Positions 1 through 64,000 of a stretch of 64,000 nt of DNA are shown one piece after another. Every line of letters begins with the position of its first letter. Positions within the stretch are counted from its first letter, which is position 1. The notes beneath the pieces were generated by a model, which made no database searches, was not told the origin of the DNA, and was given only the letters and a program-made list of their open reading frames with translations. Made by a program: the position numbers and the translations under genes. Source of the DNA: a virus; the IMG/VR virus record IMGVR_UViG_3300042892_002669, positions 13,106 to 77,105 of that record; one strand, given 5' to 3'.

Positions 1-574
1 CAGCATCGTAGGCAGAAACGGCCGCGTATCCCAAGGCGCCAGCGCCGGCTAATGCCTTTTTTGGATTGTTCCATGCCAATTTTGCGGCATCAACTGCTCT
101 GCTGGTTGCACTGGGCGTGTTCGCAGCCAGCGCAGCTTTCGCAGCTTTAGCATCCATAGCAGCTTGAATCTGTGGGGGTATTCGTTCATTCTTTGCACTT
201 GCATTACTAAGATCGCCTTTTGTTGCGGCGGCTTTATCAGTAGCAGCCTTCTCAGTAGCAGCTTTCTCAGCAGTAGCAGCTTGGGCCGGCTTGGCCTTGG
301 CAGCAGCTGGATTAACTAATATACTTTTTCCGGTATTAGCATTAGTCGAACCAGTTGGTACTGTATTTAATTTAGCTGTTGCAGGTTTAGCTTGTACACC
401 AAATTTGGACTTAAAATTAGGGTTGTTAACTTTACCTCCACCGCCACCTCCTGGAAAACCGCCTCCACCTAAATCAGGTGACATGAATGGATCTCCCCGG
501 TGAGGGCTAGATTTTCCTAGATCACCCATGTATGTGTCGGCGTACGCCTCAGACAATATATTCTTGATCTTCAT
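1..574 (-). CDS. Hypothetical Gly/Ala-rich protein, partial (runs off window start); possible head-internal protein
   Basis: Not in ORF track. ATG at 574 overlaps the upstream stop (ATGA); reads MKIKNILSEAYADTYMGDLGKSSPHRGDPFMSPDLGGGGFPGGGGGGKV...; N-terminus resembles a T4 capsid-targeting leader. Confidence 0.75.
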   Translation of the reverse strand, partial: MKIKNILSEAYADTYMGDLGKSSPHRGDPFMSPDLGGGGFPGGGGGGKVNNPNFKSKFGVQAKPATAKLNTVPTGSTNANTGKSILVNPAAAKAKPAQAATAEKAATEKAATDKAAATKGDLSNASAKNERIPPQIQAAMDAKAAKAALAANTPSATSRAVDAAKLAWNNPKKALAGAGALGYAAVSAYDA

Positions 575-792
575 TTTCTACTACCTCTAGCGTCTAATTT
601 TTCTTCTATTCTAGCCAACTGCTGTTGTACTGCAGTTAATTTTTCATTAGTGGACTGTGCTTTAACAGTGATCACTTCTACCTTTTTGTCTAAGTCAGCC
701 ATGGCAGTGTTCATGGTCATGTATCCTGTGCCACCCAAACTACAGGCGCCGATAACTATCCAAGTCAACTGGCCGGAGCTGAAGTCTATCAT
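571..792 (-). CDS. Small membrane protein (one N-terminal TM helix plus coiled coil)
   Basis: Hydrophobic LTWIVIGACSLGGTGYM followed by a heptad-rich C-terminus; ATGA overlaps with both neighbours. Confidence 0.7.
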   Translation of the reverse strand: MIDFSSGQLTWIVIGACSLGGTGYMTMNTAMADLDKKVEVITVKAQSTNEKLTAVQQQLARIEEKLDARGSRK

Positions 793-1382
793 TTTCTAGC
801 TCCAGTGGCTGGCTTAGGAGGACGACTAACACTGGTCATTGGACTCTTGGTTTGTATGTTCTCTTTAGATTTGTTGGGCGCTGTGGGTGTTTTATCACCT
901 GCATAGTCAATAGTGACGCTTGGTTCTTTGGGTAACACTTTATCCAAATATTGATTGCCATAGTCTTTGTTTGCCTGCTCTGCGCCACTGTCAGTCTCAT
1001 ATGGACTGGTTATCAATGGGCTTGCCTGATTGGCGTATTGATCATTCTCACTGTTGATGCTGTCATCGTACTGTGAAGAAATCACTCTCACTGAGTTTAT
1101 ATTCTTACCCAACAATTGAGCCATTTGCTGAATCATTGGTTCAGTGGCAGGGTACTTGAACTCTGCTTTAAAGATATGAACTGACTCGTTTTTCAGATCA
1201 GGAAAGCCGTATGGGTCTTTCATGATGGGGATAGTTTTTGGATCGCTGACACTAACTGGATCAAATTTGTTCAAGTTGTACTTGAACATTTCAATAAAAT
1301 TCTTATCGAGATCACCTGCTATCTTAATAGTGTAATGGTATGTTCTTACACTTTCAGTTAAATATTGACGTAGACTTTTCAT
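789..1382 (-). CDS. Hypothetical phage protein, probable virion/head protein
   Basis: Likely start MKSLRQYLTES at 1382 (AGGA RBS, GATAAATA at 1403-1410); ORF track start 1412. Confidence 0.7.
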   Translation of the reverse strand: MKSLRQYLTESVRTYHYTIKIAGDLDKNFIEMFKYNLNKFDPVSVSDPKTIPIMKDPYGFPDLKNESVHIFKAEFKYPATEPMIQQMAQLLGKNINSVRVISSQYDDSINSENDQYANQASPLITSPYETDSGAEQANKDYGNQYLDKVLPKEPSVTIDYAGDKTPTAPNKSKENIQTKSPMTSVSRPPKPATGARK

Positions 1383-1401
1383 GGTTTGTTTCCTATTAGT
1401 A

Positions 1402-1893
1402 TTATTTATCACTATTGGTGTTTTTGTTTGCCAATAACATTTTCAGCAGTTCGTTTCTATCAAGTACACTGCCCGTTCCCAATGGCGTAGATTCTACTTC
1501 TTTGGTCTTTTCTGTGGTTTTTTGATCTAATGCTGCTTTTTTAAGCTGCAAGTCAATCATTTTTAACTTTTTATTCAATTTAGCTGTTTTTGCAGTGATT
1601 GCATGCCCCAACATACTGCTGGCACTGTTAAATATCTCACTGGCAAATCTGCTGTCCACTTGCATTCCCAGTTCCATCAAGTCATCAAAGCTTTCTTTGG
1701 CTAACTGTGCCAGTTCATCCATCTCAGCATCGCTGGCTTCTAACCCTCGTACCTGGGGTAATGCACTTTCTATTTTTTCTAAATTTGAATATGCCTGAGT
1801 AGTAACTTGCTCAATTGCCTGCACTTGGTCAGACTCACGCTGTGGTGCAATATCTTCTGGCAATTCAAACAATTCTGAAAGTTTCTTTGTCAT
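1402..1893 (-). CDS. Terminase small subunit (T4 gp16-like)
   Basis: Helical pattern DLMELG...SRFASEIF...ML..AI.AK..KL...DLQ and C-terminal DRNELLKML resemble gp16-like small terminases; adjacent to the gp4-like gene. Confidence 0.55.
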   Translation of the reverse strand: MTKKLSELFELPEDIAPQRESDQVQAIEQVTTQAYSNLEKIESALPQVRGLEASDAEMDELAQLAKESFDDLMELGMQVDSRFASEIFNSASSMLGHAITAKTAKLNKKLKMIDLQLKKAALDQKTTEKTKEVESTPLGTGSVLDRNELLKMLLANKNTNSDK

Positions 1894-1918
1894 ACTACTC
1901 CTATATAGTAGTATTTAT

Positions 1919-2356
1919 TTACTTTTTTTTACCATTATAAAAAATGTCGTCTTCAGTTATTACTCTAAACACCAATCCCTGACTCTTACAATATGCATGG
2001 GCTGCTTGCCATTTGGCATGATTTACTGCCACCACTGCTCGGTCAGACACACTGGCCTTTTTACTTTCAATGATACTTTGTTTTTTTGGCTTGATCTCCA
2101 CTACTTCAGCTATTTTACTTCCATATTTGTTTTGATACACTACCACAAAGTCGGGAATGTAATTTGCAATTTTGCCTGTAAGCGGATTACGATAGGGTAT
2201 TTTAATAGACTCACTGGCCCAGTTTAACACATTGGGATTGTTGTCAAGGAATGTCATGAATGTGAGTTCCCAACCTGATCTGAATCTGGGCTTGTGGTTG
2301 CCCAAATACTTTTCAGTGTTTTTCACTTCGTATATTCCCTGCGCAAAGCGTGACAT
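1919..2356 (-). CDS. Head completion nuclease (T4 gp4-like, TnsA-type PD-(D/E)XK)
   Basis: FRSGWE..FM.FLD.NPNV..WASE...IPY, Y.PDF, VEIKP, VN.AKW.AA and F.VITE motifs. Confidence 0.85.
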   Translation of the reverse strand: MSRFAQGIYEVKNTEKYLGNHKPRFRSGWELTFMTFLDNNPNVLNWASESIKIPYRNPLTGKIANYIPDFVVVYQNKYGSKIAEVVEIKPKKQSIIESKKASVSDRAVVAVNHAKWQAAHAYCKSQGLVFRVITEDDIFYNGKKK

Positions 2357-2721
2357 TATATCACTATGTTTCGTTGAATTGCTTGATTTGGTTGAGGTGC
2401 TGAGCTTACACCATATAGTGTAGCCTTTGATTTTATACTGTTAAGATAGTAGGCCATGATAGCATTCATTTCTAGGCCACTCTTGCCCTTGATCTCATCC
2501 AGCAGCGTTAACACATGGTAACCAGTCATGTCTGCTATTCTGAACAAAAAAATTGTAAAGTTAGTGGCAATAGTATTGCTGTCACTCACGCTTATAAAGT
2601 AGCTGCGAACTACGTCATACTCAGCAGCACCAATAGGTACGGTGTTGTCAAAAGCCTGCTCAAATTGTCTGGTGTCACTGTCCTGATTGGTGGTTGGTGC
2701 GCTGTCTAGTGTTTTACTCAT
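2356..2721 (-). CDS. Hypothetical protein
   Basis: 121-aa ORF, tightly packed in the tail operon with an upstream AATAAATA. Confidence 0.65.
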   Translation of the reverse strand: MSKTLDSAPTTNQDSDTRQFEQAFDNTVPIGAAEYDVVRSYFISVSDSNTIATNFTIFLFRIADMTGYHVLTLLDEIKGKSGLEMNAIMAYYLNSIKSKATLYGVSSAPQPNQAIQRNIVI

Positions 2722-2747
2722 TGTGTTACCCCAAGTGTATGTTGTAT

Positions 2748-3860
2748 TTATTTGGTGCCGTTATACACTGGGAAATTAAATGCACTGTTTCTATTGGGAG
2801 TGCCTCTGGCTGCATCTGATACTCCACCCAACAAATCACCTTTTACTGCATTGAGTAAACCACCTGATTTAAAGGTGTTGGCTGTTCTGCCTGCGGTTTG
2901 AACTGCACCCAGAATGTTGCCACTGGCCAAGTCACTGACAATTGAATCAACTCCATCAACTAGGCCGCCCTGCCCCAATATAGTACCATTGGCGCCGGCA
3001 CGTGCTATAGGACTCACTGTTTTATCATAGTGTGCAGGATTTGCAAAATCATCCAAGCTGGGATCTCGACCATCAATCGCGCCTGCTGCATACTTGACAG
3101 TTTCATACCCAATGGTCATGCTATTTTCCATTGTACCACCTGCTTCACTGTAACTGTAGGTGTCATGCTTAAAACCAGTTATCATTGGATTTATCAACGT
3201 GTACATCGATACATTGTGCTGGTTAAATCCATGTATTCTGATTGATTTAAAAAACGGCACTTTACTCATACTCAATGAGCCAGCCAACTGAGATCGTTGA
3301 TCTGCCGCGCTTTCGCCTATGTAACCCCAATCAACTGATTCCATATCATAATCATATATATTTCTTTTATTGTAATCTATTTTTTCTGGACCACGACTCA
3401 CTTGACGGCTGGAATCCATTCCCACTTTAGTGGCATCTTTATAATAGTAAGTGTAATAGTTATACCATAGTTGTCTGATCAAGTTGGCATTGTCATCATG
3501 AAACGTAATGTTGATGTCATCATACTTGATTTTAGTTTGTACAATACGCTTTCTATTGTACTGATTCATAGTGTGAGTATCAAACGTGAAGGCTGGCAAT
3601 TGAATTGTTTTTACTGCCAATCCAAATTGGTTGTCAACAGGAAATGCTGCGTTAGTGGGATCGATTAGATTGGTGTTTATATCAAAGTATACATGAAATA
3701 AAAACTTAAATTTAGGACTATATGAATAACTGTCAGTTCTAAATGTCTTTGACGCATGTTGAAAATCGCGCAGGTAGTCGTTGCCAAAGAACCCTTTGGC
3801 AACTCCACTCAACGTTCTACCTACTGAATCTCCTAATAGATTCTCGATAAATCCGGCCAT
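2748..3860 (-). CDS. Tube-fold baseplate/tail tube initiator-like protein (gp54/gp48-like)
   Basis: LAVKTIQLP.F, NQYNRKR, INITFHDD and MTIGYET tube-fold motifs; directly downstream of the tube gene. Confidence 0.6.
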   Translation of the reverse strand: MAGFIENLLGDSVGRTLSGVAKGFFGNDYLRDFQHASKTFRTDSYSYSPKFKFLFHVYFDINTNLIDPTNAAFPVDNQFGLAVKTIQLPAFTFDTHTMNQYNRKRIVQTKIKYDDINITFHDDNANLIRQLWYNYYTYYYKDATKVGMDSSRQVSRGPEKIDYNKRNIYDYDMESVDWGYIGESAADQRSQLAGSLSMSKVPFFKSIRIHGFNQHNVSMYTLINPMITGFKHDTYSYSEAGGTMENSMTIGYETVKYAAGAIDGRDPSLDDFANPAHYDKTVSPIARAGANGTILGQGGLVDGVDSIVSDLASGNILGAVQTAGRTANTFKSGGLLNAVKGDLLGGVSDAARGTPNRNSAFNFPVYNGTK

Positions 3861-3866
3861 TGAGAA

Positions 3867-4502
3867 TTATCTTCCGCCGCCGATACCAGTTACTGTAGTA
3901 CCACCGAATGCACGACCAACTTGTACGCCAACACCTGAACTTAATGGTGATTGGATTGCGTTGTCGAATCTAATTGCCAACTGCATAGTGGCCATTTCAC
4001 TTGAACCGTAGTTCAAGTTGTTATAGTTCACTGACTGCAAGAAGCAACCATATAGTTCCCATGTTTCTAGTACGTTGGGTGTTAATGTACCATTACCACC
4101 GTCTAGAACTTCGTAGTTTACCTGAAACTTATAGTCTTGTCCAGTAGCAGCACTGGCTTGCTCAACAAAGTCCATTTGTTTCTGCAATTGCTGACCTACC
4201 AATTTGGCTACGCTACCAGATGCGTCATCACGCAAGTTGATAGTAGTAGCTGCCCATTCATGTTTACCTGCCAAATACATTTTACTGTTGTAGATGTCAA
4301 TTGGAATTTCAGAGAAACTCACTGAAGGACGAGTGACATCCATTACTTGTTTGGTTAACTCTTGGGTAGAACCACCTACCCCAAAGTTTAAAAACAATGC
4401 TCTAAAACGATATTGTAGCTTGGGCATCAACAGACCTTGAGAACTAGCTGTATTATCCGCCCCTACGGTCATATTGAACAATGATTGTGATGCTGTTGCC
4501 AT
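3867..4502 (-). CDS. Tail tube protein (gp19-like)
   Basis: RP.VSF.EI, AGKHEW..TTINLRDD, ETWELYGCF..V.Y..L.Y, LAIRFDNA; follows the sheath gene. Confidence 0.85.
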   Translation of the reverse strand: MATASQSLFNMTVGADNTASSQGLLMPKLQYRFRALFLNFGVGGSTQELTKQVMDVTRPSVSFSEIPIDIYNSKMYLAGKHEWAATTINLRDDASGSVAKLVGQQLQKQMDFVEQASAATGQDYKFQVNYEVLDGGNGTLTPNVLETWELYGCFLQSVNYNNLNYGSSEMATMQLAIRFDNAIQSPLSSGVGVQVGRAFGGTTVTGIGGGR

Positions 4503-4558
4503 GTTTAAATCTCCTTAATATTATTTATCTATGAATTTATGCTCAGGTTCTGAACAAT

Positions 4559-7500
4559 TTATTGTCCAGATAATGCTGCGATTCCACCTGTGTTCAACAC
4601 ACGAACTGGAATATAGATAAATTCTGCTGCTTTTGTTGGTTCAATTGCAATGTCAATGTGCAACTCATTTCTGTCAATGACAGCAGGAGTGTTGTTAGAT
4701 CCATCACATACTACCAAGTAATCATATAAACCGCGTTTGCTAACTAAATCAACAAACAGAGTTTGTACCACTGCTGCTATCTGACTGCGTGTCAGTGCAT
4801 CATTGGGTTCAAATATGAACGGACGAGTGATTGACTGTAATCTTTCGCGGATATAGCAAATCAGGCGCGCCACATTTGTACGATCCAATGCACTACTAGT
4901 GGCTTTACTGTTCTTGTTACCATAGTTCAATAAGCCAATACCAGTGAATGATGCCAATGGATTGATTTGATTGGTGTACAGAACGTCACGAATTGCATTA
5001 CGATTCTTCACTGATTGGAATTCACCAGTCAATGCATCAATGTAACCAATACTAGTGGCGTTGTCGATAGTACCACGACGAGTACCAGCTGCTGCTAACC
5101 AAGGATAAGCGATTCTGTCATTACGTAAGAATGTACGCAGCATCATGTGACTCGCTGGCACTACTACACTTGTTCCGCCGGGTTCTGTGGCGATACCACT
5201 TGGATAGAATAAGCCCATGTACTCATCACGTGTAACCAAACCATCTTCACCTGATCCGGCAGCACCAACTGTGTTGTTGGCCCAAGCTAACAAATCAGAT
5301 GCCTGATCAGATAATCTTAGTGGAGTATCACCAATGATGTAGGCAGTGTTATTTCTCTCGTTGTTTAAGCCAACCATTTCAGGTTGCAGCTCAGGATAAC
5401 CTGGGCATGCCATTAGGTTCATGAATGTGTCTTCTTCACGAATCGCCATGTTAGTTGAAATTGCTGATTTCATTGCCACTGTTACCATGTGACGTTGAGC
5501 CTTGCGACCCATATATGGACTTCCATCAGTCTTTAGTCCACTGGCAGATACCCATGCATCAATCATGATAGGCAGCGATTGATCTGGGAAATTTGCTGCA
5601 GTAAAGTAATTGGTTCTGTATTGCTTGACATTGTACCCCGAACGGCGTGTGTTGAACAACAACATACCCTGTGGGTACAATCCTGCAGCAGGAGCATCTA
5701 AATCCAAATAGTTGCTTACCAGCAGGCTAGCAATGCTTGGAATAGGATCATTTGCTGGATCGATATCGCTAGTACTACCCCAACGAGCGTCTGCAAATAA
5801 GATACCGTCATTGGTAGTTTGATCAGTTACATCAATTTTCACCCAAGTATCTATTCCATCTGACGACTGCCAGCGATATAGTGCTGGATAGTTTTCTAAA
5901 TCGTTTGAATCTAACCATAAGTCACCGTAAGCTAGTGCAGAAACGCCATCTGACTGCACAGTTGGTGCATCTGTTGCAATTATTGGGCCGGCGCTGTCAG
6001 TGCTGTTAAGTCCACTTGAGATCGGGTTTCCTTGGTTGTCATATGCAGTGTTACGATATCCGATCCATGCACCTTGCTTTTGGATCATAATATCTACTTG
6101 ATCTATAACGCTATAGAACCAATTGGTTTTGTTTAATGGTGCCTTTGTAGGGGCGCCCTCATTGGCAGTGTATGCGATTCTGTTCCAATTGCTTGCACCC
6201 AAGTAATAACCCAAGTTAGGAGCTCCTGAAACGTATGCCACACCAATTACGCCATTGCTGTTCATGATTGGACCAACTCCAGCTACTGCAGTTGAATCCA
6301 ATTCAGTTACTGTCAATGTTAAGTCATTAGTAGGAGTAGTTCCACCCAATTGATCACCAGAAATAACTATCAGATCGCCAACTGAATAGTCAATACCAGC
6401 ACTGGTAATACCATCGATCATATATGTTTTGCCTGATGCAAACACATTGAACACCGCATTTGATCCGGCAGCGCCGCCTGTTGGACGAGTTGAGCTGGTT
6501 TGCTGTGCTGAGCTATTGGTGATGCTGGCTATGTGCCTACGACTGATGCCAGTGGTTGCACCAAGGATAAATCCTGCGGCCTCTAGTACAGCTTGATTAG
6601 AGTTGTTACCAGGTACGCTTAGTACAATCTCACCACCCAGAGTATGGGTTAGTTGTATGGCGCCACCTGCTGTAACTGCTGCTGTGGTATTTGGAATACT
6701 CGCGCCTGACCATGCAGTGACAAAATCAGCAGCAGTCTCACCTGGAATTACCAATGTGTAGGGAGTACTCAACACGGCAGAACCAACTGTTGAAACTCTG
6801 ACTACCAACTGATCGCCGTATGTAAATGTAGGATTAGTTATGGTTCCTGTTACCACTGTAGCGCCCTTAGTGGTACGCTCGTACAAGTAAACTGGGCTAC
6901 CTGGAACTGCCATGGCCATTGAGTAGTCACCAACTACGGTGCCTGCTGCAATATTCTTACCGCCTGCTCCATCTAATTGATAGTTTGCATCAGTGATGCT
7001 TGTATATAGTTTTACATTTTTCTGAACGAAGGATTCAGTAGTGCTGCTATATTGTGCTAGCACTGTGCTGATACCAGCTCCAGCTGCACTGGTCTTAATC
7101 CAAACAGATCCGGTTGGGCGTGGGCTGGTTTGCCCTGCGGTCCACATTGGCATTTCTGCTGAAGTACCGTAGGCTATGTCAGGTTGATAGTACTTGGTTG
7201 TAGAACTTAATCCCAAGTAGTCTAGGATTGTTTCTGTTGTGCCACCGTAGGTTGCTGAGCTGAATTGAATGAATGATTCTTCAGCTGGCGAGGAAGAATA
7301 TACTACTACATATTTACCGGAACTGTCTATTCCTGCACTGATTCTGTCCAATCCCAATTGATTTATGTCATTGGCAACGTCAACTGCTGTATTACCTGAA
7401 ACGGTAACTGTCACGTTATATTCGTCATTTACATTTATAGTAAAAGTGCTACCAACAATATTCAATTGCTGTGATGAGCTTAGATCGCCGCCGAAGCTAG

Positions 7501-8206
7501 CTAGTCTGATGTCGCCTGTTCCAGTGGCAGTTGGTATAGAATTTAACCATGCATCACCACCTAATCGGATCCATTGGTTAAACGAATTCTTATAAAAATA
7601 TTGTGCTTCGTTTAATGGATCAGGTAATTGTGTATATCTAGCATCAATTGCGTAGTCGCCTATATTACCTATAGTGTTCTTGGGAGTGTCACCTGACATA
7701 GAATCGTCGAGGGTTATCACAGTTGGTATCTTGTTGGTAAACTTGCCAGTTGACTGGTTGAATTCGTAAATTCCCCATGCACTTGAAGTGGTGTCTAACC
7801 AGTAGGTTCCATTTGCTGGCGCGCCAGTTGGACGTCCAACTGCTCCCACCAGGCTGGCTAGGTCAATATCTGCTCTCAGTACGTAGCAACGGTTAGTTAT
7901 ACTCATCAATGAGTATGCAGCTAATAAACCATATTCATTTAACTCGTACCCCTGAATAGGAGTTCCGTCTGTAGTCTTGTAAAAGAATGGGTTTCCGTAT
8001 AAGTTGACCAAATCACGCGATGATGATATCAGGGTTAATTTGTTAGCGTTGGCAGAGGTGGTAGCTACTGCTACGCCAGTTCCTGCTGCATTTGTCTTAT
8101 TCTGTGCAGTTGCAAGAATGATAAGTGGTACTGAATTAGAGGCTGCTGGTGCGTATTGACTTTGGTCAATGATGGTTACTTCTACGCCTGGGGATACTAA
8201 TGCCAT
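4559..8206 (-). CDS. Tail sheath protein (gp18-like), 1215 aa with large internal insertions
   Basis: MALVSPGVEVTIID N-terminus; C-terminal PWLAAAGTRRG, LYTNQINP, ALDRTNVARL, FEPND, CDGSNNTP, IEPTKAAEFIYIP. Confidence 0.95.
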   Translation of the reverse strand: MALVSPGVEVTIIDQSQYAPAASNSVPLIILATAQNKTNAAGTGVAVATTSANANKLTLISSSRDLVNLYGNPFFYKTTDGTPIQGYELNEYGLLAAYSLMSITNRCYVLRADIDLASLVGAVGRPTGAPANGTYWLDTTSSAWGIYEFNQSTGKFTNKIPTVITLDDSMSGDTPKNTIGNIGDYAIDARYTQLPDPLNEAQYFYKNSFNQWIRLGGDAWLNSIPTATGTGDIRLASFGGDLSSSQQLNIVGSTFTINVNDEYNVTVTVSGNTAVDVANDINQLGLDRISAGIDSSGKYVVVYSSSPAEESFIQFSSATYGGTTETILDYLGLSSTTKYYQPDIAYGTSAEMPMWTAGQTSPRPTGSVWIKTSAAGAGISTVLAQYSSTTESFVQKNVKLYTSITDANYQLDGAGGKNIAAGTVVGDYSMAMAVPGSPVYLYERTTKGATVVTGTITNPTFTYGDQLVVRVSTVGSAVLSTPYTLVIPGETAADFVTAWSGASIPNTTAAVTAGGAIQLTHTLGGEIVLSVPGNNSNQAVLEAAGFILGATTGISRRHIASITNSSAQQTSSTRPTGGAAGSNAVFNVFASGKTYMIDGITSAGIDYSVGDLIVISGDQLGGTTPTNDLTLTVTELDSTAVAGVGPIMNSNGVIGVAYVSGAPNLGYYLGASNWNRIAYTANEGAPTKAPLNKTNWFYSVIDQVDIMIQKQGAWIGYRNTAYDNQGNPISSGLNSTDSAGPIIATDAPTVQSDGVSALAYGDLWLDSNDLENYPALYRWQSSDGIDTWVKIDVTDQTTNDGILFADARWGSTSDIDPANDPIPSIASLLVSNYLDLDAPAAGLYPQGMLLFNTRRSGYNVKQYRTNYFTAANFPDQSLPIMIDAWVSASGLKTDGSPYMGRKAQRHMVTVAMKSAISTNMAIREEDTFMNLMACPGYPELQPEMVGLNNERNNTAYIIGDTPLRLSDQASDLLAWANNTVGAAGSGEDGLVTRDEYMGLFYPSGIATEPGGTSVVVPASHMMLRTFLRNDRIAYPWLAAAGTRRGTIDNATSIGYIDALTGEFQSVKNRNAIRDVLYTNQINPLASFTGIGLLNYGNKNSKATSSALDRTNVARLICYIRERLQSITRPFIFEPNDALTRSQIAAVVQTLFVDLVSKRGLYDYLVVCDGSNNTPAVIDRNELHIDIAIEPTKAAEFIYIPVRVLNTGGIAALSGQ

Positions 8207-8314
8207 TTTAAAATTTCCTTTATGTTATGATTTTGAGGGTTAACTCCCTGTTGATAGTATTATTTATGTTTATTTCCATAAAACACGTGGTTGCTACTCT
8301 TTATAAAGAGCTGC

Positions 8315-8322
8315 TATAAATA
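8315..8322 (+). promoter_or_regulatory. T4-type late promoter TATAAATA (representative of about 20 NATAAATA sites)
   Basis: Other copies on the minus strand at 1403, 1912, 2745, 4522, 8261, 10161, 17038, 21976, 24110, 25545, 27669, 42041, 44386, 47333, 49883, 51471; on the plus strand at 12473, 30921, 49914, 57975; all just upstream of correctly oriented genes. Confidence 0.75.
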
Positions 8323-8327
8323 ACAGT

Positions 8328-8675
8328 ATGAACCGACCCATGTGCCCAGTATGCAACAAAAATCACTGTGCTGCCAACTATTATCGCAAAGGAGTGCGGT
8401 ATTTTCGCAGTAAATGTGATGACTGTATCCGCAAGAACAAAGGCATACGCCCAGCTGTTCCTACTTGGAAGAAGCTGGGCTATACCAAAAAGACTGGCTG
8501 TGACTTATGTGGGTTTAGAAGAATATATGACAGTCAAATGGTAGTATTTCACGTTGACGGTAACTTAACTAACAATGAGTTAGTGAATCTACGTACCATT
8601 TGCTTAAATTGTATTGAAGTGGTAAAGCGCAAAGAACCTATTTGGAAGCTGGGTGATTTAGAAATTGATCCCTAA
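8328..8675 (+). CDS. Zinc-finger/HNH-like protein
   Basis: CxxC pairs and FHVDGNLTNN..NL.TICLNC; TATAAATA 5 nt upstream of the ATG. Confidence 0.7.
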   Translation: MNRPMCPVCNKNHCAANYYRKGVRYFRSKCDDCIRKNKGIRPAVPTWKKLGYTKKTGCDLCGFRRIYDSQMVVFHVDGNLTNNELVNLRTICLNCIEVVKRKEPIWKLGDLEIDP

Positions 8676-9304
8676 CAGGCCATGATAGTTTTTATCTTGG
8701 TGTGTAAATCATCTATCGTGCCATCATTTTCAATTTCATAGTCATAGTGTAATCCCACACTCATGTACTCGCTGGGGTGAATCTTGGCATCCCAAAGACG
8801 GCTCTTTGCCAGTATCCAGCCAATGTGGGCATCTCCCCTGTTGACTGCAACTGCGTCATCGTACCAAATGGGTTTAGGCCCTCGTGTGATTCTGATGGTT
8901 GTTCCGCCGGCTCGCTTGATAGCAGCAAGTTCATTGGGGAATCTGGTGTCAGTGATTACGATATCATCTTTGCTTTGTGTAATCTTGTTTTCTAGGCTGG
9001 CGATCCAAATGTCGTCATGAAAATGATTGCGAGCCACTTCAGTTCCCCAGTGCTGCAATACCCATCTGGGAGTTAGTTCAGGAATACCCAGTCGTTCACT
9101 CCACCAGGGATCAACTTGTTCTCGCCATTCACGACTGTATGTGGTGTTTCCTTCAAGTAGAGTGCGATCCCATCCAAATATATATGAGACCGCATCTTTT
9201 AATGATCCTGCAAAGCTTTCTTTTTTGAATCCATGAAATGAAGTCAGATAGTTGGCTACTGTATCTTTGCCTGAACCGATGAATCCAGTGACGCTAATAA
9301 TCAT
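8672..9304 (-). CDS. Deoxynucleoside monophosphate kinase (T4 gp1-like)
   Basis: P-loop GFIGSGKDT, FAGSLKD, R.VLQ.WGTE, ITDTRFPNE, H.SE, ENDGT. Confidence 0.92.
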   Translation of the reverse strand: MIISVTGFIGSGKDTVANYLTSFHGFKKESFAGSLKDAVSYIFGWDRTLLEGNTTYSREWREQVDPWWSERLGIPELTPRWVLQHWGTEVARNHFHDDIWIASLENKITQSKDDIVITDTRFPNELAAIKRAGGTTIRITRGPKPIWYDDAVAVNRGDAHIGWILAKSRLWDAKIHPSEYMSVGLHYDYEIENDGTIDDLHTKIKTIMAC

Positions 9305-9372
9305 ATTGCTCCCAAGTTATGTGACTATTATATCGCACAACAGCAATAATGTACAGCGTTTAGGTTACTAAA

Positions 9373-10137
9373 TTAGCCCTGAACCCAAGTCAGTGGTTGC
9401 GAATAGTCCACGTATCTGCGTAGGTCTTCCAGTAGCTGTGCTTGCAGGGCTGCACCTTCAGCTTTCAATGCAGTACCGTTCAGCGTAGTGCCGCCACCAG
9501 GTCCCACGATGCTGGCAAACTTCTCACGAGCCTCACCCAGGGTGAGTTTGAGTTGGCTGAATACCCAGTCACCTATCCAAACCCCTGATCCTGGATCTTG
9601 TAACAGTGTTGATTCAGGTTTTTGAGTATCAGCCCAAACCAATATCTTTTCTCCGGATCCCTTGGGGTCACGCACCAGTCTTATCTGTTTAGTCACTGGG
9701 TTGAATGTGAATACCACATATCCACCAAACATACGTGCAGCTAACTCAATATAGCCAGCATAAAAGTCATATGTGGCTAATCCGCCTGCATAGTTGTAGT
9801 TTAACAGATAGGTATTTAAGATTGCGCTGCTGAATGGGTCAAACGAGCTGGATGCAGGTCCTGTTTCCAGACCAATGGTTCTACGGAATACTTGTCTGAC
9901 ATTGATGAATTCATCTGGCAACGTATAAGTGTCCATTTTAGCTTCCAGTGTCAACAGAGTGTATGATTCTTCTGTTGCGTTCTGGGCGCGTTGTCTATAG
10001 ACTTTTATTGCATATTTGTACGCAGCTTCATAGTGTTCAGGATCTAATTCTAAGTCTACGATACCGTCACCCAACCTGTATCGTAGATTGTCAAATAGTT
10101 CTTGCTTTAATTCTTGAAGTGTAAGTGCTGATGCCAT
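9373..10137 (-). CDS. Neck protein (gp13-like head-tail adaptor)
   Basis: RLG...VDLELD N-terminus; LGEAREKF..I.GPGG.TTLNG.ALK.EG C-terminus. Confidence 0.8.
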   Translation of the reverse strand: MASALTLQELKQELFDNLRYRLGDGIVDLELDPEHYEAAYKYAIKVYRQRAQNATEESYTLLTLEAKMDTYTLPDEFINVRQVFRRTIGLETGPASSSFDPFSSAILNTYLLNYNYAGGLATYDFYAGYIELAARMFGGYVVFTFNPVTKQIRLVRDPKGSGEKILVWADTQKPESTLLQDPGSGVWIGDWVFSQLKLTLGEAREKFASIVGPGGGTTLNGTALKAEGAALQAQLLEDLRRYVDYSQPLTWVQG

Positions 10138-10185
10138 AGTTGTATGCCCTGTTTATACTGTATTTATCAGGCATACCAGACAAAC

Positions 10186-10761
10186 TTATCTCCATTTGGG
10201 ACCATCAAACCAAGCTGCAACTGAGTGTCTGGTGCCCTTGGTAACTGGCGTGGCTGCATGGTATATAAAGCTGGGAATGAATATCACAGTGCCCTGAGTT
10301 CTGATTTCCTGTGGAACCATCTGTTCCATAGTGGTTTCATACAGTTCAAAATTACCACCCTCATATGTGTCTGGATCAGTTAGTTGTATGATGCACGAGA
10401 GTTTTCTATGATACTTGGGATCGTTGTTTATCCAAAATACATCTTGATGCCTTTTGTACTCTCCCTGAACAGCCTCATCGTATTCAGCCAGTTGTAGATA
10501 ACTGAGTTTAGACAAGTGAAAATCAAACCAAACATCATTTGCCTGCAATGCCAGCTTCCACAGTTCATCAAACAAGAATTTAAAATTCTCATTGTCCTGT
10601 TGTATAAATCTCACTGAACCTCTGCGAAATTCAGAGTTGATTATGCTATTGGCCACTCCCATAGAGGGAGTTTCTGCGGGGATAGACAATCCCTGAGCTA
10701 AGATATGATTGCATATGTCTGGACTAAAGTGTCCCTTAAAGTAACACCATTCACCCTTCAT
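10186..10761 (-). CDS. 2OG-Fe(II) oxygenase (PKHD/prolyl-hydroxylase-like)
   Basis: HQD...RKLS..IQL...YEGG.F...H...PVTKGTRHS..AW; start MKGEW at 10761 preferred over the overlapping track start 10872. Confidence 0.9.
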   Translation of the reverse strand: MKGEWCYFKGHFSPDICNHILAQGLSIPAETPSMGVANSIINSEFRRGSVRFIQQDNENFKFLFDELWKLALQANDVWFDFHLSKLSYLQLAEYDEAVQGEYKRHQDVFWINNDPKYHRKLSCIIQLTDPDTYEGGNFELYETTMEQMVPQEIRTQGTVIFIPSFIYHAATPVTKGTRHSVAAWFDGPKWR

Positions 10762-10762
10762 A

Positions 10763-11191
10763 TCAAATGTCTCCAGCTTGACGATTTTCGCTGTAGTGTG
10801 GGTCAAAGTTGCCACCTGGATAGCGTGACTCAAGCTTTCTAACGTTCTCTGCAATAACATCATTGGGATCAAGATTCAACGCACGACAACTATTGATCCA
10901 GTACCACATAATGTCCCCTAATTCACGCTTCATATGGAACACGTTTTCATCAGTAAGTGGCTTACCCTGAAACAGCATCTTTTTTGGTATCTCGCAAAAC
11001 TCTCCAGTTTCTGCTGCCAACCCCAGTGCGCCTGTAATCAACAATGGCACATTGATAGTGGGCCCATGATCGTTGCCGTCCCAGTTACCATCCAGTTCAT
11101 CCAGTCTGTTCATAAACGCAGTAAGATCAGTGCTGGGTTCGCTGGTCACGGCTCCCACAAATTCGCTGTATTTGTTTAAATCAATATTCAT
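10763..11191 (-). CDS. mazG: MazG-like NTP pyrophosphohydrolase
   Basis: GLAAETGEFCEIPKK...ELGDIMWY...N..KL..RYP. Confidence 0.88.
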   Translation of the reverse strand: MNIDLNKYSEFVGAVTSEPSTDLTAFMNRLDELDGNWDGNDHGPTINVPLLITGALGLAAETGEFCEIPKKMLFQGKPLTDENVFHMKRELGDIMWYWINSCRALNLDPNDVIAENVRKLESRYPGGNFDPHYSENRQAGDI

Positions 11192-12384
11192 TAGAATGCC
11201 TTTAAAATTATAAGTGAGTCATTAAATCTACCATTTGGCGTAGTAGCAGTTGCCTTAATTTCTTTGAAGTATTTACGTGCAGCTGGCTTGCTGCCCATGA
11301 TTTCTTTGATGGCTTCTGCTGGCTTGCGCAATGTCTTTACTTCACTAGTTGACGTATCAAATCCCAGTAGAGTGTTGCCCTTGACTGTGAATGTTTTGCT
11401 GTAATCATCCGCAATATAGTGATGCAGTTTACGTTTGGCAGTGTCGTATACCCACGCCTCACTTGCACCATGCAGCTTAGTAGGATGTACACTAACCAAA
11501 TCCAGTTTGGCTGCAACATCTTTAAACTCCCGCAAGTACTTGAGTTTGCTCACAATCTTTTCTACCGGCACTGCCTTGCGAGCACGTGGGGTACGTGCAG
11601 TTTTCTTTACGCTGATATAGCTGTTGAGGTCACTTAATACACCATCAATAAACTTGATGATATTTTTAAGTTGAGTTTTTGTAAACTGATTGTAGCCCTC
11701 AGTTAGCAGACTGTCTTTGCTCTCCAGTACTTCTTCAAACTCAGCCAGCTTTTTCTTCCAAACACTGGCAACCAGTGGGATATGCTGTGGCATCACATTT
11801 CGTTTGGCCAACTCGTCCATTGGGCGCAGTGAGTGTGTTGACTTGGCACCAGCTGCAATGTATTCATCAAACAGTCCCTCAATCTCACCGCAGGCTTCAC
11901 TGGCTTTTTCGCGCAAGATTTCCTGAATGTTGGGACGATTAGCCGTTTCAACTTTGTCTGCCGGTGCCTCTTCTGCAGACTTAAAGCCAGACTTAAAGAT
12001 GGTCTCGGGTTTAGAAACAGTGAGCAACAGTCTGGTGATTTCATTTTGCAGTGTTGCCTGTTCGTATTCTGTTAACTCAAGTCCTCTGAGTGTCATACGC
12101 GACAGCCAGCACAGTGTAGTTAGTACTTCGCTTTCAGGCACTTTGTGCATTTGCTTGGCATCAGCTTTTCTGTCATTGTTTTCCAGATACTGAATCAGCA
12201 AGTCCTTGCCCTCTTTGCGGCCATAGAATCGGTTGTACCAATTGAATGCACGTGACAGAGTAGAACTCCTAACCACTGTTTCGGGCTGAGTTTCAAAGCT
12301 GGGTTCTTCACCCATGTATTTGGTATCTACGTCTTTGGGGTTCAGTGCTTTTACCATTGTGTTGATGGACGATTTGCGTGTCAT
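11191..12384 (-). CDS. Conserved hypothetical phage protein (about 397 aa)
   Basis: Long ORF; AGGAG RBS before ATG 12384; own sigma70 promoter TTGCAA-17-TATAAT. Confidence 0.75.
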   Translation of the reverse strand: MTRKSSINTMVKALNPKDVDTKYMGEEPSFETQPETVVRSSTLSRAFNWYNRFYGRKEGKDLLIQYLENNDRKADAKQMHKVPESEVLTTLCWLSRMTLRGLELTEYEQATLQNEITRLLLTVSKPETIFKSGFKSAEEAPADKVETANRPNIQEILREKASEACGEIEGLFDEYIAAGAKSTHSLRPMDELAKRNVMPQHIPLVASVWKKKLAEFEEVLESKDSLLTEGYNQFTKTQLKNIIKFIDGVLSDLNSYISVKKTARTPRARKAVPVEKIVSKLKYLREFKDVAAKLDLVSVHPTKLHGASEAWVYDTAKRKLHHYIADDYSKTFTVKGNTLLGFDTSTSEVKTLRKPAEAIKEIMGSKPAARKYFKEIKATATTPNGRFNDSLIILKAF

Positions 12385-12501
12385 GTCTACTCCTGTCATT
12401 GTTTGTGTTACATTATAGCATAGTACTTATTAAATTGCAACCTAATGTTGTATAAACACAACACCCGTTGGGCATAAATACTAGACTATTGGAACCCATA
12501 A

Positions 12502-14139
12502 ATGCCTAAATTATCGCTATACCGCTCCCAAAAATCCAACGATTACAAGTTTTTTGACAGGAATATCGCTGAGCTATTCACCGTTGGCGGTACTGACCTG
12601 TTTATACATAAGTATTTGGGTCCAAGTGACCAGGGTCCAACCACTTCATTGAGCCAGCCCAGATATGACAAACTTGATCCCACCAATATACAAGATTTAT
12701 TGTTTTTAGAGAATCGTGACCGCAAATATGATAGCAATATTTACAGATTACGTGGGCACTACAATACCCAAAATTTGGACTTTGATTTGAGTCAATTTGG
12801 ATTGTTTTTGAACAGTGATGTCATATTCATAACAGTTCACTATAACACCATGATAGAACTGATTGGTCGTAAGCTAATAGTGGGTGATGTATTTGAACTA
12901 CCTCACTTGACTGACTATCACCCACTGAACGAAAAGATACCCACTGCACTGCGCCGATACTATCAGATCACTGATGCCAATTTCGCCAGTGAAGGCTTCA
13001 GCAGCAGCTGGTATCCTCACTTGTGGCGAATCAAGTGTGAGCCACTGGTTGACAGTCAAGAATTCGCTAACATATTGGATAAGCCTGTGGCACAAGATAA
13101 CTTTTTGGGTGACTGGGACAAGACTACAACTTATGTTCCAGGCTATGTGGTCAGCTATGGTGACAAAAATTACATGCCCAAGCAAAATGTACCAGCGGGC
13201 ATCCCCTGCACTGATACAACCTATTGGCAACTGGATATCGCTGACAGCTTGAAAGATATCTTGGGACGCTATAACAAGAATTTACAAATCAATGAAGCCA
13301 TGATCAGTGAGGCCACCAGAATCGTACCAGCAAATGGATACGACAGAAAGCAACTGTACTTGGCTCCACTCAATGAGTACAATGAACCTGGCGCCGCCAA
13401 AAATGTTATCATACGCAGAGGCACTCCTGAAACAACTGTTAACTCTATTGAGTATGTAAACGGCAACATACCCATCGTTAGAATAGCCGCCGCGTCATTG
13501 AATAATATCAATGCATTAATGGACTCCACTGACTTGTTGGCATCATTCGTCAAACTCAGCTTGACTATAACCACTGTAATGCCTGAAAGAACTGAAAATG
13601 GTTCAGGTAGTGTGGAGCCAGACATCGTGCTGTCAGTGAAAGCACTGGGACCAATTGACATACCATATGGCACAGTAGACAACATAAATTCCGGCAGTGA
13701 TGCCAGTGTTGATTCAGCCTCGTTTAATTCAGATGTGTTTCAAATAACTGAAGTACAAGACTTCCGCGCTGACGCCGACCCCAGGTTTAAGTTTGTAAAG
13801 AAAGAAACTGCCAGAGGCTTTGGATACACTGATGGCTATATGGCAGGCGAGGCTGCAGCACCAAACGGAGAACCATTTGGATCAGGCATCACCTTCCCCA
13901 CCAGTGCCAAAGTTGGTGACTATTTCTTGAGAATGGATTACTTGCCTCAGCAGATGTTTCGTTGGGACGGCAATTTATGGGTTAAGATTTCTGAAGTCAC
14001 CAGGGTGGAATCTGGATCCAACTCCAACCAAACGCAAATGGGCAGCTTTGTTAATAACAGCAATGTGACTGCTACATTGAACGGGCCTATCCCAGAGAAA
14101 CAGGCACTATCAACAATTTTAAATATTACACCAGACTAA
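12502..14139 (+). CDS. Neck/head-closure protein (gp14-like) with C-terminal extension
   Basis: FDLSQFGL, GDVFELPH and PHLWRIKC motifs; precedes the gp15-like gene; CATAAATA upstream. Confidence 0.65.
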   Translation: MPKLSLYRSQKSNDYKFFDRNIAELFTVGGTDLFIHKYLGPSDQGPTTSLSQPRYDKLDPTNIQDLLFLENRDRKYDSNIYRLRGHYNTQNLDFDLSQFGLFLNSDVIFITVHYNTMIELIGRKLIVGDVFELPHLTDYHPLNEKIPTALRRYYQITDANFASEGFSSSWYPHLWRIKCEPLVDSQEFANILDKPVAQDNFLGDWDKTTTYVPGYVVSYGDKNYMPKQNVPAGIPCTDTTYWQLDIADSLKDILGRYNKNLQINEAMISEATRIVPANGYDRKQLYLAPLNEYNEPGAAKNVIIRRGTPETTVNSIEYVNGNIPIVRIAAASLNNINALMDSTDLLASFVKLSLTITTVMPERTENGSGSVEPDIVLSVKALGPIDIPYGTVDNINSGSDASVDSASFNSDVFQITEVQDFRADADPRFKFVKKETARGFGYTDGYMAGEAAAPNGEPFGSGITFPTSAKVGDYFLRMDYLPQQMFRWDGNLWVKISEVTRVESGSNSNQTQMGSFVNNSNVTATLNGPIPEKQALSTILNITPD

Positions 14140-14148
14140 GGAATACAC

Positions 14149-15519
14149 ATGGCAGCTTACTTCAATGACAATCAGATACGCAGATTTCTAATTCAATTTG
14201 CGCGTATCTTTTCTGACTGGCAAGTTACTAAAGGCAAAGATCCAGCAGGCAACGATATATTAGTTCGTGTGCCCATTATGTACGGCGACAGTAGTCGTCA
14301 AGCTGCAGCTATTATAGCCAACAACAGTGCCAGCAGCATGCCCAGTGCGCCCCTGATTACCTATTATATAACAGCAGTAGAGTACGATCAAACCAGAACT
14401 CAAGATCCCTATTTCATTGACAAGATGAGTATAAGAAGAAGAAACTGGAATACTGAAACACAAAGCTACGAGAATGTACAGGGCGATGCGTTCACTGTAG
14501 AGCGTGTGATGCCAGTTCCCTACACTCTGAGAATTTCAGTTGATTTTTGGACCACTAACTACAATCAGAAACTTGAACTCATTGAGCAGTTGGGCGTGTT
14601 GTTCAACCCCAGCATGGAGTTACAAAGCACAGACAACTTTATTGACTGGACCAGCTTGAGTGTAGTTTACCAAGAAGGATTAACATTCAGTTCACGCTCA
14701 ATACCACAGGGCACTGGCAATCCAATTGACGTATTAACTTGGAAATTCTACATGCCAATTTGGATAAGCAGCAGCGCCAAGGTCAAGAAGCTGGGCGTTA
14801 TCTACAAAATTATTGCCAGTATATTCAAGGGCAACGCACTGACTGACATGCAGGACGATGACCTGTTGTTGGGTACCAGACAGAAAATTACACCATATGG
14901 CTATAAGGTATTGCTGTTGGGCAACTCATTGCAGTTGTTGCCCAATTATGCCACAGCCTCGCCCAGCAATTCCACGTTGGATACGCCTGTTAGTCCTGAT
15001 ACTGATCTGGGCTGGACAGCCTTTTTGAACCTGTATGGTAAAGTAAAGCCAGGCATAAGTCAGATATGGTTACAGAATCCAAACATGACCACTGACATAG
15101 TTGGCACTGTTGCATTTAATCCATCGGATGACCGACTGTTGATATTTGATATTGACACTGCGACTTTACCACAGGATACACTGGATCCAGTAGACAGCGT
15201 TATTAATCCTCGCAATAAATATCCAGACAATGGATTGCCCACTGTGGCAATGGGACAACGCTATCTGGTAATTGATCAGATTGGCAGCGCTGATGTCAAT
15301 CCTGCAGATAGTCCGTGGGGTTCACTGATAGCCAATCCCAACGACATAATTGAATACGATGGCGCCAATTGGACAGTGGTGTTTGACAGTGCATCTTCCA
15401 CACGAGTAGAATTTGTCAAGAATTTAACCACCATGGTACAATACAGATATCAAGATAGTGCATGGGTGAAAAGCTATGAGGGGTACTACGCTCCTGGAGA
15501 TTTCTCTGTAGTAATTTAA
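14149..15519 (+). CDS. Tail sheath terminator/stabiliser (gp15-like)
   Basis: YF...QIRRFLIQF.RIFS, VPIMYG, PVPY.L, QKLELIEQL..LFNP. Confidence 0.8.
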   Translation: MAAYFNDNQIRRFLIQFARIFSDWQVTKGKDPAGNDILVRVPIMYGDSSRQAAAIIANNSASSMPSAPLITYYITAVEYDQTRTQDPYFIDKMSIRRRNWNTETQSYENVQGDAFTVERVMPVPYTLRISVDFWTTNYNQKLELIEQLGVLFNPSMELQSTDNFIDWTSLSVVYQEGLTFSSRSIPQGTGNPIDVLTWKFYMPIWISSSAKVKKLGVIYKIIASIFKGNALTDMQDDDLLLGTRQKITPYGYKVLLLGNSLQLLPNYATASPSNSTLDTPVSPDTDLGWTAFLNLYGKVKPGISQIWLQNPNMTTDIVGTVAFNPSDDRLLIFDIDTATLPQDTLDPVDSVINPRNKYPDNGLPTVAMGQRYLVIDQIGSADVNPADSPWGSLIANPNDIIEYDGANWTVVFDSASSTRVEFVKNLTTMVQYRYQDSAWVKSYEGYYAPGDFSVVI

Positions 15520-15549
15520 GCAGTGCTCGTTTTGATGATAAATCAATAT

Positions 15550-15975
15550 ATGAGCAAAGTTGAAAACACATCAGCAGGAATATTCTTTTACTGTGATAGC
15601 ACGGATAGATTTTTATTCCTGTTGAGAAACGATGAAAAGAACAATGGATTCTGGGGAATACCTGGCGGCAAATTAGAAAATGCTGAAACACTCAGTCAGG
15701 GATTGGCTCGTGAATGTCAAGAGGAAATCGCATTCTTTCCCACCAATGCCAAACTGGTTCCCATTCAGAAATTCGTAAACAACACGTTTACCTATCATAC
15801 ATTCTTTTGTACGATACCAGATGAGTTTATTCCAGTACTAAATGATGAGCATGTGGGATACTGTTGGGTTGATGTGCATCATTATCCTAAACCACTGCAT
15901 CCAGGGTTATTTAACACTATCAACTTTGATGTAGTGCAAACGAAATTAAAAGAACTTACAAAAAAAGCCGCATAA
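15550..15975 (+). CDS. Nudix hydrolase
   Basis: Nudix box GGKLENAETLSQGLARECQEEI and LNDEH.GY.W; ATG 15550 preferred (track start 15523). Confidence 0.9.
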   Translation: MSKVENTSAGIFFYCDSTDRFLFLLRNDEKNNGFWGIPGGKLENAETLSQGLARECQEEIAFFPTNAKLVPIQKFVNNTFTYHTFFCTIPDEFIPVLNDEHVGYCWVDVHHYPKPLHPGLFNTINFDVVQTKLKELTKKAA

Positions 15976-15987
15976 GCGGCTTTTTTG
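15961..15987. terminator. Bidirectional intrinsic terminator
   Basis: AAAAAAGCCGC-ATAA-GCGGCTTTTTT between convergent genes. Confidence 0.9.
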
Positions 15988-16003
15988 TATACTATAGCTT
16001 AGA

Positions 16004-16957
16004 TTAAGCGTTAGTGATTCTTACAGAAACATTGGCCACTGGTGATCCAAATGTCCATTGTGCAGGTGAGTCATCAGCAAACTGTGTTCCAGTATTGGCA
16101 ACTACCACAGCCTTGTGGTTACTGATTTTAACTACCCAGTATGTACCACCAGCACTGTCAGTTGCAACAATAGCCATTTGGCCTGCTGCACTTGGAGTTG
16201 CTGCAACCAATGAGCATACTTCTGTGCCATCTGTTGTTTTAACTTTAAAGCGACGAGCATTTTTCTGACTGATAATATCAGCAGTTTTGTTTGACCCACC
16301 AGTAACATACGCGGTTGGTACGATAGCATTTTCTTGATTAGTACTTGAACTAACATTACCTGTATCAACGGTTAATGTGACAGTTGGTACACCAACTGCT
16401 GTTCCACCTGTATTAGTACCAGCTGTAGTCCAAGATAATGTAGGTACTGCAATATAACCAGAACCTTTTTCAACTGTAGTAATACTCTTAACACGATACT
16501 TTACAGTGGCTTGTTGCTCACCGTCACCACCGACGATTTGATATGATGTTTCGGCTGTAGGAACTGTTGTAAACGAACCACGGTTAACTGGAACCATAAC
16601 TTGAACTTCACCTTGACCAGAGCCAACTGCTGTAATGTTAAGAGTAACACCAGCTAAACCTGTCAATGTTGTTGCGCCTCCAGTAGTAGTAACATAACCG
16701 TTACCAGCTAGACCGTTTTGAGATACAATGCTTTCAACTTCCCAAACTACTGTAGCAGTAGCTTGTACACCAGTAGGTAGTGATGGTGCTGGGATTACTA
16801 GTTGCGGTTGTGAATAAGTAGCATTGATAATTAAGCTACCTTTTTGTACTGCCAATGTATAATCAGCTAAACCTTCACCACCAATGCCATCATCAGCGCT
16901 GGTTGTAGTGCCAATGTTTCTATTACCAAAATATTTCTTATTTAACGGACGTCCCAT
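16004..16957 (-). CDS. Virion structural protein (Thr/Gly-rich, beta-rich)
   Basis: MGRPLNKKYFG N-terminus, GSGY...PT motif, strong RBS AAGGAG, late promoter and terminator. Confidence 0.65.
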   Translation of the reverse strand: MGRPLNKKYFGNRNIGTTTSADDGIGGEGLADYTLAVQKGSLIINATYSQPQLVIPAPSLPTGVQATATVVWEVESIVSQNGLAGNGYVTTTGGATTLTGLAGVTLNITAVGSGQGEVQVMVPVNRGSFTTVPTAETSYQIVGGDGEQQATVKYRVKSITTVEKGSGYIAVPTLSWTTAGTNTGGTAVGVPTVTLTVDTGNVSSSTNQENAIVPTAYVTGGSNKTADIISQKNARRFKVKTTDGTEVCSLVAATPSAAGQMAIVATDSAGGTYWVVKISNHKAVVVANTGTQFADDSPAQWTFGSPVANVSVRITNA

Positions 16958-16979
16958 TTGTTTCTCCTTAGTTAGTTAG

Positions 16980-17033
16980 CGTTCTAGGCCTACGCAGTGG
17001 GTTACTGCATAAACTCTCAATTAAGAGTGAACA
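16980..17033 (-). ncRNA. Candidate structured 5' leader RNA (three-way junction)
   Basis: Minus strand: UGUUC [ACUCUU-AAUU-GAGAGU] U [UAUGCAGU-AACCC-ACUGCGUA] GGCCUA GAACG, between the GATAAATA promoter and the RBS. Confidence 0.45.
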
Positions 17034-17045
17034 TGTCTATTTATC

Positions 17046-20000
17046 TTATACGCCTATCGGATTAGGTCCGCCTGTGGGCACACTAGTCATAGTTATCTTA
17101 AATTTAGCACCGGTTGAGTTGTTTATGATGTACAACCCGTCACTACCTGGCATCATGGTCCAAGTGTTAGCTTCATTCTTCATGGTAACATCACTGACAT
17201 ACAAGTTCTTCCAATGCAGATCAAGAGTTGGAACAACAGCAAGTATCAAGTCATTTACACCATCTGTGCCGTTCAATGCACTACCAAAAATAGTAACTGT
17301 GTCATTAAATGTTAGAGTTGAGCCAGATGAAGTTGTACTATCAGCCGCAGCCGTTAGGGTTAAAGTGTTAGTTAAACTGTCAATAGTTACTACTCGTTGT
17401 CCAGAAGTAAATCCAGCGCCAGTTACTGCCATTTGTTGTGTAATACCCGAAATGTCATTCACCACAAGTGATATGCCTGTTGTGTTGACAAAAGTTTTAT
17501 TTATGGAAGCGTATCCCGAACCTAATGCATTAATCCTAACTTTATACACCTGTCCGCCCACGCTAGCCGGAGTTGTATATACTTCAAATGATGCGTCCGC
17601 GCCCGACCCACTGGTAGCTACCAGTGGGTTCAACTCACCAGTGGGAGAAGATTGTGACACTATCCATGATTCGGCGAAAGTTTTAGCCGCGGCCGGGGTA
17701 CCGGAGATAATATCTAATGAAGCGATTGATCCAGCTTTGGCACCTAAATTTTGTGAGGCTGTAGTACCAGGCACAACACTACCAACTGCATCAACTGTTG
17801 TTGTTTGATATCCACCATTCCAAATAGTTACTTTATTATCCTTATCATTTACTCCTAATCCACTGCCTTCCATATATGGATATGCAATAAAATCTGCATT
17901 TGTATCAGATAGCATAGTGAATCCATTGGTCAATGACGTAAAATAGATACCATGTGTGGCACCGTGATAGCCAGTAATTGATACTAAATCAGGATCCCAA
18001 ATTAAACTAGTATTATCGCCAGGGATTGTGTACTGTCCATCCTTGTGTACAGTTAGTCCAAGTAGTGACCCAACACTGGTGATAGCAGGCTGTGCTGCTG
18101 TTGTCACTGTGCCAGCAGTAGTTGCAGTAGTGGCTGAACCAGCAGTAGTTGCGCTGGTAGCAGTTGCTACAGTGCCCACTACATTTGAAGCATTCAAGTT
18201 GGTTAAGGCGGCGCCGTTGCCTGAGAATAAATTGGCAGTTAATCGACCGGTGGTTTTGGCATATGTTAGCTGCGAATCACCACCAAAGGCTCCTGCATCA
18301 TTAAATTGTACCTGTTGCGATGCGCCGCCTGGATTCACATCAGGTTGAGCTACCCAACTTAGTATTCCAGTGCCATCTGTTTGTATCACATACCCTGCAG
18401 TACCGCCGGTGATGGTTACGTTGGACAATGGTCCCAGATTAGCCAGTCTGGTTACTATCAGATTGCCATTGGATGTCAGATTGCCGTCTACTCTTAGTTC
18501 GGTCAATATGCCCACACTTGTTATACTGGACTGCGCACTGGCAGTGACTGTGCCTGCTGTAGTTGCGCTGGTGGCGCTGGCTACTGTGCCTGTTACATTG
18601 GCTGCTGGAATACTGGTCAAGCCAGCAGCGGAACCGTAGAATGCAGTGGCTGTTAATCTGCCAGTGGTTTTATCAAAGGTCAATGCTGAGCTTGTGTTGG
18701 ACACACCACTATCATTGAATTGAACTTGTTTATCTGAGCCTGGTGCTGATTTAGGATTCTGCCACGACAACACACCTAAGCCGTCAGTGGATAACATATA
18801 ACCAGATGTTCCACCTGTGATGGTGACATTGGCCACTGCGCCTAAATTGGCAGTGCTGGTTGCTATTATATTTCCACTTACATTACCAATGAAGTTGCCT
18901 GCACGAACATTGCCCAGAGTATTGAATGTTACAACGTCACTTGCTACACTTACGTTACTGCCAAATACAAATTCTCCAGCATTGTTATCCCAACCCATGA
19001 ATGCATCAACTGGCTCAGTGGTAAAATAATGTAATAGCTGACCTCTGTCTTTACCATCATTGCTTTCTAATACACCTGTTGTATTTCCGCCTTGCTCTAT
19101 AATTGGATCTTTAACAACCATGGTTTCCACATTGGCAGTGATAGTAACACCACTAACTGTTAGGTTGCCGCTGATTGTGGCATCGCCTGCTGCTAAAGTG
19201 CCAACAGTTGATAAGTTGCCTGCTGTTGCTGTGCCAGTAACTGACAAGCTGGTTAATGTACCAACACTTGTAATGTTAGGTTGTGCTGGCGTTGTTACAG
19301 TTCCTGCGGTAGTTGCAGTACCTGCAGTGGTCGCGCTGGTTGCTGCTCCGCTTAGTGCGCCTACAAATGTGGTAGCTATTATCGCGCCATTGGCTAAGTT
19401 GGCCGAAAAACTGGCATTAGACAAGTGTGCGTAGTTACCAGTGGTAGTATCACTGATAAAAGGAATATATGCTGTGCCAGTGTTGGTCAATGTGGTTAAT
19501 AGTGCTGCTGCATTGGTTGCATTGGCAACTGCACCACTTACGTTGGCGCCTGTTACTGCATTGGCTGTGGTTGCATATGTAGCCAAGCCAACCGCACCTG
19601 AAACATTAGAACCTGTTACTGCGTTGGCAGTGGCTGCGAATGTAACTTCACCTGTAACGTTAGCGCCTGCTATTGAAGTTAGCCCTACCCCGTTTGCGAT
19701 AATATAATCTACGCTTAATGTTTTGGTTGAATTATTATAAGTTAATCCTGAGCTGCCGGCAAAACTACCAGCACTATTAAATTGAACTTGGGTATCGTCG
19801 CCACCTGGGGTAGTTTCTGAACCACCCGAACCTGCTGATTGTACTACCCAACTTAAATTACCGCTACCATCCGTTCTCAGTACATATCCAGCAGTACCAC
19901 CAAGTATTCTAACATTGCTCACTGCACCCAGACTTATATTTGCACCTGAAAGAGATACATTGCCTATGCTTGTTAAACTGGTCAGTGTACCAACACTTGT

Positions 20001-21947
20001 GATATTTGGTTGTGCGTTTGTATAAACCGTACCTGCGACTAGTGCATTAGCTACCTGTCCAGTAATATTGGTACCAACGATTGACTCAGCACTGCCTGCT
20101 ATAACTGCACGAACCGCATTGGCTACGAAGCCGGTTACGTTAGCACCTGCTACTCGGTTTGATACGTTTGCAAAACTAACAGCACCAGTTACGTTAGCAC
20201 CTGCTACTGCGTTTGCAGTTGTTGCGAAACTTACTGCGCCTGATACATTAGCACCAGCTACGCTGTTAGCCGTAGTTGCGAAAGCCACTGCACCAGTTAC
20301 GTTAGCACCTGTTATATTAGCTAGACCGGCGGCGTTTCCACTAAATGTGGAAGTCAATACGCCTGTTACTTTATCAAAAGTTAATTTATTATCGGCGCCG
20401 ATTGAACCATTGTCATTAAACTGGACTTGCGTGTTGATTCCAGACGCTACCGCAGTTCCCAGCAGTGGGGGTTGCCAAGACAGGGTACCGTCACCTGCAG
20501 TGGTCAGTACATAATTAGTGCTGCCGCCTAAAATCTTTACATTGGCAACTGGACCTAGATTAGCGACTCCATCAACGTGTAATGATGTCAGATTGCCCAC
20601 TGTAGTAATATTTGGTTGGGCAGCAGTGGTTAATACTCCAGTGAAGTAATTGGCAGCTATCAAATTGGCGGCGCTGATGTCACCGGAACTCAGTGTAACA
20701 TCACTCATGGTAACACTAGTGGCATCTGCAGTTATCTGTTGAGTACCGATAAAAATAGACTTGCCGGTGGACATGTATACGTCTTTCCAGCGTTGAGCGG
20801 GAGATCCTAGGTCATATGTTAAGTCTATGCTTGGTATCAAACTAGTGGTTACATTGCCAGTTACGTTCAAGTCTTTAACATTGGCTGTGCCAGTGGTTGT
20901 TAAGTTTCCTGCTGTCAAGTTGCCAGTTACTGTGGCAATATTGCTTATGATTACGTTATTGGCGTTAACATTGCCTGTTATGTTTGCTGTAGTGGTAGCA
21001 GTGATGCTGGTAAATGCACCGGAGTTGGCTGTAACTGCACCAATCGCACCAGAGAACGATCCCTTAAAGGTATTGGCCGCTACGTTTTTGGTAGCTGTTA
21101 TGTTTCCAGTTACTGTTAATAAGTTGGTAACTCTGTTAAATGCTAGATTACCAGTGGCAACGAATACACCAGAACCATCACTTATTTGTATTTGATTGTT
21201 GGCTCCTGCTGACGCACCGGTGCCAGCCGCAAAGAATGCAGCGGTGGCTACACCACTATCAGCTACATATGCAGTGAATGCAGTGGCGTTTACTTGTTTA
21301 GTTGGGTCATTAAAATCTATGCTGGTATATAGGGCAAATGTGTTTGATGTTAGTACTTGAGCAAAGTATTTGTTGGTTCCCAGTTCACCAGCAGTTCTGA
21401 TTTGAGTCATGCCATCAACATCAACGATAGTGACCGGAACACCGGTGCTCAATTGATTTGGTGTAACTGTGGTAACTACTGCAGGATTGGTTTGTGATAT
21501 GTCTGCAATATCATATGTTACTACCCCTGCATTGGTCCAAGTTAAGTTACCTGTACCATCAGTCTGTAGTACATAGCCATTGGTTCCACCCAGTATCTTT
21601 ACATAGTCTGATTCGCCTAAATTGATATCAACTGTGGAAGCTGGGCCACCGCCGTTTACCCAAGCATAGTCTTTTGCTACCAGTAGTTGACCATCAGTTA
21701 AATCAGATACGTTAAATGTAGTATTGGCTGCGCCATCAATTTTGGCAAAGTTTAGCAGCGAAACTTCAGTTAGTACCTCTGTTTGAGTGGTAGTTCCACC
21801 CTCAGCTGGTGGATGCAATGTTGGATCATTGCCTATATATAGTCTGCGTTCGTCTGTGGCAAAGCCAAGCTCGCCCTCAGATAATTGGGGTAAATCTACG
21901 TTAGCCCCAGTGCGGTGTTGAATCCTTGAAATCTGTATGATTGCCAT
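17046..21947 (-). CDS. Large tail fibre/virion fibre protein (1633 aa)
   Basis: N-terminal IQHRTG...LPQLSEGELGFATDERRLYIG; repeated QPNITSVG, GANVTG, QVQFND and VL.TDG.G.LSW fibre motifs. Confidence 0.8.
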   Translation of the reverse strand: MAIIQISRIQHRTGANVDLPQLSEGELGFATDERRLYIGNDPTLHPPAEGGTTTQTEVLTEVSLLNFAKIDGAANTTFNVSDLTDGQLLVAKDYAWVNGGGPASTVDINLGESDYVKILGGTNGYVLQTDGTGNLTWTNAGVVTYDIADISQTNPAVVTTVTPNQLSTGVPVTIVDVDGMTQIRTAGELGTNKYFAQVLTSNTFALYTSIDFNDPTKQVNATAFTAYVADSGVATAAFFAAGTGASAGANNQIQISDGSGVFVATGNLAFNRVTNLLTVTGNITATKNVAANTFKGSFSGAIGAVTANSGAFTSITATTTANITGNVNANNVIISNIATVTGNLTAGNLTTTGTANVKDLNVTGNVTTSLIPSIDLTYDLGSPAQRWKDVYMSTGKSIFIGTQQITADATSVTMSDVTLSSGDISAANLIAANYFTGVLTTAAQPNITTVGNLTSLHVDGVANLGPVANVKILGGSTNYVLTTAGDGTLSWQPPLLGTAVASGINTQVQFNDNGSIGADNKLTFDKVTGVLTSTFSGNAAGLANITGANVTGAVAFATTANSVAGANVSGAVSFATTANAVAGANVTGAVSFANVSNRVAGANVTGFVANAVRAVIAGSAESIVGTNITGQVANALVAGTVYTNAQPNITSVGTLTSLTSIGNVSLSGANISLGAVSNVRILGGTAGYVLRTDGSGNLSWVVQSAGSGGSETTPGGDDTQVQFNSAGSFAGSSGLTYNNSTKTLSVDYIIANGVGLTSIAGANVTGEVTFAATANAVTGSNVSGAVGLATYATTANAVTGANVSGAVANATNAAALLTTLTNTGTAYIPFISDTTTGNYAHLSNASFSANLANGAIIATTFVGALSGAATSATTAGTATTAGTVTTPAQPNITSVGTLTSLSVTGTATAGNLSTVGTLAAGDATISGNLTVSGVTITANVETMVVKDPIIEQGGNTTGVLESNDGKDRGQLLHYFTTEPVDAFMGWDNNAGEFVFGSNVSVASDVVTFNTLGNVRAGNFIGNVSGNIIATSTANLGAVANVTITGGTSGYMLSTDGLGVLSWQNPKSAPGSDKQVQFNDSGVSNTSSALTFDKTTGRLTATAFYGSAAGLTSIPAANVTGTVASATSATTAGTVTASAQSSITSVGILTELRVDGNLTSNGNLIVTRLANLGPLSNVTITGGTAGYVIQTDGTGILSWVAQPDVNPGGASQQVQFNDAGAFGGDSQLTYAKTTGRLTANLFSGNGAALTNLNASNVVGTVATATSATTAGSATTATTAGTVTTAAQPAITSVGSLLGLTVHKDGQYTIPGDNTSLIWDPDLVSITGYHGATHGIYFTSLTNGFTMLSDTNADFIAYPYMEGSGLGVNDKDNKVTIWNGGYQTTTVDAVGSVVPGTTASQNLGAKAGSIASLDIISGTPAAAKTFAESWIVSQSSPTGELNPLVATSGSGADASFEVYTTPASVGGQVYKVRINALGSGYASINKTFVNTTGISLVVNDISGITQQMAVTGAGFTSGQRVVTIDSLTNTLTLTAAADSTTSSGSTLTFNDTVTIFGSALNGTDGVNDLILAVVPTLDLHWKNLYVSDVTMKNEANTWTMMPGSDGLYIINNSTGAKFKITMTSVPTGGPNPIGV

Positions 21948-22002
21948 AGTATAGTTCTTATAAGAAGATGTATACTATTTATCAAACTTTTTGAGGTTTA
22001 TT

Positions 22003-22689
22003 TTATAGCAGTTTCATGTAATATTGCTCTACTCGTCTGAACCACAAGTCAACATAGCTGTCAAACTCGTTGCCTTCAACCACAAACTCCAGATATTGAA
22101 AGTCAGGAGTACACATGAAGATAACACCCTTGCGGATCTTGGTTCCATGCAGTTCATTGTGTGCTGTGGCATATGCAGCAGACTGTACAAAGTAGTCAGT
22201 GATCCATTCACGTTTTTTGACTTTATTGCTCTGTTTGTGGTCCATGATGGCTTCGTCGCCATTGTGTACGCCACACAAATCAGTGGTACCTGCGTATATC
22301 TTGGGGAAGTATAATGGCACTTCTACACCCCAGTATTCATTGCAGTTGACCAGTCCTTTAGAAATAATCTCTTTGGCCATGGTATGGCTTTGTAGACTGT
22401 ATGGATTAGTGCCTGGGTCAGTTAATATGCCAGTCTTGATGTAATCCTCAAGATACTTGTGCATGCGTGTGCCGCGGCCCGCAGCTTCGGTGGTAATCTC
22501 CTGTGCTTTCTGCACACCCACACGCTTGCGCCACTCATGCAGTGCTTGTTTGCTTTCCTCTGTTTTAGTTGCGTCTAGGATTGTTGTTACGCTGGGTAGT
22601 TTTTCACCGTCTGGTGTAGCGTATTTGCGGGAACCGTCAATGGTTTCTCGGTTGATGCTTACATATTTGAATTTGTTGGGAGTGTACAT
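22003..22689 (-). CDS. PD-(D/E)XK exonuclease (lambda-exo/MGME1-like)
   Basis: LPSVTTIL, RGTRMH..LE, E.PLY...YAGTTD, DHKQS, YFVQ..AY. Confidence 0.85.
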   Translation of the reverse strand: MYTPNKFKYVSINRETIDGSRKYATPDGEKLPSVTTILDATKTEESKQALHEWRKRVGVQKAQEITTEAAGRGTRMHKYLEDYIKTGILTDPGTNPYSLQSHTMAKEIISKGLVNCNEYWGVEVPLYFPKIYAGTTDLCGVHNGDEAIMDHKQSNKVKKREWITDYFVQSAAYATAHNELHGTKIRKGVIFMCTPDFQYLEFVVEGNEFDSYVDLWFRRVEQYYMKLL

Positions 22690-22733
22690 GTAGCTATTAT
22701 ATTATGTTTTGTAACATAATGCAACGCATTTGG

Positions 22734-23054
22734 TTAAACGGTGAAACTTGACCCACATCCACATGCAGCTTTTACATTGGGATTTTTAATTACGAATTCT
22801 GCGGAAGTCAATGTTTGTTTGTAATCAACTTCTGCTTCTTGTAGGTATTGCATTGATATTGCATCTACTACTACGCTGATTCCATCTTTGTCAAATCTTA
22901 AATCATCTTCTTCAATTATATTTTCTAGAGAGAATCCATATTTAAATCCTGAACAACCACCGCCCTCAACGAAAATTCGCAGCATGGCATTGGGTTCATC
23001 CTCATTGATGATTGATTTGATTTTTGATACTGCTGAGTCAGTTATTGTTATCAT
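22734..23054 (-). CDS. erpA: A-type Fe-S cluster carrier (ErpA/IscA/HesB family)
   Basis: ITITDSA..KI, LRIFVEGGGCSGFKYGF, VVDAISMQYL, NPN...ACGCGSSF. Confidence 0.92.
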   Translation of the reverse strand: MITITDSAVSKIKSIINEDEPNAMLRIFVEGGGCSGFKYGFSLENIIEEDDLRFDKDGISVVVDAISMQYLQEAEVDYKQTLTSAEFVIKNPNVKAACGCGSSFTV

Positions 23055-23377
23055 TTGGCTGCACGTTTAGCCATTTTTGAAACTATGGATTCTGCTTCAT
23101 CAGGTTCAATCACTGCCGCTTGAGCACGCTGTCCTTTAAAGATAACGTCATTGCCCTTGATGTCATCTATGATATTTTTTAAAGGATCTTTTTTAATCAT
23201 ATCATAGATGTCAGAACGGTCTATAATGATATCATTGTCTTTTAGCAGAGACAACAATGTACCAGTGGTCATGGGTTTGTCTGAGTTGGTATCAGCCATA
23301 CGTGACTTAAGTTGACTGACTACTGCAATCAACTTAGTACGCAATGGATCGTCATCACCAAATTCACACAATAACAT
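23051..23377 (-). CDS. Hypothetical protein
   Basis: 108-aa ORF, translationally coupled to both neighbours. Confidence 0.7.
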   Translation of the reverse strand: MLLCEFGDDDPLRTKLIAVVSQLKSRMADTNSDKPMTTGTLLSLLKDNDIIIDRSDIYDMIKKDPLKNIIDDIKGNDVIFKGQRAQAAVIEPDEAESIVSKMAKRAAK

Positions 23378-24084
23378 TACTTGCGCTTTCCGCGACCAAT
23401 GCTGGGAGCTGGGACTTCTTCTGGTTCTTCAGGCATTTCTGCACTGGCTTCCATATCTGGCATCTCTGCTTCTGGTTCCATTGGCATTTCACCCATGTCA
23501 CCCATGTCGCCCATCTCTCCACCAAATGCTGCGGCTGATTCTTGACCAGTAACCACGTTCATTGCGCCTTGTAGGCCCACTTTGGCTTGTTGCAGTGCTG
23601 CGCCCAGTGTGCTCAGTGCCTCAGTTGCTTGACCGTTGAACTGTTCGCCTTCATTGGTTCCGATCTCACTGTTAACACTGTCTACCACTGCTGGTAATTC
23701 TTTGACTAACATATCAGAAATGTTTTCAATCATTTTCTGAACAGTGTCAATCATGTCTTTGGCAGCTAGAACAACTTGAGCTTGTTCAACTCCTTCGTTC
23801 TCTACCACGATTCTGGCATTGTAGATTGGTCTAGCCTTTAATTCACCATACTGATGAAGTAGTGCTTGTTCCATAAAAATCAGCTTGAGATAAGCTGGAT
23901 TTTGCTCGCTTTGATGAATGCGATTGGACTCTTTGGTTTCTTTAATCAGAGTTTTTACTTTGGTGAGCATATTCTTTGTCTCGGACAAAGATAATTTCTC
24001 AAAGTTTGCTGTGGTATTAAAGTTCTCTTTAAGAGCTTTTTTAGCCATTTGGCTAGGCTTGTTGTTAAATTCGGTAAGTTTCAT
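23377..24084 (-). CDS. Coiled-coil, acidic-tailed protein; possible prohead core/scaffold component
   Basis: Start MKLTEF; LKE/VVE sites; acidic MGDMGDMGEMP tail ending in GRGKRK; late promoter at 24110-24117. Confidence 0.55.
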   Translation of the reverse strand: MKLTEFNNKPSQMAKKALKENFNTTANFEKLSLSETKNMLTKVKTLIKETKESNRIHQSEQNPAYLKLIFMEQALLHQYGELKARPIYNARIVVENEGVEQAQVVLAAKDMIDTVQKMIENISDMLVKELPAVVDSVNSEIGTNEGEQFNGQATEALSTLGAALQQAKVGLQGAMNVVTGQESAAAFGGEMGDMGDMGEMPMEPEAEMPDMEASAEMPEEPEEVPAPSIGRGKRK

Positions 24085-24127
24085 AGTTTTTCCCAAAATA
24101 CTTATAATGTATTTATCATTGTTTAAA

Positions 24128-24604
24128 TTATTTGCGTGGAGTTTGGCTGAACTTGGCCAACTGCCATCGCTTGGTTGCTATTACGTATGACTCCATCTCA
24201 GTTGTTATAATCTTGCGTTTACGCCTATCTTCACACAGCTTGTTGAAATATATAAATTTAGTGGCTGGATCTTTGGCTTTTTTGTCAAATCTTTCATATA
24301 ACTTGATGTTTAGATCAATGCCTGACAGTGATCTGTCCAGTTCCAATATTCTGTTGGCTTCATAGTGAGATCCACGATGATCCAATGTAGCCCAGGTAAC
24401 TGCATATTTCAATGAGCTGATTTGGTGGGTATAATCCAACGATATCTTGTGTACCGAATAGCAGCTATTTTCTGGTTCTATCATATACTTCTCAAACAAT
24501 CGGTAGCCATTGCCATCTTCTATGATAATGCTGTTCTTCAGATTATCGTATGTTTTGGCATTCAATACACGTTCAAATGCCTGGAACAGTTCCTTCTCAT
24601 TCAT
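24128..24604 (-). CDS. Hypothetical protein
   Basis: 158-aa ORF in the operon. Confidence 0.65.
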   Translation of the reverse strand: MNEKELFQAFERVLNAKTYDNLKNSIIIEDGNGYRLFEKYMIEPENSCYSVHKISLDYTHQISSLKYAVTWATLDHRGSHYEANRILELDRSLSGIDLNIKLYERFDKKAKDPATKFIYFNKLCEDRRKRKIITTEMESYVIATKRWQLAKFSQTPRK

Positions 24605-25052
24605 TTGTCAATACCTCAAAGTGTATGTTCTTGAGTTGTGGAGAACTGGACAGAAACAATGGCAGTTTATCGTATTCATTGTTTATTTTGATCATGGGCA
24701 CACTATCGCAGTCCATGTACAATGCCCCCAGATTATTGTCGTCCACGGTAAAAACGCCCACGTGGTTGACGTAGAAATTAAACTGCCAAATCTTCACAGT
24801 TTTCTTTTCTGTGTACCCTGACCCAAACTGTGCAAAATCTGACAACTTCATCTCTGCTACAATTGGTTCACTTATGTTTTCTGGCTGCGCCCTCAGAGAG
24901 ATCACCTGCACGATAGTGTCAAAGTTGCTCTGCATATTGCGTTTATTCTGCCACACAGCCGCACTCTCCGCTAAATCCAACGGAGGCTTACGACTGACTA
25001 TGTTAGTTTTTGTTATATTGAATAAAGTATAACATCTGATATTCATGCCCAT
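24597..25052 (-). CDS. Hypothetical protein
   Basis: 151-aa ORF; TTAAATA 4 nt upstream of the ATG. Confidence 0.65.
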   Translation of the reverse strand: MGMNIRCYTLFNITKTNIVSRKPPLDLAESAAVWQNKRNMQSNFDTIVQVISLRAQPENISEPIVAEMKLSDFAQFGSGYTEKKTVKIWQFNFYVNHVGVFTVDDNNLGALYMDCDSVPMIKINNEYDKLPLFLSSSPQLKNIHFEVLTNE

Positions 25053-25070
25053 ACTGTATTTAATAGAGGT

Positions 25071-25100
25071 AAAAAAACCCGAAATTAATTTCGGGTTTCT
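25071..25100 (-). terminator. Intrinsic terminator
   Basis: AAACCCGAAAT-TA-ATTTCGGGTTT inverted repeat followed by a U-run on the minus strand, after the 25117-25503 gene. Confidence 0.85.
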
Positions 25101-25116
25101 TGTAGAACGGCTTAGA

Positions 25117-25503
25117 TTAAGCTAAAGTGAAGCCACCAGTGGTAACATCAACTGCAGCTAGTGCGAAGCTGTCAACTGTGCCCAATGCACGAACAGCGAC
25201 TTGCAATGCAGCAGCAGTCCAAGCAGCAGCTGGGTACAGAGCGATGCTCATGATGCCATCTGCATTAACTTGATACATGTGAACAGTAGCCAATTGTGTT
25301 GCTGTTTTGATTACTGAATCAACTGCACTGTTAACACCCAATTTTGCTGATGGATCAGCTTTCAAGTCAAGCTTGAAGAAATCAAGCTTAGGACCAGCGA
25401 TTTGAACTGGGATACCAACTGCTGTTGCGCCTGAACCATTGGTTTGGTCGATTGCGAATACTGGCTTTACATCACCGTGAGTTTGTAATAGATTGTTTGA
25501 CAT
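25117..25503 (-). CDS. Small Ala-rich probable virion protein (possibly head decoration)
   Basis: Own late promoter, 5' hairpin, RBS and terminator suggest high expression. Confidence 0.6.
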   Translation of the reverse strand: MSNNLLQTHGDVKPVFAIDQTNGSGATAVGIPVQIAGPKLDFFKLDLKADPSAKLGVNSAVDSVIKTATQLATVHMYQVNADGIMSIALYPAAAWTAAALQVAVRALGTVDSFALAAVDVTTGGFTLA

Positions 25504-25570
25504 TTTATTTTTCCTTTAAAAGTGAGTCATGCAGACTCTACTTTTATTTATCATTTGTGTACGAAAAGGG

Positions 25571-26737
25571 TTACCTACCAGCTAAATTTTGACGACTGAA
25601 TCCCATTCTGTCTACAAATTTTAAGTTGTTGGATACAAACCCCTCTTGTGTCTGTGTACCATCCTGTAAGTATCCCTTTATAGGACCAACTTCAGCTTGT
25701 TTTGCCAATTGATCGACTACCAGCATCTTTAGCTTGTACAATTGAACCCAAATGATGAACGCAGCCTTGACTTCGTTCTTTTTAGTGGGCAGATAAGCCA
25801 ACAACTTGGCTTTCATGGTTTCAGTGAAGGGTCTGGATTGCACAAACTGCAAAAAATCAGAACCCATGCTGTTCAAGTTTCCAGCTACGATTCTCTTGTT
25901 CACGTATACAGTAAACAGTCCAGCAAAAGCAGTTCTGGCCTGAGGAGCACTGTTGAATAAGTCATCTACCATGGGACCATAGGTTTGTATGGCCTGTTCA
26001 GCAGCTTTGGACAGTGTGGTGTTTAATTTTAGTTTGGGAGGGTTTGGCATTGCACTGGGCACAATAGCAACATTGCTGACATTTTGCAAGCTGCCTATTC
26101 CACCATTTAGTGTGACTGCATCATCGGTGCTCATTGCATCGGCTTCTATAAACTGATGCACTGCAATGCCTGCTACTTTTTTATCAAACAGCTTGCCCAA
26201 TTCACTATCTTGTTCTACTGTATAGGTAATACCATTGGGATTAGCCCTAAAGGTGTACATACCATCTTGTGCTTGCAGCGGGCTACTAAACAACAGGTCT
26301 CCCCAATAGTACCCAGGCTGCTTGGGTGTTGCTCGTTCAAGTCCGGCCCAAATAGATCCTATGATCTTGGTCAGATCCGATCTGACTACTCCACGATCTA
26401 CATCATACTTGGCAAATTGCTGCGGAGTATATATGGTTCTACCAACTCCACCAGCTTTGTTGAACATGTGCTTGTCCATGATACTGAATCTACCAGCAGA
26501 ATCTCTGCCAAATATCAGTGCAGGATATCCATCCCATTTAATAGTTACAGTTTTGGGATTTTGCACTGTGGCCAGTATTGATCTCAGTGCAGCTTGTGCA
26601 CCACTGGATCCAGCAGTAAATATCAAATCCTCTGGGTGATCCAGATGTCCTTTGGCTTCAGTGACTGGTACTGTGTTTATTTGCTCTAATTTTTCAATTA
26701 AAGATGAGATGTCTTCGCTCATATTATAATCTTGCAT
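25571..26737 (-). CDS. Conserved phage protein with a ligase-like KxDG motif
   Basis: HLDHPED, TIKWDGYPALIFG, WGDLLF, NPNGITY, EGFV, KFVDR..FSR.N. Confidence 0.65.
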   Translation of the reverse strand: MQDYNMSEDISSLIEKLEQINTVPVTEAKGHLDHPEDLIFTAGSSGAQAALRSILATVQNPKTVTIKWDGYPALIFGRDSAGRFSIMDKHMFNKAGGVGRTIYTPQQFAKYDVDRGVVRSDLTKIIGSIWAGLERATPKQPGYYWGDLLFSSPLQAQDGMYTFRANPNGITYTVEQDSELGKLFDKKVAGIAVHQFIEADAMSTDDAVTLNGGIGSLQNVSNVAIVPSAMPNPPKLKLNTTLSKAAEQAIQTYGPMVDDLFNSAPQARTAFAGLFTVYVNKRIVAGNLNSMGSDFLQFVQSRPFTETMKAKLLAYLPTKKNEVKAAFIIWVQLYKLKMLVVDQLAKQAEVGPIKGYLQDGTQTQEGFVSNNLKFVDRMGFSRQNLAGR

Positions 26738-27413
26738 CCTGTTGTTGTTTAATAGCAGCAGTCAATTTTACTAAATCAGCATCTGACAATTTAGGCAGTA
26801 AATCTGAAACTGATTTTAGCGACACTGTTCCTGCTTCTGCGGCTGGTGTTTCTTCCTTAGGAGTACTTGCTTTGATTGCTTGGAATAGCAATTCGCCAAT
26901 GTCCTTAAGTTCGGCTGTGCCACGGGTAGATTGGTAATTCTTTGCCAGCTGGTTACACAGATTCATTATGTCATAATCGTACGGTGCTATATTTACTCCG
27001 GCGGCGTACTGTTTGATAACCTTGTTCAAGTATCCTGCCAGATCAAATTGATCTGGGCTGGTTCCTGATTGCAGGATACGTTGATTTTCTGCCTTGACCG
27101 CATCATAGTTGGGATCCGTGGGGTTAATCGTCTTGCCCCCATAAACTACAGGTTGGTTGGCCGCAATAGCCTGCATATTTTTCTGTGCTACTGTATAGGC
27201 TTGCTGTTGTTTTTGTATTTTGGGCCACACAATAGCTAACATGCCGCCGATTTTTTTGGTAAATTCACCGATAAAATGACTTTTTTTCAGAGCATCTTGT
27301 GCATATGTGGCACCCTTTGAGTATCCGGCTGCTGCTCCCAAGGTGCCTATTCCAGCCTTGATCCAATCAGTGATTGCTTCATTAATTGTGCTGTCAACTT
27401 CCTGGAGTTTCAT
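26724..27413 (-). CDS. Hypothetical protein (MKLQEV...INE leader)
   Basis: 229-aa ORF in a late operon. Confidence 0.65.
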   Translation of the reverse strand: MKLQEVDSTINEAITDWIKAGIGTLGAAAGYSKGATYAQDALKKSHFIGEFTKKIGGMLAIVWPKIQKQQQAYTVAQKNMQAIAANQPVVYGGKTINPTDPNYDAVKAENQRILQSGTSPDQFDLAGYLNKVIKQYAAGVNIAPYDYDIMNLCNQLAKNYQSTRGTAELKDIGELLFQAIKASTPKEETPAAEAGTVSLKSVSDLLPKLSDADLVKLTAAIKQQQDARL

Positions 27414-27648
27414 CTTTTTTCCGTATGCTTTTGCTGAATTTGGTCTGGTCTTTGCTTTTTATTGCACTGAGTAACTTACGTTCCAAAATACTAGCCCGGT
27501 CAGCATCATAGTGCTTGTTGATCATTTCTAGCAAATTGATCGCACTGGTGATAATGTTGTTGGCGCGGCTCTCTATGATATGACTAGTATCACGTTTGTC
27601 GCTCATAGCTTCCAGTTCTTCTAGTAAACTTTTTGTTTTTCGTTCCAT
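27394..27648 (-). CDS. Hypothetical protein
   Basis: Start MERKTKSLLEEL downstream of GATAAATA at 27669-27676. Confidence 0.65.
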   Translation of the reverse strand: MERKTKSLLEELEAMSDKRDTSHIIESRANNIITSAINLLEMINKHYDADRASILERKLLSAIKSKDQTKFSKSIRKKDETPGS

Positions 27649-27674
27649 ATTCGGTGTTCCTGTAAGTATATTTA

Positions 27675-29087
27675 TCACTTTTTAAGACTATTGAGCATTG
27701 CCCTCAGTTTTGTACTCTGCACTTCCGCTACCACTTTCTTCTCCGGGGCTGCATCCATAACTTCACTTACATGAGTAGGACTAACTACTTCACTGGAAAC
27801 CTTGAATTTACTCATAATTTGATTGGCTGATGACTGTTGATTATTGGCTGCATAATCGTCAGTTCCAGGGTCAGTAATTCTAAGTGTTTCTATGTTAAAT
27901 TCTAGGTCAATCTTCTGTCCAACACCACTACTGCTTCGGGTTTTCATCAATTGAATCTGATATTGACCACGCTCGCGCATACTTCTACTGGTAAAGATAC
28001 CTATCACGTTATCTGCTGTGTTGATCTTTGAGATACCACCACTAATATGACTGTGATCAAATTCAATTTCTTCCACTGCGCTACGATTCAACTGACTGGC
28101 TGTTACCAACAACACATTCAATTCTTTGGCTAGATTTCTAATTTCTTCTGCTACATACTTGTCTTTAATGAACAAATCACTGGGGCTTACTTTAGCACTC
28201 ACTGGCATCAACAAGTCCAAATAGTCAATACACAGGAAGTCCACTTTGAAGTTGGCTTGGATTTGCAGTTCTTTGCAATAAGCCCTGATATCATTCACTG
28301 TACTCTGTGCTGGCATATACTTGATACGAAAGTCACCCGACTTCTTGGCAGTCATTTTGACTTTCATTTCAACTGTGTCTAGTTCTCTGAAAATATCTCT
28401 GGCACCCACTGAAGTAACCATGCTGTCAATACGCATTGCACTCAAGCCTTCACTGAGTTCCAGTGTTAAGTATACGCCACTGAGTCCTTGCTGTGCCCAG
28501 TTCACTGCAAGATTTTGCATGAACAAGCTTTTACCTGAGCCAGATCCGCCTGCAAAGATTTGTAGTTCTCCACGATTGAATCCACCATACAGTGCTTTGT
28601 CTAGCACTGGCCAGCCTGTACTGACCTGTCCATTGTTGTTCTTTAGTTTCATCAGGCGAGCACGAGGATCAGAAAAGTAATCAGTACCCATGTCTTTGCT
28701 AATACTGATCTGAACTGCGTCTTTAATCAGTTTCTCCACAGGATCATAATCACCCTTCTCTAACAAGTCGGCTGATTTCAGAATGGCACGTTCTAGTTCT
28801 TGTCGTTTGGTAAACTGTTCAAACTCATCCAGAAACCATTCACAATGACCTTCACCCAAGTCGGCCACTGGCTCTAAATCAACACTGCATGATGCAGCGA
28901 TTTGACCAGGTTCAGGCAGCGTGTTATATTTCTCAGTGTGTTCCTTAAAGAATTTAACAACAGGTTTCAATGCCTTATCAAAGTTTTCAGGATTTACTAT
29001 GTTGGATACTCGGGTGTATAATTCACCGTCAGTAACCATCATGCGCAAAAACAACTTCTGAACTTCGAAATTATAATCTTTTAACAA
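27675..29087 (-). CDS. Replicative DnaB-like helicase (T4 gp41-like)
   Basis: STGW..LD, Walker A GGSGSGKS, YLTLELSE, IDYLDL, TASQLNR, KTRSS.G.G. Confidence 0.95.
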   Translation of the reverse strand: MLKDYNFEVQKLFLRMMVTDGELYTRVSNIVNPENFDKALKPVVKFFKEHTEKYNTLPEPGQIAASCSVDLEPVADLGEGHCEWFLDEFEQFTKRQELERAILKSADLLEKGDYDPVEKLIKDAVQISISKDMGTDYFSDPRARLMKLKNNNGQVSTGWPVLDKALYGGFNRGELQIFAGGSGSGKSLFMQNLAVNWAQQGLSGVYLTLELSEGLSAMRIDSMVTSVGARDIFRELDTVEMKVKMTAKKSGDFRIKYMPAQSTVNDIRAYCKELQIQANFKVDFLCIDYLDLLMPVSAKVSPSDLFIKDKYVAEEIRNLAKELNVLLVTASQLNRSAVEEIEFDHSHISGGISKINTADNVIGIFTSRSMRERGQYQIQLMKTRSSSGVGQKIDLEFNIETLRITDPGTDDYAANNQQSSANQIMSKFKVSSEVVSPTHVSEVMDAAPEKKVVAEVQSTKLRAMLNSLKK

Positions 29088-30045
29088 TATTTTTCCTCTG
29101 CATTTCTATTTTTATTTTACTAGTGGTCGCACTCTGTAGTATACTTAACAGAGTGGGAAACTTGCCATATTTAATTACTGCATCATTAACATCTTTTATC
29201 TCATCGTGCCAACTGGGTATGCTTACACTGTATCCCAACTCTATGGCTCGTTCACACACTGCCATACCTGGCTTGTCTCTGTCAGGAACAAATATAATTT
29301 GACGATTCAGTTGTCTCAGTAACCTTGATTGCATGTCACTGATATCATTGTGCATCAATGCGCAACCATCTATACTCAGTGCATCAAATATGCCTTCAAC
29401 CAAGATACACACTTGCCAGTCTGCCTTCTGTTGATCGTAACCAAATACATATCCCGGTTGTTGATCGTTGATGTACTTGGGTATTCTAGTGTCCAAGAAT
29501 CTGCTGGTATTGCCCACTATAGTGTTTTGATAGGTATATGGTACTATAACTCGGTTACTGTTTCTGCCAGTGGCAGTGGGTGATACAAAGAATTTGAACT
29601 CTACTGGATTTACTTTTCTAGACAACAGGTAGTCAACATAAACTTTATGCTGTGGGTTGGTCAAATCTAACGGTTCACTGTCAGGCAACTGAGTTTGTTT
29701 AAAGTGTAGGGGCTTTTCTTTTTTAAACTTCTTGGTAAAGTCCAATAGGTCTTTGTTCTGCAGGCTTTCCAAGTTCCAGCGTTGTATCTGTTGTTGATCT
29801 ACGCCGCACCAAGTTAGAAAGTCTCTGGTTTTCTTACTTAGACTGTTGCCAATTTCCAGATTACAACTGTATCCACAATTGAAACAATGATATACCCAAT
29901 TGGCGCCTTCAGTAAACTTGATGCCACCGCGCTGCCGTCTGTCCACGGTGTGACCGCGCTTGTCGCAGCAGGGCGCATTGAAGCTATGCCAGCCGCTGCC
30001 GCTTACTTTCTTCTTACCAGGAACAATCAATAAAATATCAAACAT
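29071..30045 (-). CDS. DNA primase (gp61-like; Zn finger plus TOPRIM)
   Basis: PCC...YHCFNCG; LVEGIFDALSI; VPDRDKPG; KDVND. Confidence 0.92.
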   Translation of the reverse strand: MFDILLIVPGKKKVSGSGWHSFNAPCCDKRGHTVDRRQRGGIKFTEGANWVYHCFNCGYSCNLEIGNSLSKKTRDFLTWCGVDQQQIQRWNLESLQNKDLLDFTKKFKKEKPLHFKQTQLPDSEPLDLTNPQHKVYVDYLLSRKVNPVEFKFFVSPTATGRNSNRVIVPYTYQNTIVGNTSRFLDTRIPKYINDQQPGYVFGYDQQKADWQVCILVEGIFDALSIDGCALMHNDISDMQSRLLRQLNRQIIFVPDRDKPGMAVCERAIELGYSVSIPSWHDEIKDVNDAVIKYGKFPTLLSILQSATTSKIKIEMQRKNIVKRL

Positions 30046-30093
30046 GCTAGTATTATAGCATACTGTAAGACAAAAGTATAGCAGTGTGGTATC

Positions 30094-30870
30094 TTATCTT
30101 ACCAAAACTCCAGCTACATCACCTGCTGTGCCGGCAAATTCTATACGATAGAATGGATGAGCACCATTGGGAATAGTATAGCCAATTGTAGTTGAGTTGG
30201 TGCTGTATGTGTAAACATCATCAATTGCATACCAATCACCTTGCACCTCAGTGGACGCTTGCAATTGTACCGTACCGGTATAATTACTGTATGCTACCTG
30301 CATGGTAACAGTGGAGTCTGATGCCAATTGAAATACACTGCTATAAAAGGTAACCGCCACGTTTCCAACTGGATATTGGTGACTGGGTATCCCAACTATC
30401 TGGGATGGTACGAATTCGGGCAGTATGCTGTCTAGTACCTGTATTACTCCACTGGCGGTGGTGTCTGAGTCTGCAAACACTGGGTACCCAGCTTCAGTTG
30501 ATCCAGAGTCTTTCCACTCCAATGAGTACCTGCACATTTGTGATGTGATTGTATTCAACTCACCGTCGGTGACTTCTAATATAGCAATACCAGTTAATGG
30601 CAGCGCACCCAGTGTTGGATCAGTACTAAGAGCTTTGGTCATTAGTACACTCTTATTGTCATCACTGAGCAATCTGAACGATATTTCTTTTCCAGTGACA
30701 TCAACTGGCTTTTGCTCTTGGTTTAAAAATTGGAATTGAATCTTATTTTTAACGCCCTTGTGCAATTTAATGGTTTTTGCGTACACGTTTTTGTATCTCC
30801 TAGCTGAGTTTCCATGCGAAACCACTACCGTTTGTCTGGGGGTATAGTAATAAACAGAGGTTGAGTACAT
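30094..30870 (-). CDS. Hypothetical beta-rich protein, possibly a baseplate/virion component
   Basis: LHKGVKNKIQFQFLNQEQKPVDVTGK Ig-like N-terminus. Confidence 0.55.
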   Translation of the reverse strand: MYSTSVYYYTPRQTVVVSHGNSARRYKNVYAKTIKLHKGVKNKIQFQFLNQEQKPVDVTGKEISFRLLSDDNKSVLMTKALSTDPTLGALPLTGIAILEVTDGELNTITSQMCRYSLEWKDSGSTEAGYPVFADSDTTASGVIQVLDSILPEFVPSQIVGIPSHQYPVGNVAVTFYSSVFQLASDSTVTMQVAYSNYTGTVQLQASTEVQGDWYAIDDVYTYSTNSTTIGYTIPNGAHPFYRIEFAGTAGDVAGVLVR

Positions 30871-30938
30871 GCGAATTAGTCCTTTACACTATTTATTAAA
30901 TTTTTCGGTAATAGTTCCAAGATAAATATCCGTGAATA

Positions 30939-31325
30939 TTGAACCTTATGCATAACGAGTTTTTCACTAACCTAACTGCCAACCATCCATTTATCACGGT
31001 CTGTTCCTATTCGGGACAAGATTATGTGGGTATAATCCAAAACCGTGATGATATAGTCACCACTATGTACGATTATGGGGCTATCGTAACCAATCCATTG
31101 CGTGAAAAGTTCCTAGAATTAGGGGACATTTGGTGGTGGGAAAGCAACAGACTGACGCCCATTAACCTGTTTCTCAAGGATGATTGGTCTGTGTTCAAGC
31201 AGTACTTGCGTACATTCAACAACAAAAGTCTAAACGTGCTGCATGGCCCAATCTGTAGCATCAGCGAGCTGAGCAAAAAGAAATCCAAACGTAAATCTAT
31301 TACCCTAGTCCGGCGTCTTGGATAA
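30939..31325 (+). CDS. Hypothetical protein
   Basis: 128-aa ORF behind GATAAATA (30921-30928); WWWESNR motif and basic C-terminus. Confidence 0.7.
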   Translation: MNLMHNEFFTNLTANHPFITVCSYSGQDYVGIIQNRDDIVTTMYDYGAIVTNPLREKFLELGDIWWWESNRLTPINLFLKDDWSVFKQYLRTFNNKSLNVLHGPICSISELSKKKSKRKSITLVRRLG

Positions 31326-31874
31326 CAAGTTCATGTGTACTACAACCAGATGGGCGTAGCCGATTGCATGCGCTTTCTTAAAACTGTACCCTTCATCGTT
31401 CTTATCCCACACTGTCTTTGCAACTTCGCTCCATGCTTTGCCTATCAAATGCTTTTTTGCTGGTCTGATCAGTGCTAAAAACATGGCCAGTCTGGGAATA
31501 CTGTTCACTGGCTCTGGCATCTTGCGTAAACTATTGTAGTGATTACTCAAGTGCAACAGTCGGCTGACGAAAGCACTGTCATTCAACTGCTTCCAATCAG
31601 GTTCCCGCATCAGTGATATTAACTCTGCTTCATCCTTGATTAAATTGTACACGTGTACATTCAGCAAGTCTAACTTCAAGTAACCACGTTTATCTGCCTC
31701 AGTGTAATCAATATTGGCCATGCTGTTGACTGCATCATAGGGTATGTCAGTTATATGCACGCCAGTGGTGTGCTTGCGCATGGGAGTGACCTTGCGCATG
31801 GCTGCAGGAATATGCTTGATATGTTCAAGTATCTTGCTGCGATCACCAAAGTCAATATCAATGTCAAAGTTCAT
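31305..31874 (-). CDS. Miniature DnaE-like (family C) polymerase catalytic core
   Basis: FDIDIDF, KHTTGVHI, GYLKLDLL, LALIRP and YSFKKAHAIGYA match the ordered DnaE motifs PDxDxDF, KHAGGV, KxDxL, LxRPG and FNKSH. Confidence 0.8.
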   Translation of the reverse strand: MNFDIDIDFGDRSKILEHIKHIPAAMRKVTPMRKHTTGVHITDIPYDAVNSMANIDYTEADKRGYLKLDLLNVHVYNLIKDEAELISLMREPDWKQLNDSAFVSRLLHLSNHYNSLRKMPEPVNSIPRLAMFLALIRPAKKHLIGKAWSEVAKTVWDKNDEGYSFKKAHAIGYAHLVVVHMNLLSKTPD

Positions 31875-32419
31875 GGCTGCATCACGCCTGCATCAATTAG
31901 TTTCCTGTATGCCCTCTGTACCACAATAGCCTGACGTTCTGCATCTTCTACTGCTTTGTGTGTGGTAACATGTCCACCATCTTTTAGTTTAACTCCAGCA
32001 ACTTCATACAGAGTTCTGGTGTCTCTCACTGTGTAGAAGGGCCATGGGCATCTGATATCCAGTTGCGCCCAGGCATTCTCCATGGCCACACAGTCAAACG
32101 CTGCACCATTACTCCACACTGCTCGCTTGTTCCAGCAAAACTTGTAAAGCTGTTGCATGGCATCACGAAAAGGAATTCGGCCTTGGTCTCCCATGGCCTC
32201 CTGCTGTGCTGCCAGACTTTGTGTACCCCACCACCTGAGTGTATCTTCATTGATTGTTCTGTTGAATTGCTCAGTTTGTTCTTCAATGGTGGGGCGCAAT
32301 TCCAGTCGTTCCACTACGCCAGTTCCCTTGGGATCAAATCTGACCGCACCAATAGTAAGTATGACACAGTAAGGACTTGTGTCTAAACTTTCAATGTCAA
32401 TCATTATATCAGTTGCCAT
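31871..32419 (-). CDS. DEDDh 3'-5' exonuclease
   Basis: MIDIESL, WSNGAAFD, RDTRT, HKAVEDA..QA. Confidence 0.88.
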   Translation of the reverse strand: MATDIMIDIESLDTSPYCVILTIGAVRFDPKGTGVVERLELRPTIEEQTEQFNRTINEDTLRWWGTQSLAAQQEAMGDQGRIPFRDAMQQLYKFCWNKRAVWSNGAAFDCVAMENAWAQLDIRCPWPFYTVRDTRTLYEVAGVKLKDGGHVTTHKAVEDAERQAIVVQRAYRKLIDAGVMQP

Positions 32420-32422
32420 ATA

Positions 32423-32665
32423 CTAACTCCATCTTAATACAAAAAAGGTTACTTCTTGATTCGTTGAAAATTCCAGTGTCATTCCTGTTATTGATTCTTT
32501 ACCATTTGCTAGAGTAGCGTCACACCATTCTTCTAATTCTGTTAAGTGCTCATCCCAATACACGTAATCAATCAGCAATACCCAATGATCAGCCTGACAC
32601 GAAGGAAATGCCACTGTCTTAGGACATACAATGAATTTAAGTTTAGAATCTATCTTTTTTATCAT
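32423..32665 (-). CDS. Hypothetical protein
   Basis: 80-aa ORF ending F.LRWS. Confidence 0.6.
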   Translation of the reverse strand: MIKKIDSKLKFIVCPKTVAFPSCQADHWVLLIDYVYWDEHLTELEEWCDATLANGKESITGMTLEFSTNQEVTFFVLRWS

Positions 32666-32679
32666 TTAGATAATTAGAA

Positions 32680-32961
32680 TTACTCACCGTTTACCAGTTG
32701 CTGATTGTCCGATACCAACGCCAACAGTGCATGAGCAGTGAATGTGACCTGCTCCTCAGACAACTTTAAGTTGTAGGCATGATCCAGCATGTGCAGCACT
32801 TCGTGATACACTGCTATTTTTTTAGTTTGATCAGTCATTGTTTGATTGATCCAAATCTCCTGGGTGTTGAAGTTGGCCAGCCCCACTCTGCCTTCCATTT
32901 CTTCAGCAGTCTTGAGTAAGATTTCGTACCGCAATCCACATATTTGTATATTATCTATCAT
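32680..32961 (-). CDS. Small HEXXH (zincin-like) protein
   Basis: IWIN...YHEVLH...E motif. Confidence 0.65.
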   Translation of the reverse strand: MIDNIQICGLRYEILLKTAEEMEGRVGLANFNTQEIWINQTMTDQTKKIAVYHEVLHMLDHAYNLKLSEEQVTFTAHALLALVSDNQQLVNGE

Positions 32962-32964
32962 AGT

Positions 32965-33660
32965 TTACCATTTCAATTCTGTCATCAATTGTTTTATTTC
33001 ATCTGCTTTGTCAACTTCTTTGCTAAATTTAATAGCCCACTGCACTGGATTAATGTAGTCGTAGACCATCTTAACTTGGTCATGAGCCAACTCATCCAGC
33101 AGTTTAACACCACTTTCACTTTGATACAACACCCATGGGCTAATTCGTCCAGTGGTGATAGCATAGCATATCTTGTTTCTGTTACCATAACGCAAGTAAT
33201 CATTTGGTTGTAGTTTTTCAGCTTCAGCCAAATCCAAACAGTGTGACACCGTGCGTGTCACTGCATCCAATGCATTCTCAGTTTTGGTATATTCCAATAG
33301 GAACTTGGTATAGTTTGCATCACTGGTCCATGTATCCAACTTGATATTTTCTTTGAGCAAGAAGTCTACGAATCTGGACACGTTCACGCAATTCATTGCC
33401 ACACTGTAGGCGCCAAATTTTACAAAAGCAGTGTAATAGGCAGACTTGATAAACTCCTCATATGTACGAACTTTTTTACTCAGGCTATTTTTAGTGTAGA
33501 ATTGCAACCAGCTTTGAAATCCTATTTGATTGCCCCTACGGTCTCTCTCCAACCAACGATGTTTATACTCACATATGTGCTTGAGTAATGTACTCTCACG
33601 CACAAAGCTCCTGTTACAAAATTCACACGAGTGCTTGTCAGTTGCCGCGATCTTGCTCAT
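32965..33660 (-). CDS. Hypothetical protein with N-terminal C2H-type zinc finger
   Basis: CEFCNRSF.RE.TL.KHIC; GRISPW motif; in the replication cluster. Confidence 0.7.
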   Translation of the reverse strand: MSKIAATDKHSCEFCNRSFVRESTLLKHICEYKHRWLERDRRGNQIGFQSWLQFYTKNSLSKKVRTYEEFIKSAYYTAFVKFGAYSVAMNCVNVSRFVDFLLKENIKLDTWTSDANYTKFLLEYTKTENALDAVTRTVSHCLDLAEAEKLQPNDYLRYGNRNKICYAITTGRISPWVLYQSESGVKLLDELAHDQVKMVYDYINPVQWAIKFSKEVDKADEIKQLMTELKW

Positions 33661-34234
33661 ATTGTTCTATTTCTTCGTCTGTTATAATATCATTGAGCAC
33701 ACCAATGTCAGCTAATTTTAGATTGGGAAACATAGTTCCCAAGTAGAATTTACGCCGTTGTTGTTTTACAACTTCTTCGCTAACTGCTTTTATATTTTCG
33801 GCTGATTCTTTAGTATATATTTTTGCATAATAGTCAGACACTTCCTTGACTGTTGCTTTGTCTTTTAACAGAGAAACTGCTGCCCTGATATGCGGGATAT
33901 ACTGATGGAACTGTTTTCCCAACTTGGGACTGGCTGCGCACAACATCAACCACTGCAGTTTACTGTGCTTGGCTATTGCCTCATTTAACAGATACGTATT
34001 GGCATGTTTCTCCAAGCTTTGCAAGTAGTACTGTTGAATGCCACTGCTGGCTTTCACTGCACTCATCCAATGAGCCAGCATAAAGGGCACAAACTTTTTA
34101 CGCTGTTCATCAGTTAACCTGTCATAGTAATCATAGTCTTTTCTGTCCAATGCATCCAGTGCAGGAAACAATGGGAAGTCAGTGTCTGTGAACTTTTCGT
34201 CAGCCGAGGTTTTTGTTGTCTTTGCTTTTGCCAT
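33638..34234 (-). CDS. Clamp loader small subunit-like (gp62-like)
   Basis: FVPFML.HWMS, H.KLQW, A...L..I pattern; replication cluster context. Confidence 0.5.
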   Translation of the reverse strand: MAKAKTTKTSADEKFTDTDFPLFPALDALDRKDYDYYDRLTDEQRKKFVPFMLAHWMSAVKASSGIQQYYLQSLEKHANTYLLNEAIAKHSKLQWLMLCAASPKLGKQFHQYIPHIRAAVSLLKDKATVKEVSDYYAKIYTKESAENIKAVSEEVVKQQRRKFYLGTMFPNLKLADIGVLNDIITDEEIEQYEQDRGN

Positions 34235-34737
34235 CAGAATGCCTGGTTATAATCTACAATCTCACAATTTCTACTGACTTCTTTAACAAAATATATGCAT
34301 CTGGGTTTAGGACCATCTTCAATTGGCACACACAAGAACTGACCATTCTTCAATCTGGGCGCATACCAAGTTACATCATGGTAGATATCAATTATCTCAA
34401 TCTCACAGAACGTGGGCTTGAAACTGGTGAGAGGATTGAACTCAAATACCTTGAAGCCTCTGTCATTGATACTGGTAAGTGGCAGTGTTTCCAAGTCACC
34501 CAATTCTGGTTCGCCAATCAACACTTGCCAATCAACTGGCATCTTGATTATTTTTTCTGCGATTCGTAGTACCAGTGCTGGACTGTTAAATGATTCTAAA
34601 AAGATCAGGGGAATGTAATGATAGTCAACGTTTGCTGGATTACTGTTATCCAAAATAGCAAAGCGCAGGTCATCTATTTCTTCCGGAAGAGTTTCAAGAT
34701 TGTAAGCGGAGTTGTTGTCTAGTGTAAGAATTTTCAT
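34234..34737 (-). CDS. Conserved hypothetical protein
   Basis: 167-aa beta-rich ORF behind TTGACT-17-TATAAT. Confidence 0.7.
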   Translation of the reverse strand: MKILTLDNNSAYNLETLPEEIDDLRFAILDNSNPANVDYHYIPLIFLESFNSPALVLRIAEKIIKMPVDWQVLIGEPELGDLETLPLTSINDRGFKVFEFNPLTSFKPTFCEIEIIDIYHDVTWYAPRLKNGQFLCVPIEDGPKPRCIYFVKEVSRNCEIVDYNQAF

Positions 34738-34774
34738 GTTATTATTATAGCAGTATATTAGGAGTAAGTCAATC

Positions 34775-36232
34775 TTATCGGTACTTTAATTTTTCTACAG
34801 TAAATGGATAGTTAGCATCCTTGTAAAATTCTTTCCGCTTGGTCAGGTGCCGCTTGGCAAACTTACAGCTACTGGTTATATCCCAGATCATCACATGATC
34901 TTTGTCTTCAGCTTTTCGGATACCTCGACCAATCGATTGTATAACCCGAACGAAGCTTTTTCCAGGCTCAATAAGAACAAGGTTAAAGATACGGGGTATA
35001 TTAATACCCACAGCAGCAACACCGTAAGTTGCAATAATAATTTTACCAGTACTTGTCGCAATTTCATCATATTCTTCTTTCCTTTCAGTTAATTTTGTTT
35101 CGCCACTTACAAACACACTATCAGGCAGTCTGCTAATTAGTTCTTTACCAGCATTGACACGATCTACCAGTACCAGAGTATTTCCGGTAGCATTGACCTT
35201 GAGAATCAACTCAGCCATTGTATCCAGTCGGTCAGTGTCTTCCAGTAAATGTTTCAACTCACTCTGATAGTTACTGAACTCCACAGTGTCCTGCAGTTGT
35301 ACAATATTTACATGACACTGTGCCAGTACGCCTCTGTCTTGCAATTCACTGGCCGATAATTTGTTGGTAACTGCACCAATACTTACCAGCAGTGATAGCT
35401 GTTGTGATTTCTCTTTTGGAATAGTTCCAGTCAATCCCCACCGAATGGGTACTTTAGCAAATGGACCAGTCAACATTGTTTTTAGTGCATCGGCCTGCGC
35501 CATGTGCGCTTCGTCAACCATGATGCATACCACATCTTCAATAAAGTCTACGATTGAGATTTCAGCTTCACCTGATTTAGTTGCCTTCATCATGTTGTTA
35601 AGGCTTTGCCAAGTGCATATGGTATGCGTCTTGCCAATGTCTTTGCGATCACCAAAGTAAACACCCACATCCAATCCCAAGTTGATGTAGTCTGCTTCAG
35701 TTTGTACCACCAAACTCTTGTTGGGTACGATAACAATGCTACGACCATATTCTTCTACACTTTTGCTCAATGCAGCGGTGATCAGAGTTTTGCCTGCACC
35801 AGTGGCCACTTCTTGCATACTCTGTGGGTTGGCCAGAAAGTCGTTAACAATGGACACTTGATAGTCACGAAATAAAACTGGATCGCCTGCTCGCGGGTGA
35901 CCCACTGGCCATGTTTTGTCGCTGAATGTATCTTCTGTTATCTGTGTAAAATTGAAATGATGAGTGTGCTCTCGCAAATCTTCCAATTCAATATCGTAGC
36001 CAGCGCTGTCAAGCACTGGCAAGATTTCTTCTAGTAGATTTACATAAGTAGAGCCACCCAAGCTGAAATAACTGACCTTGCCATTCCATCTGCCCAGTCT
36101 CACTGATGGCAAATATCGGGCGCCAGGTACATCAAACTCAAACATCTTCATTAACTTTCTGCGTTCTGCTACTTCCAGGCCAATCAGCTTGCAGTTTACT
36201 TCATCTTGTATTATTATTTTACATTGACTCAC
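34775..36232 (-). CDS. uvsW: UvsW-like SF2 DNA helicase
   Basis: RDYQ, ATGAGKT, DEAH, GLTGT, GINIP, QSIGRGIR, HLTKR. Confidence 0.92.
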   Translation of the reverse strand: MSQCKIIIQDEVNCKLIGLEVAERRKLMKMFEFDVPGARYLPSVRLGRWNGKVSYFSLGGSTYVNLLEEILPVLDSAGYDIELEDLREHTHHFNFTQITEDTFSDKTWPVGHPRAGDPVLFRDYQVSIVNDFLANPQSMQEVATGAGKTLITAALSKSVEEYGRSIVIVPNKSLVVQTEADYINLGLDVGVYFGDRKDIGKTHTICTWQSLNNMMKATKSGEAEISIVDFIEDVVCIMVDEAHMAQADALKTMLTGPFAKVPIRWGLTGTIPKEKSQQLSLLVSIGAVTNKLSASELQDRGVLAQCHVNIVQLQDTVEFSNYQSELKHLLEDTDRLDTMAELILKVNATGNTLVLVDRVNAGKELISRLPDSVFVSGETKLTERKEEYDEIATSTGKIIIATYGVAAVGINIPRIFNLVLIEPGKSFVRVIQSIGRGIRKAEDKDHVMIWDITSSCKFAKRHLTKRKEFYKDANYPFTVEKLKYR

Positions 36233-36244
36233 AGTGAGTTATCC

Positions 36245-37303
36245 TTAATAGCCTATTGGCGTGTTATCAGTTAACGAAACAATCTTGCCGGCAAACTTGC
36301 CGCCAGCGTGTTCAAAATCAACAGTGCCCAATTGAATCAGGATGGGCATCTGATGAGTTCTGGCCAACAGTTCATTTGAAATAGTTTCTTTAACGGTTCG
36401 TATAGTGTTGGTGTTGTGTGCGATTCCCAACTCAGCCAACATGTGTTCAACTGGTTCGGCGCTGATATAATTACTATATGGATTAAGATACAGCACATAG
36501 TCACACTCTACACTTTTAAGTAACAGTGCCAGTTCATCCATATTATGGATGTTATGTTGTATATTGGTGTTTACAGCAAAACTTAATTTGGTCACAGTGT
36601 CAGTGTCATTGGCATCAGGTGCTATCTCTTGTTGTAACTGTGGATCAATAGCCACTCCACATGCAGCGAGCTTGGCTATAGTGGACCAGTCAGTTGACAG
36701 TTCCAAGTGTTTCAATGCAGTGTCCAATTGTTCAGATGTAGCAACTATATACAACCTGCCATTGATTCTGGTCAGTGTAGGTTCCCAATACTTGCAGTTT
36801 TCATATAAGGAGACTTCATTGAGTATACCAGTTATCGTATCGCAACAGGTGAATTCAGTGTAGTGCTTGCGAACCATGTCAACAATCAGCTTGAGCGAAC
36901 GTAATCCAAACTCAGCGTAGTAATACTTTTCAGTTTGATGCCACTGCATTACACCAAGTGCCCTAAATTCTTTTACAAAAGAATCTTTGTAGGGACTGCG
37001 CAATATGATAGTGTCAGAATCTACCTTTATATTTGGTACGGTGAATTCACTGGCACTGGGAATAATTTTAGTTGACCAGGGCAGTGCGGCCAGTGCAGCA
37101 ACATCATACTCATATTTGGTAAACTGTTTGTGATATTTTAGCAGCACTTTTTTAAACAGTGCAGCTTGATTGGTAGTGATTGGCTTTCTGGACAAGATAT
37201 TAGTCACTTGCAAACTGTGCAAAAATCTCTTGTCGTAAGAGCCCAGACTAATGTGCGTGAGCAATAACTCTAGCACTTCTTCCGCATTGTGTATTCTGTT
37301 CAT
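36245..37303 (-). CDS. Hypothetical protein
   Basis: 352-aa ORF behind TTGCAT-17-TATAAT. Confidence 0.7.
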   Translation of the reverse strand: MNRIHNAEEVLELLLTHISLGSYDKRFLHSLQVTNILSRKPITTNQAALFKKVLLKYHKQFTKYEYDVAALAALPWSTKIIPSASEFTVPNIKVDSDTIILRSPYKDSFVKEFRALGVMQWHQTEKYYYAEFGLRSLKLIVDMVRKHYTEFTCCDTITGILNEVSLYENCKYWEPTLTRINGRLYIVATSEQLDTALKHLELSTDWSTIAKLAACGVAIDPQLQQEIAPDANDTDTVTKLSFAVNTNIQHNIHNMDELALLLKSVECDYVLYLNPYSNYISAEPVEHMLAELGIAHNTNTIRTVKETISNELLARTHQMPILIQLGTVDFEHAGGKFAGKIVSLTDNTPIGY

Positions 37304-37350
37304 GTGTTCAATTATACAGTGTATTCATAAAAAATGCAACATAAATGGAA

Positions 37351-37372
37351 ACAGGGAGCTTGCGCTCCCTGT
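37351..37372 (-). terminator. Probable intrinsic terminator
   Basis: ACAGGGAGC-4nt-GCTCCCTGT stem followed by UUCCAUUU on the minus strand. Confidence 0.6.
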
Positions 37373-37389
37373 GGACACTTGCAAAAATA

Positions 37390-38424
37390 CTAGCGTTTCA
37401 TACATGTACTAACTGCAAGATTGCGCCAGTTATTTGGACTGATCTTAACTAAGTCTGCAATTTTCAAACACATACGCAAACTTAATTCATGCACTCTATT
37501 TTTATTTTCAGCAATAAAGTCCAGAATCATATCAGCTTGCGCTGCTTCAAACGCATAGTCTTTAAACAGCCCGCCATCTGCATCACGATGCACTTGCTTG
37601 ATACGCAACATCTTGTCACGCTCAGTATCAATCGTCAAATCTAAAAAGTGACAACGACTTTGCAATGCTTCCAAATGATCTTGCAATTTCTTGCTCTTGA
37701 CATTCTCAAACTTCAAGTTAGTGATAAAGATTGCACTGCCGTGAAAATCAAATTGATCTGGGATTCCCTCACGACGAAGCAATGCGCTGTCACTGTTCCA
37801 GCAGATTTTACGGCGCTTGCCTGAATCAAGTGCTGCTTTCAGAATGTTCAGTGACAAGTCATCTTGAAATACGCTGTCACAGTCATCAAACACCAGAATG
37901 TTTTTCTTGTCACTGAATTTGTACAATTGTGCGTACAAGCCCAGTGCAGTCATTGCACCTTTTACAATCTCATAACGAACACGCTTGCCAGCAAGTTTGT
38001 CAAACATGCTAGCTTTTTCTAGCTGAGTTTCAACACCATAGCTTTTGCCTACACCCGGCGGGCCTGAAACAATCATAGCACGAATATCACTGTTGATACA
38101 TGCGCCCGTCATTTCATCAAGTACCGCAAAACGGGTAGCAATGCGATCCATTGCTTGTTCATCTGTTTCTACTGATTTAATTTCTTTTGCTTTAAATGCA
38201 ATAACGTCTGTTGTCACTTCTGCACTCCCGTCTAAATATTGAATATCGCTGATTGAATCTACTTTTACTCTGACGATCTCATTAGCATGATCGAATTGCC
38301 CATCGTTTTGCACTGTTACATAATTTGCATTCTTGCCAGTTTGATAGCCCTTGACTAACGTGAACACTTGATTTACTACACGACTGTTACGATACTGTCC
38401 GGAGATGATATTAATAGTTGACAT
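37390..38424 (-). CDS. AAA-family P-loop ATPase
   Basis: GPPGVGKS, LVFDDCD, FITN, ALQSR; ATG 38424 lies after the promoter and AAGGA. Confidence 0.85.
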   Translation of the reverse strand: MSTINIISGQYRNSRVVNQVFTLVKGYQTGKNANYVTVQNDGQFDHANEIVRVKVDSISDIQYLDGSAEVTTDVIAFKAKEIKSVETDEQAMDRIATRFAVLDEMTGACINSDIRAMIVSGPPGVGKSYGVETQLEKASMFDKLAGKRVRYEIVKGAMTALGLYAQLYKFSDKKNILVFDDCDSVFQDDLSLNILKAALDSGKRRKICWNSDSALLRREGIPDQFDFHGSAIFITNLKFENVKSKKLQDHLEALQSRCHFLDLTIDTERDKMLRIKQVHRDADGGLFKDYAFEAAQADMILDFIAENKNRVHELSLRMCLKIADLVKISPNNWRNLAVSTCMKR

Positions 38425-38458
38425 TGTTTGCTTCCTTATGTAGTTATCAATACTGTGT

Positions 38459-38487
38459 ATTATACGTGATATGTGATTTACTGTCAA
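38459..38487 (-). promoter_or_regulatory. sigma70-type early promoter with extended -35
   Basis: TTGACAGTAAAT...TATAAT, 17-bp spacer. Confidence 0.85.
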
Positions 38488-38497
38488 CTAAATTGTC

Positions 38498-38731
38498 TCA
38501 AAATACGGCACCCTTGAATTGCTCATAGTCATAGAATGCTACTAACTTATCTTGTTTAAAATACACTGCGATGCCACCCAAATCGTCACATGCGTCATAA
38601 TCTGTAAATTCACGCTCAAACCGGTCTTGCAAATCATTGATTGAGTTGCTATCTACATAAGAATCTTCAAAATCATGTGTGTACGTAGCGCTGTTAATAG
38701 TGTTGCTTTCAACGTCAGTGATATCTCTCAT
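38498..38731 (-). CDS. Small acidic hypothetical early protein
   Basis: ATG 38731 with GGAG RBS downstream of a consensus promoter. Confidence 0.7.
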   Translation of the reverse strand: MRDITDVESNTINSATYTHDFEDSYVDSNSINDLQDRFEREFTDYDACDDLGGIAVYFKQDKLVAFYDYEQFKGAVF

Positions 38732-38764
38732 GTTTTTTGCTCCCAATTGATTAGTTAAGTACAC

Positions 38765-38793
38765 ATTATAGCAGACTGTGCATTTACTGTCAA
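38765..38793 (-). promoter_or_regulatory. sigma70-type early promoter with extended -35
   Basis: TTGACAGTAAAT...TATAAT, 17-bp spacer. Confidence 0.85.
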
Positions 38794-38828
38794 GTGTGTC
38801 TTTTTAGCAACATATTGCTAATTTAGCA

Positions 38829-39284
38829 TCAAATACTGGCGTCTTCCATACCCGCTGTACGCAGTCTGGTGATATGACCCAGCATGAAGTTTTTACTTTC
38901 AAGCCCTTTCATAACACCCAGCCAACGATTGCGAATCAGTGCCACTTCGTTGATGATAGTTTCAAAGTCAATGACTTCATCTTCGCCGTCCACATACTTC
39001 TCAGCATCTCTGCTGGTGAGTACACGATTGTATGCTTCCAAATATTTCTGGAAGTGTTTGCGTCTGATCTTTCTAAGCTGGATGTTCAGAAAGTTCAGCA
39101 CAGCCTCAATCTCTTGTAGTTGATTGAATCTGTGCTCGGTGACGCCAGGCAATGAAGCAAGATTTTTTTCAATGTTACCAAAGACGCCAACATCACGTTT
39201 GGCGTTGCCCAGTTCATTTTCATAATGTAAAATGAAATCAGGTATTGATGCTAGGTCTCTGTTAACTGTTGTATACCAATCCAT
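38829..39284 (-). CDS. uvsY: UvsY-like recombination mediator
   Basis: Helical; ...DAEKYVDGE.EV...K.LE.K.F.L..I..LR.AG; near uvsX. Confidence 0.7.
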   Translation of the reverse strand: MDWYTTVNRDLASIPDFILHYENELGNAKRDVGVFGNIEKNLASLPGVTEHRFNQLQEIEAVLNFLNIQLRKIRRKHFQKYLEAYNRVLTSRDAEKYVDGEDEVIDFETIINEVALIRNRWLGVMKGLESKNFMLGHITRLRTAGMEDASI

Positions 39285-39296
39285 TGCTGTTTCCTA

Positions 39297-39542
39297 TCAA
39301 TAAGGTTCGTCTTCGTCTTCGTCGTACTCGTCCAGATCATCGTCCAGTTGATCCGCATAAACTTTTAATGCAGTGGCAATGTCTTTGTCGCCACGGAAAG
39401 CAAATGCTGCCTTGATATCTGTGGGATCAGCATTATTTTCTATCATGTAATGCACGATAGAATCTGCTGCATCCTTGCGTTCATTGAAATCAATATGATT
39501 ACGCAACACTTCCCAAACTTCTGCAACTATATCTAAATTCAT
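39297..39542 (-). CDS. Small acidic hypothetical protein
   Basis: 81-aa ORF coupled to uvsX. Confidence 0.65.
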   Translation of the reverse strand: MNLDIVAEVWEVLRNHIDFNERKDAADSIVHYMIENNADPTDIKAAFAFRGDKDIATALKVYADQLDDDLDEYDEDEDEPY

Positions 39543-40648
39543 TAGACCATCTCCTGTTCAATTGCTGGGTCATCTGTTTGTTCAACTTGGTCAACCACTT
39601 CCTCATCTGGCGTTGCCGTTGATTTTTTCACACCATTGCTAAATTCAGTCATCACGGTGTCCAAGCAGTTGTTCTCATTTGATTCCCAACCCTTGCGGAA
39701 CTGCTTGATAACAACACCATCGCCAGTGGTGTAAGACAATCGGTTGCCTTCTTTGGTGAGCAGTCCATTTTTCTCAAACAAGTCAAGCAAGCCCGAATAT
39801 GGATTCATACCAGTGCTGTATGGAATCTTGATCTGCAGAGTTTCAAAAGGTTTGGCGTATCGTGTTTTCATAATCTTACATGCGGCACGAATACCATTTA
39901 CTTCTGAGACCTTGTTACCATCTTCATCTTCTTTGAGCTTGAGCTTCTTCATTGCAACCAGAATACTACTTGCGTATACGAAGCCCTGACCACCACTTAC
40001 TTTATCATCTGGATCAAACATATCCTGACTGGCGTATGTGTGATTGGTAGCTACCATACCAATGTTCAAGCTACCAAACATATTTACTGAGTTACGTACA
40101 AGTGAGGCCAGTGCTTTGGGCTTACGACCCATGTCACCTTTCATGTCACCTGCTTCAAACTGATTAACGTCAGTTGGAGTCAGTAACATGCCCAAACTGT
40201 CAATAACAAACAATACTTTTGGACGATCTTCCAAAGGCAATGTCTTGTAATCTGTTACAAACTTGCTTACTGTTTTAGCCACATCGTCAATCATGGCCAT
40301 GTTTAATTTTAATAGTTTATCTTCACCGGTGTCAACGCCCAGATCATGCAACCACTTTTCATCTAGTGCATTTTCCGAATCGATGAGAACCACAAAGATA
40401 CCTTGCTTTTGTGCGTGTCTAACCAAGTTGCCACTGCATATAAAGCTTTTCCCTGATCCAGATTCACCAGCAAATACAGTGACTTTGCCCAAAGGAACGC
40501 CTTTGTTAAAATCACCACTGATAAGATAATTGAGTGCATAATTTCCTGTACTGATCCAATCGGTTGGATCATTAAAACCTATACTAAGACCATCGATGCT
40601 CTTAGTAATTTCCCGTCTAAATTTTGATACGTCAAATGGCTTTGCCAA
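39542..40648 (-). CDS. uvsX: RecA/UvsX recombinase
   Basis: ISTGNYALN, GESGSGKS, IDSENA, VIDSLG, TNHTY, SGGQG. Confidence 0.95.
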   Translation of the reverse strand: MAKPFDVSKFRREITKSIDGLSIGFNDPTDWISTGNYALNYLISGDFNKGVPLGKVTVFAGESGSGKSFICSGNLVRHAQKQGIFVVLIDSENALDEKWLHDLGVDTGEDKLLKLNMAMIDDVAKTVSKFVTDYKTLPLEDRPKVLFVIDSLGMLLTPTDVNQFEAGDMKGDMGRKPKALASLVRNSVNMFGSLNIGMVATNHTYASQDMFDPDDKVSGGQGFVYASSILVAMKKLKLKEDEDGNKVSEVNGIRAACKIMKTRYAKPFETLQIKIPYSTGMNPYSGLLDLFEKNGLLTKEGNRLSYTTGDGVVIKQFRKGWESNENNCLDTVMTEFSNGVKKSTATPDEEVVDQVEQTDDPAIEQEMV

Positions 40649-40663
40649 TTTATTCTCCTAATT

Positions 40664-40888
40664 TCATTTATTAGTACGATACACGTTATTGACCTTTTTG
40701 TCAATAATTTCCGGGCACTTGTCAGCAATAACATCAATATCCCAATCATTTGGAAAGTGTCTGAGTGCTGTTCTTGCCCTATCTCTAACCATGCCAGGAA
40801 CTCTGGGTGTTTTACCAGGGTCGCACAGTTCTTCTAATAGTTTTTTACCCTGCTTAATGGCGAGGTATCTTTGGTCTGGAAGTGTCAT
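40664..40888 (-). CDS. Small conserved hypothetical protein (MTLPDQR...TPRVP..VR..A...LRHFP)
   Basis: AGGAG RBS; recognisable small phage protein motif. Confidence 0.7.
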   Translation of the reverse strand: MTLPDQRYLAIKQGKKLLEELCDPGKTPRVPGMVRDRARTALRHFPNDWDIDVIADKCPEIIDKKVNNVYRTNK

Positions 40889-40904
40889 GTAATTCTCCTA
40901 AAGA

Positions 40905-40923
40905 AGGGGAACACAGTTCCCCT
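40905..40923 (-). terminator. Possible terminator/hairpin after gp32
   Basis: AGGGGAAC-3nt-GTTCCCCT followed by UCUUU. Confidence 0.55.
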
Positions 40924-40933
40924 GTCTTATACT

Positions 40934-41932
40934 TTATACCTTAGCCTGGCGTGAGCGAATCATTGCCAAAATATCTTGGGCTTTGTCGCTTGACGGTGCT
41001 GGAGCTTGTGCAGCGACTGCTGCGGGTGGAGTTTCAAATTGGTCGTCACCTGTCCAAGGAGCAGTAGCAGGTGCTGCTGCAGGCTTGCTGGTTACCACTG
41101 TTTCAAATGTATCAGTGGCGGCCTTGACTGCACCAGCTGGTGCATCCAAACCATATGGACGATAGTATGCACCCCAACGTTCGTTGTCGTAGGGTTTACC
41201 ATCCACACTTGCCTCAAACATTTCTTTCATGATGCGCAGTTCTGCTTCACCAGGTTTCTTTGGCAAGAATTCTGACAGATTGAAAAGACCATGTGCTTCA
41301 ATTGCAGCTTGTTCAGCCTCAGTCAATGCACTTTCTTTACGACTCCAAGTTGAAGTGCTATAGTCTGCATAGCCACCCTTGGATGTTTTAGTCACGCGGA
41401 AATCAAGACCCTGCATGTAGTCAGTGGGCAGGTTTTCCATTTCAGGATCCATCAAGCTGGACTTGATAATGGTAAAGATTTGTGGACTGATGATGAAACG
41501 ACGAATTGGATTCGCAGGAGCCTTGTCATCACCAATTGGATTCTGACGTACAAAACCCTGAAACAGGTAGCTGCGTTTCTTCCAGTACTTGTTGGCCATT
41601 TCTTTCAATGACTCATCTTTGTACCAGGGACGTACTTCTGCCAAGATTGGGCAGCTATCGCCATACATTTCTACGCATGGAACTTGTACCACAACTTGTT
41701 TGCTATTGCTATCACCCTTGACACCATTGAATGGCAGCTTGATTACTTGACGCTCTACCCAGAAGAAAGTGTTAGCTGCGTCACCGTCTGGTAAGAAACG
41801 AATGGTAGCGTTGGTACCTTCTTCCATATTCCAATGGGCGTAGATTGAGTTGTCGCTTTGGGTAGGGGATGCTGATGATGATTTGTTTTCTTGTGCCGCG
41901 ATACGGGCACGAATTTCTGCTAATGAAGCCAT
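40934..41932 (-). CDS. Single-stranded DNA-binding protein (T4 gp32-like)
   Basis: IRFLP, PC.E..G..CPI, K.SYL, GLDF..TK..KGGYADYSTS.W. Confidence 0.9.
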   Translation of the reverse strand: MASLAEIRARIAAQENKSSSASPTQSDNSIYAHWNMEEGTNATIRFLPDGDAANTFFWVERQVIKLPFNGVKGDSNSKQVVVQVPCVEMYGDSCPILAEVRPWYKDESLKEMANKYWKKRSYLFQGFVRQNPIGDDKAPANPIRRFIISPQIFTIIKSSLMDPEMENLPTDYMQGLDFRVTKTSKGGYADYSTSTWSRKESALTEAEQAAIEAHGLFNLSEFLPKKPGEAELRIMKEMFEASVDGKPYDNERWGAYYRPYGLDAPAGAVKAATDTFETVVTSKPAAAPATAPWTGDDQFETPPAAVAAQAPAPSSDKAQDILAMIRSRQAKV

Positions 41933-41974
41933 GATATTTCCTTTATATTAAGATGGTCTTTGTTTTTTATTGTC

Positions 41975-42048
41975 GCTACTTCACTATGAAGTAACTAACG
42001 CAGACACTATTATAACAAACAATAGCATCTGCGTCAAGTATATTTATC
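41975..42048 (-). promoter_or_regulatory. gp32 leader: late promoter, sigma70 promoter inside a 16-bp inverted repeat, second hairpin
   Basis: GATAAATA 42041-42048; TTGACG-17-TATAAT 42009-42037; stems 41996-42036 and 41975-41995. Confidence 0.7.
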
Positions 42049-42086
42049 CCAAATGGGACAAATAGATTTTTTTACTGCAGTTTTTA

Positions 42087-44363
42087 CTACTTTATTAACC
42101 CAGATAGTCTGCGCATTGCAGCCAACTGGTCAGTACTCTCGTCTACACCAACCAGATCGCCTGGTTTGGCACTAAGAAAATCTCCCAATTCTTCTGCACC
42201 ACGGCCCCGTTTACCACTTTGATGTTTCCATTCAGAACCAACACGAACAATTTTATCACCGTCGTCATTTACATAAACACGACTGTCGTCCGTGTAGTAC
42301 CCAAAAGAATTTAGGGTCGATATCAGAGTATCTTTTGACTCAGAGCCTTCCGACACACCTTGCTCTTTATTTGCTAACTGGTCTAACTTGTCATAGCGGT
42401 CAAAATGCTTCTTGGAAGTTTTGGTATCGCCCTTCATACTGGCATCTTGTGACTTGGCAATTTCTTGTCCAGCACGACTTTTAACATCTTGACCTGTAGC
42501 CAAACGCTTGATATCTTTTCCCAAGCCCTCCGCCACACCTTGCTCTACTGGTCGTTTGAAATTTGGACGAGGTGCTTTACCACTCAGAAACTTCCCAACA
42601 TCGGACCAATGACCCACTACTTGGCCTTGTTTGTTTAGTGCTACGATTTTATCATCTTTTTTCGTAATAGTATATCCACTACTTTTAGCCTGATCTTTCC
42701 AATCATACCAACTTGTAAACTTATCAGATTCATTCAATGAGCCTTCCGCTACACCTTTTGTGACCCGAGCAACACCTACCTGCTGATCTTTTGGCTCAAT
42801 TGGCTGTTGACCTTGTTCTTGTTCCTTGCGCTTTTTTGCAGCCAGGTCTGCCACGCTACCTTTGCGAGGCTTTTTTGCACCGTAACTGAATGGACCAGCC
42901 TCCGCCACACCTTCTTTGGGTTCCTGTCTGTCGTACTGACGTTGAGCGCGAGCCTGACTATCATCGGGAAATTGATGGGGTTTCTTGGGTGATTGGTATT
43001 GGTCACCGCGAATGCCTTTGTACACACGCTCACCAGTTTCAGGATCATCCTCGTAGTGATGACGTTCACCTGGACGTAAACTCTCTGCCACTTCTGGAGT
43101 CATGGGTCTTTCAATCTTGTCTATCACACTGTGCATGCGATGGTCATCCGATTGTTCCATCCAATTGATAATGGTTTCAACTGCATCTGCATCAGGATCT
43201 TGCTCTGACAATTCTTCCAGTAGGCCGTTCAACTGATCATCTTCCAAGTTTACCGAAGCCAACATTGCTTTTGCATTCATTGCATTTGGCCCAACCACAA
43301 TCTCATCACTCAACATGCCTGCCAAATCATCCAACTGAGGCATACTCTTGGGTGCTAATCTTTCACTGACCAATTGATCGGCCCACTCTGACAATTCAGA
43401 TATTTCAGCCACTTCATTCATAGAATTGCGACCTCGGCTGATCTTGGACAATATGGGCATGGCGCTTTCTATTCTTGGATCCAATGTGGCGTTCATAAAC
43501 ATCTCACTGAGATCCGCACCAGCTGCGTCTTCTATTAGAGTGGGTGACCAATTGTCAAAATGTTCATTGTAGCCACGCTTGCCTGCCATTTTGCGCAATG
43601 ACTCACGCAACTGCAGATAGTGTTCAGTGCCTTCTGTGACCAATTGTTGTGTGCTTTCATTGAACTGACCATTTTTAGTGGCTCTGACAAAGCCTGCCAT
43701 TTTGGTATAGTCTTCGCACATCTCTCGGATATGATTCCAACGCTCGTCGTTTGGTAATCCACCTTCAGCTATGTGTCTGGCGAAAGGTCTGGCCAATCCA
43801 GGTTTGGTAGTTGGTGCCAGTACTCGTTCACCCAATGAGTTCTCAATAAAGATTTGAGCAATGTTTCTGTAGCGTTGCTCACCTTCTTCTATTTTGCGGG
43901 TGTGCTTGATCACCATCTTTACTGTGGGAACTGCATCGCTGTAGCTGCCTGACTTGCCCATGGGGTAGTAACCCTCATCCAGTTTTTTTGTGTTTTCTCT
44001 TTTTGCCATATCGTATTTTAAATTGTCAATATCACTTAATTCAAATTTGCTTACTTTACCAAATGTCAGTTTGCGCAATCTGGCAGTTAGTTCGTGGAAA
44101 CTGAGCATGCCATCATCAGTTGAACCAGCTGGACTCCCAGCAACGTCATCCCCAAAGTACAGTGTAAGTTCACCAGTGCCGTCGATTCCTATAGTGATAG
44201 TTCCATAGTTTTCTCCGTCTTTGATAAAGTTAAACTGAAACACATCGGCGTCATCGGTTATAGCCATTTCTTTGCCCGACGAATCCAGCATGGTTGGCTT
44301 GTATCCGTTGGTCTTCAAGAACTTGAACACTGTGGCTTTTACTGAGTTTTGGTTAATTGGCAT
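42087..44363 (-). CDS. Probable head-associated (poly)protein with a C-terminal GVAEG-delimited cassette array
   Basis: 758 aa; late promoter at 44386-44393; many [LIV]xE sites; four GV(A/S)E(G/A) repeats; ends MRRLSGLIK. Confidence 0.75.
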   Translation of the reverse strand: MPINQNSVKATVFKFLKTNGYKPTMLDSSGKEMAITDDADVFQFNFIKDGENYGTITIGIDGTGELTLYFGDDVAGSPAGSTDDGMLSFHELTARLRKLTFGKVSKFELSDIDNLKYDMAKRENTKKLDEGYYPMGKSGSYSDAVPTVKMVIKHTRKIEEGEQRYRNIAQIFIENSLGERVLAPTTKPGLARPFARHIAEGGLPNDERWNHIREMCEDYTKMAGFVRATKNGQFNESTQQLVTEGTEHYLQLRESLRKMAGKRGYNEHFDNWSPTLIEDAAGADLSEMFMNATLDPRIESAMPILSKISRGRNSMNEVAEISELSEWADQLVSERLAPKSMPQLDDLAGMLSDEIVVGPNAMNAKAMLASVNLEDDQLNGLLEELSEQDPDADAVETIINWMEQSDDHRMHSVIDKIERPMTPEVAESLRPGERHHYEDDPETGERVYKGIRGDQYQSPKKPHQFPDDSQARAQRQYDRQEPKEGVAEAGPFSYGAKKPRKGSVADLAAKKRKEQEQGQQPIEPKDQQVGVARVTKGVAEGSLNESDKFTSWYDWKDQAKSSGYTITKKDDKIVALNKQGQVVGHWSDVGKFLSGKAPRPNFKRPVEQGVAEGLGKDIKRLATGQDVKSRAGQEIAKSQDASMKGDTKTSKKHFDRYDKLDQLANKEQGVSEGSESKDTLISTLNSFGYYTDDSRVYVNDDGDKIVRVGSEWKHQSGKRGRGAEELGDFLSAKPGDLVGVDESTDQLAAMRRLSGLIK
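42347..42913 (-). repeat. Four in-frame 15-bp direct repeats AAGGTGT(G/A)(G/T)CGGA(A/G)G separating unrelated cassettes
   Basis: Cores at 42347-42361, 42527-42541, 42743-42757 and 42899-42913; periods 180, 216 and 156 bp. Confidence 0.85.
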
Positions 44364-44391
44364 AATAGGTCTTATTGTAATATTGTATTTA

Positions 44392-45945
44392 TCAACTCAT
44401 CACTGCATAGAAGGGCAGCGGGGGCAGGAATTCGTCATAATCTCTGATTTGAGTCTCCAATTCCATGTGAAAGCTGCCCAATTCTTGTATCATTCTGACT
44501 ATCAGTAGCGTAGACATGACCAAATCATCAGTTTCTCCCGATTTTGCTGCATAACTGCCACCATGGGCCACAAAAGTCTTGAGTTCACTTATCAGACTGC
44601 GGCTGTTTATCTTCATCTTCTTGGATTCTATCAACTGCTTTAGCTTGGCGCATGCTGCCAGTTTACTCTTGTTGGTGGTGTTAAATCCCTTGCGTTTTTT
44701 AACTCCAGACTCCGTTAGCATGGTGCCAGGTATGTTGTGCTCACCATATTCATGCAGCGACACATTGGCAGCTTCGCCTATACTATTGTTTTCCAAACTG
44801 TAATAGATATTGTTTGGTTCGCCCGTACATTCAACTATGTACTTGATAATCTGCGTGATCAATTTAACTTGCTCGGGGATCGCGGTTTTGTTGTGCTTCC
44901 ATTCACCAATCTGGGTAGTGGAGTTTGCTTCAAATATTTGTATAGCCGCTGGATCGCCACCAGTGCCCAAACTTGGATCCAGTCCAATAACATAAATGTT
45001 GCCTTTGGTTGGTTGCTTGTACCAACGAATTTGTCCCTGTCTGGTAGTGGGTTCAACTCCTTCAAGTTCAAACAGTGCATTGGCATTGATCAGTGTTTCA
45101 TCTGCAATGATAAATTCAATTTCCATTTCACGACGGAATCTGTCATCACCCAACTGTGCTCGCATACTGGTAGCCCAGGCTTCATCACGTTCAGGATGTG
45201 ATCTCCAAGTGGCTTTGTACGCACGGAATCCATTGATGCCCAATTCTGTTTCGTTGCCATACTCATCTTCACATTTGTTTGCACCTTTCCAAATCAGTGC
45301 AAATTGATCTTCGTCACTGTTTGGTGTGCTGGTTATAATTGCTTTACCACCAGTTGATAGTGTTGGAGTAATGGATGTCCAGAACTCTTTGGCTATGGTT
45401 GGTCTTACGAATGCAAACTCGTCCAAGTACAGTAGTGAGATAGATAGACCACGACCTGTGTTTTCAGTTGTAGTTGCGCTTATGATACGACTGCCGTTGT
45501 CAAAGTCTATGTTACCCTTGTTGTAGGTGACCGCCCCTGCTTTAATATGATGAGGACAATTCTCATATGCATATCTTACACGAGACATGATTTCTTGTGC
45601 GCCTGCATATTTGTGCGCTGCAATCAGTATAGTAGTATCAGGTACAAACATAGCGTACCACAAGAGGTAACCTGCGGCACTGGTTGATTTACCTGTTTGT
45701 CGTGCCATCAAGCTGATACTGAATCGGTAATTATGATAAGTGTGTATCAGTTCTTTTTGGAAATCCCATGGATGATAGAGCAAACTGCCGCGAGTTGGAT
45801 GCTGTATATAGAAGAAATTGTCCATGAAGTAGAGATATCCCATGATGGGATCACTACATTTTACGAAATCGTCCAGTTGCTGTTGATTGGCAAACGTGGT
45901 TTTCTCGTAAGGAGTTTTTATTAACGCGGTGATATTTGTACTCAT
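44392..45945 (-). CDS. Terminase large subunit (T4 gp17-like)
   Basis: ARQTGKS, YLDEFAFV, ITSTPN, GLDPSLG.GGD, ENN.IG, DDLVMS. Confidence 0.95.
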   Translation of the reverse strand: MSTNITALIKTPYEKTTFANQQQLDDFVKCSDPIMGYLYFMDNFFYIQHPTRGSLLYHPWDFQKELIHTYHNYRFSISLMARQTGKSTSAAGYLLWYAMFVPDTTILIAAHKYAGAQEIMSRVRYAYENCPHHIKAGAVTYNKGNIDFDNGSRIISATTTENTGRGLSISLLYLDEFAFVRPTIAKEFWTSITPTLSTGGKAIITSTPNSDEDQFALIWKGANKCEDEYGNETELGINGFRAYKATWRSHPERDEAWATSMRAQLGDDRFRREMEIEFIIADETLINANALFELEGVEPTTRQGQIRWYKQPTKGNIYVIGLDPSLGTGGDPAAIQIFEANSTTQIGEWKHNKTAIPEQVKLITQIIKYIVECTGEPNNIYYSLENNSIGEAANVSLHEYGEHNIPGTMLTESGVKKRKGFNTTNKSKLAACAKLKQLIESKKMKINSRSLISELKTFVAHGGSYAAKSGETDDLVMSTLLIVRMIQELGSFHMELETQIRDYDEFLPPLPFYAVMS

Positions 45946-45986
45946 AATGAGTATTTAGATGTCGGGTGTAATCGGGTAATAAAATA

Positions 45987-47045
45987 TTACGCCGCGGTCA
46001 GTGTGATGTATTTTACTACTGGCCCGTGATTTCCTGCCCAACCGCCGGTATCAATACCAGTAAGACTGATTGCCGCAGAAGTAATAGTATTGAATGTTGC
46101 GGGGATTTCACTTCTATTAAGCGTCAATGTAATATCAGTGAAATTTTGAGGAGCGTTTGAAGTTCCTGTAGTTTTTGTAATTACTGTGCCACCTGAAATG
46201 TTTTTGTAAACCACTGTAAAATTATAAGTGTCGATTTGAGTGTAGCCGCCAACAGCCTTATCATCATGTCTTAGATTCACAACAGCAGTAAATGTGCTTG
46301 CATCAGCAGTCACGCTTGACACTGTAACATTGCGGCTTAATGTTCTTGATGTAAATGAGAAATAAAGCTCACCGTTATATAATGCAATTTGAGACCCGGC
46401 GGTATATGAATAAGTTCCGAAGCCGCCACTAGCAGTCCATCCAGTAGTTCCGCCACTAAAATCTGAGTTAGTAATTAATTGTTGCGGTGTCATTGTTGGC
46501 GTAAGACTAGTATCATTGGTAGTAATAGTACTGCTTGTAGCAACAATAGGTCCACTTATTGATACTGTGCGAATTTGTAACGCATAATTTTCAGATCCTT
46601 CGGTTAATGTATCAGCTTTTAAGTCAAATGATACCGTACCTGATCCGCTATTAATTGTAAAACTACCCGATGGTAAACTACCACTAACAAAGTCTGCGCC
46701 AGTAACACTACCTGTTACGGTATAATATAAAGTAGTTCCATCTGTTACATTAGTGGTAGTAATATCAAATGCTGTTCCTAACCCAGTACCTTCGTCAACT
46801 GAATTAGCACGTGATGCTACACTGTAACTTGGTGGTGGAGGACCTAATGTCCATGGACGACCGGAAACTAATCCACTAGGATGTGATTGTACACTAACAT
46901 CATTATCTGAATAAACTGAAGGTAGTAAAGTTGTGTCTAGTGTACTAGGGCGACCATCTGTCGCACGTTTAGTAATTGCCGCAGTTAACTTAGCATTTTG
47001 CTTTGCTTGTTTGGTAGATAGTGTTGAAATTCCATTAATGGACAT
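45987..47045 (-). CDS. Ser/Thr-rich protein with Calx-beta/Ig-like and carbohydrate-binding-like domains
   Basis: SVDEG...TTTNVTDGTTLYYT...ADTLTEGSE (Calx-beta-like); LITNSDFSGGTTGW (CBM-like). Confidence 0.6.
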   Translation of the reverse strand: MSINGISTLSTKQAKQNAKLTAAITKRATDGRPSTLDTTLLPSVYSDNDVSVQSHPSGLVSGRPWTLGPPPPSYSVASRANSVDEGTGLGTAFDITTTNVTDGTTLYYTVTGSVTGADFVSGSLPSGSFTINSGSGTVSFDLKADTLTEGSENYALQIRTVSISGPIVATSSTITTNDTSLTPTMTPQQLITNSDFSGGTTGWTASGGFGTYSYTAGSQIALYNGELYFSFTSRTLSRNVTVSSVTADASTFTAVVNLRHDDKAVGGYTQIDTYNFTVVYKNISGGTVITKTTGTSNAPQNFTDITLTLNRSEIPATFNTITSAAISLTGIDTGGWAGNHGPVVKYITLTAA

Positions 47046-47046
47046 G

Positions 47047-47328
47047 TTATTTTCCTAATGGCTTTTCGCCGGTTAGATATGGTCTACTAAACCATAGTTG
47101 GAACCATTCGGGAGTACCTGGCTGTATATTGTGCTGCTTCATCAGGTTACCTTTTTCAGTGCCAGTCACACTGATGTTGATCTCACCGCCCACCACTTGA
47201 GGAGTGATACCACTGAGTTTCTTCAAGTCATCTAATGTGGTATCAGTATTTTGTTCCATGGAGGGAACGGACTTGAGCTTGTCAAATCCGTTCATTATAC
47301 TAGATTGTTTCCATACATCAAATGACAT
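47047..47328 (-). CDS. Hypothetical protein
   Basis: LDDLKKLSGI and NIQPGTPEWFQLWFS motifs; GATAAATA 4 nt upstream of the ATG. Confidence 0.7.
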   Translation of the reverse strand: MSFDVWKQSSIMNGFDKLKSVPSMEQNTDTTLDDLKKLSGITPQVVGGEINISVTGTEKGNLMKQHNIQPGTPEWFQLWFSRPYLTGEKPLGK

Positions 47329-47343
47329 ATAGTATTTATCAGA

Positions 47344-48036
47344 TTACTTGATATCTAGAGGCCTTGCTTTGGTAGCTACGATACAATAGTATTTTTCTCT
47401 TACTTCTTGTTTGGAGCCGTCTTCATTCTCACCCACAGCCAAATCAAATTCTAATGTGTTGAACGTATCAATATTAAAACCAGTTCGTTGTAATAGTGCC
47501 GTCAATTGAGTAGAACCCAATATACTATAGTGATTCAAGTTAGTTTCGTGCTGTCTGTCACATTCAGGAGCAGGAACTTCAATATAAATCTTGCTACCCT
47601 GTTTTAGCACACGGTTATATTCCATTAAACTAAAGATAGGATATGGACTGTGTTCCAGTGAGTGGCGAAGGAAAATAAAGTCAACACTTTCGTCATAGTA
47701 TCCTTCTTTTTGCGGAAGAAAACTCATGTCATAAGTCTTGATAGTGTGTCCTTTATTTTTACAGATTTCAATGTCGCCAGGACTGAGGGTGACTCCCACC
47801 AAGTTGGTATATCCTCGCTGTTTCATTTCGTCTAGAAAATATCCAGGACCGCAACCTAAATCTAGTATAGCTGCATCTTTTGGTAATGCAATTGGATCTA
47901 TATATTCGTTTACTACTTTGGTGGTAAGTTGTTGATGGAACCCGCTTTCACCTTCTTCGTAAATGTGGCAATTTACCAACCATTCGTAGTAGAATTTAAG
48001 TTTAACGGTATCAAATACAGTGTTTATGTCAATCAT
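47344..48036 (-). CDS. Class I SAM-dependent methyltransferase
   Basis: ILDLGCGPG, D.IF.RHSLEH, RVLKQG..IYIEVP. Confidence 0.88.
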   Translation of the reverse strand: MIDINTVFDTVKLKFYYEWLVNCHIYEEGESGFHQQLTTKVVNEYIDPIALPKDAAILDLGCGPGYFLDEMKQRGYTNLVGVTLSPGDIEICKNKGHTIKTYDMSFLPQKEGYYDESVDFIFLRHSLEHSPYPIFSLMEYNRVLKQGSKIYIEVPAPECDRQHETNLNHYSILGSTQLTALLQRTGFNIDTFNTLEFDLAVGENEDGSKQEVREKYYCIVATKARPLDIK

Positions 48037-48654
48037 TTATAGTTCTCTCTTTTTACAGTTATCAAAATGCCATCGTTGCATTACCCCAGAGCCACCTAAG
48101 GTATTACAATGAGGACATACTATTTTGGGTTTTGGTTTACCTGCATTTGCTTCGCTATTTTTCCTTTTCCATTCATCTGATTGTACTTTTCCGAAGTTGG
48201 GATTATTAACACCAGTGCGAAGTTTATTTTTTGCGGAAAGGTCAGGTCGGGCGATTCCGCGTTTTTTGTTTGCTCTTTTATTTTTGTGTTCTGACGATTG
48301 TGGACCATATGGGGGTCTTTTCCCTCGCATTTTGTCTAATGATTTTTCAGTGTGTTTTTCTCCCAAACGACATGGTCTATTATCATTGTTGTGTTGGTTG
48401 AAACTTCGTGGGTCATTTTTAGCGTCAAGAAGCTGTAGAATTTCTGTTTCTAACTGATAGATGTCTTTAGATTCACCCTCACAAATTATTTGACGAGACC
48501 ACTCAGTGGGATTGGACAGTATAAGAGGTTTTACTTTTTTACTACTGCATAAGTAGCCATCATTTGGGTGGCAACCAATAGCATACCGTGAGCCAATATA
48601 CCAGCTGAGCGTTGGGAGGTGCGTCCATTTGTAAACATAAGCAATCGTTTTCAC
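48037..48654 (-). mobile_element. Free-standing GIY-YIG-like (Seg-type) homing endonuclease gene with NUMOD3-like repeats
   Basis: YVYKW...WYIGSR...GYLCSS; basic HTEKS/SEHK/SDEWK repeats; NPNFGK; CPHC...RWHFDNC tail. Confidence 0.7.
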
Positions 48655-48686
48655 TAATATACTTATTCAAGGAATCACACACTGAA

Positions 48687-49058
48687 TTATTTTCCAAATC
48701 CCTTAAAGGCCATCATGGGACTTGACTTGTTGGTACTGTCCAATTCCTCACTCTTTAGATCACCTTTGTTAAGGTCTTGGTAATCGGCGCCTGCCGCTTT
48801 GTAAGCCTGCTTGAGCATTTTTTGCTCTACATCAGTGTATGGATGAGCCGTTCTTTGCTTACCCACCCAGCTGGTTGAGTTGATGTCTATAGGATTGGTT
48901 CCATCTGCACAAGCCGCTGCCATCATCACACGATTAAGTGTGTAATCACTGTTTGCTTGTTCCTTATCGTGAAACAAATTAAGACCTTTTGTGGCCTTTT
49001 GTTGGCGTTTGGTAATCTTACCTTTTTTGGCTTCGCCTATGAATTCTTTTGCTCTCAT
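48687..49058 (-). CDS. Hypothetical protein with a T4 CTS-like leader (MRAKEFIGE)
   Basis: 123-aa basic protein; CTAAATA 5 nt before the ATG. Confidence 0.7.
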   Translation of the reverse strand: MRAKEFIGEAKKGKITKRQQKATKGLNLFHDKEQANSDYTLNRVMMAAACADGTNPIDINSTSWVGKQRTAHPYTDVEQKMLKQAYKAAGADYQDLNKGDLKSEELDSTNKSSPMMAFKGFGK

Positions 49059-49066
49059 GATAGTAT

Positions 49067-49861
49067 TTAGCTGTTTATTTGGTAAGTGATAGTATGTACA
49101 ATTGTGGTGTCTAGTAATGGACTAACAGTCAATCTCATGTTGCCACCTGCAATAACTGCATCATATGTGGTTACTGGGCTTCCAGCAAACAGAGTTCCAT
49201 ATACTGAATGTCCTACTGTAGTGCCATTGTTATTTTTTCTCACAGACACAGTGGCCAATTGACTGTTTTGCGAACCAGTTTCACGTGAGCTTACTTCAAA
49301 CTTGCCATTGTTAAATGATGCCAGTGGTAATTGATAGACGATTTGATTGGCAGCGTTATTTGCAGTAGTCACTGTCAGCGAATTCAGTACAGAATTACCG
49401 TATGTGATGCTGTTTTGAACTGACAAACTGCCCAAACTCAGGTCAGGCTTAACATTGGATCCAGCAACACTAAAGCTAATTGAGTTGCCCACTTCTGTTA
49501 CTTGTACGTTGCCAATACGCAATGCAGTTGAGCTTAAGTACAAGTTGCCAATGGTGTTGCTGGCGCTGCCTATGCTTATGGTGTTAGCAACCAGGGGAAT
49601 TAGATTAACTCCCAAATTTAATCTGCTATTGCCACCATCAAGTGCCAGGTTACTAGTACCCACAAACGAATTTGTAGTTACGTTACCCACTGTGGCAGAT
49701 GTTTTGAATTGCAATGCTCCATCAGGTCCAGTGGGATTTAGCCCACTAGTAGTGTTGGCAGTGTCTACGAAATTGTTGTTGATTTTTATAAATGCTACTC
49801 TGACTGGATCGCCTGTTCCGTCGTTGGGTAGTTCACCTACATTAATTAGTTCATAAGCCAT
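49067..49861 (-). CDS. Baseplate wedge/fibre connector protein (gp9/gp10-like N-terminus)
   Basis: INVG..PNDGTGDPVRVAFIKINNNF motif. Confidence 0.75.
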   Translation of the reverse strand: MAYELINVGELPNDGTGDPVRVAFIKINNNFVDTANTTSGLNPTGPDGALQFKTSATVGNVTTNSFVGTSNLALDGGNSRLNLGVNLIPLVANTISIGSASNTIGNLYLSSTALRIGNVQVTEVGNSISFSVAGSNVKPDLSLGSLSVQNSITYGNSVLNSLTVTTANNAANQIVYQLPLASFNNGKFEVSSRETGSQNSQLATVSVRKNNNGTTVGHSVYGTLFAGSPVTTYDAVIAGGNMRLTVSPLLDTTIVHTITYQINS

Positions 49862-49942
49862 ATGGTTGTCCCAGTTATAATGTATTTATCGGTTTGATTT
49901 CCAAATTGCAGTTGATAAATAGTAGACTATTTAGGAGATTTC

Positions 49943-50755
49943 ATGCGTAAGTTATTGTTAGTTTTACTTCTGGTCAGTTCAGGTGCCCATGCTTGGACAC
50001 AGCGTCCACCCCAACCTGTACAAAGCTGCCAGGTACATAGCCCATATGGCTTCCCGCAGAGTGCGGTTCCAGTGTCTCCCATATGCAGACAAGCATACTT
50101 GGTGGGCTATGATCCTGTGGTTAAAATGCCCAGATATGTAACATATGAGCTGTTGCCAAACAACGCATTGGGCTGCTGGCCACGAACTAACGCATTCACC
50201 GCAGATCAAAGCGTAGTGAATGGGCCGCGCCCAGATGACTATGCAGCTACTGGCTACGACAAAGGGCATGCAGCACCGGACGGTGACTTGAGTTGGGATC
50301 AACAGGTAGAATATGAGTCATTTCTCATGACCAACATGTTCCCACAAGCAGGATCATTGAATCGCGGTATCTGGAAGCTGTTGGAAACCAGTGTTCGTGG
50401 TTGGGCTGTTCAATTGAAGCAACCACTGACCGTGTATGTTGGTGCAGTGTACAATGCGCAAGACAAAAAGATTGGCAGCGGAGTAGTTGTTCCGCATGCA
50501 TTCTACAAGATAGTGGTAAACAATGCCACTGGACAAGTAGCAGGATGGATGTTTCCGCACACTGCACCATACCCCAACTTGGGCAATGACTTGACTAAAT
50601 TTCGTATGCCTGTTGCACAGATTCAACAGTTAGCTGGAGTTAAGTTTGGATTTCCTGCGAAAGCACAAGAAATAGCACCTGGTAAAGAATGGCCTGTGGA
50701 CTATGGAGCATTAACACAAGCCAAACGTGCCAAGTGCAAGGGCAGCGTTGAGTAA
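49943..50755 (+). CDS. Secreted DNA/RNA non-specific endonuclease (NucA/EndA family)
   Basis: Signal peptide MRKLLLVLLLVSSGAHA; YDKGH, TNMFPQ..LNRGIW..LE, VPHAFYKI. Confidence 0.9.
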   Translation: MRKLLLVLLLVSSGAHAWTQRPPQPVQSCQVHSPYGFPQSAVPVSPICRQAYLVGYDPVVKMPRYVTYELLPNNALGCWPRTNAFTADQSVVNGPRPDDYAATGYDKGHAAPDGDLSWDQQVEYESFLMTNMFPQAGSLNRGIWKLLETSVRGWAVQLKQPLTVYVGAVYNAQDKKIGSGVVVPHAFYKIVVNNATGQVAGWMFPHTAPYPNLGNDLTKFRMPVAQIQQLAGVKFGFPAKAQEIAPGKEWPVDYGALTQAKRAKCKGSVE

Positions 50756-51022
50756 TTACTTGCCAGCGTTTTCGTAGATATTTTTTTGTATTTGATACCA
50801 ATCTTGCCAGCCATTGACCAACACTGCACATTCATGATAGGATGTGTAGTTGTTGGCAACTGTTTTGGCAACATCAGATAACGTGGGATCGTCATTCAAC
50901 CGGGTTAATGCAGGACATTTCTGCATTAACAATTCAGGCGCATCAGGGAACTTGGCACGAACTGGAACCACGGTAGCACAACCTGTCAGCAGCACAGCCG
51001 TCAACACAACTAATTTTTTCAT
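50756..51022 (-). CDS. o-spanin (Rz1-like outer membrane lipoprotein)
   Basis: Lipobox LLTGC; Pro-rich P..P..L...CP.L; N...Y.EC. Confidence 0.8.
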   Translation of the reverse strand: MKKLVVLTAVLLTGCATVVPVRAKFPDAPELLMQKCPALTRLNDDPTLSDVAKTVANNYTSYHECAVLVNGWQDWYQIQKNIYENAGK

Positions 51023-51465
51023 TTGGGTTCCTCAGCAGCATCATTGTGTGCTTTAATGAATTCTTTGGGAATCTCACAAGCCCCGCCTGGGGCAAATTTA
51101 ACATCGTACTTGACTATTTCTCTGTCCACATACTTTACTATGTCTCTGCCGCGTGTTTTTATGTACTCAGTTTTCTTGACTATCTTTTGTACGATCTTGA
51201 CGTTTTCTTTGGCTGATTTGGCTTCTGCCTGAGCCATTTTGGCTTCCATTTCTTTTACCTTCAATTGCCAAGCCTGTTCGTTGCTCATAGCACCTTCCAT
51301 GAACAAGCCAAACGACAGCAGCAACAATGATATGATTTGTATGGGCAGTTTATACCGGTTGACTAGGGGGATAAAGGACAACAGGAAGCCGGCTATTATG
51401 CCCACTACGCCAATCAACAGAAGGGCGTGAAATACTGCGTCAGGTAGTACGTTTAGGATCCACAT
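51019..51465 (-). CDS. i-spanin (Rz-like)
   Basis: N-terminal TM segments, coiled coil, C-terminal C.IP..F...HN.AA; ATGA overlap with the o-spanin; start 51465 after CATAAATA. Confidence 0.75.
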   Translation of the reverse strand: MWILNVLPDAVFHALLLIGVVGIIAGFLLSFIPLVNRYKLPIQIISLLLLSFGLFMEGAMSNEQAWQLKVKEMEAKMAQAEAKSAKENVKIVQKIVKKTEYIKTRGRDIVKYVDREIVKYDVKFAPGGACEIPKEFIKAHNDAAEEPK

Positions 51466-51473
51466 GCATATAT

Positions 51474-51698
51474 TTATGCTGACCAGATACCAGACACATA
51501 GAGTCCAATCATGATTGTGTTGAGAATCCACATGCTGGGCTGCTTCCAGAGTATACCCAACCATAGCCACAGCACAGCAGTCAGTACGCCCATGTATTTG
51601 TTAATGGGCACAAAGTCATGTCCAGTCAGATAAACTGTGATTAGCGCACATACTGTAGCTGACCACTTGACGCAGAATTCTAATTTGCCTGAGTTCAC
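51474..51698 (-). CDS. Small 3-TM membrane protein
   Basis: Three hydrophobic segments in 74 aa; between thyA and the spanins. Confidence 0.65.
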   Translation of the reverse strand: MNSGKLEFCVKWSATVCALITVYLTGHDFVPINKYMGVLTAVLWLWLGILWKQPSMWILNTIMIGLYVSGIWSA

Positions 51699-52609
51699 TA
51701 AACTGCCATATCTGCTTTGATTGGACCATGGCTGGTATAATCAACCAATTTAATATCATCCATTGTAAACTTGTTGATATCCATGATGTCAGGATTAAGA
51801 TACAATTTGGGGGCTACATGCGTTACACGAGACAACTGCTCTTTAACCTGAGCCACGTGATTGGTGTAGATGTGTGTATCACCGGTGCTGATAATCAATT
51901 CACCTGCTGTTAATCCACATACTTGCGCAATCATGTGAGTGAGCAATGCATAGCTGGCAATGTTAAAAGGCAAGCCCAAGAATAAATCCACTGATCTTTG
52001 GTACATATGGCAACTTAATTCTTTATTTTTGTTCACATAAAACTGACTCATCACATGACAGGGTGGCAATGCCATTTGATCCAGTTCACCCACGTTCCAT
52101 GCACTCATTAGATGTCTGCGACTGTTGGGATCATTCTTAAGACCCTCAATTAAATTGTGCAATTGATCGGTAAAGGCGGTAATGACTCCACCATCGTTGC
52201 GATAGGCAGAACCAAAATCATCCACCACTGTTTCCGTGGGGGCTACAGTGGTGTTGCGCCACTTGCGCCATTGTACGCCATAGATTGGTCCCAAGTCACC
52301 AGAGAACTTGGCATGTGGTGTCCACTTGGGACTGAGTGCATTGCCAGTCCAAATAGTAGTGGAGCCGTCCCGGGTACCATGAGTAATTTCTGCCAGTCTG
52401 CGTTCATCACTGGATCCTTCAATGAACCACAGTAACTCGCCCACACATGCTCGCCATGCTAATTTTTTTGTTGTGACTGCGGGAAAGGTAGTACGCAGAT
52501 CAAAGCGAATATTACGTCCAAACACACTAATAGTACCAGTGCCAGTTCTGTCATTTTTTACTTCTCCTGTTTCTAAAATATCGTGCAGTAAATTTAAATA
52601 ATTTTTCAT
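51698..52609 (-). CDS. thyA: Thymidylate synthase
   Basis: DRTGTGT, ELLWF, LGPIYG.QWR, MALPPCH, YQRS.D.FLGLPFNIASY, GDTHIY.NH, MAV terminus. Confidence 0.97.
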   Translation of the reverse strand: MKNYLNLLHDILETGEVKNDRTGTGTISVFGRNIRFDLRTTFPAVTTKKLAWRACVGELLWFIEGSSDERRLAEITHGTRDGSTTIWTGNALSPKWTPHAKFSGDLGPIYGVQWRKWRNTTVAPTETVVDDFGSAYRNDGGVITAFTDQLHNLIEGLKNDPNSRRHLMSAWNVGELDQMALPPCHVMSQFYVNKNKELSCHMYQRSVDLFLGLPFNIASYALLTHMIAQVCGLTAGELIISTGDTHIYTNHVAQVKEQLSRVTHVAPKLYLNPDIMDINKFTMDDIKLVDYTSHGPIKADMAV

Positions 52610-53061
52610 TTTCTTTTCCAAATTTGATACTCATGGTCAGTGTGTTGTTCACTGCTCACACAGCTAAAGTATTTTTCTAAGTATATCAAATCAACCGAGC
52701 AATCACAAGTGTATTCGGTAAATGTTTTGGTTAGGTGCACTTCATCAATCATGTCCCAGCAGTTGGTAATCAGTTTGGCGCCGCCTATTAGCCATGCGTT
52801 CTTAAAGTGTGTGAAATGTGCAAGGTCATTGATCACCAGTGCGCCAGGTGGTACACTAAATGTTTTAGAGGACACTACCAGATTCAATCTGCCTGGCAAG
52901 GGTTTCTTTGGTAAACTGTCCCAGGTGTTTCTACCCATGACAATAACTTGCCCGGCTGTCAACTGCTTGAATCTGGGCAAATCGCCCTCGATGTTACTCC
53001 AGGGCAATTTGTTTTCGTATCCAATCCCACCATTGGGATCGCATGCAAGTATAACCTTCAT
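52606..53061 (-). CDS. folA: Dihydrofolate reductase
   Basis: IGYENKLPW...DL..FK..T....VMGRNTWDSLP.KPLPGRLN.V.S; IGGA. Confidence 0.95.
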   Translation of the reverse strand: MKVILACDPNGGIGYENKLPWSNIEGDLPRFKQLTAGQVIVMGRNTWDSLPKKPLPGRLNLVVSSKTFSVPPGALVINDLAHFTHFKNAWLIGGAKLITNCWDMIDEVHLTKTFTEYTCDCSVDLIYLEKYFSCVSSEQHTDHEYQIWKRK

Positions 53062-53074
53062 CTACCGGTTACAG

Positions 53075-53380
53075 TCATAGTCCGTTCAGCAGTCGGTCAG
53101 TTTCAGGTTGAACCATGTGAGCAATAATTTCAACGTTCAAAATAAATTCTATGTCAGTGATACTGTCATCAAGTTCATGAAGTTTTCTGTTAACCAAATC
53201 TTCCAATTGATCGGGATCCAATCCCTGCTTGATCAAGTGCTGAATGTTTATAGTGTACTGCTTTTTGCCCTGCAACTTTACCACCAGTTTTTTAAGAAAC
53301 TGTATTGGGATTTTACTCTTTTCTACATCCTCAAGTATGTGTTCCCATTTGCTAAAAAGGTCAGGTATCATTGTGCGCAC
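53075..53380 (-). CDS. Hypothetical protein
   Basis: About 100-aa ORF in the operon. Confidence 0.65.
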   Translation of the reverse strand: MRTMIPDLFSKWEHILEDVEKSKIPIQFLKKLVVKLQGKKQYTINIQHLIKQGLDPDQLEDLVNRKLHELDDSITDIEFILNVEIIAHMVQPETDRLLNGL

Positions 53381-54022
53381 TTAGACCACTGCCGCTTCTT
53401 TTTTCGGACGACCACGATTGGATTTGGGTTTTAGTGCAGGATCCATGCTTACAGCCTCATCGCGCAAACGTTTGGCTTCATTGATAAGACCAGTGGCTTC
53501 GCGCTCCATTTTGTCAGCCTGTTCTAATCTCTGCTTGGCCAACTCATTGTCACCCAATACGCCAGCTACTGCATCTGCTGTCTTGCCACGCATTCTGCGA
53601 GCCACATCTGCAGGCAACTGTAGACCACTGCTGGTATCTAACTCAGCCATGCGTTTGACTGCTGCTTCACCCTGTTGCATCTCATCCAACATCTTGTTCA
53701 ACTCATCAAGTTTGATTGATGTAGTGGGGTTGGGAGTAACCACCACTTGAGAAGTTTGTACCTTTTTTAGCAAACCTTCAACGTGCAGCAAGTGTAAGAT
53801 AATCTTGCCATCTTGGGTATAGCTTCTGTTTAGTGCATCAGCCAAATTCTCGCTGTGCTGTCCAATATCACTTTCAATGCAGCGCATCATTGCATCGTGA
53901 ATTTGTGCGTTTAGTATTTCGGTATAAACTACCAAACACATATGTGATTCATTGGGTATTTCTCTGAAGATGACAGCTACTTTTCTGTCACCGATTTTTC
54001 CCACATGTCGTAAAAAACTCAT
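53381..54022 (-). CDS. Hypothetical protein (C-terminal coiled coil, AT-hook-like RGRP)
   Basis: AAGGAG RBS; ends NRGRPKK. Confidence 0.7.
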   Translation of the reverse strand: MSFLRHVGKIGDRKVAVIFREIPNESHMCLVVYTEILNAQIHDAMMRCIESDIGQHSENLADALNRSYTQDGKIILHLLHVEGLLKKVQTSQVVVTPNPTTSIKLDELNKMLDEMQQGEAAVKRMAELDTSSGLQLPADVARRMRGKTADAVAGVLGDNELAKQRLEQADKMEREATGLINEAKRLRDEAVSMDPALKPKSNRGRPKKEAAVV

Positions 54023-54083
54023 ATTAATCTCCTTATGCTGTTAAGCTATAGATATTTAATATGAGTTTTTGTTCACCAAATAT

Positions 54084-54335
54084 TTATTCTGATGATCCTG
54101 CCCAGAGCAATTCGTATAACATGGCATCCCGTTCGTTCTCAAAGTATACCCTACGACCATCAAACAGCAAGTTGGTGCGTGAAGTGGTCTCGTTACAAAA
54201 TGCATATCTACCAGTGGTCTTATTGCGTGTCCACTGCATATTGGCAGTGGTCACTGGCGTAGGGCACTTGATAAAATGGTTTGGTATAAATTCCAATTCA
54301 CGATTGGCGTACCAAATGATTGGGTCAACTGTCAT
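54084..54335 (-). CDS. Hypothetical protein
   Basis: 83-aa ORF with GRY...FENERDAMLYEL.W. Confidence 0.6.
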   Translation of the reverse strand: MTVDPIIWYANRELEFIPNHFIKCPTPVTTANMQWTRNKTTGRYAFCNETTSRTNLLFDGRRVYFENERDAMLYELLWAGSSE

Positions 54336-54340
54336 GGGCG

Positions 54341-54448
54341 TTAGTCTTGTTCGTCATCATTGCCCACCAATTTCAAGATGGCTTTGGACACCACGTAACA
54401 TGCAGTAACAGTAACAGCAAGAATAATAATAATATATAAAGCTTCCAT
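54341..54448 (-). CDS. Putative 35-aa single-TM peptide
   Basis: Not in track; MEALYIIIILAVTVTACYVVSKAILKLVGNDDEQD with GGAG upstream; fills the intergenic gap. Confidence 0.5.
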   Translation of the reverse strand: MEALYIIIILAVTVTACYVVSKAILKLVGNDDEQD

Positions 54449-54450
54449 AA

Positions 54451-55740
54451 TTAACTCCGTGATTTATGATCGTTATAAATTGCAAAAGTACCAAATGGGG
54501 GATTTGGATCTGGATCGCCATGAATCACCCATGTGGTGTCGCAGTAGTTACTGTCTCCCCAACTACCACAGGGGTAACCATCAGTGAACACAATCAGTCG
54601 TTTGGGTTCAATTGCTTCACTTTTCAAGTACTCAAAGATACTGTCAAAGTCAGTGCCGCCACCGCCTTGTAATTCATATTCATCAACAGTGTCCATGTTC
54701 TCGCTGGTGAAGTCTTGTGGATTGTACACTTCAGTGTCAAAACAAAACACGTGTAATTTATATCCATCAAACGCATCCATCATGCCTGCAACTTCAGCCA
54801 AGAATGCCTGACCCTGTTTAGTACTGATACTGCCTGACATATCAATGGCAATGGTTACATCAATTTCTTCACCCGGTGTCATGCCTGGCATGACTGCATC
54901 CATGTGCCAACCCTTACGATTGGGACGAGTCCAACTGTAGTCATTGCGAATTGCACTGGTCAAGTTAGATTGAATCAGTTCACGCCAGGGCATGACTGGA
55001 TTAGTAGCATGCTTGATCAGACGCTCCACACCTTTGGGAATAGTGCCACCTTCAGCACTCTGTGCAGCAGCCAAGATAGCCTGTTTCATTTCTTGACGAA
55101 CTTGCTCACGTTCCTCTTTTGACATTTTAGGACGCTTGCCTCTGCCCTCACCTTCTTCACCTTCGCCATCTCCATCACCGTCATCACCATCAATGTGATC
55201 ATCCAGCATTTTGTCAACCAAATCATCCAAACTGATCTTGTCAGCCTTGTCGTACAGATCATCATAGATGGCCTCAGCACTCATGCCATCGTATTTTGTT
55301 TCATACAAACAGGGCACTGTGGTAATAAACTCACCAACTTTGTGACGTTTCAAATCAGCATTAACTGCATAGTCATCTGCCACATTCCACAATTGTGGAT
55401 CACGTGTACCGCGTCTGCCCATGTGATCGTACACTACATGCAACACTTCGTGCCCAACCAAAAACTCTACTTCTTTGGGCTTGAGCATCATGATGAAACG
55501 CGAGTTATAATAGAAACGCTTGCCATCTGTGGCAGCAGTGCCGCACCATTCATCAGCATTGATCAATTGCAAACGTGTAGCAAGATTTCCAAAAAAACTG
55601 TGACGTAGCAGCAAGCCAATACGTGCAGTTACTAACCGTTCTCTGGCCAAATGGTCAACTTTGGCGTCAGTTGGTCCAATTAGATTTTCATATTTCTTGC
55701 TGCGTTTTTTCTTCTTAGCGGGTGCGATTACTGCGCTCAT
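54451..55740 (-). CDS. HEXXH metallopeptidase-like plus VWA domain protein (DUF2201-like)
   Basis: TAATDG, HEVLH...H..R, WN.A.D...N; MIDAS DMSGS, FDT, GGGGTDF, FTDG. Confidence 0.88.
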   Translation of the reverse strand: MSAVIAPAKKKKRSKKYENLIGPTDAKVDHLARERLVTARIGLLLRHSFFGNLATRLQLINADEWCGTAATDGKRFYYNSRFIMMLKPKEVEFLVGHEVLHVVYDHMGRRGTRDPQLWNVADDYAVNADLKRHKVGEFITTVPCLYETKYDGMSAEAIYDDLYDKADKISLDDLVDKMLDDHIDGDDGDGDGEGEEGEGRGKRPKMSKEEREQVRQEMKQAILAAAQSAEGGTIPKGVERLIKHATNPVMPWRELIQSNLTSAIRNDYSWTRPNRKGWHMDAVMPGMTPGEEIDVTIAIDMSGSISTKQGQAFLAEVAGMMDAFDGYKLHVFCFDTEVYNPQDFTSENMDTVDEYELQGGGGTDFDSIFEYLKSEAIEPKRLIVFTDGYPCGSWGDSNYCDTTWVIHGDPDPNPPFGTFAIYNDHKSRS

Positions 55741-55769
55741 TGTGTTCTCCAGTCAGTGTATATGTACAT

Positions 55770-55798
55770 ATTATAGCAAAACTTGCATTTACTGTCAA
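55770..55798 (-). promoter_or_regulatory. sigma70-type early promoter with extended -35
   Basis: TTGACAGTAAAT...TATAAT, 17-bp spacer. Confidence 0.85.
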
Positions 55799-55800
55799 AT

Positions 55801-55830
55801 AAAAAAGGTGTGTAGTTTTACCCACACACC
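55801..55830 (-). terminator. Intrinsic terminator after the MoxR gene
   Basis: GGTGTGT-10nt-ACACACC followed by U6 on the minus strand. Confidence 0.65.
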
Positions 55831-55840
55831 CAAATTATAT

Positions 55841-56941
55841 TTAAGATCCTGCGTCTACAATGTACTTGCCAAATTTCTTGTGAAACTCGTCAAAGTTTTT
55901 CAGTTGACTTGGCTCAATTGGCAGCTTGTAAGTTTTCAATGCAATCTTTGCACTGACCACAACCAATTCAGTTTCAAAGTTGGCCATTGCATACGCAAAG
56001 AAGTTGTCAGCCATCTCATGGAACTTTTTCATATCCACTGTTTTGTTGTCAATTGCTTCTTTCAACTCATAGCACATTGAAATTGCAAGCGAGTACATGG
56101 CCGACACTTCCTTGACCTGCAGGTCTTTTACTTTGCCAGACAAGATATCACTGGGCTGTGGCATACGTCCTGCAAGTTTACGGTGTGCTGAGAACTTTAC
56201 AGCCAGTCCCTCACCGATTGTGCCTGCGATCAAATTGAACATTGTATCGGCATCGGTGTCATCGTCGTCCAGTAAGTCACTGACAAAGCACCAAGTACGT
56301 GGAGTAGCGAATGCACGACTTGATGATTTACTATCAAAATCATACAGGTCTTGTTTTGCAAAACTCAAGTAACCCACAACATCTTTGTGAATTTTCTTGT
56401 CAACGGCCCAATTCTGCCATGAAGCAAAGTCGGCTTTCATTTCTAAGTGAATGAAACGATTGGCCAGCGGCATGGGCATACGATACGTAACACCTTTGTC
56501 ACTGTCACGATTGCCTGCGGCAACGATAACAACATTGTCTGGCAACACATATTTGCCCACACGACGATTCAAGATCAACTGATAGCCTGCTGCCTGAACT
56601 GCAGGGCTTGCGCTGTTCATCTCGTCCAAAAACAAAACAACGAGTGGGTACTTGCTTGCAAGTTCTTCATCAGGCAAGTCAATTGGCGGAGCCCAGTCCA
56701 TCTTGCCATTGTCTTTGTTGAAGTAGGGAATGCCGCGAATATCAGTGGGTTCCATTTGAGCCATACGCAAGTCAACCATGTAGCCACCAAGTTCTTGTGT
56801 AATTTCTTCTACAACTTCGCTCTTGCCGATACCTGGAGGCCCCCACAGAAATACTGGGCGTTTAGTTTTGAATGCTTTGAGAACTGCTTTGCGAGTTTGA
56901 ACACTGGTGATAGTGTGATTGTCTGATACTTGTGATGCCAT
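55841..56941 (-). CDS. MoxR/dynein-related AAA+ ATPase
   Basis: WGPPGIGKS, D.RGIP, LFLDE.N.A...VQ, AAGNR..D, PLANRF.H, TPRTW; ATG 56941 with GGAG RBS. Confidence 0.9.
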   Translation of the reverse strand: MASQVSDNHTITSVQTRKAVLKAFKTKRPVFLWGPPGIGKSEVVEEITQELGGYMVDLRMAQMEPTDIRGIPYFNKDNGKMDWAPPIDLPDEELASKYPLVVLFLDEMNSASPAVQAAGYQLILNRRVGKYVLPDNVVIVAAGNRDSDKGVTYRMPMPLANRFIHLEMKADFASWQNWAVDKKIHKDVVGYLSFAKQDLYDFDSKSSSRAFATPRTWCFVSDLLDDDDTDADTMFNLIAGTIGEGLAVKFSAHRKLAGRMPQPSDILSGKVKDLQVKEVSAMYSLAISMCYELKEAIDNKTVDMKKFHEMADNFFAYAMANFETELVVVSAKIALKTYKLPIEPSQLKNFDEFHKKFGKYIVDAGS

Positions 56942-56971
56942 TTTAGCTCCTGATTTAATTAGTGAACTGCT

Positions 56972-57000
56972 AGTATAATACAACTTGGATTTACTGTCAA
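56972..57000 (-). promoter_or_regulatory. sigma70-type early promoter with extended -35
   Basis: TTGACAGTAAAT...TATACT, 17-bp spacer. Confidence 0.8.
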
Positions 57001-57024
57001 CTGATTGTTGACTGACTTGCCCAA

Positions 57025-57282
57025 TTACATTGACCAGTAGGCTTCCGAACTGGGGTCGCAACATCTGGGAGTGTTGCTATCAATAGTCATTTCTTTACCT
57101 GTCATCAAATTCTTAACAGTTTTTTTGGTGACCACACGTTCGTGGTAATCTTGGTCATTTGTGAATTCATATTCGTATGAGCCGGCGTTGCGATTCATGC
57201 AAGTCATGCTGCGTTTGGCACTTGATGCCGAAGTAAAAGATTTAATCATTTGCGTACTTGCACGGTGAAAGACTATAAACAT
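57025..57282 (-). CDS. Small early hypothetical protein
   Basis: ATG 57282 with AAGGAG; C-terminal KNLMTGK...TP.CCDPSSE.YWSM. Confidence 0.7.
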   Translation of the reverse strand: MFIVFHRASTQMIKSFTSASSAKRSMTCMNRNAGSYEYEFTNDQDYHERVVTKKTVKNLMTGKEMTIDSNTPRCCDPSSEAYWSM

Positions 57283-57292
57283 GTTTGTCTCC

Positions 57293-57550
57293 TTAGTTGT
57301 ATTCGTAAAACTTAACGGCGGGATCCAACTTTTGCAATTCTCGTGCAACCTTAGTAAGTTCTTTGTAGCGGCGTTGAACCTCTGCGCGGCTCAGTTCGCC
57401 ATCGCAAGTCAAGTTCTCAGGGCTCAGTTCACTGTCAATGCTGTCAGCAATAGACTGCCGGTCCTTAGCATTTTGCAGGCTCAGCTGGCGACTACCAAAC
57501 AGGCTAGAAAAAGCATTTTTGCGATCTACGTAAGCGGTTAAACTAGACAT
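57293..57550 (-). CDS. Small early hypothetical protein
   Basis: AAGGAG RBS; LSPENLTCDGEL motif. Confidence 0.75.
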   Translation of the reverse strand: MSSLTAYVDRKNAFSSLFGSRQLSLQNAKDRQSIADSIDSELSPENLTCDGELSRAEVQRRYKELTKVARELQKLDPAVKFYEYN

Positions 57551-57579
57551 TTCGGCTCCTTGTTATTGACTATACAGCT

Positions 57580-57608
57580 ATTATAGCACTATGTGGATTT
57601 ACTGTCAA
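57580..57608 (-). promoter_or_regulatory. sigma70-type early promoter with extended -35
   Basis: TTGACAGTAAAT...TATAAT, 17-bp spacer. Confidence 0.85.
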
Positions 57609-57802
57609 ATCTTGGCTACTTGCAGCATTGTCAGATTACTATGATTGCCACAAAGACGTATACTGTGCGTACCCAATGACACATCAATCCACGCAGTTGT
57701 TTCATTTTTAGCATTGTCGCCAAGTGATATATTATAGATGATCCCAGCGAGATCGCCAGCTGCTGAATTCCAAGTGATTTTATTGCCCACTTTCAGTTCC
57801 AT
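57605..57802 (-). CDS. Small early hypothetical protein
   Basis: ATG 57802 (MELKVGNKITW) with AAGGGG RBS. Confidence 0.65.
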   Translation of the reverse strand: MELKVGNKITWNSAAGDLAGIIYNISLGDNAKNETTAWIDVSLGTHSIRLCGNHSNLTMLQVAKI

Positions 57803-57833
57803 TTGTATCCCCTTTTCATCAGTGTATGTGACT

Positions 57834-57862
57834 ATTATAGACCCAAACTGATTTAGTGTCAA
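57834..57862 (-). promoter_or_regulatory. sigma70-type early promoter
   Basis: TTGACACTAAAT...TATAAT, 17-bp spacer. Confidence 0.8.
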
Positions 57863-58003
57863 CTGTACTGTGTTGCTAAAAAACAACAAAAATTGGGGCT
57901 AAATTGTTGTAAAAACAGCAACATTTGTGTGCCTTTTCCCTGAGAGCGACCAAAACAAGATATAATTCTATTAGAATAAATACTTGATGATAAGGAAATA
58001 CAC

Positions 58004-61000
58004 ATGAGTTGGCCACAAAACCCCACAAACGGACAGCAAGTACAGATCAATGGATTTATATACGCATTCAACACCAGCAATAATACCTGGGATAGACTGG
58101 GAGGATTTGGTGTAAACCCCGTTACTGAATCGGTAGTGTCAGATGTTATACAAGCCAAAGACCTTACGGTCACCCGATCTGCTGATTTGGGCAGTGTAAC
58201 TGACATAACTATAGCAGGCGGCACCAGTGGATACGTGATGACCACCGACGGTACAGGCAATTTAACTTGGGAGCCGCAACTTACTGTTACTCCTGCTGGC
58301 AACGTCAATGAAGTACAATTTAACAGTGGCGTATTTGACGGCAGCGAAAAATTAACATTTGATCCCATTACTGGTACATTGACTACCATCAACATCGCCG
58401 GTAACTTAACAACCGCAGCTCAAACAAATATTACCAGTGTTGGTGCACTCACCAGCTTGGCAGTCAGCGGTGATATCAATGCGGGCAATGTGATTGCCAC
58501 TAACTTTGTGGGTAACGTAACTGGTATATTGTCTGCTCCTGGTGCGAACACACAAGTGCTATTTAATAACCAGGGCAACGTGGGCGCCAGCACCAACTTG
58601 ACATTCGACGGTACCCTGTTGAATGTAACCGGTAACATAGGGGCGACCAAAGTAACTGCCACTACGCTGGGAGGCACTCTTGCCACCGCCCTTCAAACCA
58701 ATATAACACAGGTGGGCACACTCACTGGACTAACTGCAACTGGTGATATAACCGCTCCTAAATTTTTAGGCAATGTAGTAGGTGGAACCATCAAGGGCAG
58801 TTTGGAGGCGCCAGGTGGTGCTCCCAATGACGGGCAGATAACCTATAATGATCAGGGAACCATATCATCCAGCAGTGCTCTTACCTTTGTTAACGGTGTA
58901 CTCGCAGTTACTGGCAACCTGTCATCAGGCAATGCCAATTTGGGCAATTTAACTAAATCCAATTTCTTCACAGGCGTGTTGACAGCCGCGGCAGCAGAAC
59001 AACCCAACATAACCAGTGTTGGTACATTAACCAGTCTTGCAGTCACAGGTAACATCTCGTCAGGCAATGCCAATCTGGGCAATTTAACTAAATCCAATTT
59101 CTTCACAGGCGTGTTGACCAGCGTTGCCAGTGCTCAGCCCAACATTACCAGTGTGGGTTCATTGACAAGTTTAACTGTCATTGGTAATATCACACCAGGA
59201 AACATCGACACTACTGGTAGTATAACCGGCGTGGATGTGACCTATACCACATTAAATGCGCCAGCCACCACTGCAGCCAATGCAGTGATATATAAAAACA
59301 CCAGTGGTAGATTAGTGGGCAGTGCCAGTTTAACATATGACGGCAGCATGTTGACTGCTACAGGCAATATCGCTGCAGGCAATATCGACGGTGGCAACTT
59401 AACAAAATCCAACTTCCTGCAGGGTGTACTCACTGCCACATCAAGTGCGCAGCCCAATATTACCAGTGTTGGTCAATTGACTGGACTAACTGTAGTCGGG
59501 GAAATCACTGCTACCACAGTCAGTGGAAAACTTGTTGCAGCGGGCAGTACCAATGAGCTATTGTTTAACAAAGAAGGCATAGTCAATGCATCAAGCAATC
59601 TAAGCTTCAATGATACACTATTAACCCCACTACTGGCTGTTATTGGAAATATTGAATCAGGCAATGCCAATTTGGGCAATCTGGCAATTGCCAATTATGT
59701 TGCTGGTGTACTGACTACTCCCGGGCAGCCAAATATTACCAGCACAGGTACATTAACTGGGTTGACAGTAGATGGCGATATTACAATACGTAATAGTAGC
59801 ATTACAGTAGATGACAATACATTCATCACAGGTAACTTAGTGCCAGTTACAACAATTACATACGATATCGATGGCACCACTGTGCTAGAAGCCAATACTC
59901 CAACATATGACTTGGGGTCAGAACAACACAGATGGCGTGATTTGTATCTGTCCGGCAGCACCATCAAGCTGGGTATTGTATCACTAACATCATCTACTAC
60001 TGGACTTACCACTAATATAACAACTATAGCCCCTGATGGAAGTGCTAGTACTGCGCCTGCTGTTATCTCTGGGGCACAGTTGACTTCTACCACCACTGCT
60101 GCGGGGGTGGCACCTTTCGTAGTATATAGCAGTGCAATGGTTGCTAACTTGAACGTAGAGTTCTTACAGGGATACAAGCCTAACACAGCCAACCTGCCCA
60201 ACACAATTGCACTAAGAGATCAATTTAACAATTTCAGTGCAAACACCATCACTGCCAACTTGTACGGAAATGCCACTACTGCAGGCACAGTTGTTACTCC
60301 AGCGCAACCCAACATAACCAGTGTGGGCTTGCTTACCAGCTTGGATGTGCAGAACGATTTAACTGCAAACAACATCAGTGTTAGCTATGCAGTGGCTGCA
60401 GCAACCATTGAAGCTGACGGATACATGCTGGGCAACGTCACTGGTGCTAATGTTACCGGACAAGTGCCCAATGCACTGGTATCTGGCACAGTATACACAG
60501 CAGCGCAGCCTGCTATTACAAGTGTTGGTACATTAACTGGATTAGCAGTTAGTGGCGATGTGGGCGTGACCGGCAATGCCACTATTACTGGTAACTTGAC
60601 GGTAAGTGGCACTACAATCACTGCCAATGTTACAACTATTGTAATTAAAGATCCAATTATTGAGCAGGGTGGCAATCTTGCTGTTGGTGGGGTATTGACT
60701 ACGAACGACCTCAAAGACAGAGGAACAATATTACACTACTACGATAGCAATCCAGTGCTGCCGGCAGTCAGTGCAGCAAAAGATGCATTCATGGGTTGGG
60801 ATAACAGCAATGCAGAATTTGCATTTGGCAGCAATGTCAGTGTCACTGGAGAAATAGTAACCTTTAATCAATTTGGTAACATCAGAGCCAATTATTTTAT
60901 AGGTGATGGTAGTCAGTTGATAAATGTACCGCAAATATCAAGTACTGGCAGTAACGTGATAACTACGCTCAATGGTAACGTTAATATTAGCGCAGGCGAA

Positions 61001-62905
61001 AACCCCAATGTTCTAGTGGTAACTGGAACTGGTGCCAACATCACAGGCACTGCCAATATCACAGGCACTGCCAATGTGGGTAACTTGGGCACCACTGGCG
61101 CAGTAACTGCAAGTAGATTAGTCAGTACAGTGGCTATTGGTACAGCTCCATTTACTGTGACAAGTACCAGTCAAGTTGGAAATTTGTATGTTGCACGTGC
61201 TAATGTAGCTGAACTTGCGAACGTGGTTCCTTCAGCAGCAACAGGCACTTTCTATCCAATATTGGCAAGTGGCAGCACTACAGCAAATTATGCGCACACC
61301 AGTAACACGAACTTATCATTCAATGCAGCGACCGGTGCATTAACTGCAACTACATTGGTGAGTACAGTAGCACAAGGAACAGCTCCATTTACTGTGACAA
61401 GTACAACACCAGTTGCCAACTTGACATCAGCCGCCATAGCCAATGGAACCGGTAATGTAAGTATTCCAGTTAGTGGAAATGTCAACATATCTGCTGCAGG
61501 CACTGCCAATGTATTAGTAGTAGCCAGTACCAGTGTTAATGTTTCAGGAACCGTAAATGCAACACAGTTAGTGGGCAATGGTATAGGAATAACTTACATA
61601 GCCGGAGGCAACGTAACTGGTGCTGTAGCCAGTGCAACAAGCGCAACAAGTGCGACCAATGCAGCAGCTTTATTGACTACATTGACCTCAACTGGCATTG
61701 CTTACCTGCCATTTATAAGTGCTACGGCAACTGGCAACTATGCGCATCTATCCAACGCCGGGTTCTCGGCTAACTTGGCTAATGGAGCCATAATTGCCAC
61801 CACATTCGTTGGTGCTCTAAGTGGGGCAGCTACTAGTGCAACTACTGCCGGCACGGTAACCACTGCAGCTCAAACAAATATTACCAGTGTTGGTACACTA
61901 ACTGCATTAGGTGTCACTGGCGCAGTAACTGCAAGTAGATTAGTCAGTACAGTAGCTACTGGCACTGCCCCGTTTACCGTGGCAAGTACTACTCAAGTAG
62001 CTAACTTGGCAGCAGCTACTGCAGGCAGTGCGACCAATGCAGGTACTGTAACGACTGCAGCACAACCCAATATTACAAGTGTTGGTACATTAATTTCTCT
62101 GACTAGTACTGGCACCGCATCCGTAAGTAGATTAATCAGTACAGTGGCTGATGGCACTGCCCCGTTTATAGTAACAAGTACTACACGAGTTGCCAACTTG
62201 GAAGCAGATACAGCAGGTAGTGCGACCAATGCAGGCACAGTAACTGCCGCAGCACAACCCAATATTACAAGTGTTGGTACATTAATTTCTCTGACTAGTA
62301 CTGGCACCGCATCAGTAAGTAGATTAATCAGTACAGTGGCCACTGGTACAGCTCCGTTTATAGTAACAAGTACTACACCAGTAGCCAACTTGGAAGTAGA
62401 TAAGGCAGGAACAGTAACCACAGCAGCGCAGCCTGCTATTACTAGCGTTGGTTCACTCACTGGATTAACTGTTACTGGTAATGCTATTTTCAGTGGCGGA
62501 TATACTTCAGTTAAATCTTTACTGGAGGCGGCTACGATTACGGCGACGGCGCCCACAACCACCACAGCGTTTGATGTACTGACGCAGGGTGTTCGGTATT
62601 ATACTTCCGCTACCACCACTGCATTTACTCTTAATGTTAGGGGGAGTAGCTCAGTGTCTCTTAACACTATGTTAAGCACAAGTCAGTCCGTATCAATTGG
62701 CTTGCTGGTTAATTGTAGCGCAACCACACATTATATGAGCGCAGTGCAGATTGACGGAGCAACTATAACTCCTAAATGGCAAGGAGGCACTGCACCAACT
62801 GCAGGTTCAGGATCAGGCGCAATTGATGTGTACACTCTGACCATTATTAAAACTGCGGCAACACCAACCTACACAGTGCTAGCGTCAACCACTAAATTTG
62901 CTTAA
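58004..62905 (+). CDS. Large tail fibre/virion fibre protein (1633 aa), paralogue of 17046-21947
   Basis: MSWP.NPTNGQ N-terminus; many QPNITSVG repeats; C-terminal KW.GGTAPT...DVYT..IIKT domain. Confidence 0.82.
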   Translation: MSWPQNPTNGQQVQINGFIYAFNTSNNTWDRLGGFGVNPVTESVVSDVIQAKDLTVTRSADLGSVTDITIAGGTSGYVMTTDGTGNLTWEPQLTVTPAGNVNEVQFNSGVFDGSEKLTFDPITGTLTTINIAGNLTTAAQTNITSVGALTSLAVSGDINAGNVIATNFVGNVTGILSAPGANTQVLFNNQGNVGASTNLTFDGTLLNVTGNIGATKVTATTLGGTLATALQTNITQVGTLTGLTATGDITAPKFLGNVVGGTIKGSLEAPGGAPNDGQITYNDQGTISSSSALTFVNGVLAVTGNLSSGNANLGNLTKSNFFTGVLTAAAAEQPNITSVGTLTSLAVTGNISSGNANLGNLTKSNFFTGVLTSVASAQPNITSVGSLTSLTVIGNITPGNIDTTGSITGVDVTYTTLNAPATTAANAVIYKNTSGRLVGSASLTYDGSMLTATGNIAAGNIDGGNLTKSNFLQGVLTATSSAQPNITSVGQLTGLTVVGEITATTVSGKLVAAGSTNELLFNKEGIVNASSNLSFNDTLLTPLLAVIGNIESGNANLGNLAIANYVAGVLTTPGQPNITSTGTLTGLTVDGDITIRNSSITVDDNTFITGNLVPVTTITYDIDGTTVLEANTPTYDLGSEQHRWRDLYLSGSTIKLGIVSLTSSTTGLTTNITTIAPDGSASTAPAVISGAQLTSTTTAAGVAPFVVYSSAMVANLNVEFLQGYKPNTANLPNTIALRDQFNNFSANTITANLYGNATTAGTVVTPAQPNITSVGLLTSLDVQNDLTANNISVSYAVAAATIEADGYMLGNVTGANVTGQVPNALVSGTVYTAAQPAITSVGTLTGLAVSGDVGVTGNATITGNLTVSGTTITANVTTIVIKDPIIEQGGNLAVGGVLTTNDLKDRGTILHYYDSNPVLPAVSAAKDAFMGWDNSNAEFAFGSNVSVTGEIVTFNQFGNIRANYFIGDGSQLINVPQISSTGSNVITTLNGNVNISAGENPNVLVVTGTGANITGTANITGTANVGNLGTTGAVTASRLVSTVAIGTAPFTVTSTSQVGNLYVARANVAELANVVPSAATGTFYPILASGSTTANYAHTSNTNLSFNAATGALTATTLVSTVAQGTAPFTVTSTTPVANLTSAAIANGTGNVSIPVSGNVNISAAGTANVLVVASTSVNVSGTVNATQLVGNGIGITYIAGGNVTGAVASATSATSATNAAALLTTLTSTGIAYLPFISATATGNYAHLSNAGFSANLANGAIIATTFVGALSGAATSATTAGTVTTAAQTNITSVGTLTALGVTGAVTASRLVSTVATGTAPFTVASTTQVANLAAATAGSATNAGTVTTAAQPNITSVGTLISLTSTGTASVSRLISTVADGTAPFIVTSTTRVANLEADTAGSATNAGTVTAAAQPNITSVGTLISLTSTGTASVSRLISTVATGTAPFIVTSTTPVANLEVDKAGTVTTAAQPAITSVGSLTGLTVTGNAIFSGGYTSVKSLLEAATITATAPTTTTAFDVLTQGVRYYTSATTTAFTLNVRGSSSVSLNTMLSTSQSVSIGLLVNCSATTHYMSAVQIDGATITPKWQGGTAPTAGSGSGAIDVYTLTIIKTAATPTYTVLASTTKFA
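58925..59118 (+). repeat. Intragenic duplication with a 135-bp (45-aa) period
   Basis: TCAGGCAATGCCAAT(T/C)TGGGCAATTTAACTAAATCCAATTTCTTCACAGGCGTGTTGAC at 58925 and 59060. Confidence 0.85.
61990..62400 (+). repeat. Near-identical intragenic tandem duplication with a 192-bp (64-aa) period
   Basis: GCAGCACAACCCAATATTACAAGTGTTGGTACATTAATTTCTCTGACTAGTACTGGCACCGCATC at 62057 and 62249. Confidence 0.88.
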
Positions 62906-62914
62906 GGATAAATT

Positions 62915-64000
62915 ATGCCAGTTATAGGATCACTAGGAGGCGCATCTCTTAAATCATTTGGCTTCACTGTGGGGAAGGGAGGCAGAGTGCCCAACACGCC
63001 CACCATAGGAACAGTAACCAGAACAAGCGGATCTATCAGTATTCCTTTCACCCCCGGTGCCGCTATTTCTGGAGCTGCAGTGACCAGTTATACGGCAACC
63101 TCATTTCCTGGTAATGTTACATTTACCGGAGCCAGTTCTCCTATCACAGCGACTGGATTAACCTTGGGCACATCATATACTTTTACAGTGTATGCAACTA
63201 ATATATACGGCAATAGTCCCACAAGTGCTGCAAGTAACAGTGTAACATATGCTCAAGTGCCAGGCGCTCCTACGATAGGAACTGCAACTGCAACAGGTTA
63301 TTCATCAGCAACTGTCGCGTACACCGCTCCTGCCAGTAACGGAGAAACTATTACCTCGTATACTGCTGTATCAACTCCTGGCAGTTTTTCAGGCTCTGCA
63401 TCAAGTGGGACTATTACAGTTAGTGGATTGTCACCCGGTACCGCGTACACATTTAAGGTCTATGCCACCAATGCCATGGGTAGTGGTCCATCAAGTGCGG
63501 CAAGTAACAGTATAACGACTTCGGCGGCGCCAGCAATTACTATGCCAAACAATACCACCACTATAAAAATAGCAAAATCTGTAGCTATACCTTCAGGAGC
63601 TGTGGCATTAAGTTGGACAGGTGGGGTAGCACCGTTCACGATCACGACCTACACCAGCCCAGCTGGTGTGGCAGTATCAGCTACTGACGGGAACCCATAC
63701 AGCACATCAGTTAGTTTAACCGGTACGGCCACCACAGAAAGCGCATATTCTTTTGGCGCGTATAGTGTAGCTACTTGGTCAGTTACAATACAAGATAGTT
63801 TAGGCACGAGCCGTACTGCAACTTATACTACATCAGTTTCATACGCGCCAGGGCAAGTAGAATTCTATAATGGCGGTCAAAAATTCTGGACCGTTCCAAC
63901 TGGAATCACCAGTGCATCCGCAGTTGTAATTGGGGGTGGTGGGGGTGGGGGTGGTGCTTACACCTATGCTACCAGTGTCGTTGACGTGGCGTACTCAGCA
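62915..64000 (+). CDS. Fibronectin type III repeat virion protein, partial
   Basis: Not in track (no stop in window). MPVIGSLGGASLKSFG, then two FN3 units (P.APTIGT...TSYT...GL..GT.YTF.VYATN..G..P.SAASNS) and a Gly-rich region at the window end. Confidence 0.85.
   Translation, partial: MPVIGSLGGASLKSFGFTVGKGGRVPNTPTIGTVTRTSGSISIPFTPGAAISGAAVTSYTATSFPGNVTFTGASSPITATGLTLGTSYTFTVYATNIYGNSPTSAASNSVTYAQVPGAPTIGTATATGYSSATVAYTAPASNGETITSYTAVSTPGSFSGSASSGTITVSGLSPGTAYTFKVYATNAMGSGPSSAASNSITTSAAPAITMPNNTTTIKIAKSVAIPSGAVALSWTGGVAPFTITTYTSPAGVAVSATDGNPYSTSVSLTGTATTESAYSFGAYSVATWSVTIQDSLGTSRTATYTTSVSYAPGQVEFYNGGQKFWTVPTGITSASAVVIGGGGGGGGAYTYATSVVDVAYSA

Follow-up and report, generated by a model that had tools for sequence, protein, structure and literature searches.

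An intact open reading frame (ORF) of 189 amino acids, located at 31305..31874 on the minus strand with an ATG start, is a real gene of the family C (DnaE/Pol III alpha-like) DNA polymerases. Very probably, it is one of the two genes of a miniature family C polymerase found in jumbo phages of the Rak2/121Q/PA5oct/Atu_ph07 type ("group 2.2"), the halves of which assemble into a short-patch polymerase that works beside a family B polymerase (PolB). We refer to its product as the C-half of a split minimal Pol III alpha and to the product of the second gene as the N-half. The window denotes the whole stretch of 64,000 nucleotides that was analyzed, namely bases 13106-77105 of a 77,105-bp IMG/VR contig estimated to be 22% complete; positions are those of the window unless the contig is named.

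The 189-amino-acid ORF encodes a family C polymerase fragment

The first-pass annotation of this DNA, made by reading the sequence by eye, had reported a series of DnaE motifs in this ORF, and these were present in the order described, with DIDID at 4-8, KHTTG at 34, KLDL at 67 (containing D69), IRP at 136-138, and FKKAH at 165-169. Such a motif set is far above chance expectation. Residues 3-186 of the 189 matched phrog_11778, labelled "DNA polymerase", with an E value of 3.7e-53, and long DnaE-type PHROGs gave weak local matches. No Pfam family matched the C-half at E <= 0.1, and the gathering score of PF07733 was not reached. A profile built from 89 homologues (A1) matched nine sequences in the PDB, all of them Pol III alpha, with a best E value of 8e-6.

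The structure of the C-half was then modeled using AlphaFold. The model showed a pLDDT of 95.9, indicating a confident fold in isolation, and the top eight Foldseek matches were Pol III alpha chains. By VIA-align, 184-186 of the 189 residues superposed on Geobacillus PolC 970-1295 and Taq Pol III alpha 460-837 with a Z score of 9.8 and an rmsd of 3.2-3.6 Å, and the aligned range in E. coli Pol III alpha was 399-781. Structural matches at Z 6.3-9.8 were exclusively family C polymerases, the next unrelated row being at Z 3.7. The comparison with the Pol III alpha palm, which had been suggested as a check on the first assignment, therefore returned a family C match.

Next, we placed the residues of the C-half on E. 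coli DnaE, whose sequence was taken from NC_000913.3. D4, D6, and D8 correspond to D401, D403, and D405 (DFDVD 401-405), K34-H35 to K510-H511, K67 and D69 to K553 and D555, R137-P138 to R639-P640, and F165..H169 to F756..H760. The catalytic DxD motif is present as originally claimed, but the pair is D4/D6 and not D6/D8, since D8 is equivalent to E. coli D405. An unusually short spacing between the DxD and the third Asp had also been noticed, and this was confirmed; D6 and D69 are 63 residues apart, compared to 152 in E. coli. Furthermore, D8 and K34 are separated by 25 residues and their E. coli equivalents, D405 and K510, by 104, indicating that the whole thumb is gone, as read from the sequence mapping rather than from a residue-level structural alignment. 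The limits of the E. coli thumb are reportedly 433-510 (Lamers et al., 2006). Similarly, the interval between P138 and F165 is 27 residues, compared to 116 in E. coli, so that the fingers are trimmed by approximately 90 residues, with R137-P138, K166/K167, and H169 as the retained elements. The C-half terminates at the position of E. coli residue ~781, from which the clamp-binding, HhH, and OB modules were judged to be absent. In terms of E. coli DnaE, the C-half is 401-~781 minus the thumb and ~90 finger residues.

The C-half is maintained by purifying selection

Conservation was analyzed among 89 representatives of the C-half sharing 30-54% identity. K67, D69, and P138 were invariant, and D4, D6, D8, H35, G38, R137, and H169 were conserved in at least 98%. 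The three catalytic Asp residues D4/D6/D69 were kept in 99%/99%/100% of the sequences, and the finger motifs of the RP and FxKSH types were likewise retained (R137, 99%; P138, 100%; H169, 98%). The median dN/dS of the C-half was 0.072 (Nei-Gojobori method, 67 pairs with dS of 0.05-1.5), showing strong purifying selection. The first-pass annotation had proposed this dN/dS comparison across homologues, with attention to the three Asp residues; neither loss of the Asp residues nor neutral decay was found, and the dN/dS together with the residue conservation excluded neutral decay of the C-half.

The same data bear on the idea that the C-half is a non-catalytic remnant of a captured dnaE, either decaying or structural, such as a decoy for host replisome factors. 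The extreme loss of domains relative to DnaE and the presence of a separate replicase would fit a remnant. However, it would not be expected to keep its catalytic Asp and Lys residues and finger motifs invariant or at >= 98% under such a low dN/dS, nor to persist as a family as large as this one, with 4516 clusters when grouped at 90% identity and 357 representatives at 50%, and we regard this idea as hardly credible.

In cultured phages, the C-half was found in 95 records, all of them jumbo phages of the Rak2/121Q/GAP32/PA5oct/Atu_ph07/XaC1 type, at 30-45% identity. A search for longer relatives of the C-half gave only P0121 (425 aa), which was rejected; its residues 275-416 match C-half 43-184, its 274-aa N-terminus is unrelated and has no Pfam match, and it derives from a single 1.4-kb contig.

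A second gene encodes the N-half with the nucleotide-binding motif

When the whole contig was searched with PF07733, a second DnaE fragment was detected outside the window. This N-half, 168 aa long from a conserved ATG, is encoded at contig 2174-2677 (L001:1510-2013) on the minus strand, 41.7 kb from the C-half. It scored 35.4 bits against PF07733, for which the cut-off is 23.9 bits, and matched phrog_11127 "DNA polymerase" with an E value of 1.5e-38. Its neighbourhood is conserved, with the gp44 clamp loader three genes downstream and a GroES-like gene next to it. The first ~70-80 residues showed no confident fold (pLDDT 45-59, as seen in a fused homologue described below).

The N-half carries the invariant GRGS nucleotide-binding motif at 136-139, equivalent to E. 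coli 361-364, which is absent from the 189-aa C-half. In 19 of 19 aligned relatives, the N-half ended in "...DLSIDEFLK", corresponding to E. coli ~392/393, and the C-half starts at the equivalent of 401, indicating that the Pol-beta-like palm is broken after the GS element and before the DxD strand. Neither half alone has a complete active site. Because the GS motif sits on the other protein, the 189-aa ORF is half a core, and not the miniature core that it was initially called.

Two readings of the ORF had been offered in the first-pass annotation, namely one subunit of a split Pol III-like enzyme or a stand-alone minimal nucleotidyltransferase. The second would make the 189-aa protein a self-sufficient minimal nucleotidyltransferase or polymerase core, and the confident model of the C-half by itself, with all three acidic residues present, speaks in its favor. 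However, the GRGS motif is on the N-half, as are the helices that open the Pol-beta-like palm, and the two halves co-occur in phages and are naturally fused in DnaE order, as detailed below. We therefore consider activity of the C-half alone to be very improbable. The subunit reading gained support from the partner on the same contig, the natural fusions, and the co-occurrence in all five complete relatives.

The two halves are fused in nature and co-occur in complete genomes

Three natural fused forms (P0171, P0272, and P0273) of 375-376 aa contain both halves in DnaE order, joined by a linker of ~10 residues. They are distinct sequences, 78-81% identical and from different sources, and such forms are rare. 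P0171 was folded using a MAFFT joint alignment (A6), which was good except at the C-terminal 9 residues of the N-halves. The model showed a pLDDT of 80.7, with residues 81-375 confident and residues 1-80 not. It superposed on 290-830 of the Taq Pol III alpha ternary complex (3e0d_A) with a Z score of 21.2 and an rmsd of 3.3 Å over 289 residues, a match that may in part be owed to solved Pol III alpha structures remembered by the predictor; the aligned range in E. coli was 271-773. On Taq Pol III alpha, the C-half alone gave less than half of this Z score (9.8). The next rows outside family C were other Pol-beta-type nucleotidyltransferases at Z ~4 (best 4.1).

Among the cultured-phage records, 92 contained the N-half, against the 95 with the C-half, and the counts per genus were nearly identical. 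Both halves were present in 5/5 complete or near-complete relatives, comprising two close IMG/VR genomes (92-100% complete), Atu_ph07, PA5oct, and RaK2, always as separate genes located 33-182 kb apart. One 135-kb IMG/VR contig also holds both halves, ~35 kb apart.

From the homology, the natural fusions, and the co-occurrence, we infer that the halves form a non-covalent heterodimer that rebuilds one active site. In the assembled enzyme, the N-half would supply the first part of the Pol-beta-like palm, with GRGS binding the triphosphate of the incoming dNTP. The C-half would contribute the shortened fingers as well as D4/D6/D69 and K67, for the coordination of two Mg2+ ions and for catalysis. 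A literature search found no biochemistry for any member of the family, and polymerase activity, templating, and the heterodimer are all predicted here.

Missing Pol III modules and the family B polymerase

It had been noted at first reading that PHP, HhH, OB, and most of the thumb and fingers were missing from the ORF, and searches for a PHP fragment and a PolB elsewhere in the genome had been suggested. The list of missing parts held, with the thumb wholly gone, ~90 finger residues lost, and the C-half ending at ~781. PHP (PF02811) gave no match at E <= 1 in the contig itself, in the two close relatives of 92-100% completeness, in PA5oct, or in RaK2, although a control run found this domain in 14/14 genomes. 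Similarly, no extra finger fragment (PF17657) was detected in the complete relatives, where the only match was a weak one inside the RaK2 C-half itself. The PolB search gave a divided outcome; a family B polymerase is encoded by 5/5 complete relatives, including the two close ones, but none was found in the 77-kb contig, which is 22% complete.

These losses invite a different reading, in which the halves assemble but the product is a non-templated nucleotidyltransferase of the Pol-beta superfamily, used for 3' tailing, for extension of primer or RNA 3' ends, or for end processing with the exonuclease described below. The thumb is missing entirely, with 25 residues in the place of E. coli 406-509, the fingers are ~90 residues shorter, and neither the clamp-binding tail nor HhH nor OB is present. 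Such a loss of thumb and fingers is severe for a templated polymerase, and the relatives have a full family B replicase. After family C, the neighbours of the fused model are CCA-adding enzymes, Cid1-type tailing enzymes, and Pol beta, at Z 3-4 only. However, the family C-specific finger motifs RP and FxKSH are nearly invariant, and the fused model reaches Z 21 with Pol III alpha compared to Z ~4 with any tailing enzyme. A non-templated product is accordingly an unlikely reading, and we favor a templated polymerase. Lacking a thumb and clamp contacts, this enzyme is most likely distributive. It would perform short-patch synthesis alongside the family B replicase, with gap filling, repair, and synthesis linked to recombination as possible tasks.

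The C-half gene lies in a T4-like replication region

The T4-like replication setting assigned to the ORF in the first-pass annotation was confirmed by the genes nearby. A DnaB/gp41-like helicase (27675-29087), a gp61-like primase (29071-30045), UvsW (34775-36232), UvsX (39542-40648), and gp32 (40934-41932) were identified, followed by the large terminase (44392-45945); with the clamp loader, the contig thus encodes a T4-type replication set. The neighbourhood of the C-half is conserved, with UvsW on one side and the primase-helicase pair on the other. Megablast of 30000-36000 against cultured phages gave no match, indicating that the phage of the window has no close cultured relative. For the PA5oct homologues, nothing directly usable in the way of expression data was found in the literature.

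The 3' end of the C-half gene is overlapped by 21 nt by a small convergent ORF at 30939..31325 on the plus strand (128 aa as listed, phrog_11637), whose product has a basic C-terminal tail. It showed no Pfam match, and an ESM Atlas search gave no usable match. An opposite-strand ORF is also found at the 3' end of the C-half gene in the distant relatives, namely Atu_ph07 gp073, PA5oct EST35_0221, and RaK2 ORF125w, which were matched by position, orientation, and similar size only.

A DEDDh exonuclease gene adjoins the C-half in one uncultured clade

Directly upstream of the C-half, at 31871..32419 on the minus strand, lies a gene for a 182-aa DEDDh 3'-5' exonuclease of the Rv2179c-like type, which matched PF16473 over its full length with an E value of 1.5e-33. 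D8, E10, D109, H154, and D159 were invariant in 19 relatives, indicating an intact DEDDh site, and the stop codon of the exonuclease overlaps the start codon of the C-half as ATGA. In the uncultured clade to which the window belongs (C-halves 65-77% identical), the exonuclease was upstream of the C-half in 50/50 IMG/VR loci with room to see it, at a distance of usually 3-27 bp (range 0-1275 bp, through small insertions). However, PF16473 was absent from Atu_ph07 and PA5oct and was 42 kb from the C-half in RaK2, and IMG/VR relatives with a 48-50% identical C-half had no exonuclease within 4 kb. The exonuclease family (PHROG 255) is common in unrelated phages, with 387 records and a best identity of 36%. 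The coupling of polymerase and exonuclease noted at first reading therefore stands for this locus, with its intact site and ATGA overlap, but not for the family, being confined to the uncultured clade.

A three-chain prediction with the N-half, the C-half, and the exonuclease as partner gave weak support, with a score of 0.39 (runs of 0.39, 0.28, and 0.42), the best control at 0.00, contacts that did not reproduce from run to run (agreement of at least 0%), and a partner pLDDT of >= 87. In the calibration, the mark was reached by 58/80 solved complexes and 2/110 mismatches, and passing scores of <= 0.60 comprised only 7/80 solved complexes and both of the passing mismatches. The exonuclease is thus at most a tentative candidate for proofreading or end processing in trans, and in no clade but this one. 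In E. coli, epsilon docks on the PHP domain of Pol III alpha; the neighbouring exonuclease differs from epsilon in this respect, because no PHP exists here. More speculatively, the exonuclease might trim 3' ends for the split polymerase in this clade. That the mini Pol III of this clade has recruited the DEDDh exonuclease as a trans-acting proofreader, giving a PHP-less enzyme of three proteins and ~540 residues, appears possible but doubtful. The Rv2179c-like DEDDh exonucleases (PF16473) share the full-length match and the invariant DEDDh residues with the neighbouring gene, but the family at large is not tied to a mini Pol III, and this uncultured clade is the only one in which it immediately precedes the C-half.

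Comparison with known systems

A split minimal DNA polymerase III alpha of group 2.2 jumbo phages was described computationally by Iyer, Anantharaman, Krishnan, Burroughs, and Aravind in 2021 (Viruses 13:63, PMC7824862), with an N-terminal NTP-binding unit and a C-terminal Mg2+- and template-binding unit encoded by distant genes, beside a family B polymerase and in phages without other Pol III domains. That work mentions no exonuclease partner for the split Pol III alpha and puts the split enzyme forward as a model of ancestral Pol III. The enzyme analyzed here shares with it the two-gene architecture, the phage group (relatives of Atu_ph07, RaK2, 121Q, and PA5oct), and the absence of other Pol III domains, with PolB seen in the relatives; nothing essential differs. 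Both halves are also already labelled as DNA polymerase (III alpha) in PHROGs and in many GenBank/RefSeq records. The novelty implied by the first-pass annotation was therefore not borne out, and since the split enzyme is in the literature, the present identification is a rediscovery of low novelty. What is added here is the exact split point, which lies after the GS motif and before the DxD strand, the complete loss of the thumb, the three fused forms, and the clade-specific overlapping exonuclease gene.

Compared with bacterial Pol III alpha and PolC (Taq 3e0d/2hpi, E. coli 2hnh/5fkw, and Geobacillus PolC 3f2b), the phage enzyme has the same GS motif, DxD, third Asp, K553 equivalent, RP, and FxKSH, and the model of the fused phage homologue superposes on these structures at Z 20-21 over ~285 residues. 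In contrast, bacterial DnaE is a single chain of 1160 aa, whereas the phage enzyme consists of two chains with a total of 357 aa. It has no PHP, thumb, clamp-binding motif, HhH, OB, or tau-binding region and ~90 fewer finger residues, and ~70 N-terminal residues with no confident fold stand in the phage N-half where bacterial DnaE has PHP.

These phages thus carry a bacterial-type family C module of ~360 residues in two chains while replicating with a family B polymerase of the archaeo-eukaryotic type. If the exonuclease has indeed been recruited, the assembly would be smaller than any other family C polymerase with proofreading and would offer a working model of an ancestral Pol III. Reconstitution of the split enzyme would reveal the minimum of Pol III alpha that is needed for catalysis and the job of a second polymerase in a T4-like replisome.

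Composite forms and the N-terminus of the mini Pol III

The two halves of the mini Pol III alpha were found in a single chain in a small lineage of metagenomic proteins (P0171, P0272 and P0273; 375–376 aa), in which the N-half is followed by a linker of ~10 residues and then the C-half. In the N-half encoded on the same contig as the C-half but outside the window (L001:1510-2013, contig 2174-2677, minus strand), residues 1 to ~70 contained no recognisable family, as was also the case for residues 1–80 of the fused homologue P0171. These segments, which were modelled with low confidence (pLDDT 45–59), take the place of the PHP domain. Two other natural proteins, P0285 and P0286 (540–551 aa), carry PHP together with just the N-terminal part of PF07733 and are distantly related to the N-part of the fused form; they may be the N-terminal portions of further split DnaE enzymes in which PHP has been retained. 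Another protein, P0121 (425 aa), is encoded on one 1.4-kb contig, and its residues 275–416 showed 46% identity to residues 43–184 of the C-half. Its residues 1–274 were unrelated and had no Pfam match; P0121 may be a further fusion, or it may contain inserted sequence (for example, an intein or homing element).

Genomic neighbourhoods of the two halves

The start of the C-half gene (31305-31874, minus strand) is overlapped by the stop of the DEDDh exonuclease gene (31871-32419, minus strand). Since 221–1275 bp are inserted between the two genes in some close IMG/VR relatives (L025, L029, L034, L037, L043, L047 and L056), their direct overlap is not universal even inside the clade. Upstream of the exonuclease, the same operon contains a 93-aa ORF (32680-32961, minus strand) with an HExxH-like 'YHEVLH' stretch, which weakly matched the Peptidase_M78/IrrE and SprT-like families (E 1e-3 to 8e-3) as well as phrog_1233. 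A 231-aa ORF (32965-33660, minus strand) matched phrog_11058 (E 6e-56) and carries an N-terminal C2H2-type zinc-finger signature, with only weak Pfam matches. At its 3′ end, the C-half overlaps by 21 nt a small convergent phrog_11637 ORF (30939-31325, plus strand), which has a basic C-terminal tail and no Pfam match. Similar-sized opposite-strand ORFs occupy the equivalent position in the jumbo phages Atu_ph07 (gp073), PA5oct (EST35_0221) and RaK2 (ORF125w). Judged by position alone, conservation next to the C-half extends more widely for the convergent ORF than for the exonuclease.

At locus L001 (contig 665-3898), the gene order was N-half, small ORF, GroES/gp31-like co-chaperonin, small ORF and gp44 clamp loader. 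This order, from the N-half to the clamp loader, was conserved in the equivalent loci of RaK2 and PA5oct, indicating that the N-half is linked to the clamp-loader module; the C-half is linked instead to the primase-helicase module.

Follow-up and report, generated by a model that had tools for sequence, protein, structure and literature searches.

The window that we have analysed, a stretch of 64,000 nucleotides, is part of a 77-kb contig that is rated 22% complete. Directly downstream of the gene of the terminase large subunit (44392-45945) lies a gene for a protein of 758 residues, which we refer to as the carrier; the genes next to it are those of the terminase and of a gp32-like SSB. The features of the carrier gene, in the order in which they are translated, are the following:

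42087-44363, minus strand: carrier gene, 758 aa and stop, bearing the cassette array (open reading frame list)
43362-44363, minus strand: conserved N-terminal core, aa 1-334, with L-V-S-E as its last residues (aa 331-334) (homologue alignments)
42912-43361, minus strand: acidic spacer, aa 335-484, with a further V-A-E at aa 425-427 (homologue comparison)
42899-42913, minus strand: word copy 1, AAGGTGTGGCGGAGG, K-E-G-V-A-E-A, aa 485
42756-42898, minus strand: cassette 1, aa 489-536, basic, with a pI of 9.9 when its junction is included; disorder is predicted
42743-42757, minus strand: word copy 2, AAGGTGTAGCGGAAG, T-K-G-V-A-E-G, aa 537
42542-42742, minus strand: cassette 2, aa 541-608 (68 aa), predicted to be a small module of a helix and a three-stranded sheet
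42527-42541, minus strand: word copy 3, AAGGTGTGGCGGAGG, E-Q-G-V-A-E-G, aa 609
42362-42526, minus strand: cassette 3, aa 613-668 (56 aa), basic
42347-42361, minus strand: word copy 4, AAGGTGTGTCGGAAG, E-Q-G-V-S-E-G, aa 669
42171-42346, minus strand: cassette 4, aa 673-731
42090-42170, minus strand: conserved C-terminal 27 aa, AKPGDLVGVDESTDQLAAMRRLSGLIK, of the GKLVG...KLSGL type, which stays in place while the cassettes change

More than 1,700 homologues from across the family align over approximately aa 1-333 of the carrier, i.e. the core is kept while the tail varies. The AlphaFold model of the core (mean pLDDT 78) has no fold match in the PDB (Foldseek; best E = 0.044), and its matches in BFVD are all uncharacterised phage proteins, one of which is named "Large polyvalent protein-associated domain". 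The acidic spacer (pI 4.55 over aa 335-488) is conserved in the closest subfamily only. The C-terminal 27 aa are 100% identical in P0002 and 93% identical in P0004, where the cassettes differ, and this end piece is found family-wide, with GKLVG being present in 155 of the 258 tails of the carrier family. No Pfam family is found in the carrier or in 26 of its homologues; in PHROG, the carrier matches family 13484 ("virion structural protein", E = 2e-8), and ESI-MS/MS has shown PA5oct EST35_0206, a distant homologue of the core, to be a structural protein. Judged from its homologues, the carrier belongs to the virion of an uncultured giant lake phage of the T4 type, and it is probably located inside the head.

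The four cassettes span 48-68 aa (three basic, 5.6-8.1 kDa). They had been described as unrelated to each other, and no cassette matches another within the carrier at E ≤ 1e-4; cassettes 2 and 4 have been considered as relatives and rejected (E = 0.63). Most of the tail is predicted to be disordered: in its model (aa 480-758, mean pLDDT 42), secondary structure is seen in cassette 2, weakly in cassette 4, and in no other cassette, and a search of the ESM Atlas with cassette 2 has returned no usable match. Junction-like sequences also occur within cassettes: a decayed G-V-A-R at 42765-42776 in cassette 1, and a relic, G-A-E-E, at 42189-42200 in cassette 4. GNAT and deaminase domains and a ParB-like module are found in other carriers that have this joint; as the cassettes of the present carrier match no family, an anti-defence effector role for them would be speculation.

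The cassettes are delimited by a short DNA word, of which the sequence-only reading, made from the letters of the window, had listed four in-frame copies. The word AAGGTGTRKCGGARG occurs exactly four times, always on the minus strand (at 42347, 42527, 42743 and 42899), with none expected by chance and 0 matches in 100 dinucleotide shuffles of the window. The spacings (180, 216 and 156 nt) are multiples of 3, as had been stated, and all copies share the reading frame of the carrier ORF (758 aa). The further claim that conservation extends to synonymous positions is borne out by the codons: those before the joint are GAA, AAA, CAA and CAA, Gly is GGT in four of four joints, Ala is GCG in three of three, and the Ser that occurs once is TCG, while Val is encoded by GTG three times and by GTA once. 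On the 77-kb contig, GCG accounts for 8% of Ala, TCG for 4% of Ser, GTG for 25% of Val and GGT for 39% of Gly, and simple arithmetic from this background puts the chance of the codon set of the four joints at ~1e-8. The contrast that had been drawn with the fibre genes also holds: two 1633-aa fibre-like ORFs share the codon at just 186 of 503 identical residues.

The joint is a property of the whole family. GVAE is the top 4-mer in the tails of the homologues (177 observed, 3.3 expected), and junctions with unrelated flanks have the consensus DNA word CAAGGTGTGGCGGAAGGC in common, an 18-mer that is found in at least 120 IMG/VR contigs and encodes QGVAEG in frame in 100 of 101 copies. In 32 junctions with unrelated flanks, Val is GTG in 22 of 26 cases (background 10%), Ala is GCG in 26 of 32 (background 7%), and the next Gly is GGC in 15 of 19 (background 16%); an independent set of 83 junctions gives GTG in 69 of 77 and GCG in 68 of 83. 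In the scaffold and capsid genes of relatives, V-A-E sites are spelt with common codons that drift at silent positions, hence the codon lock is specific to the junctions. The comparison of codons across these genomes thus supports a conservation of the joint at the DNA level that is real, family-wide and junction-specific.

That cassettes are gained or swapped at the repeat had been proposed from the window itself, and the comparison with close homologues, which is the only ground for it, supports gain, loss and swapping there: similarity breaks exactly at the motifs. By BLASTP, identity between the carrier and P0001 amounts to 97% in aa 1-489 and to 95% in aa 607-758, with one cassette replacing two, while P0002 matches the carrier up to aa 613 and thereafter over just the last 27 aa. 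The similarity to P0001, P0003 and P0005 stops at word copy 1; at word copy 3, the similarity to P0001 restarts and the similarity to P0002 stops. When internal ends are counted for HSPs with an identity of 75% or more, 92 HSP ends are located within 3 aa of the joint Glu, where 25 are expected (maximum 37 in 200 randomisations), and 103 HSP starts are located within 4 aa of the joint Gly, where 24 are expected.

Single cassettes also recur at other positions and in other genes, an occurrence that the sequence-only reading had suggested looking for. Cassettes 2 and 3 are found at 93-98% identity in phages with ~55%-identical cores and in unrelated carriers: cassette 2 occurs whole, at 93-98% identity, in P0002, L032/P0012, L038-L042 and L044, with L038-L042 being a different carrier protein and L044 yet another, and cassette 3 occurs at 85-96% identity in P0073 (core ~55% identical), P0001, L046 and P0104, being located within an N-terminal insertion in the latter two. 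Cassette 4 is an internal cassette in P0002, with words on both sides. DNA homology around a traced cassette sets in at AAGGTG and ends after GGCGGARG; the DNA of the cassettes is roughly 90% identical between distant phages. In the one cassette that has been followed through four phages, the adjoining words do not clearly exceed the cassette DNA in conservation.

The comparison with lake metagenome contigs, which shows variants and not the process behind them, places divergence at all four word copies: the contigs part from the window at 42901 (copy 1), at 42743 and 42757, in three runs (copy 2), at 42524-42530 (copy 3), and at 42343/42344 and 42368/42369 (copy 4); gaps in the contig coverage of the gene in runs X8 and X9 are not informative. 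Exactly 216 nt, i.e. one unit, are missing from one contig, and its word is a hybrid, consisting of the 5' flank of copy 2 and the 3' spelling of copy 3. Cassette 2 and one word copy are absent from the X15 contig, in which 381 other letters stand in place of cassette 4, with breakpoints at 42343 and 42171. X15 being a metatranscriptome, this gene variant is present in an RNA library, while contigs cannot prove transcription. As comparison of the variants shows, the word is the place at which cassettes come in, drop out and are exchanged, always in the same frame, among the copies of one gene, from gene to gene and from phage to phage.

The peptide that the word encodes resembles a protease site. 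The T4 prohead protease gp21 cuts after L/I-X-E (PMC9026906), and the V-A-E and V-S-E of the window joints fit a site with a hydrophobic P3, any P2 and Glu at P1. In the tails of the family, the joint Glu (P1) is kept 121:1 and P3 is Val or Met save in two cases (8 Met, 2 other), while P2 and P4 vary; the variants ascertained by their DNA have zero changes in bases 1-2 of the Glu codon and in base 2 of the Val codon. The variants of the joint peptide match the hydrophobic-x-Glu rule of gp21, and a putative cleavage of the joint after Glu by a gp21-type protease is plausible. The flanking Gly residues and a K-x-Q preference are left unexplained by this rule.

Relatives of this phage encode a Peptidase_S77 prohead protease (G001, E = 1.9e-27; G002, E = 2.8e-30), the gene of which adjoins a Gp23-type capsid gene in both genomes, with the capsid protein having KKQLLAE|SS; neither a protease nor a capsid gene is present on the 77-kb, 22% complete contig. 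G001 is rated 100% complete; its interpretation as a simple 1.5x concatemer has been rejected, as its first 12 kb are not repeated at +347,553 and what recurs at the end of the contig is just a stretch the size of a gene. A complex prediction of the G001 protease with a 55-aa joint segment has scored 0.00 and gives no verdict. The carrier starts with MPINQNSVKATVF and its first 40 residues contain no hydrophobic-x-E followed by A/G/S, i.e. no T4-type targeting leader, while such leaders are present in other ORFs of the contig.

With regard to the recombination machinery, the statement that no recombinase is visible was wrong: a UvsX-like recombinase, the gp32-like SSB and a homing endonuclease (gene at 48037-48654) are encoded inside the window, and an HNH-type gene is located at 54451-55740. 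Tyr and Ser recombinases (PF00589, PF00239) have been searched for, with positive controls, and none is found in the 77-kb contig, G001, G002, G003 or G005. In relatives, ORFs of the GIY-YIG and HNH types adjoin the capsid gene; at the loci that have been read, the carrier genes have no consistent nuclease neighbour, and the word contains no attC-like inverted-repeat structure.

The explanation that we favour, with a confidence that is slightly above even, is that of a head-internal carrier with codon-locked joints, each of which would be both an exchange point and a candidate site of a gp21-type protease. The core (aa 1-334) and the 27-aa C-terminal piece bracket a variable stretch, consisting of the acidic spacer and four cassettes, and each cassette is bounded by K/E-Q-G-V-A-E-G, spelt with the word CAAGGTGTGGCGGAAGGC. 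Exchanges would be rare short-homology crossovers or template switches during co-infection, carried out by the general recombination machinery of the phage, with UvsX and gp32 being encoded next door. The spelling may be kept because copies must still match in order to take part: drifted copies would freeze and be lost together with their cassettes. Since the joint would be a hydrophobic-x-Glu site for a gp21-type protease, the array would be cut after Glu in the prohead, giving small, mostly basic peptides similar to the T4 internal proteins; in relatives, the freed pieces would include enzymes (GNAT, deaminase, ParB-like). Counting against this explanation, 18 nt of homology is short for UvsX-type recombination, the words that flank the traced cassette do not clearly stand out in conservation, and the carrier is without a targeting leader.

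It is possible, if rather improbable, that the word is a recombination joint and nothing else, being kept for or by exchange, with G-V-A-E-G as a harmless flexible linker in a protein that is uncut or cut elsewhere. All the evidence for exchange applies equally to this alternative; the joint residues are small and flexible and are located in the predicted disordered tail, and among the joint variants ascertained by their DNA, 6 changes fall on four third positions and 13 on eight first and second positions, i.e. the silent positions are as conserved as the coding ones. It is opposed by the non-random variation of the peptide, with its fixed Glu, its V/M at P3 and its free P2 and P4, which is the gp21 rule (PMC9026906), and by joints that keep the peptide despite several silent changes (GGC ATG GCC GAA GGC; GGT GTC GCA GAA).

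Stronger roles for the word appear unlikely. In one, it would be the dedicated signal of an in-frame "exon-shuffling", cut or paired by a phage enzyme, giving access to a shared pool of head-delivered effectors, with the same residues acting as the protease site; giant lake phages would, on that reading, continually re-deal modules among several virion genes. In the other, which we hold to be slightly less probable still, a homing-type endonuclease or a novel recombinase would recognise the 18-nt word and drive the cassettes, as an intragenic analogue of integrons or homing. The conservation of the word beyond its codons (AA before, GGC after) over unrelated flanks would suit such an enzyme, as would the many homing endonuclease genes of these phages, in the window and at the capsid loci of the relatives; the negative recombinase searches of the contig, of the 100%-complete relative and of three others, the want of a consistent nuclease neighbour at the carrier loci read and the word's lack of an attC-like inverted repeat speak against it.

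We consider it very unlikely that only the peptide matters, i.e. that the motif is a cleavage site or linker with no role in recombination and that its DNA is identical through recent common descent. The cassettes are recent transfers between distant phages (93-98% aa and roughly 90% DNA identity), and the words that flank cassette 2 do not clearly surpass the cassette in conservation; yet the same rare-codon spelling occurs beside dozens of unrelated cassettes in distant genomes, the homology of the variants stops at the word or within it on either side, a hybrid word is found at an indel of one unit, and other V-A-E sites of the same phages drift at silent positions. A translation signal, in which the GC-rich rare codons (GTG GCG ... 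GGC) and the Shine-Dalgarno-like AAGGTG pause ribosomes between modules for co-translational folding, is scarcely credible: the codons are rare in these genomes and the word is placed between modules, but a pause needs rare codons and no single fixed spelling, and the exchange breakpoints at the word would be unexplained.

If the favoured explanation is true, the carrier would be a natural case of frame-preserving module shuffling, in which one short sequence is a DNA crossover point and probably also the site of release by a protease. Giant phages could in this way diversify the cargo that they bring into the cell with the assembly parts untouched; the carrier would also offer a design rule for loading foreign peptides into T4-type heads (carrier core, joint, cargo and end piece), and it would make a general question testable, namely whether very short homologies can be maintained by recombination itself. 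We have found no publication on this junction, and no paper on phages in which the motif is mentioned.

The closest known systems are compared in terms of the joint and of the modules that it separates. In T4, the prohead protease gp21 processes the internal proteins IPI-III and Alt as well as the core proteins gp22, gp67 and gp68, which are cut several times (PMC9026906), and phiKZ and SPN3US have multiply cleaved head and ejection proteins (PMC9026906, PMC10052503). The cassettes resemble the T4 internal proteins, which are small, basic, located inside the head and freed by a cut after Glu in a hydrophobic/small-x-Glu motif; genes of the gp21 and gp23 families are present in the relatives, and precursors that are cut several times are known. 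Unlike the T4 internal proteins, the carrier chains many unrelated modules within a single ORF by means of one six-residue joint, has no targeting leader, and has a joint that is fixed in its DNA and is an exchange point and a putative cleavage site.

The polyvalent proteins of phages and conjugative elements are long, virion-delivered proteins of unrelated domains strung together, thought to be processed into effectors (Iyer et al. 2017, PMC5512222); built-in peptidase domains are invoked for them and no common linker is described, with the word "linker" occurring 0 times (PMC5512222). The GNAT, deaminase and ParB-like cassettes of the relatives and the name of one match of the core are reminiscent of these proteins, whereas the modules of the carrier are mostly tiny, belong to no family and are parted by a uniform, codon-locked joint; polyvalent proteins have from two to fifteen domains that can be recognised as effectors or enzymes, which have no counterpart in the carrier, given the Pfam result. 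The carrier also differs from integrons, in that no site-specific recombinase of the Tyr or Ser type accompanies it in the contig or in four relatives.

In the polymorphic toxin CdiA, which also has orphan CT modules, the VENN pre-toxin motif marks the swappable cargo, its coding sequence being thought to supply the homology for replacement, and may also take part in proteolytic release (PMC7662968). The joint of the carrier similarly marks the boundary of every variable part; however, CdiA has one junction per protein, kilobases of upstream homology and an immunity gene, while the joints of the carrier, of just ~18 nt, form arrays within virion genes of phages, and no immunity partner is seen. 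No C-terminal toxin, adjacent immunity gene or secretion domain is found at the carrier, which has SSB and terminase as its neighbours and matches no toxin family, and its C-terminus is conserved, in contrast with the variable one of the CdiA/Rhs type. Lastly, the gp38 adhesins of T-even phages have hypervariable segments between conserved glycine-rich motifs (PMC3157838), so that in this T4-type case as well, variable segments are interspersed with short conserved motifs that contain Gly and around which plasticity is organised; in gp38, the glycine-rich motifs make up the structural core of a single folded domain, with the segments as receptor-binding loops, whereas the joints of the carrier part independent modules that move between different genes.

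Our comparison starts from a short DNA repeat, here called the word, which codes for a GVAEG-type linker, here called the joint. The pattern AAGGTGTRKCGGARG matches the 64-kb window exactly four times, always on the minus strand, where none would be expected by chance:

42087-44363, minus strand: carrier gene, a 758-aa ORF (core aa 1-334, acidic spacer, cassettes 1-4, conserved 27-aa end)
42899, minus strand: word copy 1, pattern match
42743, minus strand: word copy 2, pattern match
42527, minus strand: word copy 3, pattern match
42347, minus strand: word copy 4, pattern match
17046-21947, minus strand: fibre-like ORF of exactly 1633 aa
58004-62905, plus strand: its paralogue, also exactly 1633 aa

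All four copies are in the frame of the 758-aa ORF and code for KEGVAEA, TKGVAEG, EQGVAEG and EQGVSEG, with the codons GGT, GT(G/A), (G/T)CG and GA(A/G); they have rare codons in common, since GCG makes up 8% of Ala codons and TCG 4% of Ser codons in the 77-kb contig (GTG 25% of Val, GGT 39% of Gly). As an internal control, the fibre-like paralogues use an identical codon at just 186 of 503 identical residues. The observations of the sequence-only reading (four in-frame copies, conservation that reaches synonymous positions, and fibre genes whose identical stretches differ at most silent sites) were right in every checkable detail. The paralogues have 508 identical residues over 1305 aligned and are randomised at silent sites, where 37% of identical residues have the same codon. 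Inside cassettes, two decayed, junction-like sequences, which may be relics of former joints, are also seen: the first, G-V-A-R (GGT GTT GCT CGG; 42765-42776, minus strand), lies 8 nt upstream of word copy 2, and the second, G-A-E-E (GGT GCA GAA GAA; 42189-42200, minus strand), close to where the homologous protein P0002 has an extra word plus cassettes.

A terminase large-subunit gene precedes the carrier gene, and genes for a gp32-like SSB and a UvsX-like recombinase come after it. Genes for sheath, tube and neck occur too, and the 77-kb viral contig from which the window is taken is rated 22% complete. Relatives with long contigs code for a gp21-family prohead protease and a gp23-family capsid protein, which places the phage, by gene content, in a giant T4-type group. 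The gene is found in sequencing runs from lake and freshwater metagenomes. A homing-endonuclease-like gene (48037-48654, minus strand; PHROG 314, E = 2e-22) and a 429-aa ORF (54451-55740, minus strand; PHROG 1314 'HNH endonuclease', E = 8e-109) also occur; no evidence ties either to the cassette gene.

A distant similarity (about 24% identity, E = 1e-12) links the N-terminal 345 residues to a PA5oct protein, EST35_0206, that has been detected in virions by ESI-MS/MS, and the N-terminal part matches PHROG 13484 'virion structural protein'. Homologues number more than 1,700, with lengths of 346 to about 1,600 aa; they have aa 1-333 in common and vary in the remainder; many share a short C-terminal piece, and the last 27 aa are 100% identical in P0002 despite different preceding cassettes. 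In 258 tails, the commonest 4-mer is GVAE, counted 177 times where 3.3 would be expected; it occurs in 93 proteins, at most 8 times in one, within the consensus K-[EKQ]-[QKE]-G-V-A-E-G, and the median internal cassette is 68 aa long. The core is predicted to form a confident fold (pLDDT 78), which matched no solved structure and, in BFVD, matched uncharacterised phage proteins only, one of them labelled polyvalent-protein-associated domain; the tail is mostly disordered by prediction (pLDDT 42). No family match was found for the cassettes of this gene; among the cassettes of other carriers are GNAT, cytidine/dCMP deaminase and a ParB-like module.

Variations on this architecture are seen in other carriers. 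In a homologue on a 191-kb IMG/VR contig (L046:2054-6133, plus strand), about 1,000 cassette residues are inserted near core aa 115, not after the core; its joints are mostly G-M-A-E-G (GGT ATG GCG GAA GGC), and it contains cassette 3 of the window. In one giant phage, G001, two carriers of about 1,200 aa each (C1:10846-14511, plus strand; 175624-179157, minus strand) are paralogues, with several common modules in different order (zinc-ribbon-like CPHCGG, KATKKQF, 'LKINGKVWSK') and C-terminal parts that appear membrane-associated or Ala/Pro-rich; the contig end (524058-524451) repeats part of the second gene. A second carrier family using the same joint (loci L038-L042, 3329-5512, plus strand; L128) is marked by a conserved module, about 50 aa long, of the form L-G-x-Y-K-T-A-A-G ... 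S-G-I-[IV]-K-A-T-K-K-Q-F-x-N-D, followed in L038 by P-V-A-E-A.

The codons of joints with unrelated flanks were compared with background codon use.

Table. Codons at 32 joints with unrelated flanks (128 loci, 1.06 Mb)
GGT (Gly): 30/32; background 57%
GTG (Val): 22/26; background 10%
GCG (Ala): 26/32; background 7%
GGC (next Gly): 15/19; background 16%
Preceding codon ending AA: 29/32

The 15-mer search of related contigs that the sequence-only reading had proposed (up to 2 mismatches) found 43 distinct sites, compared with 2 when the reversed control was used, and 42 of the 43 are in the same register within long ORFs. The exact 18-mer CAAGGTGTGGCGGAAGGC occurs in at least 120 IMG/VR contigs; among the matches listed, 100 of 101 copies encode QGVAEG in frame, the 83 further joints of those ORFs again have GTG (69/77) and GCG (68/83), and the core of the 758-aa protein is present in only 4 of 80 carrier ORFs, so that many carriers use the joint. 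In G001 and another relative, G002, the V-A-E sites of the scaffold, the capsid propeptide and a small acidic core protein are spelled with GTT/GTA and GCA/GCT and differ between the two genomes; by these comparisons, the codon lock is a property of cassette joints, not of the peptide as such.

Cassettes were expected to vary with breakpoints at the repeat and to recur in different genes, and both are found. The homologue P0001 is 97% identical over aa 1-489, up to the first joint, and 95% identical again from aa 607, at the third, with one 47-aa cassette in place of two; similarity to P0002 runs up to the third joint, and thereafter covers the last 27 aa only. Family-wide, internal ends of high-identity HSPs fall at a joint about four times as often as at random (92 vs 25, 103 vs 24). 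Cassette 2 is found over its whole length, at 93-98% identity, in four contexts:

P0002
L032/P0012: joined straight to the core
L038-L042: a different protein that lacks the core
L044: another protein, beside a GNAT-like module

The DNA homology around it begins at AAGGTG and stops just after GGCGGARG, with unrelated outer flanks. Cassette 3, at 85-96% identity, is found in P0073 (core about 55% identical), P0001, L046 and P0104, lying in the last two inside an N-terminal insertion; the joints around the L046 cassettes are GMAEG or GMEEG. Contigs from four lake runs lose their match to the gene at 42343/4, 42368/9, 42524-30, 42743, 42757, 42901 and 42171; these positions coincide with the four copies of the word and with the beginning of the conserved end piece. 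The metatranscriptome contig X15 (2,084 nt) equals the window apart from two changes. Cassette 2 is absent along with one word, a net difference of 216 nt equal to the spacing of copies 2 and 3, and the remaining word is flanked upstream as in copy 2 and spelled as in copy 3. Cassette 4, between 42343 and 42171, is swapped for 381 other letters. These contigs show variants, not observed events, yet they are as exchange at the word predicts.

The reading we prefer is that word copies exchange during co-infection, by rare crossovers or template switches at short homology; the spelling would be maintained because exchange would be open to matching copies only; general recombination genes and homing endonucleases are present. 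A dedicated enzyme acting at the word is possible. An integron-type cassette system is unlikely, because no tyrosine or serine recombinase was found in the 77-kb contig, G001 (rated 100% complete) or three other relatives.

The joint is also constrained as a peptide. Counting from the putative cut (P1 = Glu), tail variants in linker context keep Glu 121:1 and have V at P3 (with 8 M and 2 others), with more than 20 substitutions each at P4 and P2; DNA-ascertained variants have zero changes in the first two bases of the Glu codon or the second base of the Val codon; what does change is the Gly and Ala codons, and GTG is also replaced by ATG. In relatives, the capsid protein carries KKQLLAE/SS at the T4 gp23 cut position. 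Cutting at the joints would yield pieces of 5.6, 8.1, 6.6 and 9.4 kDa, the first three basic (pI 9.3-9.9), behind an acidic 17.5-kDa spacer, an arrangement that would resemble T4 internal proteins. Separately, five ORFs have short leaders that end in hydrophobic-x-Glu before a small residue (MRAKEFIGE/A, MKLQEVDSTINE/A, ...RQYLTE/S, ...TVPVTE/A, MKIKNILSE/A):

48687-49058, minus strand
26724-27413, minus strand
789-1412, minus strand
25571-26737, minus strand
1343-aa ORF, minus strand, ending at window 574 and starting outside the window

MRAKEFIGE/A resembles the T4 internal-protein targeting sequence, and these ORFs may code for head-targeted proteins trimmed by the prohead protease. The T4 prohead protease gp21 cleaves at L/I-X-E (PMC9026906), and the related phiKZ and SPN3US proteases at S/A-X-E and A-X-E (PMC9026906, PMC10052503); the constraint on the joint is consistent with the gp21 rule.

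Full-text literature searches found the joint motif in no phage papers; the sole frequent match for QGVAE was the human alpha-synuclein repeat (KTKQGVAEAAGK), whose likeness to the K-x-Q-G-V-A-E-A joint is almost certainly a coincidence. Four known concepts come closest: T4 internal proteins, polyvalent proteins, CdiA with its VENN junction (PMC7662968) and gp38 with its glycine-rich motifs (PMC3157838). The GNAT, deaminase and ParB-like cassettes of other carriers fit the idea of polyvalent proteins, for which the paper on them (PMC5512222) mentions no shared linker. A uniform, codon-locked array of joints and a traffic of cassettes among several virion genes, combined in none of these concepts, occur together here.
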